From Heteronotia binoei (Eukaryota), in NCBI RefSeq assembly GCF_032191835.1, contig NC_083230.1, positions 76,074,001 to 76,138,000 of the forward strand: DNA of 64,000 nt. The letters run 5' to 3'. The notes beneath the pieces were generated by a model that saw only the letters and a program-made list of their open reading frames with translations, was not told the DNA's origin and did no database searches. Made by a program: the position numbers and the translations under genes. Shown here piece after piece: positions 1 to 64,000 of the stretch (the stretch's first letter is position 1; the number at the start of each line of letters is the position of its first letter).

Positions 1-789
1 TAAATTTGCATAAGCGCTAAGAAATTTGATTCACTACAGGAAAGGGTAGCTAGACGTAAGAGTCAATCAGGTTAGATATTATTCATTAATATAGATGTTG
101 AATCAGGACAGTTGTTAAAAATTGACAATTGTGTAGGATTGTAAATCAAATATGATTTTTTTTTAAATTACTTATTCTTATCAAATTGAACCCCTGCCCT
201 AGCTTTATCTTGAGGGAAGTGCAGGCTGATCTGTGGTGTAGATTTAAATTCTGGATGACACTTGAATTAAATGTTTTGGGGATCCTATACAATTTTTTTA
301 TATATCACATTAACCTTCGAATTATGTGTATGTTCTGTACAACATTTTAGTGCAATATTTAACCCCTTTGCTCTGGGGTGGGTGAATTAGTAGGGCTTGG
401 CTACTATGCAATGGTGAATGTACTTTGTAGAAGTTTGTGTTACCTCCGTTTCCTTGAAATCTATTTATTATAAGCAGAGAAATCCAAACCACCCACAATA
501 GGTACTGCAGCAGGCATGACTACCTGAAGATATGATCTGCACAGTTTTCTGGGAATTTTTGACAATTACATGACTTTAATTTACAAAGAAAAACAAAAGT
601 TTCTGTCTGGCGAGGTCTTCTCAGCTCCTGCATTCAAGGCTTAGGAGCCCTTTTAAAATCGTTACGTTTTGTTTTGCCGCTCCAAAACTTAAATGGATGC
701 AAACAGCCCCTTCCTGCACTCCTCGGTTCAAAGAATTGATTACTTGGGCGCAGATATTGTGCAAAATTTACAGTTTATTAACTCGAAAG

Positions 790-884
790 AAACACAAACT
801 GAGCGGTCGGAAGAGTCCTTTCTGCCTTGCAGCGGGGCGGGTTTTACAGAGGACCAATCACGAGGCAGCTCTTCTCTATAAATA
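790..884 (+). promoter_or_regulatory. Histone H1 promoter (AC box, GC box, CCAAT, TATA)
   Basis: AAACACA 790-796, GCGGGGCGG about 832-840, CCAAT 854-858 and TATAAATA 877-884, in the order established for vertebrate H1 promoters. Confidence 0.85.
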
Positions 885-953
885 AACAGCGGCTGACCTA
901 CTTGAGTTCACTTTTTTCTTCATTGGTGATTTTATTGCGAGATCTCTGCAGTC

Positions 954-1604
954 ATGTCTGAAACGGCGCCTGCTGTGGCAGTTGCTGCTGCTGCCCCAGC
1001 TCCAGCCTCAAAGGCTCCGGCCAAGAAGGCGAAGAAGACTGGGGCAGCCAAAGCGCGCAAGGCTTCGGGTCCCAGCGTCACTGAGCTGATCACCAAGGCG
1101 GTGGCTGCCTCCAAGGAGCGCAAAGGCGTCTCTCTGGCAGCTCTCAAGAAAGCTCTGGCGGCCGGAGGCTACGATGTGGAGAAGAACAACAGCCGCATCA
1201 AACTGGGGCTCAAAAGCCTGGTGAGCAAAGGGACTCTAGTGCACACGAAGGGCATTGGCGCGTCTGGCTCCTTCAAACTGGGCAAGAAATCTAGCGAGGG
1301 GAAGGAGAAGGCCCCCAAGAAGAAGCCCGCCAAAGCCAAGAAGCCCGTGGCTAAGAAGGCCGCCGGGACAGTGAAGAAGCCCAAGAAGCCTGCGGCAGCT
1401 GCCAAGAAGAGCCCCAAGAAGCCCAAAAAGCCCGCAGCTGCCAAGAAGGCGGCCAAGAGCCCCAAGAAGGCAAAGCCTGTCAAGCCCAAGAAAGTGGCGA
1501 AAAGCCCTGCCAAAGCGAAGGCGGTGAAGCCCAAGACGGCGAAAGCCAAGACTGCCAAACCCAAGGCGGCAAAGGCGAGGAAGGCGGCGCCCAAGAAGAA
1601 GTAA
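954..1604 (+). CDS. H1: Replication-dependent linker histone H1 (216 aa, intronless)
   Basis: MSETAP N-terminus, globular domain [12 protein letters not shown]...GASGSFKL, Lys/Ala/Pro-rich tail with SPKK motifs, followed by a histone stem-loop. Confidence 0.98.
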
Positions 1605-1638
1605 ACCTCTGGACAGTGTGTTTTGCAAAAACCCCAAA

Positions 1639-1679
1639 GGCTCTTTTAAGAGCCACCCACTTAGTCTAAAAAAGAGCTG
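1639..1679 (+). terminator. Histone 3' stem-loop and downstream element (H1)
   Basis: GGCTCTTTTAAGAGCC at 1639-1654, then purine-rich AAAAGAGCTG at about 1670-1679. Confidence 0.95.
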
Positions 1680-2366
1680 GCACGCGCCTGGGTCAGAGGA
1701 GGCGACCCCTCTTGGAGCTGTCCCCTGACAAGCTTGCGAAAAGCCTGAGGTTAGGTTCTCGGGTGGTTTCACATACCGTACATTGAATTCACAGGGGGAG
1801 GGGGTTTGCTTTACCGTGGAAGTAGTAGAAGCCAGAGGTAGCCCCGAAAAGTACAACTCATTTGAATTGCAGTTAATGTATTTTGGGGAGGTAATTTAGG
1901 CGAGAGGGAAACTAACCAGTGAGCACGGGAGAGTCTAGTTCTTAAAAGCAGAATTTCAGATTTTTCTGCAGCTGGCAATTTTTTCGATTTTATATGTACT
2001 TGGGATTCGAATCAAGTGAAAACAATGGGGGCTCAGCATTCTCCCAGACAGGTGTGTGGGCGCGGGGGGCGCTTCTCTTTTACATCTTACAGGAGATATT
2101 TACCATTTCAATCTTAAGTGCTGGATGAGTTTAGTGAGACTCTGGAACATACGCGTGTTTAGGATTGGGTTTCAATTAAAGTTGTTGCGTATAAAGAACC
2201 TTCGAGTATAGTATCCAAATCTATTCCTAGTATTAATGCTTCTTGAAAGTCGCTGTCAGAAGAAAACGTATTTTTGGGGCGGAAGTGTGTACGGATGATC
2301 ATATACTGCTAAGGACTGAAATAAAGAACTTTTACTGCGTGTAGTAGTTTGTCATACTTGAAGTAT

Positions 2367-2540
2367 ATTCAGGTAGGTAGCCGTGCTGGTTTGAAGCAAT
2401 AGAACGAAGTATGAATCCAGCAGCACCTTTTAAGACCAACGAAGTTTTATCCTGCGTCTAAACTTTCGTGTGCATAAACACCGAAAGCTTATACCCAGAA
2501 TGAAATTTTGTTGGTCTTAACGGTGCCACTGGACTAACTT
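2367..2540. mobile_element. Palindromic Penelope-like (pLTR-derived) remnant, copy 1
   Basis: Inverted arms (CACCTTTTAAGACCAAC...CTTTCGTGTGCAT / CGAAAGCTTATACCCAG...GTTGGTCTTAACGGTGCCACTGGA), homologous to 21659-21810. The family assignment is from recall of reptile PLE termini. Confidence 0.55.
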
Positions 2541-2702
2541 AAAGCACGTTTACGCGGAAGTCCGGTTTAATTCAGCAATTCTTAGCGCCCATTTTTTTGA
2601 GAAGCGGCTCTCGAAATAATTTGTAAAAATGTTTTTGTGAATGAACATCACAGTGTTTATTTACTGGCTTTTGATTTGCCACTAGAGCCAGTACAACTTG
2701 TG

Positions 2703-3286
<584 letters not shown>

Positions 3287-3312
3287 GCTGCCGCCCTTGA
3301 TTTTAACCCAAA

Positions 3313-3328
3313 GGCTCTTTTAAGAGCC
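3313..3328 (+). terminator. Histone 3' stem-loop (H2B)
   Basis: GGCTCTTTTAAGAGCC followed by ACC. Confidence 0.95.
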
Positions 3329-4130
3329 ACCTATTTCTTCAACAAAAGGCCTATCACTTTCAAAACAAAGCAACTCCATTAACGCCGCGCATTTCCTATG
3401 TAATAAATCGAAAAAGAGGCTTAAGGTGAACTAGTGCTATCCTAAGCAGGTCTAGCCAGTTGGGAGAGCTGGTGTGTTCCCGAAGTAAACACATAAGTTT
3501 TTTCGTTCTTAAAAAACTGAGAACTCAGTCATTGAACTATATTCACAAGGCACGTTGATTTTAATTGTGTTTACTTCCACGGTAGGTGCCTTGCAACCCC
3601 AAATTAAGCGAGTAAGAAGCCTGCTCTTCCACGGAACGTTCGTTAGAATTTTTAAATTCCCGCCTTGAGAGGTTATTGGCCAGTCAGTCCAAAGTCTTTT
3701 ACTTAGAAACTAGGACGAGTAAAACAGCCGCACACAACCAGCAGTAGGAAAACGTTTCGGTTATTCTAACATTTTATTTCAGTATTTACACCTACCCAAA
3801 CTGCGCGAGTGGAAAATGGAATAGCCGTTTTCAGAAAAGTTCATCTAACAACCCACAGCAAAGGAACATGATTTTCAGTTCGAAGAATAAAGTGCATAAA
3901 TATGTTTAGAAAAACGCTTGTTACTTCATCCTCCGCCCACTACTGAAGAGTTTTTAGTGAGGGGAAGGGGGAATCGTTGCACAGGGAAACGCGTCTGCGG
4001 CATCTAACAATTAAAATAATAGCATTTCTGTGAGGAAATATCAACGAAAAGTCAATTCTTGAAATTCAAATGAATATTTAGCAGTTGCATAACGCAAAAT
4101 GGAGACGAGGGACTGAAACTGCAACGATAA

Positions 4131-4742
<612 letters not shown>

Positions 4743-4791
4743 GCGCCCTGCAGCGCCAGAAACACCGCCCCCCCCCCCCCAAGACCCTAAA

Positions 4792-4835
4792 GGCTCTTTT
4801 AAGAGCCACTCCAGATTCACGCGGAAAGAGCTGTT
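4792..4835 (+). terminator. Histone 3' stem-loop and HDE (H3)
   Basis: GGCTCTTTTAAGAGCC 4792-4807; AAAGAGCTG about 4826-4834. Confidence 0.95.
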
Positions 4836-4979
4836 CGCTGATCCCTTTGCTTATATATTGTTGGAAAAAAAATTGAATTTCTACAGGTTGTTAAAACTAC
4901 TTAAGGTACTCGCCATATGCGTAATTTTAAAACATTCCAGGGCTGAGCAGTAAGTACTTCGTACCCTTAGAAGTTGATT

Positions 4980-5520
4980 CCGCTAAACCGAACTTTGCCT
5001 GTCCTAACCAATAGGAAATCACCAGTGACTGCTAGCCAGTAGGATTACTCAAGCGGGCTAGGCTAGTTTGTTGAGGTCTTTTCTGATTGCTCGAGCAGTT
5101 TAAAAGATGAAAGCCCGCGCATTTTTTGCAGACTGCGCTACGAGGGCTCTGGGTTTCTATAAGCGTATTGTGAAGCTGATTCGGGCGAGCTCATGCTGAA
5201 GTAAATGTTAGCTTTCAGTCTAGTTTGAATAAGCGTATGCTTATCGTGCTGATAGAGGCGGCTGCAGCTTTCCTCAAATGTACTGCGGATTAGGTTCTAT
5301 GGGGATGGGCTGCTCCGGTGGTGACTCCGCGGTCGACTAACTCGGAAGCTGTGTCGTCGTGTTCCAGGTTACCCAGTCAGGACCATAATTGTTTTGTGAA
5401 TTCGGAACAACAAATAACATTAGACAGTATTTAGCTTTCGCATGTAGTTTTCACAATTGGGCAGACAAAGATGCACGACTAACAAGAAAGTAGGGGCCCG
5501 CGCTTCGGCAGTTGCGCAGG
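4980..5520. promoter_or_regulatory. CpG-rich promoter-like segment downstream of H3
   Basis: CpG density visibly higher than downstream DNA, CCAAT at 5008, candidate donor CAG|GTGGGA at 5519/5520. No histone ORF found. Confidence 0.35.
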
Positions 5521-6310
5521 TGGGATGAAAATAGCTCTGCTGCTACCAATGGCATGCTTTCCTTCACTGAAATCTTAAGGCTGGAGGAAACGACTAGGTG
5601 TTTGAAGTTGAAGAACTGGGTGGAGTCAGATCAGTGGTTTCAGCCACCTGGTTTTAGAAGTGTAGGGAGGCAGAACACTGGCGCTCCATTTCCTGCTGAG
5701 AAAAATGCCATTCATGCTTTCCAAGCAGTTAACCGTTCCTGATGACCCTTTAAAAAAAAAAGTTTCTGTGATTAGCCGTTGTTGCTGGTATGATATAAGT
5801 CAGTAAATAAAAGAATGCTGTGCTACAGCCTTTGATCATGGAGCAAAGGGAACATCTCATTTGGGATTTCAGAATGCTATTTGGCATGTAGTTGGATATA
5901 ATGAGGGGGACGGTGGGAAGGTGTTTCTATTCAAACTAATGTCTGTAAATGCTTGGACCCCAAGTTGGTTAAAAAGCGCACCTGCCATGTCTTTTTTGTG
6001 CCTCCAGAATAACATTCTTTGTTTAATCAGATCTTCACCACCTGAGATAATCTTGTCCTGTGTTGCAGGCTGCGACCACAGTGATCTCAGACAGTAAATG
6101 CCAGCCTGAGTCAAAGAACAGCATGCCTAATGTACATGAACCTAAGCTATATTCTATAAGGTAAGGCACCCCTCTCCTGGGTTTTTGTGGGCCTTCAGGG
6201 GGGGGAAAAAGTGTGTCTTGGGAATTCTGACACAGGGAGGTTGGAATTAACCACAAAATGGCTGCTGTAGGATGTGGAACTAACCACAAAAATGTTAAGG
6301 AGTGAGGTAG

Positions 6311-6811
6311 AGGCATAGTGTTGGAAGGGACTGCCAGGGTCATCTAGTCCAACCCCCTGCACAATGCAGGAAATTCGTAAATACCTCCTCCACACACACC
6401 CAGTGACACCTGCTCCAAACCCAGAAAATGGCAAAAAACAAATAACCCTTCCAGGATGCCTGGCCTGGAGAAAAATTGCTGCCTGACCCCGAAGTGACAA
6501 CCAACATTTTCCTGGATGTGTAAGAAGGGACAATGAGAACTAAGCACTGATGCAACCCATCCTTTCCTCCTCGTGATCTGTCTAAATCCACAGAATCAGC
6601 ATTGCTGTCAAATGGCCTCTAGCTTCTGTTTAAAAACCTCCAAAGTAGGAGGGGAGCCCACCACCTTTTGAGGAAGCCTGTTCCACTGAGGAACTGCTCT
6701 GTCAGGAAGTTCTTCCTAATGTTTAATTAAAAACTCTTGATTTAATTTCAGCCTGTTGGTTCTGGTCCAGTCTTCTGGGGCAACAGAAAACAACTCTGCA
6801 CCATCCTCTGT
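6311..6811 (-). mobile_element. CR1 LINE 3' fragment
   Basis: Typical CR1 3' end motif (TTGGAAGGGAC...CATCTAGTCCAACCCCCTGC) plus degenerate ORF2 C-terminus. Confidence 0.65.
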
Positions 6812-9800
6812 GCATAATTCAGATAATAGGTCTTAAACTTTTAAGACAGAAGCTCTATTTAATGAAGTGGTTTTTAAAATTCATGTTATTTATAAATATT
6901 TTCTTGCATACCCACAGAATAGTATACATATTGAGCTAGCTAAGAAACCCTCATCTGGCAGTATCTGTCTTCATTTTGCCTCCATGTAATGGAAGAGGAA
7001 TGCTTGTGTTCTGACTATTCCTGTACCTGCTGAACCCTTCTGTCTTGAGCTGAGTCATTTTTAACCTGAACTGTTACTTGTAACACTTACTGTTGGTGCT
7101 TGAATGGCTGGTGAGAACTCTGTGCATGTGCACAGCAAGAGATTCTGGACAGACTTGGATAGGATCTTAAGTAATTTTTGAAAAGTAAACAAAATCTGAT
7201 GGAGTTAAGTAATTGTCAACTTCCACTTGAATTATAAGATTATGTGTAAATTGGCAATATTTGATTTCAATAAAAGTTCAAATTACCGGTATGTGTTTTA
7301 AGCATTTCAGCCATGCAGTCTAATACTGCTCAGCCAGAATTCCACTGTGTTTTTAGAATATCACTGCTGTTTGCACAGGTAAAAAATATATAAAGCCACT
7401 GTCTATATTATGCTGTCACAAAACTCAGCCCCTTTCGGCCCTGCCCAGTTTCTATAACCATTTGTCAGATGCCAGGAAAGGTGGTAGCAGGCACCTTGTT
7501 GGGGATGATCCTTGGTCTAGGAAGCATTTCATATATGGACATTTTTGTGAAGCCTGATGGGATGAATAGCTTTCACCCTGCAAGTTAGTGTTTAGTCTCT
7601 TTAAATTTAGAAATTGATTGCACGACAGTAATATTTAATTTCTTCCTGGAGTTTCTCACTGAAACGGTTTCATTTAGGGTTACTTGAGCACCTGCTGGTT
7701 TGGCTCATTTTCTGATCACCAGTCACAGCCAGGGAGCCAATTTTTCTGCTGTTCATGAATAATTTGAGCATGTTTGGCAGGTTGTGTGAAAGGCAGCATA
7801 TTACACGTGTTTTTGTGAAGCCCAAAAGGAATTTATATTTCCTATAACAGCCATACCTCTTATAGCTGCACATTGCTTTGCTGTCAGTTGTTTTAAAAAG
7901 GGAAAGCTAGTCATAAACACTATGGTTTTAAAAAATCTTTGTGTTGACCTAAATCCATATTCCAGTAATACTAATACCTGATCTGTCCATATATGAAATG
8001 CTGCCAATCTGTACAGACCAGATATTACTGTTTTGCAGTAAGTGGCTCCTTGGGTATCCATCAGACCTGGTCAGCCTGTTTCTTTACTTTCTCAGGTAGT
8101 TAATGAGACTGCTTGGTGTAAACTGTACTGGTCTTTGTCCCCATTTGAAGGAGTAAAGGAGATGTAGTTATATCTTAAGGACTGACTATAGAAAATGGGC
8201 TGGTGTATTTATTGCATTTGGGATGGTTGCTAGAAACATGTAGGCAAATGCAGTCATTTGATTTTTGGTAAACAATGGTGTTTATATGTTCATCACATTA
8301 GCCCTGTTCACACGTTACAGTGACTGCATGTACTATCTATGTACACTCTACACTTGATTGATCTTTGCATGTGTTTTGAGTAATTCTTATGTGGCATTCC
8401 ATGCATCTACAGCTGAACGTCTGATACCCCACATTTATCCAGGTACTGGTTCCTAGTTTCATTCTGTGAAATGAATATGTGTTGGCTCTTCTTTACAAAT
8501 GGATAGGTGCATGAACAGGCACTCACTAACATGTAAACAGGCTCATAACTGCACAGTGATATCCAGAAAATGGATCTGCTACATGGACTGGTCAGGCTGA
8601 TGGTTGGATGGAAATAGCTGAAGTCTTGGTGAAAATAAATTAGAGAATAAGTTATCTTTACATCTATCAATAAGTATTTCCCTGTTTTGGAAGCATAAAA
8701 TGGATATCTGTTGTCTATAAAACTGAACAATAGATGTTCTTTTGTAATCTTACTGCCATTAACATGTTCTGGTTGATCCTGTTAAGTTAGTTACAGTGCA
8801 GACCCATTAAATCTTTATCTTACCAGATAAAATTCAGTGTCCAAGAACTGCCCCCTGTTCAAAGACTATAAGACAGCGAGGGGTGCGTAGGTGTCTTGGC
8901 TTTCAGTGTTTCAAGGAACAGCTTGAGCAGAAAGAGCAAGGAGTTTCTCTGAGACTGATGAATAAGGAAGAGGAAGTTTCTTGGATGCCTCAGCAAAGAT
9001 GCTAAACAGTCTGTAGCACAATTCCAAAAGTGGGTAAAATAACAAGCATGCTCCCCAACTACACCATTCTTGTTACAGTCAGTCTGCACTGGTTCATAAC
9101 ATATAGACGTAAGTACAGTTCTAATTAGTTTCTTTGCTAAGCAGATCACACCTTGATTCTAAATGGTTTGGTGCATGGGAATGTGTTTGAATCCCACAAG
9201 AATTACTTGTATCTGTGTGTAGGGCTGTCATTCTATGTAAAGTTACTTTTGGAGTCAGCCCCATTTACATCAAAGTAAACATTGACTGGACTAGGCTGCA
9301 AAGCAGGTTCCAACTGTTTAAACTAGGACTGGGGCACAAGTCTGTTCGCTGCTCAAGTCACAGCCTAGTTAAGTGTTGTTGTTATGTGGGGTTTAAGCTG
9401 ATTTGTTCTCATTGTAATATGGCTAAAGTTGGTATAAGCATTCTGACATTAATTTGGTGGCTGGGCTACAGGTCTTCAAGATTGTACACTTTTCACATGA
9501 AGGATTCTTATTCATACATTTGTTGAGATAAACGGGCACAGAATGTGGGTACTTCACTTGCACAAGTACAATCATGTCAAAGCTATGTGAAGACACCACA
9601 CATTTTCTGCCATGTTTTAGCTTTTCAGTAACTTCAGTGTGCTTGATGGATTCATAATTTCTTGCTTTCCTTTCTAGGCAGTGCAGGCAATGTTGCCATT
9701 GCAGATGCTTCAATAATTCCAGTTGGAGGTAAATGCTGATTGGGATGCATGGATGATTTATTTAGATTTAACCCCCTGCCCCCATATCCCACTGGCCTGA

Positions 9801-10548
9801 AGTAGTATTAAAAATAATCTTTTGGATCAGAAAGGTGTACGGAGCTGCAGACATGTGAACCCATCATTGTGATGCCTGATGAAAGACAAATCCTGCACAT
9901 GGTGGTGCACACAATAAGTCTGTTTTTTCTGGGAGGCCAGCTATGCTTCCAGATGGTTTTGTGACAAGGCTGTCTGAGTCATCTGATGGCACTGAAACAT
10001 AAATTGATTTACAAAAGGATATAGATAACTCTAGTGTGGCAGTTTGCTGGTCACACTGTCATTCAGTTTTGTATTCCTAACCCTATTGCATCATTCATTG
10101 GCTATCTTATCCTGTATGATTATATTATTGCTTATGCTATCTATCTGTTCGGTACTTCTAATCCAATTTGCACTGTTTATCAGATGCCCTGTACTGTATA
10201 TGACATTATTTTCTCTTTTGTTGCTCTGTAATCCACCTTGGGTCTTAGTGAGTAAGATGGGTTGTAAGTGAGTAAATAAAATATATATTTTTTAAATTCC
10301 ATGGAGCAAGTAGCTGTATTAGCACTGATGGCTGGACCTGTAGCTTCCATATTCAGAGACAATAATCCTTGGAGTACTAGATGCTGGGAGGAGAAATACA
10401 TGATGGATTGTTCCATCTTGCCCTGCTTTATGTGCAGGAGCATCTAGCTAGCCACTGTCAGAAACAGAATTTTCAATAGCCTTGGGTTGCTATGTGTGTT
10501 TTTGTTTTTGCTCTAAATAAATCCCATCCTCTCTCCCTCCTACCCCAG

Positions 10549-10834
10549 ATCCTAATATAGCAGTGGGGAAAATATCCTCCCAGTCGAGCACTTTTGAAAC
10601 AAAAGGAGAGTCCAGGAAGGCTGTGGATGGGTCTCTGGCAAATAGTTATGCTAATGGAGATTGCACTCTGACGAAGAAGGAGTTTGAACCCTGGTGGATG
10701 GTGGATTTGATTTCAGCATTTCAGGTGTCTGCTGTGGTTGTCACTAACAGAGGAGACTGTTGTGAATCGCGCATAAAAGGAGCTGAGATTCTGATTGGGG
10801 ATTTGCCTGAGAAAGGAGGCACCATGAATCCCAG
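10549..10834 (+). CDS. FTLD-pentraxin fusion gene (pentraxin fusion protein-like), FTLD exon A
   Basis: Pyrimidine tract+CAG acceptor, donor AG|GTATTT. Encodes PNIAVGKISSQSST...AVDGS...CTLT...PWWMVDL...NRGDCCESRIKGAEILIG...NP. 286 bp, the same length as both exon A copies of gene 2. Confidence 0.92.
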
Positions 10835-11285
10835 GTATTTGCCTGATGCCTCCCAACATACACAGATGCACTGCAATAGTAACTTGTTTGTAGTCCAATA
10901 TTTAGTTCTAGGTTGGGTGTATTTAGAATCCATAGTTTGGGCCTACTGAATGAGATCCACTATTCAAGATTTTTTGTTTTCTCTCCAGTCTATTTTAGAC
11001 AATTTTGCCAGCAGATAATTTGCTAGGGTTATTCTAGTAGTTCAAGTTCTGGGTAAGCAGCCCATAAATATGCTTCAGGGTCTTACAGCATTTTTATTTA
11101 CATGGTGAAGATGGTTCAATAAAACTGTGGAGCATTCTCACAAATAGTTTCTCCATATTGTCTTCTACACTTTCTGACTCTTAAAAGTTTATACCTGGAA
11201 ACTCTTGTTGGTTTCTAAGTGCTACTGCACTCGAATCTAGCTTTTCTACTATAGGCCCTTTGAAACTATTTGGAAAGCATTAGGT

Positions 11286-11434
11286 CAGGGGTGGCCAACG
11301 GTAGCTCTCCAGATGTGTTTCGCCTCTCATCAGGCTCTCAACTCTCATCAGCCCCAGCCAGCATGGCCAATGGCTAGGGCCAATGGGAGTTGTAGGCAAA
11401 AAAACATCTGGAGAGATACCGTTGGCCACCCCTG
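11286..11434. mobile_element. Palindromic hAT-type MITE
   Basis: TIRs CAGGGGTGGCCAACGGTA; 8-bp TSD cattaggt/cattagg(a); sister copy at 38125. Confidence 0.85.
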
Positions 11435-11801
11435 CATTAGGATCTTCTTCGTAGTCTCTGTGCTTCTCACCCATGGGATGAAGCTTCAGTGCCAATTCCC
11501 GATTGGTAGTACCCAAGACCGGGATTTTAACGCACCAACGTCCCGTGAGCATGCGCAAAGCCCCCACCACGCATGCTCCCGGGATGGCGTGGAGATCCCG
11601 CCAGTTCCTTTTTGACCACCGTATCGGACAGTCATATTTTGGCTTCTCCAGTCAGTATTTAGCTTTTCTGCCCTTACCGGGTACTTTTCTTCATAGTTTA
11701 TAGTGTTATTAATAGTGTATATATATAAAAAATGGTTATTGTAGATGGGGTTTCTGACCCTTCGGGGTCTCCCCTTTGTTCTCCCTTTTCCTGTTGTTTC
11801 T

Positions 11802-13668
11802 ATGGAAAAGTGTTGGGAATTTTTTAAACGCTGTCTCCAGTGCGGGAGTAAAATTCCGCCTCCGGACGGACATTCTCTGCTGTGCTTGGGAGAAGGTCAT
11901 TGGGTGGAGTCCTTCCACCATTGTTCCAAGTTTTTCAGGCAAACTAGGAAGAGCAGAGTGGCCAGTTTCGGTGGCATTACTGAAGTTGGCCCTGACCCCG
12001 CAAATGGAAGTTTCAACGTTGACAGCAACCGCTGGTTCGGCTTCGACACCGACGTCGCCATCGATGCCGAGTCAACAGACTCAACTTTTCCATACTGACC
12101 CCCCCCCCCCCGCCAAGCGTGCGGGATAGGTGTCGGTTTCCGATTCCTCCACTCTAGCCAAGACGGCTAAGGGAGGAAGGGAGCGCTCCTTGCAGGAGCC
12201 AAAAAAGCAAAAAGAGAAGTGACGGAATGTCAATCGACATACTCCCTCCCTGCCACCAAAGAGGCGCTTGGACCCGACAGCCAAACCACCAAAACGAATT
12301 CTGGCTTCCCTGGCACGATCGAAAAGCCCCTCGGGACCGAACGACCCACAGTCAACGTCATGCTCCGGCTCTGAACCCAAGAGCAATCTAACCCAGCTAT
12401 CGATTTCACCAAAGACGACATCACACTGTACAGACTCCTCCCCATTGGAGGTCAACGCTCCTCGAACGAGGATTACATCGACGCCGATGACCAAACCTGA
12501 TGAGGGGGAACAGTCCGATTCATTCCGGCGCCCGACTCTGCTACCGAACTGGGACCCTCGTCCATGGTTGTACCCATTTGGGGGTACTAGGCAACCTACC
12601 CTTGGTACCCTCCACAAAGCCCCGATTGGGATCAACGTTCAGAGGCTTCTCATTGTTCAAGGGTGTCATATTGTTCAGCTCCGGTCAAACCTTCGACCTC
12701 GATGCCGGAATCGCGTCCGAGGACCAGCGCTTCCTGGTCTCGCACGCCAGAACACGCCCCAGAAGCGGAGCATAGTGACTCCTCCTCTGCATCGGTACCG
12801 GAGTCAGATGATGAACATCATTCAGAGCCATCTCTGGAGCAGAGAACAGCGGAGGATCTTCCCATCTCTCCCTCAGAGGATCTAAAGTCCTATGGGGAGC
12901 TTATCAAAAGACTGGCTCAAACTCTGTCATTGCCCATGGTACAGCCTCAGCTTGTGATTGATGACACGGTGTTTGACATCATTCAACGGGACACATCCAC
13001 GCCTATAGTGCTACCTGTGACCAAGGTCATACATGGCTCTTATTAAGGAGCCATGGGCAAAGCTGGCTTCAACCCCCATCTCCTCCAGGAGGTTGGACCA
13101 CATGTATAGGGTTCAAGAGGAAGGGGCTGAGTATTTGTTTTGTCACCCTTGCCCCAACTCAGTCGTTGCATCCTTATCTAAGGCCAAGAAAACCCATTCT
13201 GCACCTCCCGATAAGGAGGGTAAGAGACTGGACAACTTTGGCAGACGCTTCTATACAGCAGGTGCCTTAGGTATTAAGATCTCCAATTATTTGGCCTGCA
13301 TGGCCAGGTACCAGTGCTCCCTGTGGGAGCAGCTCACACCGCTTCTAACCTCCCTGTCAGATGAAAAACAAGCCTCTACAAGGAGGCTATTGAAGGAGGG
13401 ATTGCTCCTTTCAAAACAGCAACTGACAGTGTCCAAGCATATGGTCGACACTGCAGCCAAAACTTTGACATCAGCAGTAACCTTGAGACGTCACTCCTGG
13501 CTTTGCTCTACGGCACTACATTTGGATACGAGGTCTTGGGTTGAGGATCTTCCATTTGAGGGGGAAGGATTTTTTAGTTCTACCACAGACTCCATCAAGA
13601 CATCCAGAAATCTTGGAGTTCCACCCATGTCTCGTCCCAATCCACCTCGCCCAAATCCTAGGCAATAG
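11802..13668 (+). pseudogene. DIRS1 gag-like ORF1 (N-terminal Cys/His cluster, LAP2alpha-like region), frameshifted
   Basis: MEKCWEFFKRCLQCGSKIPPPDGH...CLGEGH; later DTVFDIIQRD...KEPWAK...PPDKEGKRLDNFGRR. Homologous to 25867-27790. Confidence 0.8.
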
Positions 13669-13869
13669 TCTAAAAAACCATATCCGCCCAAGTCACCGGA
13701 GAGGTCATGGAAACCTTGTACTCCGCAGCAGGACAACAAGAGCCTGTATTCTGGCGGCAAATCAACATTTTCTTCGCCACCCTCACACTCAGCAAAATCT
13801 AAAGGTTCTCGGAACCCTAAACAGGGTCTTTGACTTTGGCCTTCATACCATCCACCCTTCCTTCCCCTC

Positions 13870-15235
13870 CTCAGGCCCCACACGCCTCCACAGTTTTCTA
13901 CCAGCATCACCGAGGCTTATCACCACCGACAAATGGGTCTTGTCCATCATAGAGGAGGGATATGCGACAGAATTTGTTCAGTTTCCCCTAGGTTCAAAAC
14001 TAGTGGTCACTCATCCTACACCGGTCCTACTGGAAGAAGTTCAGAACCTCTTGACCAAGCAAGCAATAAAACTGGTTCCAGATCCCCTCAGGGGGCAAGG
14101 ATTCTATTCAAGGTATTTCGTGGTTCCCAAAAAAGGATGGTGGGCTTCGTCCAATTATGGACTTGAGGGACTTGAACATCTTCATATCCTACCAGAAGTT
14201 TTGGATGCTCATATTGCAGAACATCCTATCACTGATCAAGGAAGGGAACTGGATGGCCACGTTGGACTTGAAGGATGCCTATTTCCATATTGGCATCTGG
14301 CTGAGCCACAGGGCTTTTCTCAGGTTTGCCATAGGACCAGACCATTACCAATACAAGACTCTCCCATTCGGACTCTCTACAGCACCCAGAGTGTTTACAA
14401 AGACTATGGCGGTTGTAGCAGCCCACCTGCGTCTGCAGGGTGTAGTCGTCTTCCCTTATATAGACGATTGGTTGGTCGTGGCCACTTCCAAGCCTCAGCT
14501 TATCATTAACCTCAGACTAACCCTCAGTCTCCTTCAGGACTTAGGTCTCCAGGTGAATTTTGCAAAGTCACATCTGACACCTTCAAGAAAGGTGCAATTC
14601 ATTGGTGCGATTCTGGACACCACGTGGCACTTAGCCATCCTTCCAGAGGGCAGAGCATCAGACATTATTGCTCTGGTCTCGCATCTGCAACTCCAAAAGA
14701 GGGGGACATTGCTGCAGTTCCAGCGTCTCCTGGGGTTGATGGCAGCCACCACGAATGTTCTCCGCTTCATGAAGTTTCGCATGAGAACACTACAGCTGTG
14801 GTTCCTAAAGTGCTTCAATCCGTTGCTGGACTCTTGGCGAAGGTCCTTGTCCATTACCGCTTTGGTTCTCTGCTCTCTGGACTGGTGGAAGGTGAGAGCC
14901 ATTCTCTGCCAAGGAGCTCCATTCCAACTTCCGTCCCCCTTGGAGACGATACTAACCGATGCCTCTATGGGGGATGGGAGGCCATCTGGACAAGCTGAAT
15001 GTTGGTGGCCCATGGACCTGTTCCTTCGCACAGCACCACACCAACTACCTGGAGCTGACTGCTATCAGATTAGCCCTCATTTCCTTCAGGCCCCTGTTGG
15101 AAAACAAGACTGTAGCTGTACTGACGGACAATACTACTGCTATGGCCTATGTCAGCAGATGGGGGCACGGTCTCAAGAAAGCTGTGTGCTTTAGCAATGA
15201 GCCTGTGGGAAGATTGCAAACATCTTTGTAGTGGC
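13870..15235 (+). pseudogene. DIRS1 reverse transcriptase/RNase H, frameshifted; methyltransferase part deleted
   Basis: GFYSRYFVVPKK, LDLKDAYFHI, LPFGLSTAPRVFTK, FPYIDDWL, TDAS, NYLEL, TDNTTAMAY. Confidence 0.93.
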
Positions 15236-15289
15236 CAAGCATTTGCCTGTTTCATCACAATGTCCCCCATCTCAAATTAACTGCTTGGA

Positions 15290-16323
15290 GGATGAGCTTC
15301 CAGCATTCTCTGGCAGAATTAGACATGTCCTACTGAATAGTAGGAAGCCTTCGACTCGCCGCTCTTACACAAGCAAGTGGGCGAGGTTTACTAACTTTGT
15401 CCAGGAGTGGAGTGTGTTAGCCCAGAGTGCTGGACTTGAGCTAGTTTTTGAATTTATTTCATCCCTGGTGGATGCTGGCCTTGACCACTCTTCTATTAGG
15501 GTTTATTTGGCTGCGATTTCCTCTCACCACGCCCCGGTGGAAGGGAAGTCTGTGTTCATGCACGGGCACATTAAATATTTCCTGCAGGGTTTACTTCGAT
15601 TATACCCACCTTCCAGAATGCCTCCCTCTTCCTGAGACCTTCCCTTGGTCTTGGGTAGGCTTACGGGGAAACCGTTTGAGCCCTTAGCCACTTGTCCTTT
15701 GCATTTGCTTTCATGGAAGACTGCTCTCCTGGTTGCTGTCACCTCGGCTAGACGAGTGGGTGAACTGGTGGCTTTGCGCTCTGACCCTCCTTATATCACC
15801 TTCCATGTTGATAGTGTTTCTTTGGCACCAGATATTGCTTTCCTTCCTAAAGTAGTGTCAAGTTTCCATCTGAACCTAGAGGTCACACTACCGATGTTCT
15901 ATTCCTCGCCCTCCTCGGCTGAGGAGCAGAGACTGCATTCGCTGGATGTTAAGTGAACTTTACTTTTTTTATCTGTAGCGCACAAAGAGCTTTCGCAGGG
16001 ACCCTCATTTGTTTGTTTCTTATGCGCCCCCTAATTTGGGCCATAAGATTTCAGCTCAGAGACTTTCTAAATGGATCTCGGAAGCCATCAAACTGTGCTA
16101 CTTGCTGGCGAAGCGACCTCTGCCAGGTCCCATCCGTGCCCATTCTACTAGGGCACTGGCTACTTCCACTGCATTCCTAAAGGGTGCTTCCTTAGTTGAC
16201 ATCTGTTGAGCAGCTATGTGGGAGTCTCCTCACGCTTTCATGAGACATTACACCCTTGATGTCAGGAGGCATCATACGGCGCAGCTGGGCAACCTGGTCC
16301 TTCAGTCTGTTCATTCAGCATGA
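15290..16323 (+). pseudogene. DIRS1 tyrosine recombinase with premature stops
   Basis: TSARRVGEL (catalytic R), AHSTRA (HxxR) and FMRHY (catalytic Y); several in-frame stops. Confidence 0.92.
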
Positions 16324-16363
16324 CCATCAGCTCCCACCTCCAGGTAAGCCTGGCTTGGTAATC

Positions 16364-16456
16364 TCCCATGGGTGTGAAGCACAGAGACCACGAAGAAGAT
16401 AAACAGGTTGCTTACCTGTAACTGATGATCTTTGAGTGGTCATCTGTGTATTCACA
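16364..16456. repeat. DIRS internal complementary region (ICR), copy 1
   Basis: 16364-16400 is the reverse complement of the left terminus and 16401-16456 is the reverse complement of the right terminus, which spells out the circle junction. Confidence 0.93.
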
Positions 16457-16811
16457 TCACCCGCCCTCCTTCCCCTATGCTGTTGGTCATTCTTGTGACT
16501 GACTCTGGTCAGAAGGAACTGGCGGGATCTCTGCGCCGTCCCAGGAGCATGCGTGGTGGGGGCTTTGTGCATGCTCACGGGACGTCGGCATGTTAAAATC
16601 CCGGTCTTGGGTACTACCGATCGGGGATCGGCGCTGAAGCTTCATCCCATGGGTGTGAATGCACAGATGACCACTCGAAGATCATCAGTTACCGGTAAGC
16701 AACCTGTTTTTATCTTGGCATCCGTGTGGGTAGGGTTCACACACCTATGCAGACCATATATGGGCTTTGTTCTACTCTTTGCAACTAACTAATGGCCTTC
16801 TTCCTTGGCAG

Positions 16812-16966
16812 GTGTGCCACAATCAGCAGCATGGATCTTGGGGAAACAATGACCTTTAACTGTGCGGGAATGCAAGGGCAGTATGTGACCATTACTATCC
16901 CCGGGAGAAGGGAGTTCCTCTCACTCTGTGAAGTGCAAGTGCTTGGACACCCATGGCTACACATAG
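16812..16966 (+). CDS. FTLD-pentraxin fusion gene, FTLD exon B
   Basis: TTGGCAG acceptor; phase 2 joins NPR|CATISSMDLGETMTFNCAGMQGQYVTITIPGRREFLSLCEVQVLG; donor G|GTGAGC, phase 1. Confidence 0.92.
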
Positions 16967-18855
16967 GTGAGCAGATGACGTGCATTTAGGATCCCTTGAA
17001 TTTTATGTGTGTATCTGGAGAACACAGTTATCAGTGTGCAGGGTATACAAGGGCTACGTTGCCTTTCCCAGTGCTGTAAAATCATTAGGCAATGTGTGAT
17101 ATTTAACAGGCTTTGTACACCGCACTTTGGTTGCTTTATACTGGACCTGCTGCTATAAATACATTGTAACTAATATGACAGAAAAATAATATAAATCGTG
17201 GGTAGCTTCAGGGGTTGCCACTAATGGTTGCCTCTTGTCGCTTTTAATAAACAGCAGCCTCTAGTTAGTGTGTGGTGCAAGTGAGCAGCTGTTGTCTGGG
17301 TTACTCTGAAAGTTTGTTGATCTTGATTGTGACACAGCAGTAATCTAGTTTTAGCTGTAGAATGTACTTGATTTCTTGGAAACCTAGGCTGGAGATGTAT
17401 ATAAATAGCTTTTCAGAAAGCAGAGGCTGTATTGTAAAGCATGCACCCCCCCATCTTTTCATACACATTTTTCAGGTTTCTGTAGTGCTTCAAGCCTGGA
17501 AACTATAAAATGAGACTTGAGAAATTCAGCTATTGTTGCCATAACCAGTTGTAAATTAGCCATTTTAGGCGCCTATTGGTAGTGCCCATGCCTATTGGTA
17601 GTGCCCATGCTCCTGCCACCAATGATTACATCTAGCATGCTTTCTTTCTCAAAGTCCACAGGAGTTTCAAAACTTTCTAATTTGCAGGAAAGGGGAATGG
17701 GTATTGCAAAGAATGCATGCATACCCAGACATTCAAAGATGTAGCTCTTTAGAAGAGGGTGACAAAGAATTCAGAATTCTCCATTCTCCTCACCTGTATG
17801 CTTCCATTTGCAGTTTGCTTTTTTCCTTAAAAATATCTTCTCCACTGTCCACATGTCCATGTTTCATGCCTGGGCCAAATGCTTTATGCTGCGCTGTAAA
17901 GAGTTTGAAGTCATGTGACCCCTGACCCTCCAAATGATGCACACAGAGCAAATCTCTCTTTAGCCGACTGACAAGTGCATGGCATATTGTGCTTTGAAAA
18001 GACATGTCATTTGATGAACTTTGGTTAAACAAAAAAAATTAAAATTGAACAAGGCATGAATGCACAAAGGTCCATGGAGTCAGATCACTGGTCTAGTCAT
18101 CTAACTCAGGACTGTCTGTTAGTGACTCTTGGGCACAGATCTTTCCCAGTGCTGCAACTGGAGACACTTTGGTTGAAGTTGTGGTTGAAGTTTCCACAAG
18201 AAGGCATGAATATGTGCTCCTGCCATGGCTGCGACAGCAATCTGGGTGGGAACAAGTGGATTTTTTTCCTATAAAGACCTGTCCCTACTGCACTTGCTGT
18301 TGCTGCTGGCCCCGCATCTCAGTCCTCCCCTTTTCTCCACTGTGCCTGTCAGATGTGACAGCAAGTTTGGCATTTCCCCATAGCCCAGACACCCCCTTTC
18401 TGTTCCCTTTTCACTTTTCCTGCCAAGCACTGCTGTAATGCTATTGCATGGTTCAATTGGCAAAGGAAAACCCCCCTGCAATGGGATTGTAAAGGAGGGA
18501 AGGAAATGCCATTTGGAAGATGCAGCTCATATCTGCTCACTCCCCACTGTGGCTGTGGGTAGAGTGTTGTGTGCCCCACCCCTGCAGTTTCCCTTCTGAG
18601 TTGGACTAAAATAAGTTTACTTTTAATTCAGTTCAAGGGGGAAAATAATTTAAAGCCTTTGTGCTGCCTGTGTGGAGCAAAATGCCAATGTGGAAGCAGC
18701 CCCTGTCAGACATGTGCTCTGCTGTGGAACTATGGCTCCTTTGTCTTGACTAAAGTGATGCTGCACTTCCAGGCTCATGTGTGTAGGGGTGGAGGTTATG
18801 TTAATATGACTAGAAATCTTCTGGGTTGTCCAGAGGAATTATGTATGTGTGTAAA

Positions 18856-19035
18856 GTGCTGTCAAGTTGCAACTGGCTTATGTTGACCTCAGCAAGGGTC
18901 TTTCAAGCTAAATAAGAAGCAGAGGTGATTTGGCATTGCCTTGCTCTGCAGAGCCTTCCTTGGTGGTCTGCCATCCAAGTGCTGACCCTGCATAGCTTCC
19001 GAGGTCTGATAAGATTAGTCTATCATGCTGCCTTC
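18856..19035 (-). mobile_element. 5S rRNA-derived SINE with BovB/RTE-like tail
   Basis: Minus strand reads CTCGGAAGCTATGCAGGGTCAG...CTTGGATGG (5S A/C-box-like), then AAGGCAATGCCAAATCACC...CAACTTGAC (Sauria/BovB-type tail). Confidence 0.6.
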
Positions 19036-19229
19036 TGTGCCGCAGAGGAATGAAAGAATTATGCAAGAAGTAACAATACATTTCCACATGAAAGTATTAA
19101 AAACATGGAGTGTTAGGCCATTCTAGTGGTCACATAGGACCTGTTCACACTGAGAAAAGGATGAGACAAACAAATGAATCATTATAGTATGTGCAGGAGA
19201 TGAAAGAATGAGCTATGATCCAGAAGATC

Positions 19230-19375
19230 CCCAGTGGACTTCTTGCCTCTGCCACAGACTCACTAGGTGGCCTCAAACCTGCCACACTTTCTTAGTCTCA
19301 GCACCCCATCTCCAATATGGGGATGAATATATTGGTCTTAATGTATGTGAAGTGCTTTGAACATGGGATGTGCTT
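19230..19375 (+). mobile_element. MIR/CORE-like SINE remnant
   Basis: CTCTGCCACAGACTCACT...GTCTCAGCACCCCATCTCCAATATGGGGATG...GTGAAGTGCTTTG. Confidence 0.5.
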
Positions 19376-19959
19376 GCATATACATTAGTATACCAGCAAA
19401 ATTAGAAATAAGCTTGAAGAGCACTATAAACCAGAAAATTCACCATGGTTAGATCTAGAGTTAGTTTAAGGACTCAAGTCCAATGTCTCATAGTTGTGTA
19501 AAGCCTCAACAATAAGTTTGGCCCAGTTTTTCTTTCTGTCATGGTTCGTTTCTCATGGATGGCAAATGTAGTAGTATTTAAGGTTGTGAGAGTGTTAGAA
19601 GCCCCCTGGGTCCCACAGAAAGAGTAGGTGATGTTAGTAATTGAGAGAGAATTGTCTTTGTTCCTATAACTTATTCTTGACCTAGATGAATCCATCCACA
19701 CCAAATTCAATTTTGGTCTTCATTCTTACTCATCTGTTGTGCAATCCTGCCATCTTGTGGCTTTTTTTTGTTATATCCAGTGCTCTGAATTCACACCAAG
19801 GAAAGCATGTTAGTTCCTTGAACATTTCCCAACCTACCTGTACCTTTTGCAGAAAAGCAGATTTCCCAAGTCTCATTTTAAACTGCCTTTGCTATATAAT
19901 GGATGGGTTTATAGTACCTGTTCTATTCTTCATAAATCCAAGGCAAATGTGCACGTCTT

Positions 19960-20160
19960 TTTTTTTTTTAATGTAGCCTGCCTTACTCTTTAGTGGAGAC
20001 CCCGAGTGGCTTATCTGCTGTATCCTCACAACAGCCACCCTGTGAGGAAGGTTAGGCTAAGAGAGTGCAATGGATGCTTGGCAAGCTTGCATGGCAAGTG
20101 GGGAGTCAAATCCCATCCTCCCAGCATGACTTAGTAGCCACTATGCCATTCTGGCTCTAA
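19960..20160 (-). mobile_element. Degenerate SINE with L2-type tail
   Basis: CCTCACAACAGCCACCCTGTGAGG core and T-rich tail on +. Confidence 0.45.
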
Positions 20161-20519
20161 AAGAACTAGAAGCAGAAAGATTGATGAAGTGGCATCATGT
20201 TTGTTTTTAAGCTGATTGTTTTCCACTTCTGTAGAGTGAGGGTGAAGCCTTGCTCATATTTATGACTTTTTGTAATAGATGAGTCATCCACTCATGTGAT
20301 CAGTAAATACATGGATTGTCACAGTGGTGCAGGGGCTGTTGAGGGAGAGGGGGAGTTCGGTTGCTCATTGCTAGTGATACTGCAGTGACTGTTCAGTGGC
20401 CTCATGTCAGATATGTTACCTCATTCAAAAGAGGAAACACGTTTAGTTGCTTTTTGGTTTGGTCAAAAGATGTCAGTGGAAGGAAGTTTTGCCTATTTCC
20501 CCGTTTTTGTGTGCTTTTA

Positions 20520-21655
20520 AAATATTATTTATTATATTTATGAATTGTCTCATCACCACAGCTGTGGGTCTCTAGGCTATGTACAGTGCCATAAAAACAA
20601 TAAAACCATAAAATCAAAATCATAACCCATAACACATTAGTTTAAAATCAAGTGGGACAATTTGCAGTTCCCTCCCACTTCCATACTGTGAGTGCCTTGT
20701 GGATGTCAGGGAGAGGAATTGGATCAGTCAGAGGGGAGAGAGCAAGGGAGGGGTGCCAGCTGTGATGTAAACCATCACTGCCCTCAACCAAATGTCCAGC
20801 AGAACATCTCTGCCTTGCAGGCCTCGTGGAATTGCATAAGATCCTGCAGGGCCCTGATGTTATTTGGCAGAGAGTTCCACCAGGTTGGGGTCAGGACAAA
20901 AAAGGCCCTGGCCCTGGTCGAGGACAGCCAAATATCTCTGGGGCTGGGGATCACCAGCAAGTTGTTGTCTGTTGAGCTTAGTGTTCTCCCGGGGGTATAT
21001 CAGAGGAGGTGGTTTCACAGATACATTGATCTTAGACTGCTCAAGACCTTGAAGGTCAAAACCAAAACACTGAATTTGACTCAGTGTTCCATTGGAAGCC
21101 AGTGTAGCTGGTGCAGCTCATATGTGCAGTCTGTGATGTTCCCATTAGGACTTGCGCTGCTGCATTCTAGATCAATTAGAGCTTCTGGGTCAGCCCTAAG
21201 GGTGGGCCGGTATAAACCAAGTTACAGTAGTCTAGCTTGGAGGCAACTGTTGCATGGATTACTGTGGCTAGGTCAGGGTGCGGCAGGAAAGGGGCCAGAT
21301 GCCAAGCTGGGTATAGGTGGAAAAGTTCCAGTCTGGCTGTATGTGTTATCTGGGCCTCCATATTCAGAGAGGCATCCAGAATCATACCCAAAACTCCTGA
21401 CAGACTGCACCAGTATCAGTGGCTCACCATGAAGAGCAGGTAATCTGGATCCTAAAGCCTCACCAGCCACAGAACCTCCATCTTTGTTGGATTCAGTTTC
21501 AACCTGTTCTTTTTAACCATCCCACCATGGCTTCCAAACCCATGGCCAGATTTTGTGGGGCAGCATCTGAGTGGCTGTCCAGTAGCAGATATAGCTGGGT
21601 GCCATCAGAATATTGGTTACACCCAAATTTGAAGCTCCATGCCAATTTGAACAAC
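20520..21655 (-). mobile_element. L2 LINE 3' fragment
   Basis: Minus-strand peptide DLATVIHATVASKLDYCNLVYTGPPLGLTQKL is typical of L2 ORF2; A/T-rich tail at about 20520-20620. Confidence 0.8.
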
Positions 21656-21658
21656 ACT

Positions 21659-21810
21659 TAATCCTGGGTATAAACCTTCATGTGCATGTGCACTTTATCA
21701 GTATGCACATGAAAGCTTATATCCAGAATTAAACTTTGTTAGTCTTAAAGGTGCCACTGGACTCAAACTTTGTTCTGTTACTTCAGATCAACATAGTTAC
21801 CCACCTGAAT
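21659..21810. mobile_element. Palindromic Penelope-like remnant, copy 2
   Basis: Same family as 2367-2540, with the opposite arm retained (…GTTACCCACCTGAAT). Confidence 0.55.
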
Positions 21811-22679
21811 CTGTTGTTTGACCATGTTTAGGACTAGCGTTCCATAATCTATCACACAAAAAAATTGGTAGTTTAAAAAACCCAAGTATTACTTAACCCA
21901 TTCAATGGTGCCTATGCTCTGCCATCATTTGAGTGTTGAAATAGAAATAGTCATGATTTTAACCTTATGGCAGTTTCTCAAACTTTTATCTGGGTCCATT
22001 CAATGTAGCTTTGGACAATTTTCTAAAAATAAGTATCTTTGAATAGTTTATCCTTATTTTCTGCTATTGTTTGGAGTTGGTTATTCTGGACACATTGGGC
22101 TGAATCCTAAGTACCACTAGTGGAATGAAGGCCACAGAGCAGGAGTTCCCCAAATTTCTTCTCTTGTTACAGCCCACTAAACCCTGACATTCTGAAACCC
22201 CCAGGAACAGGGCAGAAGCATGGATTTGGGAGTCAGGGGTGTTGGGGCAGTTAGCAGCCATTACCCCCTTCCATTGCTATGGTGTAATCACTGCTACACC
22301 CATGGAATGACATCTTAGGCGAGCAGGCTGCAACATTCCTTACATATAGTTGCTTGTATGCTAAGCACAGGGCAGTGTGCAAAGACCCTTGACATTAGAA
22401 GAGGAGTAGCTGAGACATGTCAACCCCTTCCTAAGCCACATAACAAAATAGAGCTCTTCCTGATCTCCTTTCTTCACAGTTCGGGTTGGGAAGATGCAGT
22501 ACTGTGGGAACAGTTCTCTAAATCAAATCTGATTTAGTGTCCTGGGGGTGGGGGATTCAAGTCACTCAGTTTATGGTCGGTGAAAGAGAGAGGCTCCATT
22601 GGCCTCAGCAGTCACCATCTCCCAGTAACTTCATTCCTGATGCTCCCAGAATCCTCAGCCCCCACTTCCTGTATCCTGA

Positions 22680-22890
22680 CAGTTTGGTTCTAGGGTTTAA
22701 AGCCCCACATGACTTGGGACCAGGGTATTTGAAGGACTGTCTTCTCCTGCATGTTCCTTTCCCCAAATTAAGATCACAGAGAGAAGCTCTCCTGACCTAT
22801 CAATCAAAGATGCATGTTTGGAGGGCACGAGAGAGGGCCTTCTCAGTGGCAGTCCCACAATTACAGAACAACCTTCAGAGAGAGGTGTGC
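22680..22890 (+). mobile_element. L2 LINE 3' fragment
   Basis: FKAPHDLGPGYLKDCL...RERAFSVAVPQL resembles the L2 ORF2 C-terminus. Confidence 0.7.
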
Positions 22891-22896
22891 TTGCTC

Positions 22897-23303
22897 TAAG
22901 GTTCCTAGACCCCTTGCAGGGGTGGGGCATTTCCAGCCATGATTAACTAGCCAGTTGTGGGGGGAGCACCTACCAGCAGTGAAGGGAACCCTAAGCCAGC
23001 ATTGTTGGCAACATAGCATTGTCACTTTCAGCACACACCAGAAGTGATGATATGTAACTGCTAGTGCAGGACGCTCTAGTATTTTGGGCAAAAACTGTAT
23101 GGTAAAAATTGACTTCTACCGTAGCATTTTTGCCAAAGTACTAGCGTGTCCCCACATTGCTGGCAATGTGATGATGTCACTTCTGGTGTGTGCTGGAAGT
23201 GATGTTGCCAAGTCACAAGCAATGCTGGCCTAGGCTTCTCTGGACTGCAAGTAAGTCCTCATCCCACTGCCTGCGGGTTGCTGTGGGGTACCTGACAGCC
23301 CTA
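22897..23303. mobile_element. Degenerate hAT-like MITE (TAGGGTTGCCA family)
   Basis: Degenerate TIRs TAAGGTTCCTAG / CTGACAGCCCTA; internal similarity to 32622-32989; no TSD seen. Confidence 0.45.
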
Positions 23304-23587
23304 ATCCTGACCCCCTCAGTTTTGATTTTTAGGAGGTAGCTTTTAAGACAGTTTTATTTAGGACAATGTTTAATTTACTAGCAGTCCTCCTGTGATTGTA
23401 AATTTTGGGGGTTTATGTGTTTTATGTATTTTATTTTATGCACTTTATGTATATTGAAAACCACCTTGAACTTCATATGGAAGAAAGGCAGCTAATAAAT
23501 ATTTAAAATAAATACATAAAATATGGGATTTTGAATAATTCACCAGGGTCAGAAGCTCAATAATGTCACTTGTTTCCTTTTTTGCAG

Positions 23588-23635
23588 TTCATGATGGAGG
23601 GCGGAATCCTGTCAGAGACAGTGAAACTGATTTAG
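23588..23635 (+). CDS. FTLD-pentraxin fusion gene, 48-bp linker exon
   Basis: Long T tract+GCAG acceptor, donor G|GTAAGA, phase 1-1, open frame VHDGGRNPVRDSETDL. Confidence 0.75.
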   Translation, partial: FMMEGGILSETVKLI

Positions 23636-24125
23636 GTAAGAGCTTAGCTATTGCACTTTTATTTGCTAAAGCCTCTTCAGCAATACCAGCCTCTTCGTAT
23701 TTTTTTTTGTTTACAATGCTGTAATTGTGTCATGTAGGTCTTTTAAGGTGCCTTTTCTCTCTAACCAAATTCTGGAAGAACGCTGTGTCAGAGTTGTGCA
23801 GGCAAGCACTCATGTTGAAAAAAAATCAGGTTTTGACCATCCAAGGGTACCCTCCACATAACACTCCCTCCTAGTGTAAGAGGTACTTCCTCATCATGAG
23901 ATCCCATACCCCCATGATATGAATACAGGAAACTTGGGGGTAGTGCCAGTTGTATCTCAGGGTCCCTCTGACTTGATTGATTTTTTGGTTGGGATAATGT
24001 ACAGCCATCAGTGAACATTCAGTATGGAGAAGTGTGGACATGTATAAGGAATGGGTAAACAGCTGTGGTTTACTGTATTAAACACTAATTTCCTGGAAGG
24101 ACTCTAAGAATCTTCTGTCTTTTAG

Positions 24126-24727
24126 GTCTGCAGGGCAGAACACTGAGTTTTCTGAATGAATCAAAGCCTAGCTTCGTTGTAATATCCCCACTGCAACCTT
24201 TGAATCTGATGGAATTCACACTCTGCATGAGAGTGGCTACGGAATATCTGGGTGAACGCAAAGTCATTCTCTTTTCCTACCACTCTCCCAATGATGAACT
24301 GAGAATTTTGCGTGAATCAAGTGGTCATTTTGGTTTACACATGGGTGGGCGGAGTGTGATGTTTGCACTCCCTGACCTCAGCACTTTTGGGAGTCATTTG
24401 TGTGTGACCTGGGAATCCACATTTGGTCTTGCAACCTTTTGGATAAATGGAAAGCGGAGTATCAGGAAGATATATAATGTGGGACACGTTCTTCAGCCAG
24501 GGGGTACTGTGATGCTTGGACAGGATCAGAGTGCACAAACCATGGCTGAGAAGCAGAATAGACATTTTGTGGGAGAAATAACAGATCTCTACATGTGGGA
24601 TTATGTGCTGCAGCCTCAGGACATTGAGAATGTTTTCCAGATGCATGACTTTCCCAGGGGAAACATCTTTGACTGGAAAATCTTATCATACAAGATAAAA
24701 GGGAATGTGAGGGTACTGCCTAAGTAA
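24126..24727 (+). CDS. FTLD-pentraxin fusion gene, terminal pentraxin-domain exon
   Basis: TTTTAG acceptor, phase 1; GLQGRTLSF...FTLCMR...signature HLCVTWES...LGQDQ...MWDYVL...WKILSYKIKGNV; stop 24725-24727; AATAAA at 24923. Confidence 0.93.
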
Positions 24728-25866
24728 GAACAGCAGAGGGTGGGATATGAGCATTCACAGTCCTGGGAATGTTATTGCCTTTGTGCGGCCAGCAGGCAAG
24801 GCTGCTATTTGTTGACCGCTTAAGAAGTTCAAGGCACAGCTGATGAACAACTTGCACTTATTCTGTGATTATTATTCATATTGCACAATGGTATAATAAT
24901 GAATTAACTGTTAAAAAAAAGAAATAAATGGTTCTGTGATATCCAAATTTGAGCATTCTCCTCCACTCCTGTTTATTTGCATAGTGGTCGGCTGCAAAGG
25001 ACAAGAAAATCTCCATACTGATTTAATGGCCTAGAAAATTTTGAAAAAGAAAACTTGAGATTTTTCAGGATTCTAACAAGAGTTTGTGGGTTCAGTTTGG
25101 GGCAGAGGTTGGCCAGAGGGAACACTGGATAGTTTGATGCAAGAGCGTTAGCCTTCTAAAAAGAGAATATGGGATATTATTCCCAGCCAAACAGTAAGCT
25201 TTAAAATCTACTTCAGCATTATCAGTTCTTAATATTACAGATGCTTTATAATGTATTAATGTCATTAATTATTAACGTATGCACTATCAATGTAGATGGT
25301 GCACCAGAAGCAAGAAAAGGCAATTGGGTCCTACTGAGCGATGGGGCCTGGCTATCAGTCAGGTTGGGCTCTTTGGGAGTCTACTCCTTACTTATCCAAA
25401 GGGGATAATGCTGCTGAAGAAGTGATAGAAACCAGCTTGAGTGATCTCTGTCCTCAGCTGCAGACACCTTCTAATCTTTGTGGTCTCTGTGCTTCACACT
25501 CATGGGATATAGTGCCTGTGTCGATCCCCTGAATCAGTACCTAAAAAGCCCAGGATTTTTTCTTGCTCAGCACCAGTGGGCATACGCAGGCGTCCCAGTA
25601 TGCATGCTCACTGGAGCCAGCGTGAAGATCCCGCCAGTTCCTTTTTGACTGCCGCATTGATAGGATCTTCTTTTGACTACTCCGATCGGTGCCTGGTAAT
25701 CCTTTGGATTTTCTTCCTGTTATTAGCCCGTTTGTTATTTTCTTAGTTAGTAGTTAAGTGTTATAGTTAATTGTTGTAAAAAAAAAAGACTTTATGTTGG
25801 ACTTTTGCCCCTTGGGGCTTTTTCCCCCATCCCCTCAGAAATCTTTCTGTGTGGGTTCCGGTGCCT

Positions 25867-27790
25867 ATGGAAAGGCGTTGGGGGGTTTTCAAACGTTGCC
25901 TCAAGTGTGGTAGCAAGATTGCACCTCCTGACGGTCACTCCCTCTGCTTGTTGTGTCTGGGCGAGGGACACCAAGTTGATTCGTGCCCGCATTGCTCGAG
26001 TTTCTCGAAGCAAACCCACAAAAACCAGGCAGCAAGACTATTGGCGGCACTTGTAGAATCGGCTCTTTGTCCACCGAAAATGGCAATGGGCCCGTCGGTA
26101 TTGATGGAGGAAGCTACCTAGGCCCCGACAGTTACATCAGTCGATCCATCGTCGCCGATGCAGACTAACGTGCCGACTGAGAGAGGCCGACCCACAAAAC
26201 GACCCTCTGAAGGGTTAGTGGTGACTCTGGCCAAGAAACGCCAGGACGATTCGGGGACCCGATCGTCCCTCCTGAAGAAGTCTAAATCGAAGGAGAAGCG
26301 GAAGAAGGACAGGCTTTTCCCCACACTCCTTCTCAGGATGCTTTGTTGGAGTCGATGTCAACTCAAGCTGCTCCACCCCGGAAGATTCTGGTGTCTCCAT
26401 GTCCACGGAGTCTTTCAGTGTCGAGAAGCAGGGGCTCACAGCCGATCCATCTGTCGGGATCTGAACAGGAGATAGACCTGACCCAGTGCACCCATTCGTC
26501 AAGATCGGGGTCACGTCGTCGGAACAACAGTGGTTCAGTATCGGAGGTCGAGGCTTCGGCACCGATTGAACCCTTGGCACCACTTCCGCCAACTATGGGA
26601 TGGAGAGAGCTTGAGCCGGCTACTGTGGGTCGACGTTTCCCGCCACCTCCAATGTGGGATCAAAGTCAGTGGCTGTGTTCCTATGGGTATCCGTACCCAT
26701 CGCCATACCAGTGGTACCCTCCACGTGACTTTCCAGAATGGGATCAGCGGTTGGAAGCCTTGCATTTCTCGAGGGTTTCGCATCACTCCACGCATTGGTG
26801 TCGATTCCTCCCGAGAGACGCAGAGAGTGGTCGGAAGAAGTGCAGGCTCGCCTGTCAGTATTGCTCTGGTCACCTGAATGTGCTTCGACCCTGATACTAT
26901 CTGAGCACTCGGTGAGAAGAGATTCTTCGTCATCGGACTCTGAGGTCGGTACCGAAGATCCGGACAGGGCAGTGGAACCTTCTCCAGAGTCACATATTGC
27001 TGAGGATCTTCCCATATCTCCATTGGAAGATCTGAAGTCTTATGGGGGACCTGGTGAAGCGGATGGCTCACTCTCTCTCCCTCACAGTGGTTCAACCGCA
27101 GCCAGTCGTCGATGACACCGTCTTCGACATAATGCAGAGAGACACATCGATGGCTGTGGCCCTTCCAGTGACTAAAGTCATCCTGCAGGCGGTGAAGGAG
27201 CCCTGGGCAAACCCGGCATCTACACCAATCTCTAGACGAAGACTGGACCATATGTATTGTGTTCAGGAGGCTGGTGCTGAGTTTTTGTTCTCCCATCCTA
27301 AACCGAATTCGGTGATGGTCTCCTCGTCCTCAAAGGCCCGCAAGACTCATTCTTCTCCACCTGACAAAGAGGGCAAGAAAATAGACAATGCGGGCAGATG
27401 GTTTTATTCAGCTGGAGCATTGGGAGTGAAGATCTCGAATTATGCTGCATGCATGGCTCGCTACCAATATTCCACCTGGGAGCAGCTCACTCCACTAATG
27501 TCTTCCTTGAGTGAAGAAAAACGATCTTTGTTCAAGAAGCTGCAAAAAGAGGGCTTTGCTGTGGTTAAGCAACAATTGGCTTCAGCAAAGCACATGGTGG
27601 ATGTATCTGCCAAACCCCTCACCTCTGCTGTCTCCTTGCGCCATCACTCTTGGCTACGGTCTACACCAAAAATTCTCCCCTGACCAGCTCTGGAGACCTT
27701 GCTCTTCGCAAGCAGAGAGTAGGTCTCCCTATAGGGGAAATAATAAAACCAGGTTTGCTTCAGCATCTGCAATCACGGGCAAATCTAAGG
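25867..27790 (+). pseudogene. DIRS1 gag-like ORF1, frameshifted
   Basis: FKRCLKCGSKIAPPDGHSLCLLCLGEGHQVDSCPHC; DDTVFDIMQRD...SPPDKEGKKIDNAGR. Confidence 0.82.
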
Positions 27791-27839
27791 GTGCTCGCCC
27801 TCAGAAGCGGGGCCTTTGACTTTTCTGTAGCACACATCG

Positions 27840-29728
27840 TCGCCCCTTCTCCATCACATATCCGCCTCCATCAGTATTTTCCAGCTTGGGAGTCCATCTC
27901 CACAGACAGGTGGACTCTTTTCATCATAGCAGAAGGTTACAAGATAGATTTTGTTCAGGTTCTGACTCAGTCAGTGCTGGTCACCACACCTCCTTCTCCC
28001 CCTCTGTTAGAGGAAGTTCGCAGCCTCTTGCAGAAACAAGCCATAGAACTGGTCCTTGCAGAGGATAGGATGGGGGGATTCTATTCTCGTTATTTCCTGG
28101 TCCCCAAACGGGATCGGGGATTGAGACCAATAATGGACCTTCAGAATCTGAACAAGTTTATCGTGTACCAGAAATTCAGGATGTCTACATTGCAGACGAT
28201 TCTTCCCCTCATCAACCAAGGGGACTGGATGGCAAGGATGCTTACTTCCATGTCAGTATTCATCCGGCTTACAGGCGTTTCCTCAGGTTTGCGGTAGGCT
28301 CCAACCATTTCCAGTTCAAAGCCCTTCCATTTGGCCTGTGTACTGCACTGCAGGTGTTTACCAAGATGATGAGTGTGGTAGCTGCACATCTTCGGCTGCA
28401 AGGCATAGTAGTTTTTCCATATATAGACTGGCTCCTCGTGGCAGATTTGGAAGAGCGTCTATCCAGCCACATTGCAACCACTCTTCGTCTTCTTCACACC
28501 TTAGGTCTGCAGGTCAACATGAAGAAGTCCCATCTGACACCATCAAGGACTGTTCAGTTTATCGGGGCTTTGCTGGACACAACACTTCATCGTGCTTTTC
28601 TGCCTCAGCAAAGAGCATTGGACATCATTGCTCTCATCCATCTTTTGCAAAGTCAGAAATGGGGCACGGCACAGCAGCTGCAGCGGATGCTGGGGTTGAT
28701 GGCGGCGACTACCAGTGTGCTTCTGTTCGCGAAACTACATGAGAGGACTTCAACTCTGGTTCCTCAGAAAGTTTCGACCGTTACGGGACTCACCTCGAAA
28801 GAGGCTCATGCTTCCAGCATCGATCCTTCAGGCCCTGGAATGGTGGAAATCCAAAGACAACATCTGTCAGGGAGCTCCCTTCCATCTGCCTGTAACAACA
28901 GTCACGATCACCACAGATGCATCTTTATGGGGCTGGGGTGTTCATATGGATACTCTGTTTGTGGGGGGCCCATGGCCTCTACAGCTGACTCGGTGCCACA
29001 TAAATTATCTCGAACTGCTGGCAATTCACTTTGCTCTTTGGTCCTTTCGCCCCTTGGTGGCGGGGAAGGCTGTGGCCCTGTTGACGGACAATACTACAGC
29101 CCTCTTCTACGTCAACAGGCAGGGAGGGACAGTTTCCAGACGTCTCTGTGCGTTAGCGATAGAACTGTGGCAGGAGTGCTTGGTGCATGGCATCTATGTG
29201 AAGGCAGCACATCTTCCAGGAGTACTTAGTCTCCAGGCGGATTTGTTGAGCAGAGGAGCAGCGTCTCCGCATGAGTGGGAAATGCAATGGCACTTCCTTC
29301 AACCTGTGTTCCAGCTCTTGGGGGTACCCTCAGGTGGACGTCTTTGCCACAGCCCTGAATCGGAAGTGTCCTCTGTTCTGCACCAGGGAGGGTCAGATCC
29401 AGCGTCCTTGGGAGACGGTCTAATGTTCCCATGGAAGGGTTGGTTTCTGTACCTATTTCCGCCTCTTCCATTGCTGACAAAAGTGGTCAACAAAATAGTG
29501 AGGGAAAAGCCGAGGTGCATACTAATCACGCCTTGGTGGCCTCGGCAGAACTGGTTCCCGTTTTTGCTTTGCCTGGCGAAGGGAGTTTTTTATCAATTCC
29601 CAGCTGAACTGGACCTTCTTTCGGCTCAGGAGGGGCAGGTGTTTCATCACAACGTACCTCATCTGAAGCTGACGGCGTGGCTCATCGACCCTGTGAATTC
29701 TCAAGCAGAGTCCAGCATGTCTTCCTAA
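27840..29728 (+). pseudogene. DIRS1 RT/RNase H/methyltransferase-like ORF, frameshifted
   Basis: GFYSRYFLVPKRDRGLRPIMDL, PYID(D)WL, TDASLWGWG, HINYLELLAI, TDNTTAL, and the MT-like LYLFPPLPLL...LITPWWPRQNWF. Confidence 0.93.
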
Positions 29729-30698
29729 ATACCAGGAAGTTATCTACCCATGTCTCCTCTCAGGAAATGGAGGAAGTTTTTTCGGTTTTTGGCTGATCCT
29801 GCAATCTCACCCCAGCGGGTGGGCCTACCAATGATTTTTGACTTTCTGTTGTCCTTGGTGAATGCTGGACTTTCCTTTTCTTATGTTAAAGTTTATTTAT
29901 CAGCAATATCATCATACCATGAGCCTGTTGAGGGGCATTCAGTTTTTGCTCACCCTCATTCAAAGCACTTCCTGAAAAGATTGGTCAGATTGCATCCTCC
30001 ATCTAGATCACCTCCACAGTTGTGGGTTAGTGTTGGACAGGTTGACTCGGCATCCCTTTGAGCCAATGGCAACCTGTTCCCTACAACTTCTATCCTGGAA
30101 GACTGCATTTTTGGTGGTAATCACATCGGCACACCGTGTAGGGGAGCTCATGGCGATGCGTTGTGACCACCCTTATTTAGTTTTTCATGAGTCTGGAGTG
30201 TCGTTGGCTCCTGATGTTTCGTTTTTACCTAAGGTGGTTTCCCAATTTCACTATAAGTTGCAGGTTTGGTTACCCACATTTTGTCCTACCCCTTCCTTGG
30301 ATGAGGAACATCGGTGGCATGCTTTAGATGTCAAACATGCACTGCTTTTTTATTTGAATTGTTCTTTTTGGCAGGACCAGCATCTTTTTGTTTCGTATGC
30401 TGCTCTGAGGCTGGGTTTAAGAATTTCATCTCAGCGGCATTCAAGGTGGCTTACTGAGACTATTAAACTGTGCTATTTGCTGGCCAAGAAGTCGTTGCCT
30501 GGACCCATTCGTGGACACTCTACTAGAGCAATGACGACGTCAGTGGTGTTCCTGAAGGGTGTTTCCTTGACGGATGTTTGTAAGGCCGCCACTTGGTCCT
30601 CTCCTCATGCTTTCATAAAGCATTACGCTCTGGATGTGCGTGTCCAGCAGAGGACTCGTATGGGAGCTGTGGTGCTGCAAGCTGTCTCTTCTGGTTGA
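29690..30698 (+). pseudogene. DIRS1 tyrosine recombinase, frameshifted
   Basis: TSAHRVGEL, GHSTRA, FIKHY. Confidence 0.92.
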
Positions 30699-30736
30699 CC
30701 GTCTTCCCGCCTCCAGGTATGTCTGGCTTGCTAATC

Positions 30737-30830
30737 TCCCATGAGTGTGAAGCACAGAGACCAGGAAGAAGATAAACAGGTTGCTTACCTGTAACTGTAG
30801 ATCTTTGAGTGGTCATCTGTGCATTCACAC
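30737..30830. repeat. DIRS ICR, copy 2
   Basis: Complementary to both termini; junction GAAGAAGAT|AAACAGGTTG at 30773/30774, identical to copy 1. Confidence 0.92.
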
Positions 30831-31340
30831 TACCTGCCCTCCTTCCCCACTGCTGACGGTCTCCCTATGTTAGGGGCTTCCAGCGGTCAAGAAGGAACTG
30901 GCAGGATCCTTGCACTGGCTCCGGTGAGTATGCATACTGGGACGCCTGCGTATGCCCACTGGTGCCGAGCGTGAAAAAATCCCGCGCTTTTTAGGTACCG
31001 ATTCGGGGGATTGACGCAGGTGCTATATCCCATGAGTGTGAATGCACAGATGACCACTTGATCTACAGTTACAGGTAAGCAACCTGTCTTTCCCAGAGGA
31101 ACAGTCTATAATATCTGCAGAATTCCAGCATTGGAGAGAAATCAGCAGCGATTATGACTATATGCATTAGGACTGCATACCTTTTGTTGCCATGGGAGTC
31201 AACTACCACCTATTTACCTGAGTCAGTTATGCTCCAAGCCTAGTAAATCAAATATAATAAATTCAAAATCTTTTCTGTGGAAACAGTTTTTTCCCTTGAT
31301 TTGCCTAACCTTTGCAATATGCGTAACATACATTGGGGAC

Positions 31341-31533
31341 CAATACTACCTCTAAGCTATGGAGTCTTGTGAACAAAAATTCTACTTTGTGAGCTGCTGG
31401 CATTAAAGTTGTGAGCTTCTGCATATATTAGTTTGCTCTGTGTCCATTTTTTCCTGAGCTAAGACAAAAATGTGAGCCAGAGGCTAAAAAACTGTGAGCT
31501 AGCTCACACTAACTTAGCTTAGAGGGAACATTG
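31341..31533. mobile_element. hAT MITE
   Basis: TIRs CAATACTACCTCTAAGCT / AGCTTAGAGGGAACATTG; TSD ttggggac/ttgggggt. Confidence 0.75.
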
Positions 31534-32149
31534 TTGGGGGTCCAACTACATGCTACACTCTTTATGTGTCTGCACCAGTTCCTGTTAAACTTGAAGGTGT
31601 ACTGGGAGTTCTGTGTTCAAATTTAATTCCCAGGCATGCAGGGGTCTGATTTGGATCAGGACCACAGCATGTTGGGAGAAAGAACTTAATCCTGTGCTGT
31701 TTTCGTAATTTTCATAACCTGGGATTGCCTTGGGAAGCTGCTGTTTGCCCTTTGGGGAAACCTGCATGTAGCCAATCAGCATATGTAAGCTCACCCAGTA
31801 GAGCAAGTAGCAATTTTCAAAGAGCAGGTAAGCACTTCCAGGCCACATCCACATTTGTTTGCGTAGTATACCATACCTCTGTCCTGCTACTTCGCTGTGG
31901 AGAAGCTGCACACGCTTCTCAGGCCCTCTTGGTATTATTTATGTGGTTTTGCCCTGAGGCTGCGACTTTAGATTTATTTAAACATCCACCAGTGTTTTCC
32001 CTATTAGTAAGTATTCTGTGTTCTTTTCCCACACATCTTATTTGTTAATTTAGAAAATGTGTTATTTCCTTTACAAGCTGCACACAAGGAAACATACATA
32101 GCCCACATCCTTGATTGTTGGTTACATTGTGTACTATGTACAAGGAATA

Positions 32150-32275
32150 AATTAGCTACCTGATGGACCTCATGATGGCACCTGGGTTTTGGCCACTGTG
32201 TGACACAGACTGTTGTACTAGATGGGTCATTGGCCTATTCCAACATGGCTTCTGTTATGTTCTTAAGTTTTACTT
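32150..32275 (+). mobile_element. CR1 3' end fragment
   Basis: GCCACTGTGTGACACAGA...CCAACATGGCTTCTGTTATGTTCTTA tail, as at 34199. Confidence 0.75.
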
Positions 32276-32369
32276 AATTATTGATAAATATTAGAATTTC
32301 TTGCTCCTGACATTTCAGCTCTTGCTCTTTACTAGAGACTCTGAATGCACTGCTTCTGCTCTTTGGGTT

Positions 32370-33190
32370 GACTTTCCTACATCCCTTCCAAAAGGCTATT
32401 GACAAGGTACCTCATCAAAGACTCCTAAGCGTAGTAGGCATAGAATATTTATTTATTAAAACATATCTTGCCTGTCCTTGTGATTCAAGGTGGCCTGCTA
32501 TAATAGTTTCAGTTAAAACCAAAATAAAGTTTACGATGAAAGCAAATTACTCTGGTTGATCAAAACTCAGGTGGATTATGAAAGCCTACAAAAGATCTCG
32601 CCAAATTAGGTGGGTGAGCAATAGGGATCCCAGTCCCCAGGTGGGAGCAGGGGATTCTCTGATTTTGTGGGCTCCTGCATGCTACTGGCTGGCAGGGGGG
32701 ATGCCAGGACCCCATGCAATGTCCCCAATGTTATGACATTACATGAAGTGACGTCATCACACTGGGGATGATGTGTGGCGATACTCTGGTTTTGGGCAAA
32801 ACTATGGTTTGAGCCCAATTTTACCACAGAGTTTGTCCAAAAATCAGAGCATTGCTGCACAATGTCCCTAGCGTAATGTCACTTCCATGTGATGTCATCA
32901 TGTTGGGGATGTCGCCCTGGCCCCTCATTCCCAAAAAGCTCCCTCCCCTCCACCTCCACCAGCACAAGGCAGGGAATCTGGCAACCCTAGTGAGCAATAA
33001 CATGGCAAATGAAGTTCAGTGTGGGTAAGTGTAAGACGATGCACAATGGAACAACAACAAAACTCTCACTTTAAATATATGCCACAGGGTTCAAACTGAC
33101 TGAGATGAAGAAGGAAAGAGATTTCAGCAGTAGTGAATTCGTAAGGAGTTACAAAGAAATGCTAAACGATTTGTTATGGGTGTGGTCACA
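32370..33190 (+). mobile_element. CR1 RT fragments interrupted by a MITE
   Basis: FQKAIDKVPHQRLL, then KDLAKLG..WQMKFSVGKCKTMH across the MITE insertion. Confidence 0.7.
32622..32989. mobile_element. hAT MITE nested in CR1
   Basis: TIRs TAGGGATCCCA / TGGCAACCCTA; perfect 8-bp TSD gtgagcaa. Confidence 0.85.
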
Positions 33191-33748
33191 CACAATATAA
33201 TGCACTTTCAAGGCACTTTTCCAACTGGATTTTGCTGTGTGAGGTGGCAAAATCCACTTTCAAACAGTTTCTGAAGTGGATTGAAATGGCATTATTTAGC
33301 ATGTGTTACTGCACCCAAGGAGATGTAAAGTAATGCTAAGTAATCTAGTGTCTCTGAGCCTAAGCAGTGTGTATTTCATTTATACCCCCAAAAGCAATCA
33401 TGTTAAACAAATGACCCAAATATAAAATGGTGGAATTGATTTCATTATTTCACACGGAGTAGTACTACTTGGTGGAACTGCTTGTCCAAAGAAACTAAAC
33501 AAGCCTGCTCTCATATCATTAACATTTTATTTTGGAGGTTCTTTGGGAGAGCAGGTTAAGTCACATGCCTTCCTGCTGCTGTTTCCTTGTTTGTTTTACT
33601 CTGGTTCTGGTTGTACCTCATGCTGTTTGTGAACTTACTTTTTTGCAGAATTAAAAAGGATATTTGTAATTTTTATGCACATTGGTTCACAGGCCTTTGT
33701 TAAGCACAGAGAAGGCACATTTAAAAAATCAAATGGGCAGGTAAAAAT

Positions 33749-34070
33749 CAAACGCTTGGGGCTCTTTAGCTTAGAGAAACGCTGACTGCGGGGTGACATG
33801 ATAGAGGTTTACAAGATTATGCATGGGATGGAGAAAGTAGAGAAAAAAGTACTTTTCTCCCTTTCTCACAATACAAGAACTTGTGGGCATTCGATGAAAT
33901 TGCTGAGCGGTCGGGTTAAAACGGATAAAAGGAAGTACTTCTTCACCCAAAGGGTGATTAACATGTGGAATTCACTGCCACAGGAGGTGGTGGTGGCTAC
34001 AAGCATAGCCAGCTTCAAGGGGGTTAGATAAAAATATGGAGCAGAGGTCCATCAGTGGCTATTAGCCACA

Positions 34071-34107
<37 letters not shown>

Positions 34108-34199
34108 AATAATTTTTTTTGTCACTGTGTGACACAGAGTGTTGGACTGGATGGGCCATTGTCCTGATCCAACATGGCTTCTCTTATGTTCTTATGTTC
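33749..34199 (+). mobile_element. Young 5'-truncated CR1 LINE
   Basis: RLGLFSLEKR..RGDMIEVYKIMHGMEKV...YFFTQRVINMWNSLP; (GT)n(AT)n in the 3' UTR; TTCTTATG tail; very similar to 61791-62295. Confidence 0.92.
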
Positions 34200-36061
34200 A
34201 GGTAGAGAAATAACTGCCACAACAGTTCAAGTACATTGATCTGGTAAATCTGAGATACACCCAGCTAATGCCTTATACTGCAAACCCACACAACTTTTGA
34301 TGGCACACTGGATTGTATAAAATATACTCCTGCCTGTACTCTTTCCTAAGTCTAATGTTTGCTAAGGCTGTCAACAGATGTAGTGGGGGAGGGAGAGACT
34401 TGAAGTGGTATTGTAGAGCCTGTGCTTTGGGGGGCTTTTTTAAGTTTTGTCCTGCCACAGTTTAATCAACTTTGCTTCAGTTCCTGCAGGAGGCTGAGTC
34501 TTACATGCATGTTTGTGGTTTGATATCATTCAGGTGAATTTGTGAAGTGGCTCCATTGACAAGTATTGTGTTCAAGGCAATATTAAAGGTTGTCTAGGTC
34601 TGTGATGACTTGATCTGTGATGACTTTCACTTATTATTTCAGACTGTAGTCATTGTGCTATGACAGTAGATATGTAAAGTGACCATTAGAGTTGCCAACA
34701 CTGCAGAAAGGCACATTTACAGAAAGAAGCAAATGCTCCCCACAGGCAGTTCACACCCAGAACACACAGTTCCCTAGAAATCTGTCCAAACCTCTCTTTC
34801 TCCCCATAGCTTATACCAAAGGAAGTGACATCCATTGCTCAAAGCTTTGCCCTTAACTGCTCTCTGAATGAGAGTGAAATGGAGCTCTACTGCTGCTGTC
34901 CAGAAGAAGTTGTATCAGCAGGGATATAACCTCCTGCTCCAATTCAGAAGTGTGCATACAATTCAAGCTCCCCCCCACCCCGATTCATGGTCATGCTTGC
35001 CTACTCTACTTTCACTTATGCCTTCTTGATGGAAATCAAATCATAATACACAGAAAAATGTGGCACCCGGTGTGTCTGGGTTTGTTTCTGTCACAGGAAG
35101 GATGAGAAACTATTATGGGTTGTTAATCTGGGTCCTTTATCAACTTAATAAAAGGAGTCCAGTTGCATCCTGGACTGAAAGAATATGAAATACCTTAGCG
35201 GGTAAAGATGCTTGTCAGTAGGAAGTCACAGAATTTAACTGATTCAGAGTTAAACTGATATGAATTTAATGAATTATTAAGACACTATAAATAACTACAA
35301 AAGCAACTAAATGGATGAGTAGGAAAAGAAAAAAGGTACGGATTCCAAGTTAGAGGAGGAGGAAAAAAGTATTTCCCTCCTCCAGTTTCTCTACATTATA
35401 CATCATTTAATAAAGTTTTGGCATGATCCCAATCAGCTATCTTTCTGTTAAACCCAAAATGTTTCAAGTACCCACAAACTGCATTTAGAAATGCCACCCC
35501 CTTTTGCTCACCAGGAGAGAGGAGAAAAGCTCTGCTATCAGTGGCGCTTGGGAAGTCACTGAAAACAATCAGGCCCCAAAGCATCTGAGCCAATCCTCCT
35601 GTTTTATTCTGGGAGGAGACTGGCTGGAAAATCAATGGACCTTTTGCAAGAAGGCTCTCCAGCCTTTGCAGTTCAAGAAAAGAAAGCAGCAGGAGTTCTG
35701 GTGACTTTTCCACCTGGCCCATTTTTGCTGTTTCAGTTATATGGAACTGGTTAAGCTGGAACAGGGGAGCTGATGCAGTTCGACTAGTGTTCTGGCAGGA
35801 ATGTTCCTGTGCAACCGCAGGTAGAAAGAATGCTTGCAACCCCCTGGCACAGTTTTTACAGAACTTCCGGGGAGTGAGATCTGTATACTCCCAGTTTGCA
35901 CACCCTATTTTCTATGCAAGCTGATCTGCCTTTTCACTAACAATTGCTATCTGTATATAAGTGGAGACTGCGGTTGGGCTTTTGAAACTGGGTGATTGCA
36001 CACCTTTACCTATTTTATGCAAAACCAACTCCGAATGGAGTTGGGTCATACCAAGCCTGAT

Positions 36062-36876
36062 TAGGGTTGCCAAGTCCAAGTAAAGAAAAATCTGGGGACT
36101 TTGGGGGTGGAGCCAGGAGACATTGGGGGTGGAACCAGGAACAAGGATGTGACAAGCATAATTGAACTCCAAGGGAGTTCTGGCCATCACATTTAAAGGA
36201 ACAGCATGCCTTTTCAAATGCCTTTCTTCCATAGGAAATAATTAAGGATAGGAGCACCATCTTTTGGGGTTCATAGAATTGGACCCTCTGGTCCAATCGT
36301 TTTGAAACTTGGGGGGTATTTTGGGGAGAGGCACTAGATGCTATACTAAAAATCTGGTGCCTCTACCTCAAAAAATAGCCCCCCCAGAGCCCCCAATACC
36401 CACGGATCAATTCCCTATTCCCTATGGGAATCGTTCTCCATAGGGAATAATAGAGTGCCTAGTAGACATTTCCCTCCCCCCCACGCTTTCTAAAGGGGGG
36501 GGAGGGCCTCCATACCAGGGAATCCCCCCTCCCTGCTCCCTCCCTCTCTCACACACACAAATACTTGGTCTTCTTCCAGCAGAACTTTCCTTACTGTGAA
36601 AACGAAAGCAAGGCTGCACAGGAAAAGAAAGGGAGGGGCCGTTCTCCATGGAAACTGTTACTGACCCTTTCCCATGAAGCCCTTCCTGTTTCCTGTGCAG
36701 CCTTAAAGGGGCACACATTTTAAAAACGGATCAGAAGCTCTACAACAACATGATGCCTACAGGTATGTTCTCTCTCCCCCCCCAACCCCCCTTCCTGCTT
36801 CCAGATTTTTTGAGAGCGGGGGAGGAGGCTGCAAATTCGGGGGTCCCCCACCAGGGCGGAGGGGTTGGGAAGCCTA
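36062..36876 (+). mobile_element. Non-autonomous hAT element (TAGGGTTGCCA family)
   Basis: TIRs TAGGGTTGCCA / TGGGAAGCCTA; perfect TSD agcctgat; family copies at 43612, 46455 and 56573. Confidence 0.9.
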
Positions 36877-37190
36877 AGCCTGATTATTGACCCATCTGAC
36901 TTTGTACATAAGAGAGCCCTGCTGGATCAGACCAAAGGTCTATCAAGACCAGCATCCTGCTGTTTATAGTGGCCAAACAGGGAGTCGGGCTGAGGGAAAG
37001 TCTTTTTCAAAACCTCCTAGCTGAAATTTTTTTAAATTGATGATGCTGGAGAGAAACCTATAAAGCATGTTCTCTGCCATACTGATCTATAGCCTCTTTC
37101 CAGACCATTGCTGTTGGACTATATACCATGTCAAGTGTACCAAGAAATCATCTCCTACAGGGGACAGCAAAGGAGCAAAGCTAGTTAAAT

Positions 37191-37771
37191 CAGGGGTGTC
37201 AAACTTGTGGCCGGAGAGCCAAATCAGGCCCCCAAAGGGCTCCTATCAGACCTCTGAGCAGCTGGCTGTCATCTGCTTTCCTTCTCCCACTTTGGCTTCC
37301 TTCTGCATCACAGCCTGCTTTGCCAGGATTTTTCATTCACACAGGAACTACAGAGCAAAGCCTGTATTTTCTCCATTGGCTTCTCCCCTGGGAAGGAAGG
37401 GGGGGAGGAATAGCTTGCTTTGGTAGACTCAATAGGAATAGCTTGCTTTGGTAGAGCTACAGAGCCAAGCTTCTCTTCCTTCCATTGGCTGAGGCTCCTC
37501 CCCCTCTTAGAACCCTGGGGAAGGAAAGAGTCAGAGTTTCCTTTGCCCAGTTCCCTGGATCCAATGGGAGAGATACAAAGAAAGCATCTTTAAGTCCAAT
37601 GAGTGCTAGTGTTTTAAGCATGTTTTAAGTTTTTTAAAAAATATTTGTGTCCTTTATAAAGTTTTTATCTCTGCTGCATGGCATTCCATTTTATGACACA
37701 CATGGCCTGACCCAACAAGGTCTCATTTATGTCAGATCCAGCCCTCATAACAAATGAGTTTGACACCCTTA
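37191..37771. mobile_element. hAT (Charlie-like) MITE
   Basis: TIRs CAGGGGTGTCAAAC / GTTTGACACCCTTA; perfect TSD agttaaat. Confidence 0.88.
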
Positions 37772-38124
37772 AGTTAAATAGATGTTAGCTGGAGCTGGCT
37801 GTAGGCAAGCAGAACTGAGGCAGTCCACAGGAGGCTAGTTGCTATAGTTCTTATTGTATAAAAATCCATACTGAGATTGGACAGTTGAGACAGGCATTCT
37901 AACTAGCTGTCTAAAGAGGAGAGATGAAAAATGCATGTTGTCTTCATAGAAGCTGAAGAAAGAGGAAATGAGAGGAGAGGCAGCTGGAAGGCCCTGTGAT
38001 TAGCAATTTGCATAGCAAAGCGAAAGAAGTAGAACAGACCCGAGGAAAGTACACAGATGGATTTGACCTGTCCACCTTGCTAGTTCTGCTCTCTTCCCCT
38101 GCCTCCCATTATTAGTGTGCTAGT

Positions 38125-38261
38125 CAGGGGTGGCCAATGGTAGCTCTCCAGATGTTTTTTGCCTACAACTCCCATCAGTCCCAGCCATTGGGCATGCTGG
38201 CTGGGGCTGATGGGAGCTGTAGGCAAAAAAAAAAATCTGGAGAGCTACCGTTGGTCACCCT
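38125..38261. mobile_element. Palindromic hAT MITE (sister of 11286)
   Basis: CAGGGGTGGCCAA TIR; TSD gtgctagt/gtgctaga. Confidence 0.85.
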
Positions 38262-38990
38262 GTGCTAGATGCAAAGAGGGATATCGCCTTTCAATCCCAA
38301 CAGTAGGGATATGGGTGCTACCTTTCTAATCTGCTAAATGCTGTTTCGATTTTTATCCCCAGAATGCCCCTCTCCAGATGACTTCCTTCCCTCTCTCCTA
38401 TTATTGTCACATTAAAATTTCTATTTGTCTGTTCAGTAATGGAATTTCCTAAGGAAATGCTTTTTGTTGTCTTTAAGTGGACATGTCTCCCAGCACAGTT
38501 CTTGATCAACAAAAACCTCTCTGTGCCAACAATTGCATTACACTGGAATCCAGTGTTGCCAGCTGCCTGCTGGGGGTAGGATGAAGATCTTCCAACCCCC
38601 ACTGCACTCAGCTGGGTGGTGGGAGGAAAATGCCTTTTCCCTGGACCAGTGCTTTTTCTTGGTTAGATCTCTTAATCATGAACAAATAATGTTGTAACTG
38701 AACAGCAGCAATCTCCTATTTGTTGGAGATAACTCCCCTTAACTCTGTTATAAAATTTTAAAAAACGGAAATCCAAAAGAGTGAGGCTATAGAGATTCAG
38801 AATTTTTTTTTTAGCTATGTAAGATAAAATATTTTCTTGCAGTTTTTTAAAAATGGTCTATCTATAGTATTTTGTCCCCTCCCCTCCACGCAAATAGGAG
38901 AAAATGTCTGAGAAGTGTTTGTACTTGTTTACTTTTTCCTTCGTTGAAGTTTTAATTTCTGCCAAGCAAATTTGTGGGGCCAAACAAGAG

Positions 38991-39428
38991 TGTCAAGTCG
39001 GCTGAATTCAATAACGAGTCTTTGGTTGAAACAAAGTTACTAGTTTATTGAAGACAGAACTATAGACCATGGTAGAGATTGAAGGACTGGGGTACATAGA
39101 CATTAACCAAGCATTTAAGGTATAGATCAAAAGGATTCCTGAGGGAGGGGCATTCTATGCAGTGTATATTCACATCAGGATGTTACTACTTCGTTCACAA
39201 GCTGGGGCCTTGGCTCCTTCACACTCCCACAGACACCCTGCCTGAGAAGGCTCCACTATCTTGTTCCCATATCACCATTTCAAAGCAGGCTACACAACAA
39301 AGGGACGGTGAGGGGGTGAGGAAAGTTAGCTAGCAGCATTCGGTGTTCAGTGTGGTTTACCCAGAACCCTTTACTTCTGAACCAAAGTTAGGATGATGCA
39401 GTTTGACCAAAATACAGCAGACTTGACA
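38991..39428 (-). mobile_element. Solo LTR
   Basis: Inverted ends TGTCAAGTC / GACTTGACA, perfect 5-bp TSD AAGAG, AATAAA near the minus-strand 3' end. Confidence 0.85.
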
Positions 39429-39865
39429 AAGAGAAGGAGAAATTAGCTTTAAAAGGGATTCCGGAAAAGAATATCATAAACATAGGACCTTTGCCTATGT
39501 ATACCGTGTAGATCTTGGTAGTGGTACCCCAAAATAAAGTTACAAAGAGAGTGAGAGATTTTAAACCAAACAAATAATATTATTGTATACAAAATAAAAT
39601 AAACTGGGCTGTGGAAGAAGCTTTCCCAGCCAGGATCTGCATGTCTCTGGGTCTTGCTTTTCCTGTAGCGTGTTTTCAACCCTGTAGCATGCAGATCCAG
39701 GAGCTGGCTCTTCCTGCCACATGGTTTAAACTGCTGTCACAAGTCAGCCAGGCCTCAACAATAGGGAGGACTCCTCAGGAGAAGACGGCTCCTCAGGAGA
39801 AGAGCCTTGAGCTAACAGAAGCTGACCAGCAGGAAAATGAGCTGCAGGCTTGTCAGGATTCACAG

Positions 39866-40022
39866 GGTTTTTTTTTTTTAGTGTTAAAACAATTTTTATT
39901 GAATCAATAAAAAAAATACAGCAAGAGCATAGGTACATGCCAGCAAATAAAATACGAAATAATAAAAATTAGTCTATAACTATTATGCAATCAACAAAAA
40001 AGCATAGTCAAGAATTCAGGAG
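39866..40022 (-). mobile_element. Short polyadenylated retro-insertion (L1-type 3' stub)
   Basis: Minus-strand AATAAA followed by an A-tail; flanked by 10-bp direct repeat GGATTCACAG (39856-39865, 40023-40032). Confidence 0.7.
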
Positions 40023-40532
40023 GGATTCACAGCCAACAGCTGGTGCAGAACCACCAACACCCCACATCCCAGATTCAGCAGGTGAACTGTAAGGAAATGA
40101 CCCCTCCTTCCCCAATATCGTAGTCGCCAGCATGGTTGCCAGGGCGCCTGGAGAAGTGAGCTCACACACACCTTTGGCCAGAGGGTGTGAGCAAAACCAT
40201 CCAGGGACTAAAAGGACTCATGTGTGCAAACAGCCTAAGAGTGCAGGCATTCTAAACCAGTATAGAGTGCTTGCCAATGTGCACGGAAGTTTCCCTGTCA
40301 CTGCTTGGGCCCGCCATGGTAGGGAAGAAGCTGCGCCGCCACGGAGCTATCCAGGCGACCGTTGTTGAGACGTTGAGCATGGAATCCACTGTGTCTCGCT
40401 AACACCACTTGTAGCCATCTTCCTGCCAGGCTGGACTTCATTCCTTCATAGTGAGAAGCTCACGTACACACCCTGAGTCACCCTCAGCCCGCAAGCAACC
40501 CATTTGCCCCATGAATGGATTAATAGCTCAAC

Positions 40533-41371
40533 TGTTAGTCCTGATTGCCTAGCAATACCCTAAACAATAACTCTTGCCCAGAAGATGATGAGAAAAGAGG
40601 AAGAACATCTCCTGTCTCAACCAAGTCTTTGTCTTACCCGGGTGATACCTAGGCCAGTATTTGATTCCCTATTGTCACCTTCCCAGATAAGCCCACTTAA
40701 TCCCAAGTACCTAGCCATTTCCATACTGACACCCTTGGAGCCGCCTCAGGCCCTGTCGCAACCTGGAAGTTTCCAGGTTGCCCAGGACGAAGGTGAAGTT
40801 CATTGGTCAAAGCAAACACCCAATTAGGTGTCACCAAGGGACTCACCATTGGCTCTGCTAATGTCCAGCCTTCATGGTCATCACAGAGCCTCCCCCTTTC
40901 TCCTCCCTCCCAGCCCCTGTAGGGTCTGAGGGAGCCTATTTAACCTCTGACCCAACTCCACTCATGTGTGCATCTAACAGTATCCCAGGTCCGCTGTCTA
41001 GATCCATCCCCAATTCTGGCCACAGTTTTGGGTCCATTTCCCCTGTCCTCTTATGTCGCCATTGGAACCTTCCTCGAAGACTACGATGGTAAATATTACC
41101 CTGTCTGTTTACCCTTATATGTTCCCCTATCAATCTATCTGTGTTTCTTAGGCCTGTGTGAATGTGTGATTGTATTGTATTTTTATCTTGTGTGGAAGAA
41201 CTATTATTCTAAATAAATTACAATTGGTTTTTATTAAATTAGAGTCCTTTTTATTGAGCATTTACCCTCTGGATGGTTGAGCCTGGTATAAATTGGTAAA
41301 AAGATTCCTAGTGAGCCAGGTGCCCACCTAACTAATTCCCCAACCTCGTTTTGAGGGCATTTGGCCTAACA
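40533..41371 (+). mobile_element. Probable solo LTR
   Basis: TGTTAG...CTAACA ends, TATTTAA about 40938, AATAAA about 41212, flanks caac/gaac (3 of 4 match). Confidence 0.55.
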
Positions 41372-43611
41372 GAACCTCAATTGGCCGTTCCCAGTCCACC
41401 AGTATCACCTACACCCTTAGAGCACTGCAGGAAGGGTGAGAACAGAGTTACAGACAAGACAGCAAAGTGCATGCCTTTTAGTCTGATGCCAGATGTTTGC
41501 TGATAACAAAGATGATTACTTCTGAGTTACTGGTTGCAGGCATGACGCTTAAGCATGGGGCTATTAAACCAGACAAGAGAGCCTGTTAGGTGTGGATAGA
41601 TAATAACAATAGACACTAACTCTGCCTTGTCTGACTCCTGGATCCCTGACCTTGGACTGAATGATTCTGCTTTGCCTGACTTCTGGTTCTGATACTTGGA
41701 GCTTGCAAGCCAGTGCAACTGTGTTGCTAAAGAAGCCATTCCAGCCAGGATCTGCATGCCTTGAGGAGTGATCTCCCCATGGCACACAGATCCTGGAGCT
41801 GGCTTTTCCTGCAGTGCAGTTTAAACCAGGTTGCTGGAGAAGCCAAGCCAGCCCCAGGATTGTTCTGGCTTTTAAAAAAAAATCTGGCATTTTTCTTCTC
41901 GGGTCTATTGGACCCAATTTTTTTTTGTGGGGATTTCTGAAAAATCCCAGTTCCAAATACTATACCAATATAGGGATCTAGAATTTTTCAGAAATGCCAG
42001 ATATTTTTCAAGTGCAACAGACTCAAACTGAAAAATACTGAATTAAAAAAATTGTACACCCCTAATTAGCACTCACCATTTCTGTTAGCACAAAATCTCC
42101 CACCTGAATCCTTCTCCTCAGAACAGAACGGAGCTTGTGTAGATATGAGTCAGGCCTAAAGGCCCATAGGTGATACTACTTTTTATAAGAAAGTGAGTTC
42201 TAACTCTTAACCCTTCCTGACCACGGAGAAGGGGAGGGGAATCAGGTGTTCCTTACAGAAACTGCTGTCAACCTTTGTGGGGCAAGATGGGGAAAATACC
42301 TTCATTAGGCTATTGTGAGCCAAAGCTACATGGGCACAAATCTGCATGAGTGAGGCAACATAATTAGCATGCTTTAATTAGAATCAAGTGGACCAGATCT
42401 ACATTGATACAAAAGTTTGGGTGAGTCAGGATGGCTCATGGAACAGAATGAAGCAGAAGTTAATAACTTGAGTGCCATTCTTGATTGAGTAAAAAAAAGG
42501 GAAAAGGGGGAACCAGGCATTGGTTAATGTAAAAACAAGTTTCTTAGGCTTGGTTGACACCTCTGGGGTATGCCAGGATATTCCAGTGTTGAAAAGTCTT
42601 TATTATTGAGAATGAAATCTTATTGTTATTGAGAACCCTGACCTGGGGGGGATTGCACTTAATCAGTTTGTGATGCCAGCATACCCTTCCTCTCCTGTCC
42701 CTGGGGATTTCCAATGTCATGGCTGAACCTTTATGAGACTCCCTAAGTTTTAGATCCTCTTGGTACTTAGGCTGTAAAAGTGGGTGCCTATTAAAACAAC
42801 TAAGTCCAAAATAAAATGGGGCCTGCACTAACCAAGGGGGTCTCGACTGGAGGAGGGGGTGGGGTTCTCACATTGCTACTAGTCTACAGGTACATAACTT
42901 TGGTACAGAACCCAGTTTCTTACTAGGAAAGAGCAGGGAAGATTTTCCTCAGTCACAAACAAAGTACAATTAGGACTGCTGACCTCTTCTGGGACTACAA
43001 CTGATCACAAGGTAACAGAGATCAGTTCATCTGGAGAAAATGGCTGACTTAGAAAGTGAGATTGTCAAGATAATGGTAACTCTGCTACACTGTTACACCT
43101 TACACTGTTGAGAGATTACGACAACTATGGAATCACTGTTAGGAAGGAAGATCCCGCATTTACTGTATATTGTATTTAAACAGCACCATAAATTGTTTTA
43201 ATTGTATTTTATTTCTTTTAATTGGTAATTGTAGATGTTCCAATTGAACTGACTGTTAGCCGCCCTGAGTCTGCTTGTGGAGAGGGCGGGATAAAAAATC
43301 TAAAGTAATAAATAAATAAACAAACTCTGTAGAGTTTTGTAACTTTCCAAGCTAAGGAGCTTGTCCTAAATTTTAACAGCTGGTAGGACATGTATAGGGA
43401 GAGGGACAGAGGAATTACATTTTACCTATTTATTTTGAATTCCTTCCTCAATCTGGTGCTGTGCTAACTATATGCTTCTAAACATTTTCTTTTTAATGAA
43501 TACTTTATAACCCTGGATGCTGGTAGTAGTTCTCTGTACCACCTAGATCTCCACCATCTCAGTCATGCTATTTAAAAAAGGAGCGCTGGGAGAAGACTGG
43601 CAGTTGGCAAG

Positions 43612-44105
43612 TAGGGTTTCCAATCCCCAGTTGGGGGCAGGGGATCCCCCAGTTTGGAGGCCCTCCCCATGCTTCAGGGTCATTAGAAAGGGGGAAAGAG
43701 GAAATCTCTGCTAGGTGCTCCATTATTCTCTATGGAGACTGGTTCCGATAGGGTAAAATAGAGAATTGATCTGTGGATACCTGTGGCTCTGGGGGCTGTT
43801 TTTTGAGGTAGAGGCACCATATTTTAAGCATAGCATCCAGTGCTTCTCCTCAAATAACCTCCCAAGTTTCAAAAGGATTGGACCAGGGGGTTCTATGAGC
43901 CCCAAAAGAAGGTGCCCCATCTTTCATTATTCCAAATGGAGGGAAAGCATTTAAAAGGAGTGTGGTCGCTTTAAATGTGATGGCCAGAACTCCGTTTGGA
44001 GTTCAGTCATGCTTGTCACACCCTTGCTCCTGGCTCTACCCCAAAGTCGCCTGGCTCCACCCTCAACGTCCCCAGATATTTCTTGAGTCAGACCTGGCAA
44101 TCCTA
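43612..44105 (-). mobile_element. Non-autonomous hAT element (same family as 36062)
   Basis: TIRs TAGGGTTTCCA / TGGCAATCCTA; TSD ttggcaag/ttgggaaa. Confidence 0.85.
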
Positions 44106-44711
44106 TTGGGAAATGGTTATTCCTCCAGGGCCACACAAGGCAGTAAACTGTCCCCATGGTGACCAGGCTTTGGGCAGTGGAAGACCCAGGGGCAAGGCCT
44201 CAGAATATGAAGGGAAGCTGGGTATCCTGACCAAGTGGGTAATTCCTGTGGTCAGGTGCAAAAACCTTGGAGGACAGGGTGAAATGGGGCCTGCAGACCA
44301 GAACAGACACGTTCTGCCACAAACATGAATATCAGTTTACTAAATCAGTTGACCTGTAAACCAATGCACTGTGGGTCAACTGTAAACCAATGCACTGTGG
44401 GTCATCCTGGGTTGTCTATTGACCTGAGGCAATATGAAGTGATAGACTGGGGAGGCCTCAATCTCAGGCCTTTTGCCCCTTTTTTCTATTTCTACACCCT
44501 AGGAGTGAAGTTTATTACAATGTGATAACAAGGTTTGCATATATTTAATTTAAGAGGAAAGTCTCTTATTTTTCTTTTTAAGAATGCTTATAATCCTGTT
44601 TTCCTATCATTTCATACTCTCACATTGGACTTTTTCCTCATTCTGTTAATGGCAAAAACAAACATTTGTTTTACCTAAGAACTCCAAAGGACAGTTTACG
44701 TCCTGATTTCT

Positions 44712-44744
44712 GATTGGAAGAGATCAAAATTTGAGATTATATAA
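44712..44744 (+). promoter_or_regulatory. Candidate promoter of lectin gene 2
   Basis: Reverse CCAAT (GATTGG) about 44712 and TATATAA 44738-44744, about 110 bp upstream of the ATG. Confidence 0.5.
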
Positions 44745-44851
44745 CTTCATCAGTACTCTCCAGCTCTTTTCCTTTCTTCTGCTGAGCCTTAGATGCTATT
44801 CACAAGTTCTGCAAAAAGAACATGCCTCATTTAAAGAGAACCCTCACAAAC

Positions 44852-44909
44852 ATGAGATGGTGTCTTCCTCTGCTGCTGGCCATCCTGCCTGAACTGCTTG
44901 CTGAGAGCG
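44852..44909 (+). CDS. Tandem F-type lectin gene 2, signal-peptide exon
   Basis: MRWCLPLLLAILPELLAES with phase-1 donor G|GTAAGT, matching the phase of the next FTLD exon. Confidence 0.8.
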
Positions 44910-45236
44910 GTAAGTGTGAAAGAGATAAGGATGGTGTAGGCAGGACCCTGCAAGCTGGAGTAGACCCACTAGTATCTTGCAATTGCAGCTGCAGAGGAAT
45001 GATCTGCTCCTTAAAGAAGATGGTTTGTGGTATGGAGAAGCGAAAGGAAATAAACTGGGCTTCTTGATCTCCAATTTGCTGCATCTCAGGAAGGCTGGGT
45101 GACAGCAAATTTTCCAAGCTGGAAGGTCAGAAGAAGAACCCAACAAACAACTGTACTATGAAGAGTTGGTTCCTTATTTAACCCCCCCACCCTTTTCTGG
45201 GTATACAGCAAAATATCTCCAGCAAGAGGTTAAATT

Positions 45237-45510
45237 GTTTGGTGTAGTGGTTAAGTGCACAGACTCTTATCTGGGAGAATGGGGTTTGATTCCCCACTCC
45301 TGCACATGCACCTGCTGATGTGACCTTGGGTCAACCACAAGTGCTCTAAAGGCTGTTCCGCTCAAGAGCAGTTCTGTGAAAGCTCTCTCAGCTCCACCTA
45401 TCTCACAGGGTGTCTGTTGTGGAGAGGGGAAGAGAAAGGAGATTTGTAAACCACTCGAAGACTTCTTTGGGTAATGAAGGGCAGGGTATAAATCCAATCT
45501 GTTCTTCTCT
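45237..45510 (+). mobile_element. tRNA-derived SINE with L2-like tail (Squam2-like)
   Basis: A box TGGTGTAGTGG, B box GGTTTGATTCC, CTCACAGGGTGTCTGTTGTGG body. Confidence 0.7.
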
Positions 45511-46454
45511 TAAACACTGACCCTCCCAGCTGGTCCCTCATCAGGTGGCAGTTGGGTTCTGAAGACTGCAAATAGCCTGTTCCTGCAAACAGACATGAGC
45601 ATGTTAAGAACAGGCAAACTGTCAGTTAATTGGTTTCCTGACTACCTCTGGCAAACAATTAGCCGAACAGATGTTTAAGCATCCCTTAAGGGTAGCTTTA
45701 GATTTAGTCAAGAGATCACACTTTTGGGGACTGTTAATCCTCCAAGTTCATAAGGTAGCTGATTAACATCATTACATTTTTATTATTTTACACTGGGAGA
45801 TATACTACCAGTATCTGTGAGATTTCTTGAGTAGGACACAACTCAAGATATTGTAGACATGGAAAAGATCCAGTTCTTACTCCTACACTTTCAAAACCTT
45901 CTTTACCTTTCTGATTCTGGGAGGAAATCAGAAAAGCCCAGGTCTTCCCCCATTCATCTGAACATGGGTGTTGTCAAAGCTCCCCAGTCCAGCCCAGGCT
46001 AAGGACCTTTGGTGGAAGGGCTGCAGCACAACAAAATCACAAAATTTTAGTGAGTGGTTGCCCACACATTAGTCTGGTAGGCTACCATCAGCCCCTTATC
46101 CATCCCAGTGGTTTAGAAGCAAAAGAGCAAATTCCTAGCCTTTCTGGGATTTAACCAGAAAGTCAACCCTGCAGAATGAGTTCCCAACAATTATAAGTTA
46201 CCTGGTAGGCAGTCATTGGATCTAAAACACTGGAATTATATTGAGGTCAGTTGAAGTCAAAATCCACAAGCAAATAAAGAAAATTAGTTTTATTATGGTG
46301 CAAGGATATTTTTAAAAGAGCAAGACTGTCAGGGAAAACAAGAAATCTAAGAATTAAAACACTAACACAGTAATACAATGGTTCCAAGTTACCAGATGTT
46401 ACTCCATCTCTGGCTGAAGGCTCTCAGAATCAAGGTGGCTCTCTCTCCAGATAC

Positions 46455-46953
46455 TAGGGTTGCCAGGTCCAATTCAAGAAATATCTTTGGACTTTGGGAG
46501 TGGAGCCAGGAGACATTGGGAGGTGGAGCTAGGAGCAAGGTTGTGACAAGTGTAATTAAACTCCAAAGGGAGTTCTGGCCATCACATTTAAAGGGACTGA
46601 ACACCTTTTAAATGCCTTCCCTCCATTGGAATTAATGCATAGGGGCACCTTCTTTTGGGACTCATAGAATTGGACCCCCTGGTCCAATCTTTTTGAAAAA
46701 TGGAGGGTATTTTAAGGAGTGGCACCAGATACTATGCTGTAAATTTGGTGCATCTATCTAAAAAAAACAGCCCCCCCAAGCCCCATATACCCACAGATAA
46801 ATTCTCCATTATACCCTATGGGAATCAGTCTCCATAGGGAATAATGGAGTGCCCAGCAGATATTCTCCCCCCTTGCTTTCTGATGACCCTGAAGCAGGGG
46901 GAGGGCCTCCAAACTGGGGGATCCCCGCCCCCACCTGGGGATTGGCAACCCTG
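46455..46953 (+). mobile_element. Non-autonomous hAT element (same family as 36062)
   Basis: TIRs TAGGGTTGCCA / TGGCAACCCTG; TSD ccagatac/ccagggac. Confidence 0.85.
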
Positions 46954-47870
46954 CCAGGGACAGCAAGAGGTCTGGCCCTCTCAAGCAAGCAAGCAGAATG
47001 GCTGCCAGGAGCATAACAGCAACTGTATGGTGTGGTAGCACACATTCACCATCAACCACACTCTAAGATGAAAACCTAACTTCTTTATGGGTAAGGGTCC
47101 AATGTGATTCCAGGCCTGAAGAACCAATAGAAACTCACAGAGATTATGTAACTGTTACTGGGCAAATGACTAGGGTGACTTGACCAGGATGAAAGGAATC
47201 AAAAATACTGCAGGTTATCTTGGTCCCTTTCCCACAGGTGCAACCCATAGACCTTAATTGGTTGGAATGTGTCAATTGGAAACTGGTGCTAGTAGGCACT
47301 CACTCCTATGCACATCTGCATGTTATCTAAGAATAACAAGATCCCCTTGCTTTGCTAGCAGTGTCTGTTTCCATCTCTGGGAACTCTAAGCTGTGCTTGA
47401 GCCAAAGTTTCTAGGGAACCACTTTCTTCATGGGTGCAACTTATAGAGTGTACTGCTGTGCTTCTAGCACTACTGAGCTGACAAGCCACCCACCATATTG
47501 TGCTGCTTTTTGCCAGTGGGAGCAAGGCTAGCCTCACCAAGTAGACTGATAGGGAGAGACTGATGGATTTCCTGAATCAAACTGGAAACAAAGAGGTGTT
47601 TGTTGCTCCAGTATTTCTATCCTCAAGCATGTTCTAACAATGTGCATCCCAACCCTGCCCTGAAACACAAAGCTATCAGTAGTAGTAGCCAAGTCAATAG
47701 GCATTGGCGCTGGCACAGTCAGTTTTTGAGTGAAATTCAACCCATCATTCTAGAATCCTTGACTATGATTCCACTTGTATCCCTGTAGTTTATCCCAGCT
47801 GCAATGTACAGACTTTTAGAAGACCACTCTTTACTCAGCGAGTATCTGTTTTTTATGGATGATCCTATTT

Positions 47871-48067
47871 ATGAATGCATGAAGCTGCCTTATATGGAAT
47901 CAGACCCTTGGTCCAACAAAGTATTGTCTACTCAGACTGGCAGCAGCTCTCCACGGTCTCAGACCGAGCTCTTTTCTCATCACCTCCTACATTTAATTGG
48001 AGACAATGTGGATCGAACGTGGGACTTTCTGCATGCCAGGCAGATGCCCTGCCAGTGAGCCAAGCCC
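47871..48067 (-). mobile_element. Squam3-like tRNA-derived SINE
   Basis: Minus strand GGCTCACTGGCAGGGCATCTGCC...GTTCGATCC head, ...ATAAGGCAGCTTCATGCATTCAT tail. Confidence 0.75.
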
Positions 48068-48244
48068 ATCTACTTCATTAGTGGAATGAAACCAATGCCT
48101 GCAATCAATGCATTTGTTATAAGAGAGAAGTATTCTACATTGTTAAAAAGTCATTCAAACCATATTTGGGAAGGGTTTTCTTTTTTCTTTTTGTTCAGGG
48201 CTTAAGCACAGCTATATCGAGAGATAATCCTTTCTTTGTTGCAG

Positions 48245-48530
48245 ACCTCAATGTGGCCATCCACGGAAATGCTTTACAATCCAGCACTTTCAACCCACTG
48301 GGAATTGCTAGCAATGCTATTGACGGGATGACCACAAGTGAATTTTCAGCAGGGTCATGTACCCACACAGATACAGAAACCCATCCATGGTGGATAGTGG
48401 ACTTAAAGTCAGAGTATAGAGTAATTCGTGTAAGCATCACCAATCGGGAAGACTGCTGTGCATATCGGCTAAATGGGGCTGAAATCCGGATTGGGAACTC
48501 TCCTGAGGCAGGGGGAACTTTGAATCCCAG
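48245..48530 (+). CDS. Lectin gene 2, FTLD1 exon A
   Basis: 286 bp, phase 1 to 2; AIDG, CTHT, PWWIVDL, NREDCCAYR; complete H-x26-R-x-D-x4-R fucose motif. Confidence 0.93.
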
Positions 48531-48819
48531 GTACTGAAGTGGTTAGATATTTTCCAGGACTATGCAAGATTAGAGTATAAGAAAGACAAAGAAATGGAAA
48601 CGATCTAGATAGACTCCTAACTGTTTTAGTTCCAAAAACAGGACAATGTTTGTCATAAATGTAGAGATCTTTTAGGTAAAAAATGTGTGTGAGACCCACA
48701 TAGTTTTCAATTTACATAACCATGCATTTAATCATAGAATTATAGAGTTTATTGTGGAATAATAAATGACACATGAGAATAACAGAAGGAAACACATCCA
48801 TATACATACTGAAACCATC

Positions 48820-49560
48820 ATGCTCATCTACTCATGCTGGGGTTGGCCAGATTTCTGCATAAGGACCTGAAAAAGGCGACCTCTTTCCTTGTAGCCTCTG
48901 AAGAATGTTGGTCCTGGATAAAAGTAGTCTGTAGAAAGTTCATTTGAAGGAAGTCTTTTAATTGAAAGAAAGTCAGTTTGAAGAAAATCTTATGGTATAC
49001 AAGATTATTCCACATGGGGCAGAGAAAAAAAGCCCTAGAGAAATAGACATGGGATATCTAGTTGGAACAGGAGACATGGTTGGGACACCAGGTAGAATCC
49101 TCCATCTTGCTTCATATTCCATGAGCCTATTTAGGGTTTCAAGGTATGTGTCTGTCTTAGAGAATGTCTCCTATTCAACTGAATTCAACCGTATTAACCT
49201 AGGTTACCAAATTATACCAGCCCCTGACCTGCTCCTGAACTGGTTTGTTTCGTCTTCCAGCATAACCTGACAAACTTTTCTGCTTTTGGCCACCTGGTCT
49301 TCCATCTTTTCAACTGGCATATCCCCCCTTTTAAATTTTTTTTGCACTTGATTTGTCCCTCTTGCTGTTTATTCATACTCATTATCTTCCAGGGATTTTA
49401 GTCCATTTATTATCACATCATTTGTAATCTCCCAGGAATTTCAGCCTTTCAACTTTCTCATTATTTCATACTTCACGCATGCTTTCTTCTGTTACAATAT
49501 CTCCAATACACACATTGAATAAATTTCAAACTGTATATCAATATATTGATTAAATAAAAA
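48820..49560 (-). mobile_element. Degenerate LINE (L1-like) 3' fragment
   Basis: A-rich minus strand with L1-like composition and tail; no intact motif confirmed. Confidence 0.35.
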
Positions 49561-49613
49561 TAATTAATTAACATGTAGTTACCAGTTACATGCTCATGTG
49601 GTTTCTTTTCAAG

Positions 49614-49765
49614 ATGTACTGTGATTGAATCCTTGGGTCCTGGGGAAACCCAGCATTTTTACTGTGAAAATATGCAAGGAAAGTATGTTACTGTTAACCA
49701 ACCAAATGGAGGAACGCTCACACTTTGTGAAGTCCAAGTGTTTGGCCAGAAGGTAACTTCCACCA
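49614..49765 (+). CDS. Lectin gene 2, FTLD1 exon B
   Basis: TTTTCAAG acceptor; R|CTVIESLGPGETQHFYCENMQGKYVTV...LTLCEVQVFG; donor A|GTAAGT; 152 bp. Confidence 0.92.
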
Positions 49766-49850
49766 GTAAGTAACATATTTCCTAGATGGCTTCTGTTCTG
49801 TTTCAGTCAGAGAGAGACTGGCAGATGAGACAGAGAGAGGGGGAGCAAGT

Positions 49851-50315
49851 CAGGCCCGTAGCCACAGTGGGGCCCGGGGGGGCATGACCCCTCCACCCAG
49901 CCCCCACTTCCACCTGTGTGGCCTCTCCTTTCCCCACTGCTCTCCCTGCGGCCCCATTTTTGCCGCCGTTGCCGCTCTCCCCACCCCATTCCTGCCTCCC
50001 CCGCTCTCCCCGTAGCCCCGTTTTTGCTGCCGCTGCTCTCCCTGGGCTCTTTCCTGTCTCCCAAGCCCTCCCCGCAGCCCTGTTTTTGCTGCCACTGCTC
50101 TCCCCTGCCTCACAAGCTCTCTCTGCAGCCCCGTTTTCACTGCTGCCGCTCTCCCCGAGGTCTTCTTCCCACCCCCAAGAGCATGAGAGAGAGAGACTAG
50201 GGCCCGGAGGCTGGCTGCTGGAAGAAGCAGCCAAGACTCCACGCGCCCCCCCCCCCCCCCAATTTTATGTCCTGGGCGCCCCTCCCCCCCAAAAAAAATT
50301 CTGGCTATAGGGATG
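49851..50315. mobile_element. hAT element with internal GC-rich tandem repeat
   Basis: TIRs CAGGCCCGTAGCCA / TGGCTATAGGGATG; perfect TSD gagcaagt; about four 50-60-bp GCAGCCC(C/T)GTTTT-type units. Confidence 0.85.
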
Positions 50316-51709
50316 GAGCAAGTATTTTCAACATCACAGACTTAATCTGAGTTAGTAGTCATTCCGTTACTGCACAGCATCATGGGAAATATAGTGTTGT
50401 AAGAGGGCAGAGGCTTAGCTTATGCAAACTCATGACATATATAATAAGAAAGTCTTCCCAAAGCAAGTGAAATAGGCCTAAGATTGATAGAAACTAGTGA
50501 TTCTCAGGTTTACCTACTCAGTTTGAACTGCAGTGTTTTAAATAGTTTCTTCTGTACCATGGTACCTGCTTGGTGTAAAGACTGCCTGACTATTCTATTT
50601 GGTGACATCTTTCTTAGGCATGTATCTACTGAATCACTTTCTCCTCTTAGTGTCCCTCCCATGTCTCACTATCTGGGAAACTGAAGCCAGGTGCCAGACT
50701 AACAATCAGATTAGAAAGTTTCTGGCAGATTCAGAGCATTTACTATATTTACAAACAGGACCTGGCTTGAGTCAGATCTTGATTAGAAAATTCTGACTGC
50801 TTATCCCTAGTAAACAGTTTTTAAAAGCTTTGCATGATAAAACCTAATATGCAAAATAGGGCACACTTTTGAAATGAATATTTTATTCATAGTAGTACTG
50901 AGCCCTTCCCAGGGGACTGCAAAGTATCTATTATAGTTTGTTGTCAGTTGTTTCAACACTGTCCCCAAGTTTGTACCTATTGTAAACTATTCCTAATGAT
51001 GTGCATCACCTTCTGAGGGAGTCTTAGCCAAGTCTTTTTGTTTCTTTTTATAACTTCCATGTCAGCTGAGCCCAGACCAGAAGAGACTCAGTCTTCCAGA
51101 CTACTGGCAAGTGGAGAGCAAGTGGAGACCTCTGGTAACCAACCCATTATATCCTAATGAACATGAGAAAATACCACGTGTGTAGTCCTCTTGATAAATA
51201 AACATAATAGTGAAATTATGGGAACTTCATTCACACATCTCCCAAGTTCAGTTAGGCCCAAAGAGTATAGTTGGAGACCATTACATTTTTATTATCCACT
51301 TTACTCAGGAACATATGAAACATATGAAATTGGATAATATTGAGTCAAAACATTAGTCTCTCTAGCCTGACACTCTCTTTGCTGACAGACAGCAGCTCCC
51401 CCATCTCAAGTTAGCGAACAACTTTCTCAATCAGCCCTGTTACATGAGGCCCTTCAACTGAGTGTGCTAGAGGTTCTGAACCTGGAATTCTTTGCCCTTG
51501 AAGCATGTGGTCTGTCCCTAACATGGCCTCACTCCTTTAAAGATCAAAGTCAGAGTCTACCACCAGTGTATCTGCAATGTATTGCTAATTATACATTCAA
51601 ATAATTAATTCAGATCTACTGTGTGAGCTTTCTTTGTAGTGTGAATATGCTTTAGTTTTTGGTGGCTTAAACACAAAGGGAGTGTTTGTGTGTGTGTTGT
51701 TTTTCATAG

Positions 51710-51995
51710 AACCCAATGTTGCTCTTGAAGGAAAGGCATTCCAGTCCAGCACCTACAACTCACTTGGAGAGGCAGAGAATGCTGCGGATGGATCTTCCTC
51801 TGCTAACTATATGAATGGGCACTGCACCCATACACAGCTTGAAATTAATCCCTGGTGGACAGTGGACTTGGGAGCAAAGTTCCGAGTGCACAAAGTCAGT
51901 GTCCTCAACCGAGAGGACTGCTGTGCAGATCGGATCAATGGGGCGGAAATCCTAATTGGGAACTCACCAGAAAAAGGAGGAATTACGAACCCTAG
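51710..51995 (+). CDS. Lectin gene 2, FTLD2 exon A
   Basis: 286 bp; PNVALEGKAFQSST...AADG...CTHT...PWWTVDL...NREDCCADR; motif intact; donor AG|GTACTG. Confidence 0.93.
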
Positions 51996-52204
51996 GTACT
52001 GCAACAACATAATTTTTGGAGGTGGGGGGGGTGTCATAGGGTGACTGTACAGAACAAGGGAAATAAAATGAAGCAGCAAGATTCCTAACAGTTTAATGTG
52101 TGACATTTTTCAAATTAATAATTTGCCATGGTCTGAGAAGAAGAAAAAAATCTTTCCTTTTGTGCTTCATAACTAATACTAATAGGATTTTGTTTCTGTT
52201 CAAG

Positions 52205-52356
52205 GTGTGCTACAATCAACTCTCTGGGTCCAGGAGAAACAGCCATTTTTGACTGCAGAGAAGCCCAGGGGCAGTATGTAACTGTTACTATCCCAGGCAT
52301 ACAATATCTTACACTCTGTGAAGTCCAAGTGTTTGGTGTGAAGCAAAATACCTCTG
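52205..52356 (+). CDS. Lectin gene 2, FTLD2 exon B
   Basis: R|CATINSLGPGETAIFDCREAQGQYVTVTIPG...LTLCEVQVFG; donor G|GTGAGT, phase 1; 152 bp. Confidence 0.92.
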
Positions 52357-52929
52357 GTGAGTAAAAGATTTCCCAGTCATCTAATGTTGCGTGCATAGTT
52401 AGCTTTTGCTGGAATGCCTTGCCAGAAGTTTTTGTAATCTATAGGTATCGTTTCTTCTCTGGCACAGATTGTTTTAATTTAATACGTTTGCCCCCCAAGG
52501 TCGGAATAAAGAGTCAGACACAATGCATTGGAATAAAATTGGGCCACTTTATTAACTAACAGCATAAACAGCAAGGGTACCCCACCAGCGGCCTGGTCAG
52601 GGCTAGGGGTCACCGCGACCGCTCCCCTGCCATTAACGGGCAAGAGACCCAGCCCCCCAGCCAGAGCTGAGCAACTCAGCTCCCTCCAGGCAGGCCCAGC
52701 AAGGAGGCACGCACCAGAGGGCCCCAAACCCAGACGCACGTCTCGCCAGAAAGGCACCCTCTAGCCGAGCCTCCTGGACAGTCTGCAATCTCCAAACCCG
52801 GGTCTCCAAACCCCAGGTTGTTCATGCCAGACCCCAAATTCCCCAAAAGGGGGATGCTTCGCAGTCCTCCCCTAGCCGCATAGTGTCCTAAACCCCAAAA
52901 ACCTGCCACTACTAAGGCCAAGTCTCTAC

Positions 52930-53535
52930 TTAGGGCTTAGCGCCCACCGGGAGGCCCAAGGCCACCCGCAACCCTTGCTGCAAATCTCTCAGAAAAAGCA
53001 TATTACCCTTTTCCGAGATATGGACCCCATCCCCTCTGTAGAGGCCAGGACATTTACCAAAATATCCGGATGGGGCAAATAGTGGCCCAACGCCCTTTCT
53101 AGCAGTTTTTTAAGTTCCTTGTTGGCCTTGTATCTAGCCCTTTCTATAACTGCGGGGTCCAAAGCACAACGCCATACCAGGCGGGGCAGCATGGCTGACC
53201 ACACTACGATGGTCCCCGGCCATCGCTCCCAATGTGCTGGAAATCATCACGGGCTTGCCATACCAAGGCCTTGCCCTTCAACAACCCCAGATCATTACCT
53301 CCCAGGTGAACAATTAAGATCTGAGGAGGAGGACCCGCTCTATGATTGAACCAAAATGGTAGCAAGCCCGGCCACTGAAGGCCCCGGAGCCCCTGCCATT
53401 TGATAACGGCATGCTGGCTGAGTCCCAGCTGAGAGCCGACCGCAGTTCTCCGTCCCTGAAGAGCGGCCCAAAACACGTGTCTATGGCCGCAGATGAGAAC
53501 TCGGCTCCGGCTCCTCTGGCCAGGAACAGCAGCAT
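52930..53535 (-). pseudogene. SGNH-hydrolase-like ORF of the Ngaro element (frameshifted)
   Basis: Block I VLICGH(R for S)HVFWA, block III IVHLGGND, block V YRGDGVH, stop at 52930-52932. Confidence 0.85.
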
Positions 53536-53589
53536 CTAAAGAGAAAAAACAGTTAACACAAACAGAACCAATAGCATTCCAACAACCAA

Positions 53590-54267
53590 AGTTACTCACG
53601 GCCTGCGAAAAGGTCGTACATAGCCTTATAGGTCGATGAATGCCACCGATCCAGCCTCCGAATAGAAGTAGCAGGATACCCCATGTCCACTGCTGTAGAG
53701 GCCGCCCCAGTCCAAAGGAGTGGGTCCCAAAACTGCACCCCTGACAACCCCAGCTCACAAAAAGCCCGAGCCGTCACCACTCAAGACTGGTGTCTCGTCA
53801 ACAGCTCGCTCACCCTAAGAGCCCCCAAAGAAGGCTAACAAGGACGCAGCATGGAACAAACATGCTTCAAAGGCGAAGCACACACGTCCAAGAACCTCAT
53901 CAAAACACGTAGAATCGGAGGAGAAAGGGGACTCCACGTATCAACCCTGGGACCGGCCTTTCTAGACCACCCCTCCCACATCTTTTGCAGACCAAAGTCC
54001 GCCGTGTCTTCCCTATAACCCTAGTGCCTTGCTGGCAAAAGCCAACGCAGACAGGCGCCCCCTAATGGATTGCACTGCCAACCCCTTACCTCTCAGCAAA
54101 ACACAGTAATGGAGTAATTCCTCCACCGTAAGGGGCCACACCCTGCGGTACCCTACCTCAGCCCTAAAGTCTTCAAACTGCCGCACAGCCCATTCGAAAG
54201 ACTTCCGTGTGCTAGGCGCAATGGCTAGACCTATCGCTCTGCAGGCCTCGGCTCTCCAATCAGCCAT
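53590..54267 (-). pseudogene. Ngaro tyrosine recombinase, internally deleted
   Basis: IAPSTRKSF, ALRVSEL, GTHSF, GAAST, RW.SSTYK. Confidence 0.85.
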
Positions 54268-54269
54268 AG

Positions 54270-55050
54270 CTCCTGGGGCATTGGCACTGGTCTGCCTCTG
54301 GGGCCAGCTGATGAAATCTCTCCATCTGTTGCTACCCCATTACTAACCCCAGGAACATGCTTGGCTAAAAACAGAATATTAAGCCACAAACAACGCAGAG
54401 TGAAGGCCCTCACCAATCTCATAACCTACCCAGATTTGGATGAGAGGGAATTAATGACGTGGACCACTGCCATATTATCACACCAAAATGAACGGTGTGA
54501 TTGGCCATATCCTTCCCCCACAGCCAAACTGCAACTAAGATGGGAAAGAACTCGAGAAACGTGAGATCCCGGTTCACCCCCACCCTTGCCCACAAATCAG
54601 GCCAGCTAGCCGCGCACCAATGTCCACGGAGCTCAGCCTCAATTCCTCCCCCCAAAAGGAGACTCCATTAAAAGACTCCAAAAATTCCTGCCAAACCCTC
54701 GAATCATCCCTCATGCTGCAAGTAACCCTAGCCCTATGCTGAGGCAAGCTTAATCCTGCCAAAGCATCACAAAGCCTCCTAAGAAAAGCCCTTCCGGGAA
54801 CGACCACTTTAATCCTTCCCTCAGCCAGCCCCTTGGCCATCTTATCCCTCACAACCTATTCCAAACCCCAAACAAACTTAAAGGTTACCTGATGTAAATG
54901 GAACTCAAGGACCCTGGAAAGGGATCTGAAACCAACTTTAAAACCCTCTAACAAATACCAACTATCAAGCCTTCGAGGGTACCTTGCCAGCCGCTGCTCA
55001 AGAGGTCCCACCCATATCGGGCTGGGTCCCTTTCTTAGCCGGAAAGGCTC
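54270..55050 (-). pseudogene. Ngaro pol remnant (RT N-terminus fused to RT end/RNase H; RT core missing)
   Basis: YLLEGFKVGFR, VRDKMAKGLAEGRI joined directly to VVVPGRAFLRRL, then FLEFFPILVAVWLW. Confidence 0.8.
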
Positions 55051-55059
55051 CTCCACCTC

Positions 55060-55980
55060 CTCCAGGCTACTTTGCACTCCTACGCCCCCGAGCTTTAGGA
55101 CAGTCATCAAAAGAGTGGGATCCCCTACACATGGGCATTCGTGCTTAAGCTGGCATGCTTTCCTATTACATACCCCAGGGGCTCCTAATTCCCAACAGAG
55201 CAAGCGGGGACATCATCTGCAGCCAAAGCTGCTGATGGATCCGATCCCATTGAAAAGACGGATACAGTCCACCTATTCCCCCTTTAAAGTTTCTCGCTGG
55301 TGGCAGAAAGCAGACGATCCCCAAGCGGTAAAGCAACCTCCCCAAAGGGCAAGGCTGCAAAAGGCACCATCGCATAAGGAGAAGGTGCCCCCTAACTGGT
55401 CCCGCCAAGTTCATATGCCCTCCGCCTGATCCCCGACAAGGTATGCATACCTGTCCATGCCCAATTTAGCGGTACACCCCGGAAGAAGCAGGCACCACCG
55501 TATTCACTCCTGAAGCACTCTGCCCAGCTGCCAAAGCAGGCCCCCATACACACCATGGCCAAACCTGCCCTGGCCCCACCTGTAAGTTATCACAACACCT
55601 ACTTCCAAGGCCAGCAGGAACCACTGGCAAACAAACACCGGACGTCCCAGCTGTATCCACCGCACCAGCATCAGGACCACTGAGACCGGCATCCCTGCCA
55701 GGCATGACTCTACCATACCTGTCCTCAAGAATAGACAGCCTGGTGAGAATGTTAACTTGCCTTGCCTTCCTGGATTGCCTCATCCCTTCCCCCCCACTTG
55801 GAGAAGGGACACCTGACACTTGCTCAAGCACCCTCAGCCTGTGCAGTATACTAGGTTCTACTGCTGCTCCATCCTCATCCCCCGATGATGACGGGGATGG
55901 TGGCCTCCTAGCAGGCACTCTAGACGGTATGGGTGCAGGCTTCTGCCATTAGGCTTGCCTGCGCCCATACCCCCAGCCAT
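55060..55980 (-). pseudogene. Ngaro gag-like ORF1 with C-terminal CCCH-like finger, frameshifted
   Basis: PARRPPSPSSSGDEDG..., PYAMVPF..LPLG, CWELGAPGVCNRKACQLKHEC. Confidence 0.7.
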
Positions 55981-56024
55981 ATTGCCACAGAATTGTCTGA
56001 GCAAACAATCACCTCCGAAATAAA

Positions 56025-56222
56025 ACATATGAACATATGACGCTGCCTTATACTGAATAAGACCCTCGGTATGCCAAAGACATCTCCTCCGACCTGCAGT
56101 GGCTCTCCAGGGTCTCAAGCTAAGTTTTTAACACCTATTTGCCTGGACCCTTTAAGTAGGAGATGCCGGGGATTGAACCTGGGACCTTCTGCTTACCAAG
56201 CAGATGCTCTACCACTGAGCAA
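56025..56222 (-). mobile_element. Squam3-like SINE within the Ngaro 5' region
   Basis: GCTCAGTGGTAGAGCATCTGC (A box), GGTTCAATCCC (B box), GAGACCCTGGAGAGCC body, TTCATATG tail. Confidence 0.8.
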
Positions 56223-56242
56223 CCCTTCCTCCCCAAGATGGA

Positions 56243-56362
56243 GAGCTGAGTCAGCCTGGAGCCGGCTACCTAAACCCAGCTTCCGCCAGGATCGAACTCA
56301 GGTCGTGTGCAGAGGGCTCCGACCGCAGTACTACAACTTTACCACTCTGCGCCACGGGGCTC
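56243..56362 (-). mobile_element. Sauria-SINE-like tRNA-derived head within the Ngaro 5' region
   Basis: GAGCCCCGTGGCGCAGAGTGGTAA (A box), GAGTTCGATCC (B box), GGTAGCCGGCTC..GACTCAGC. Confidence 0.7.
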
Positions 56363-56572
56363 TAATCCAGTCCTAAAATGGCCACCGCACCCTACAAGAA
56401 ATGAGACTTAAGATGGCCGCTCCACTCTCTCACCAAGTAAGCAAAATGGCTGCACTCCTTTCCCCACGGAAGACACACAAAATGGCTGCCACTAGCCTCT
56501 TAAATGCCCTATCTCACTCCAAGAAAGGGCATAAAATGGCCACCTAGCAACAGTACTAAAATGGCCACCAAA

Positions 56573-57047
56573 TAGGCTTCCCAATCCCCAGGTCCCAGCA
56601 GGGGATCCCCTGGTTTTACAGGCTTCCCCCCTCCCCCAGCCAGCTGGCCGGCGGGGGAAGCTCCACCCCCACAGTCATTATGCACCTCCAGGAACGATTC
56701 TCATAGGGAATGATGGGGAATTGATCTGCGGGTGTCAGGGGCTCTGGGGGGGCTGTTTTTTGAGGTAGAGGTGCCAAATTTTCTGTATAGCATCTAGTGC
56801 CTCTCCCCAAAATACCTCCCAAGTTTCAAAAGGATTGGACCAGGGGGTCCAATTCTATGAGCCCCAAAAGAAGGTGCCCCTATCCTTCATTATTTTCTAT
56901 GGAAGGAAGGCATTCTAAAAGGTGTGCTGTCCCTTTAAATGCAATGGCCAGAACTCCCTTGGAGTTCAATTATGCTTGTCACACCCTTGCTCCTGGCTCC
57001 ACCCCCAAAGTCCCCAGATATTTCTTGAATTGGACTTGGCAACCCTA
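56573..57047 (-). mobile_element. hAT element nested in the Ngaro 5' region
   Basis: Same family as 36062; perfect TSD ccaccaaa. Confidence 0.9.
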
Positions 57048-57251
57048 CCACCAAAGGTCCCCTCCAACCTGCCAAGGCAAACTACTCCCTTAAAAAACTG
57101 GGGTGGGGGGGAGGCAGACCATAGCCTCCCTAGCAACAGTACTATCTTCTCCCTAGCAACAGTACTAAATGGCCACCAAAGGTCCCCTCCAACCCGCCAA
57201 AGCAAACTACTCCCTTAAAAAACTGGGGGGGGGGAGGCAGACCATAGCCTC
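57048..57251. repeat. Tandem duplication of about 125 bp in the Ngaro 5' region
   Basis: GGTCCCCTCCAACC..CAAACTACTCCCTTAAAAAACTGGGG..GAGGCAGACCATAGCCTC occurs twice; the first unit is split by the MITE. Confidence 0.85.
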
Positions 57252-58042
57252 AAAATGACCACTTCAGGATCGCAGGCTAAGGTCTTTCATGCCTAACTGC
57301 CTGCACCCCTTATAGTTGGAGATGCTAGATATGACCACTGAGCCCCTGTCCCTCCTGGCCGTCAGGATAGCAGGCTGAGGTTTTTCACGCCTATCTGCCT
57401 GCACCCTTTATAGCTGGAGATTGACCACAGAGCCCACATCCCTCCAGGCTGTCCTCTTCCCAAAAAATAAAAAGGGGGGGGGGAGGCAGACCACCCGACC
57501 TCTCAAGAACCCCCCCCCCCCGTTCAGAGACCCTTGTAGCCAGACAGCTCACTCAAACACCAATGACCCCCTCACAGAAAGGCTGACCACCCCCAGCCCA
57601 ACGCAGCTCAAACTCCTGGAGACTCAGCCAGACGCCGCTGCCAAAACGCCGCCTAAGACGATCCTCAGCCAAAGGAATGGCCGCCGATGCAGCGACAGGC
57701 TCCCGACCGTCCGATAGGAAGAACCTGCAACGAAGCTTCCCCAAAGCTGCTGTAACGAAGCTGTTACATGCAATAACTGACCACATCCGATCAACGACGG
57801 AGAGAACTGAGGGGAACGTGGAGGCTAGCCGTTAAAGCGGCTAGCCCCGCCCCTCACATTGCGCGCCCAAACGGGCGACTTCTGACTTCTCCCTCCCAGG
57901 GAGGCAAACAGCGCAGAAGCAGCCTAGCAGCTACGCTGCAGGCTGCAAGCTTCTGATTCTCTATAGTTTAGATATTTATCATTACAATATGTATCATTAC
58001 CTCACCATGGCATTTGATCTATATTTATTCCTTGGTTTATAG

Positions 58043-58099
58043 GAGATCTGAAGATTGCTAATAGGACAGAGACCTCACTTTGTTTTCAAGATTGCACAA
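58043..58099 (+). CDS. Candidate linker exon of lectin gene 2
   Basis: TTTATAG acceptor, phase 1-1, GDLKIANRTETSLCFQDCT; weak donor GTAACC; faint similarity to the gene 1 linker (RDSETDL). Confidence 0.35.
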
Positions 58100-59549
58100 G
58101 TAACCCAGGGTGGAAGGGCAAACATTCTACGCCATTGGGGGGACCTGCAAGTGGCAGTCATTTTATGTTACAAATAAAGTACTTCTTTTAGCGAAAGCGT
58201 TGCTTTGAGAATCAAAAGTGAAAGACAAATAATAGGAATACATTTGTATTCTTTATTCACAAAATGAATATGGAGGCTTATTCACACTGTTGTGCTTACC
58301 TAGTTATCTAAACATCCAGATTCTCTATTTTAATATATTAGAGGATTGTGCTGGCCAAGACAATGCTTTGGCCTCTGTCTGTGTCATACAGTTAATAGAG
58401 TGACTTTGCCCTTAGATAGCAATAGCTATTTCTTGGTTTATATTATCCAACTTTGTTACCAGATGGTCATAATACAAGCCACCAATGCATTGGGCATAAA
58501 TTCTAAGGATCTGATGCAAGAAAAGCTTTCAGATTATTCAGGCACATCATGTGTGGAAATGTGAAGGGCTGTACAGTGTTCTGTTGCATCACTGATGACC
58601 CCTACTCTCTCTTCTCCCTCCCTTCTCAAAGGAGGAGGGGAGGAGTCCTTAGCCAATGGAGGGGAGGCTTAGCTTTGTATCTCTCCTGCAGGTCTTTTGC
58701 AACCTCAAGAAATAATGAGAAAGGCTGGGTTGCAATTTACACAGGGCAGAACCTGTGGACTCCCTCCCCCCTTTTTCCTACTGAGGAATCACCCTAGAAA
58801 ACAAATTTGAGAGCTGGAAAGTGCATTATGTTCCGTTCACTGGCTATTAAACCCTGAACCAACAATCTTCAGCTGCCCATCCCAGGAGGCAAAGACAACG
58901 ATGGGCACCTTGGCAGCTGATTGGAGGGGCCAATCAGGTAGAACAGGGGTTTGATTGTGGGGGCCTGGAACCCCGCCCCCCCGCTACAGGCCTGCTGGTG
59001 AATGGAATCCGTGGGTATCACCAGAGAGGACAATAGTGCAAGCCATGCTGTGCCAAACAGGTATAAATAATGTAGAAAGGGATGTCAGCTGATGGGAAGG
59101 TAGTTCTGAGCCCTTCCCCTGCCCACACCACTGCCTCCAAACTTGCGTTTCCCTTTCTCTTGGTGCAGCTGACTTCCTATCTGATGTAGGTTTACCTGTG
59201 CTCTTGGAGTCTGGCTGGGAGAAAAGCAATTGGAGGAATGGAGTTTTGATGGAAAAAGCATGAGCAGTGGCAACATTTAGTATCCTTCTCCCACCTGTCC
59301 TTCTACATGAAGCAGTTCTTATGTCCATTGGACAGCAAGCCATATTCTGCTGCTGTCACACCTAGTTGAACAATGCAGTCCTAAACAGGATGATTTCAGT
59401 AAATCCATGGACTTCAAAGGGTGTGGCTCTGCTCAGAACTTCACCTGGAAGAAGTGGTAAAGATTGGGATGGGCATGTTTTCCATACAATGATGACGAGG
59501 GTGGCTGCAATGTGGTCATGAGTCTACAACCCAAAACTCCCATTGCTTC

Positions 59550-62500
59550 ATGTTTAAAAGACTTTTATTTTCAAGTGAAAAAAAGGAAAGGGAAAGTGGG
59601 TATAGAAAAGTAAAAAAAAATCTGTTTAGAAAAATAGAATACATTCTGCATACTACTATATCCTCAAATACAAGAGAATTCCATCATATTCTTATTATTA
59701 GACATTTAGCTTCTTATCACATTAGTCATATGAAATTATGTTGTAAATTCCCCTTTAAATTATCAGTTTAATTTATGTTTAGTTCATATTCCAATCAAAT
59801 AATCTGAAGGGTATTCACCACCATTCATCATTAAAGCAGTTTAAGTATCTAACTATACATATAACTTCTCCCAGTATTTTCTTGCTTCCTCTTTGGATTT
59901 CCCAGCAAGATAAATAGTCCATCTCTGCTGCTTCCAATACTCCCAATCAGCTCCTGCTTCGTAGGTAACTCTTGAAGCTTCCATTTCTGGGCAAACAAAA
60001 TCCTAGCTGCAGTATTAATATGTGCCATCAAATGTCTTATTTCTTTTGTATAGTCATTAGGATATATAGCCAACAAAAACAGTTCTGGTTTAAACTGGAT
60101 CTGCATCTTCAAAATCTTTTGTAATAGTTCATGAACCATCTTCCTGTACTCTTTCACCTTCTCACAAGTCCACCACATATGATAAAATGACCCCACCTGT
60201 TTTGTACATTTCCAACATTTGTTAGTCATATTAGAATACATTCTAGAAAGTTTTTGAGGAATTACATACCATCTATAAAACACCTAATTGAACAATGCAA
60301 TCCTAAACAGGATGATTTCAAAGGACATTGATTTGGTTAGTTTAATTTTTGAATTCCATAAAGTCTCCCATTCATCTAATATAATATTACGCCCTATATT
60401 CTTTGCCTATTGTACCATACAATCTCATCTTGCATCCTCTGTAGTAGATAAGAGTAGATTTTTGAAATTAATTTTTCTTGGGGCCTAAAAATATTTCGTA
60501 TTGATCCTTGTTAAACCCTATTGCCTTGTTTTTTACATATCTGGACTCTGCGTTCTGAGCTCATGTTCTGAACTCATGTTAATGTTCTTACTTTCTAGTT
60601 CTTCCTTAATTTAGTTGATTATCTTGTTTCAATAAGTCCTCATACTTATAACATTGATTTGGGTTCATAAGATTTGGTGGTGTGAAGCTACAACAGGGGA
60701 TACCCATCTTGGAATACTTTTATAAATTTTTGGTTTTAACCATGCCCATGTATGGTAAAGAGATTTTCACAACCAGTGGTTTTAGAAATAAGAGTGGCCT
60801 TCTAATCTTTGATACCACAAATATGCATGCCAGCCTTGAGTAAGTTCATGCCCTCCAAAAGGAGCTGTCTTCTATCTTGTAGCAAAGTCCAATCTCTCAG
60901 CCAGGTCAGCACCAAGGCCCTATAGTACAGTTGCCAGTTTGGCAGGCCTAGACCTGCTCTTTTTTTACAGTCTAATACTTTGAGTTTAATCCTTGGTTTT
61001 TTCTTCTGCCAAATATATGCCGAAATCATCTTATTAAATTCTTGAAAGAAGGTATTAGTTAAAAGCACTGGGATGGTTTGAAATAAGAATAACAATCTTG
61101 GCAATACATTCATTTTGATCGAAGCTATTCTTCCCATTAAAGATATGTTCAAATCTCGCCATTTTTCCAAATCTCATTGGATTTCTTTAAGCAGTTTATC
61201 ATAGTTATCTGTCTTTAGGGTACTAAACTTTCTTTAAGCAGTTTATCATAGTTATCTGTCTTTAGGGTACTACACTTGTTTGACATATAAATACCTAAGT
61301 ATTTCACTTTCTTCTCGTAGAAAAATTTGGACTTTTCTTGAAAGGATTAGATTTGTTCTATTGTCATATTCTTAGTCAAAAATTTTGTCTTTCCATAGTT
61401 TATCTTCAATCCTGTCCAGTAACCAAATTGGCTAATCTTATTTGTTAAGTAATCAATTGAATTGAGTGGTTGTTCTAATATGAAGACCAAATCATCTGCA
61501 AATGCCCTCAATTTGTATTGCTCACCTTTGACCAGTGCACCTTTCATATTAGAATCTTCTCTTATCTGTTTATTCAAAATCTCCAAACATAAATAAACAA
61601 AAGTGGTGGCAATGGGCATCCTTGTCTTGTACCCTTCTGGATAGCAATTGGTTCTGATAATTCACCATTCACCATCACCTTGGCACTTTGAGATGAATAT
61701 ATTGATTGTATCATTTTCAAAAAGTTCTCACCACATTCCATGCCTCTCAATTGTTGTATCATTAATTGCCACTGAACATTGTCAAAGGTTTAAGAACATA
61801 AGAGAAGCCATGTTGGATCAGGCCAACGGCCCATCAAGTCCAACACTCTGTGTCACACAGTGGCAAAAATTTTTATATACACACATACACTGTGGCTAAT
61901 AGCCACTGATGGACCTGTGCTCCATATTTTTATCTAAACCCCTCTTGAAGGTGGCTATACTTGTGGCCGCCACCACCTCCTGTGGCAGTGAATTCCATAT
62001 GTTAATCACCCTTTGGGTGAAGAAGTACTTCCTTTTATCCGTTTTAACCTTTCTGCTCAGCAATTTCATCGAATGCCCACGAGTTCTTGTATTGTGAGAA
62101 AGGGAGAAAAGTACTTCTTTCTCTACTTTCTCCATCCCATGCATTATCTTGTAAACCTCTATCATGTCACCCCGCAGTCGACGTTTCTCCAAGCTAAAGA
62201 GTCCCAAGCGTTTCAACCTTTCTTCATAGGGAAAGTGCTCCAGCCCTTTAATCATTCTAGTTGCCCTTCTCTGGACTTTCTCCAATGCTATAAGATGTTT
62301 TCTCTGCATCTAAGCAAATTAAGGCTAGCTGTTTCTCTGGATGACTTTCATAATACTCCAGTATATTACATATAGTCGTGACATTATCTTTCAAATATCT
62401 TCCTGGCAGAAATCCTGCTTGATCCCGATGTATAATAGTCAACAAAATCTTCTTCAAATGCTGTGACAGGATAGAAGCGAAAATCTTGTAATCCACGTTC

Positions 62501-64000
62501 AAGAAAGAGATTGGTCTAAAATTCTTTACATCTTTAAAGTCTGCACCTTCCTTTGGGATTAGAGATATTGTGGCTTCTTGCCATGTCGGTGGGGTTTCGG
62601 CTTCCCTCTGAATAGTTTCTATCAGGTGTTTAAATGGGACCGATAAACAATCTTCAAAAGCTTTATAAAATTCTGCTTGTAAGCCATCTGGCCCAGGTGA
62701 TTTACCATTTTTTTGAGAAGCTATTGCCTCACATACTTCTCTTATCATTATTGGTTCATTTAAAATTTTTTGTTGATCATCTGTACGTTTATTAAGATTG
62801 TTCTGTTTAAGATAATCTTCTAGACCTTCCTTTGCCACTTTTTTATCTTCACATAGCTTTTTGTAAAATTGTTCCATAATTTGAAGTATCTCCTGTTTAT
62901 GAAATTTCTCTGTATTGTTTTCATCTCTCAAAGATGTTATAATTCTCTTCGTATTTTCTTTTTTCAGTCTATACGCCAGCCATCTCCCAGGTTTATTGGC
63001 ATGTTCAAAATAATTTTGTTTTGCATATTTCAATTTTCTCTCTACTTCTTCCACTAATAATAGATTAAATTGATGTATCTTTTTAATTTTGTCTTGAAAT
63101 TCTTGTTTTGTCGGTTGTAGTTTTAGGTTTTTATCAGCTTGTTCTGCCTGCTTCCTTAACTTTTGGAAATTCTTAGTCCTTTCCTTCTTTTTCTTGACAT
63201 TGAATCTAATTGCCAGCCCCCTAAAATATGCTTTAGTTGCATCCCATACTACCTGCAAATTCACCTCCTGAGTTATGTATTGTTTGAAGAAAAAATTCAT
63301 TTCTTCTTCAGTTTTCTGGAGAAATTTTTTGTCTTTTAGTATTTGTGTATTTAGCCTCCAGTTTTTTCTTCTTTGCATTCCTTTAAGCTTTATAATTACT
63401 GGACTATGATCAGATATCACCCGCTTTTGCTAATTCTTTCATCAAACTTGTAGAAAGCCAACACAATATCAAGTCTTGACCAAGACTGATGACTGGATGA
63501 ATAGTATGTAAAGTCTCTTGATTTTGGGTATCTCGTCCTCCATGCATCTACTAGCTCTAATTCTTCAGCTAGCTTAAGAGAACTTGTTGGCAACTGTGAA
63601 CCTTTAAATTTAATTTGCCTATGTATCTTCCTGTCCAGTTGTCTATCAAAAACTGCATTAAAATCTCCAAGTATGCAATATTCTGTATAATCTAGAGTCG
63701 CTAATTTGAGATGCAGGTCCTTGAAAAAAATTTCATTTGGGGCATAAATATTTACTAACAAGATTTTTCTGCCCTCCACTGTAATTTCCACCAGTAAGGT
63801 TCTTCCATCTTCTGATGCAAAGGAAAGCTGTGGATTAAATTTATCTTTTACATATGTTATCATGCCTCTCTTCTTTTTATTCATATCCATTGCAGCAAAT
63901 AGGTTGCCGAATTTTTTATTCTTTAACAAGTTTTGATTTTTGGCCAGTATATGGGTTTCTTGTAAACAAATATCAGCTTCCAATTTTGCTAGGTATTTAA
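59550..64000 (-). mobile_element. L1-clade LINE, decayed, runs off the window
   Basis: APE endonuclease (CLQETH, NIYAPN, GDFN, SRLD, SDHSP), RT (KSPGPDG, FRPISFLNVDYKI, GTRQGCP, AFADD), C-terminal CWKC..HMWWTC, AATAAA at 59564-59569 (minus). Confidence 0.95.
61791..62295 (-). mobile_element. Young CR1 nested in the L1 RT
   Basis: ALEKVQRRATRMIKGLEHFPYEERLKRLGLFSLEKRRLRGDMIEVYK; splits L1 LDAEK|TFDNV. Confidence 0.93.

What the first reader, a model, noticed from the sequence alone, without database searches (positions are those of the whole stretch)
52930..55452. SGNH hydrolase of the Ngaro element looks expressed by env-like splicing as a gag-SGNH fusion
Seen on the minus strand: the SGNH frame has no in-frame ATG near its start. 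It begins right after a textbook 3' splice site (branch GTTAAC, TGTTTTTTCTCTTTAG|, AG at 53537-53536) and needs a phase-1 upstream exon. A donor CAG|GTATGC (intron start 55450) is phase 1 in the gag frame ...PLNWAWT-G, giving in-frame ...WAWT-D-AAVPGQRSRSRVLICGH. That donor sits in a perfect 14-bp palindrome (AGGTATGCATACCT, 55439-55452), so it is donor-like on both strands. A second donor GTGAGT (53599) overlaps the inferred YR stop and defines a 64-nt mini-intron. Known: some Ngaro elements carry an SGNH ORF; I do not know of a described expression route. Inference: a subgenomic spliced mRNA that skips pol/YR, analogous to retroviral env. This copy has Ser-to-Arg at block I and frameshifts, so the gag frame assignment is provisional.
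Basis: partly seen in the sequence, partly recalled or inferred. Interest (0 to 1): 0.7.

Follow-up and report, generated by a model that had tools for sequence, protein, structure and literature searches.

The report
Ngaro retrotransposon splices Gag onto enzymes
Exactly spliced copies in this gecko genome show that sister families of a jumping gene (Ngaro) join the front of their gag gene in frame to their esterase gene or to their recombinase gene; the family in this window likely does the same, from a donor 152 bases upstream of the one first proposed, which would explain how these buried enzymes are made.

Summary
The core idea holds; the proposed donor is wrong. The window carries a decayed, internally deleted Ngaro retrotransposon. 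The SGNH acceptor (AG 53537-53536) is kept in 66 of 66 family copies. The likely donor is 55602 (GT in 54 of 54, phase 1); a RefSeq gecko model uses it. Two independent genomic copies of a sister family lack exactly the GT-AG intron and read Gag-N-SGNH in one frame. Four more copies join Gag-N in frame to a second acceptor before the recombinase (54325). Thirty database proteins from nine squamate species have the Gag-N-SGNH layout. SGNH is under purifying selection (dN/dS 0.12-0.31). Not shown: a junction read, an intronless copy of the window's own family, the protein, its function. The product resembles LINE esterase ORF1p in layout. I found no description in print. This scan already reported the mechanism on other DNA, including this genome; the recombinase-acceptor lead came from those notes and was tested here.

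The parts
57787..57958 (-). A1 split direct repeat, 5' end of the Ngaro element
   Evidence: Recurs as A2 after B1 in complete copies L044, L048, L053, L055, L067; A and B repeats 99-100% identical in L072, L080, L089
56573..57047 (.). Passenger insertion in the 5' leader, hAT-MITE-like (label recalled; 8-bp flanking duplication TTTGGTGG), carried by the window's subfamily
   Evidence: Sequence; shared by L031, L032, L035, L037, L038 and absent from L040 onward; other copies elsewhere in the window
55603..55980 (-). Gag 5' exon (start ATG 55980 to donor); basic start, acidic patch, two predicted helices, linker; frameshifted with a stop in this copy
   Evidence: matches residues 1-126 of P0022; helices in the model of a leopard-gecko homolog
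55597..55602 (-). Likely true 5' splice donor, phase 1 (GAA|GTAGGT here, GAG|GTAGGT in 46 of 54 copies)
   Evidence: GT in 54 of 54 mapped copies; used by RefSeq model P0022 at L097; same position as GTAAGT donors of sister families that were spliced
55439..55452 (-).
   Evidence: No GT in 19 of 19 mapped copies with open SGNH; palindrome in 12 of 66
54328..55020 (-). Remnant RT/RNase H coding region with large internal deletions (approximate bounds)
   Evidence: Deletions of about 280-440, 720 and 240 bp against relatives; RVT_1 hit on L049
54326..54327 (-). Second 3' splice acceptor (AACAG|ATGGAG, phase 1) in front of YR; the pyrimidine tract is deleted in the window's subfamily
   Evidence: AG in 75 of 78 loci (lies in RNase H coding sequence); four genomic Gag-N-to-YR joined copies
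53596..54325 (-). Tyrosine recombinase frame, broken and internally deleted here; internal ATG at 54267
   Evidence: Phage_integrase and SAM-like hits on L049
53536..53562 (-). SGNH 3' splice acceptor: putative branch region, pyrimidine tract, AG at 53537-53536
   Evidence: AG in 66 of 66 copies; joint of intronless copies L096 and L104 falls exactly here
52930..53535 (-). SGNH hydrolase exon; block I Ser-to-Arg and frameshifts in this copy
   Evidence: Lipase_GDSL_2 E 2.8e-7 on L062, just under the curated cut-off; SGNH fold Z 19.3 for a homolog
52487..52915 (-). B repeat; this copy ends here, without A2-B2

Best explanation
Sister Ngaro families in this genome have left copies that lack exactly the GT-AG intron from a donor in 5' gag to the SGNH acceptor (2 copies) or to the YR acceptor (4 copies), and the window's family likely uses the same programme from the donor at 55602. 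One phase-1 donor about 127 codons into gag is either ignored (full-length RNA: Gag and template), joined to the acceptor before YR (Gag-N-YR), or joined to the acceptor before SGNH (Gag-N-SGNH, about 330 aa). Spliced RNAs keep both terminal repeats, so they are occasionally copied back in trans. Shown: conserved sites, phases, exact intron loss in sister families. Inferred: that the fusions are translated; that the shared Gag-N (basic peptide plus two helices) brings both enzymes into the Gag particle; that the esterase targets it to membranes like the ZfL2-1 ORF1p esterase (about 0.35 for this last step). The window copy itself is a dead, deleted derivative.
For: L096 and L104 join ...CCTG|ATGCTG. 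Of 19 relatives, 16 have GTAAG at that point, and all 13 with a mapped acceptor have TAG there. Both copies carry A1 and B1-A2-B2 repeats and arose separately (AU p 0.019). L138, L143, L145, L146 join Gag-N in frame to the YR acceptor (4 of 10 pattern hits); 11 of 11 L143 relatives read have GCTG|GTAAGT at the joint. P0022 maps 100% to L097 exons bounded by GTAGGT and TTTAG. 30 of 102 SGNH homologs, from 9 squamate species, match a gecko Gag-N profile and none of the 30 has the Gag core. SGNH dN/dS is 0.12-0.31 in 15 of 15 pairs. In run X1 a contig starts at the acceptor AG and another ends about at the donor (weak hint).
Against: No junction contig among the 10 joints listed for runs X1 and X2, and an unspliced contig spans the acceptor there. 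No intronless copy of the window's own family (0 found; searches score only the best candidates or exact matches). RefSeq models are predictions and may borrow from each other. The YR acceptor lies in conserved RNase H codons, and YR has its own ATG 20 codons further on. Synonymous invariance at the donor is not significant alone (35 of 109 four-fold columns are invariant). An intronless copy shows that splicing happened, not how often or that it is needed.
Confidence: 0.88

Rival explanations
1. One reading: the splice uses the donor at 55450, giving ...WAWT-D-AAV.
For: CAG|GT in phase 1 in 33 of 54 mapped copies, including the window; it could be a minor alternative donor in decayed subfamilies.
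Against: No GT in 19 of 19 mapped copies with open SGNH frames. P0022 and all six spliced copies use the upstream position. The pattern would have caught such a joint and did not.
Confidence: 0.05
2. SGNH is made without splicing, by reinitiation at a nearby ATG, by read-through of the YR stop, or from an internal promoter.
For: In-frame ATG in 23 of 65 copies. YR and SGNH lie in one frame with only the YR stop between them in 9 of 19 copies. An unspliced RNA contig spans the acceptor.
Against: The ATG sits at three different positions and is missing in 42 of 65. The frame relation is broken in 10 of 19. Some subfamilies with intact SGNH have a stop 7 codons upstream. Does not explain exact intron loss.
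Confidence: 0.07
3. The splice is real but serves control: it diverts RNA from full-length Gag/RT (element or host restraint), and the fusion is a dominant-negative or incidental product.
For: Gag-N-SGNH lacks the Gag core and could interfere with assembly; compatible with all the DNA evidence.
Against: Purifying selection on SGNH and invariant G-H, GND and near-invariant Ser and D-x-x-H residues across squamate and amphibian homologs point to a useful enzyme fold. The same donor also feeds YR, which the element needs.
Confidence: 0.15
4. The intronless copies are DNA deletions that happen to fall on splice-like motifs.
For: These elements carry many internal deletions.
Against: Six copies from different subfamilies break at the same two acceptors. 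In the two families whose relatives were read, the break is exactly at GT, with one shared base. All joints are in frame.
Confidence: 0.01

Closest known systems
Hydrolase-bearing Ngaro elements, Xenopus DIRS-53_XT and DIRS-54_XT (PMC9210276, passages read)
   Same: Split direct repeats A1...B1-A2-B2; gag, RT/RH, YR and an SGNH ORF after YR
   Different: That paper calls the hydrolase of no proven function and has no occurrence of 'splic' or 'intron'; here SGNH and YR are joined to Gag-N by splicing
Esterase ORF1p of non-LTR elements, ZfL2-1 (PMC3905857, abstract, passages and one section read; PDB 4c1b)
   Same: Coiled coil or helices, basic motif, poorly conserved linker, then SGNH esterase; 4c1b is the best though weak sequence hit in the PDB (E 0.033)
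   Different: There it is the whole ORF1 in one exon; here the layout is built by splicing in an element that also has a full Gag. Activity and lipid binding are untested here
Retroviral and gypsy env, avian leukosis env with a few gag codons, foamy virus spliced pol (recalled, not from a call)
   Same: Subgenomic spliced mRNA that skips pol to reach a 3' ORF
   Different: Product is a soluble enzyme fused to about 127 Gag residues; two alternative acceptors; the integrating enzyme is a tyrosine recombinase
Bdelloid Vesta LTR elements with GDSL-esterase ORF3 (PMC5408684, passages read)
   Same: SGNH esterase as an extra 3' ORF; the paper notes that ORF3s are typically expressed from spliced messages
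   Different: LTR/integrase elements; those ORF3s lack coiled coils and no Gag fusion is described in the passages seen

Membership tests
Ngaro YR retrotransposon | Split direct repeats A1 ... B1-A2-B2 | tested here: met
   Complete in L072, L080, L085, L089; window copy has A1 and one B only
Ngaro YR retrotransposon | gag-like ORF1, overlapping RT/RH, tyrosine recombinase | tested here: met
   ORF map; RVT_1 and Phage_integrase above cut-off
Ngaro YR retrotransposon | Hydrolase ORF after YR, no methyltransferase | tested here: met
   Pfam on RT/RH, YR and SGNH ORFs showed no methyltransferase
Ngaro YR retrotransposon | RT phylogeny within the Ngaro clade | not tested
   No RT tree against reference elements was built
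SGNH hydrolase | Blocks I (Ser), II (Gly), III (Asn), V (Asp-x-x-His) | tested here: met
   GHS, G, GGND, DGVH in family and homologs; window copy has Arg for Ser
SGNH hydrolase | SGNH fold | tested here: met
   Model of homolog P0023: Z 19.3, rmsd 3.8, 183 aligned to PAF-AH 1bwp; Foldseek E about 1e-7
SGNH hydrolase | Esterase activity | not testable with these tools
   Needs an assay
Major-spliceosome intron (gag to SGNH) | GT-AG ends, pyrimidine tract, exact removal | tested here: met
   Exact loss in L096 and L104; for the window's family only site conservation and the P0022 model
Major-spliceosome intron (gag to SGNH) | Junction seen in RNA | tested here: inconclusive
   Two small contig-only runs; no joint listed, contig ends fall at the sites in X1
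Retroviral-type env | Signal peptide, transmembrane fusion glycoprotein | tested here: not met
   Product folds as helices, linker and a soluble SGNH domain; works like env in RNA route only

The most novel reading that the evidence does not exclude
Ngaro retrotransposons run an alternative-splicing programme in which one Gag leader exon is the shared assembly tag for the recombinase and the esterase. Splicing thereby builds, convergently, the same helix-linker-esterase protein that LINEs encode as ORF1p, giving YR retroelements a membrane-targeting step, and spliced RNAs are themselves mobilised as non-autonomous elements.
Probability: 0.4. Interest if true: 0.8.

Novelty: new variant of a known kind. 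Interest (0 to 1): 0.62.

Why it matters
How the overlapping 3' ORFs of DIRS-order elements are expressed, and what the Ngaro hydrolase does, are stated as open in the papers read. This defines the likely real proteins (Gag-N-SGNH, Gag-N-YR) and their junctions, so both questions become testable. It also explains a set of 'uncharacterized' reptile RefSeq genes as transposon splice products, and links YR elements to the LINE ORF1p esterase problem.

Tried and rejected
Donor 55450, palindrome and 53599 mini-intron: rejected. A strong phase-1 donor-like site inside YR (54089, GTAAGG in 56 of 56): no genomic joint to the SGNH acceptor found; left open. Searches for an intronless copy of the window's family: none among 123 and 150 scored hits or by exact patterns (4 hits, 2 spliced sister-family copies and 2 unrelated insertions at the acceptor; 2 hits, neither Ngaro). 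L140 and L141 looked like donor-to-YR joints by pattern but are local changes; L139, L142, L144, L147 are small changes at the acceptor. RNA: only two runs of one study with 0.05-0.07 of the words; the first lay was crowded by high-copy repeats; depth differences between bins were not used. Gag-N two-copy complex prediction gave no answer (score 0.03). Synonymous-site test not significant. No acceptor for RT was found or directly tested. Literature: Ngaro+SGNH 2 hits, one work; Ngaro+splic+retrotransposon+tyrosine recombinase 18; Ngaro+hydrolase+retrotransposon 22; esterase+retrotransposon+SGNH+ORF1 5; DIRS/spliced set 36, 25 listed; one search was uninformative. None of the listings or passages seen describes this splice. 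[quoted passage not shown]

Full report
The element. The minus strand from 57958 to 52487 is one copy of a large retrotransposon family (3021 first-look candidates, 40 scored). Relatives show A1 at the 5' end and B1-A2-B2 at the 3' end, and ORFs for gag, RT/RH, YR and an SGNH hydrolase: the Ngaro layout described for Xenopus DIRS-53_XT (PMC9210276, passages). The window copy belongs to a decayed subfamily with internal deletions, frameshifts, a passenger insertion in the leader and no A2-B2. The genome is a gecko's: one locus matches a Heteronotia binoei RefSeq protein at 100%.

All motifs are at the stated coordinates. I compared 66 family copies one by one; they were chosen by SGNH similarity, so exon conservation is partly by construction. 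The acceptor AG is present in 66 of 66. The donor at 55450 has GT in 33 of 54 mapped copies and in 0 of 19 mapped among the 21 copies picked for open SGNH frames. The palindrome is in 12 of 66, where six bases present in other subfamilies are missing. The 53599 site has GT in 40 of 63 and is phase 2 in the YR frame. An in-frame ATG upstream of the acceptor is present in 23 of 65 copies at three positions. YR and SGNH share a frame with only the YR stop between them in 9 of 19 copies. Neither reinitiation nor read-through is a conserved route.

The real donor. Searching with the SGNH domain returned many longer database proteins. P0022 reads the Gag N-terminus to ...PAGLG and then DAAVPGQ. It maps at 100% to locus L097 as residues 1-126 and 127-277, with GGAG|GTAGGT and TTTTAG|ATGCTG at the intron ends. 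The same donor is at window 55602, phase 1, with GT in 54 of 54 mapped copies and GAG|GTAGGT in 21 of 21 of the open-frame set. The window copy has GAA|GTAGGT. A profile of gecko Gag-N matched 30 of 102 SGNH homologs, from Heteronotia, Eublepharis, Gekko, two Anolis, Elgaria, Rhineura, Hemicordylus and Pogona; none of the 30 holds the Gag core. These are predicted models whose RNA support I could not see. Amphibian homologs also have long low-complexity N-termini, but they did not match the gecko profile.

Direct fossil evidence. A search with P0022 found one place matching residues 1-278 in one frame. L096 is an element with A1 and B1-A2-B2 that encodes only Gag-N-SGNH. With its joint as query, nearly all of 40 hits stopped at the joint, and one other copy, L104, ran through it. 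Of 19 relatives read, 16 have GTAAG right after the joint, and all 13 with a mapped acceptor have TAG before the SGNH exon, with introns of 2.6-4.1 kb. L096 nests with unspliced copies and L104 lies apart; one origin is rejected (AU p 0.019). Only one base is shared across the joint, so this is splicing followed by re-insertion; restored terminal repeats suggest the element's own pathway (inference). An exact genome-wide pattern found 4 hits: these two and two unrelated insertions at the acceptor.

A second acceptor. Earlier notes of this scan proposed an in-phase acceptor before YR, and I tested that. AACAG|ATGGAG at window 54325 is phase 1 for YR, with AG in 75 of 78 loci, but it lies in RNase H codons. 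A pattern search gave 10 hits; four (L138, L143, L145, L146) join Gag-N in frame to this acceptor and six are local changes. For L143, 37 of 39 relatives' matches end at the joint and 11 of 11 read have GCTG|GTAAGT. An Elgaria isoform (P0009) carries a YR-start-like stretch between Gag-N and SGNH (by eye). No spliced copy of the window's own family was found.

RNA. Two contig-only runs of one study hold the family; their letters match the open-frame copies best (28 of 29 sites). No gag-to-SGNH joint is among the 10 joints listed. In X1 a contig of depth 22.6 starts at the acceptor AG, an unspliced contig of depth 8.5 ends 28 bases into the exon, and a contig of depth 18.4 ends about at the donor. 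A splice branch in an assembly graph would look like this, but it is a weak hint only.

The protein. A model of the leopard-gecko homolog P0023 shows two helices (35-54, 72-94), a disordered linker and a confident SGNH domain, nearest PAF-acetylhydrolase (Z 19.3). Catalytic blocks are conserved and dN/dS is 0.12-0.31 in 15 of 15 pairs of six open copies (three broken copies were dropped). The layout parallels esterase ORF1ps of LINEs, in which a coiled coil and a linker precede an active, phospholipid-binding esterase (PMC3905857). I infer that Gag-N recruits both enzymes to the Gag particle and that the esterase targets membranes; neither was tested.

Verdict. A known element with an expression route I did not find in print (searches; key older reviews not read). 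The scan has reported it before in this and other genomes. Splicing programme 0.88; new variant of a known kind; interest 0.62.

Noticed in passing
window 54325-54327 (minus): Second phase-1 acceptor in front of YR; four genomic Gag-N-YR spliced copies in related families (L138, L143, L145, L146).
   Followed up: yes
window 54089 (minus): Strong phase-1 donor-like site GAG|GTAAGG inside the YR 5' part, GTAAGG in 56 of 56 mapped copies; an Elgaria model has a YR-start exon before SGNH, so a three-exon form is possible.
   Followed up: partly
window 56573-57047: MITE-like insertion with an 8-bp flanking duplication that travelled with the window's subfamily in its 5' leader; a SINE-like piece near 56030-56360 likewise.
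   Followed up: partly
L031-L069: Most copies of the window's relatives end after one B repeat and lack A2-B2, as if by recombination between B repeats.
   Followed up: no
L046, L062, L066-L068, L043, L048: Several copies have deletions whose 3' ends cluster at window 53679-53685, cause unknown.
   Followed up: no
L134:1133-1503: AT-rich insertion exactly at the SGNH acceptor with a flanking duplication of about 15 bp, LINE-like.
   Followed up: partly
P0003, P0004, P0013, P0014: RefSeq models in which host genes (DUSP12, keratin, zinc finger 318-like, vomeronasal receptor) are joined to the Ngaro SGNH sequence, suggesting the acceptor can capture host transcripts.
   Followed up: no
P0110-P0131: Poison-frog proteins with a shared N-terminus and one or more SGNH domains, many isoforms; possible host gene derived from the fusion.
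   Followed up: no
window 53508-54068: One X1 contig (depth 25.9) joins these two places with unknown letters between; unexplained.
   Followed up: no
window 1308-1472: Lys/Ala/Pro-coding repeats that look like a histone H1 tail (recalled resemblance).
   Followed up: no
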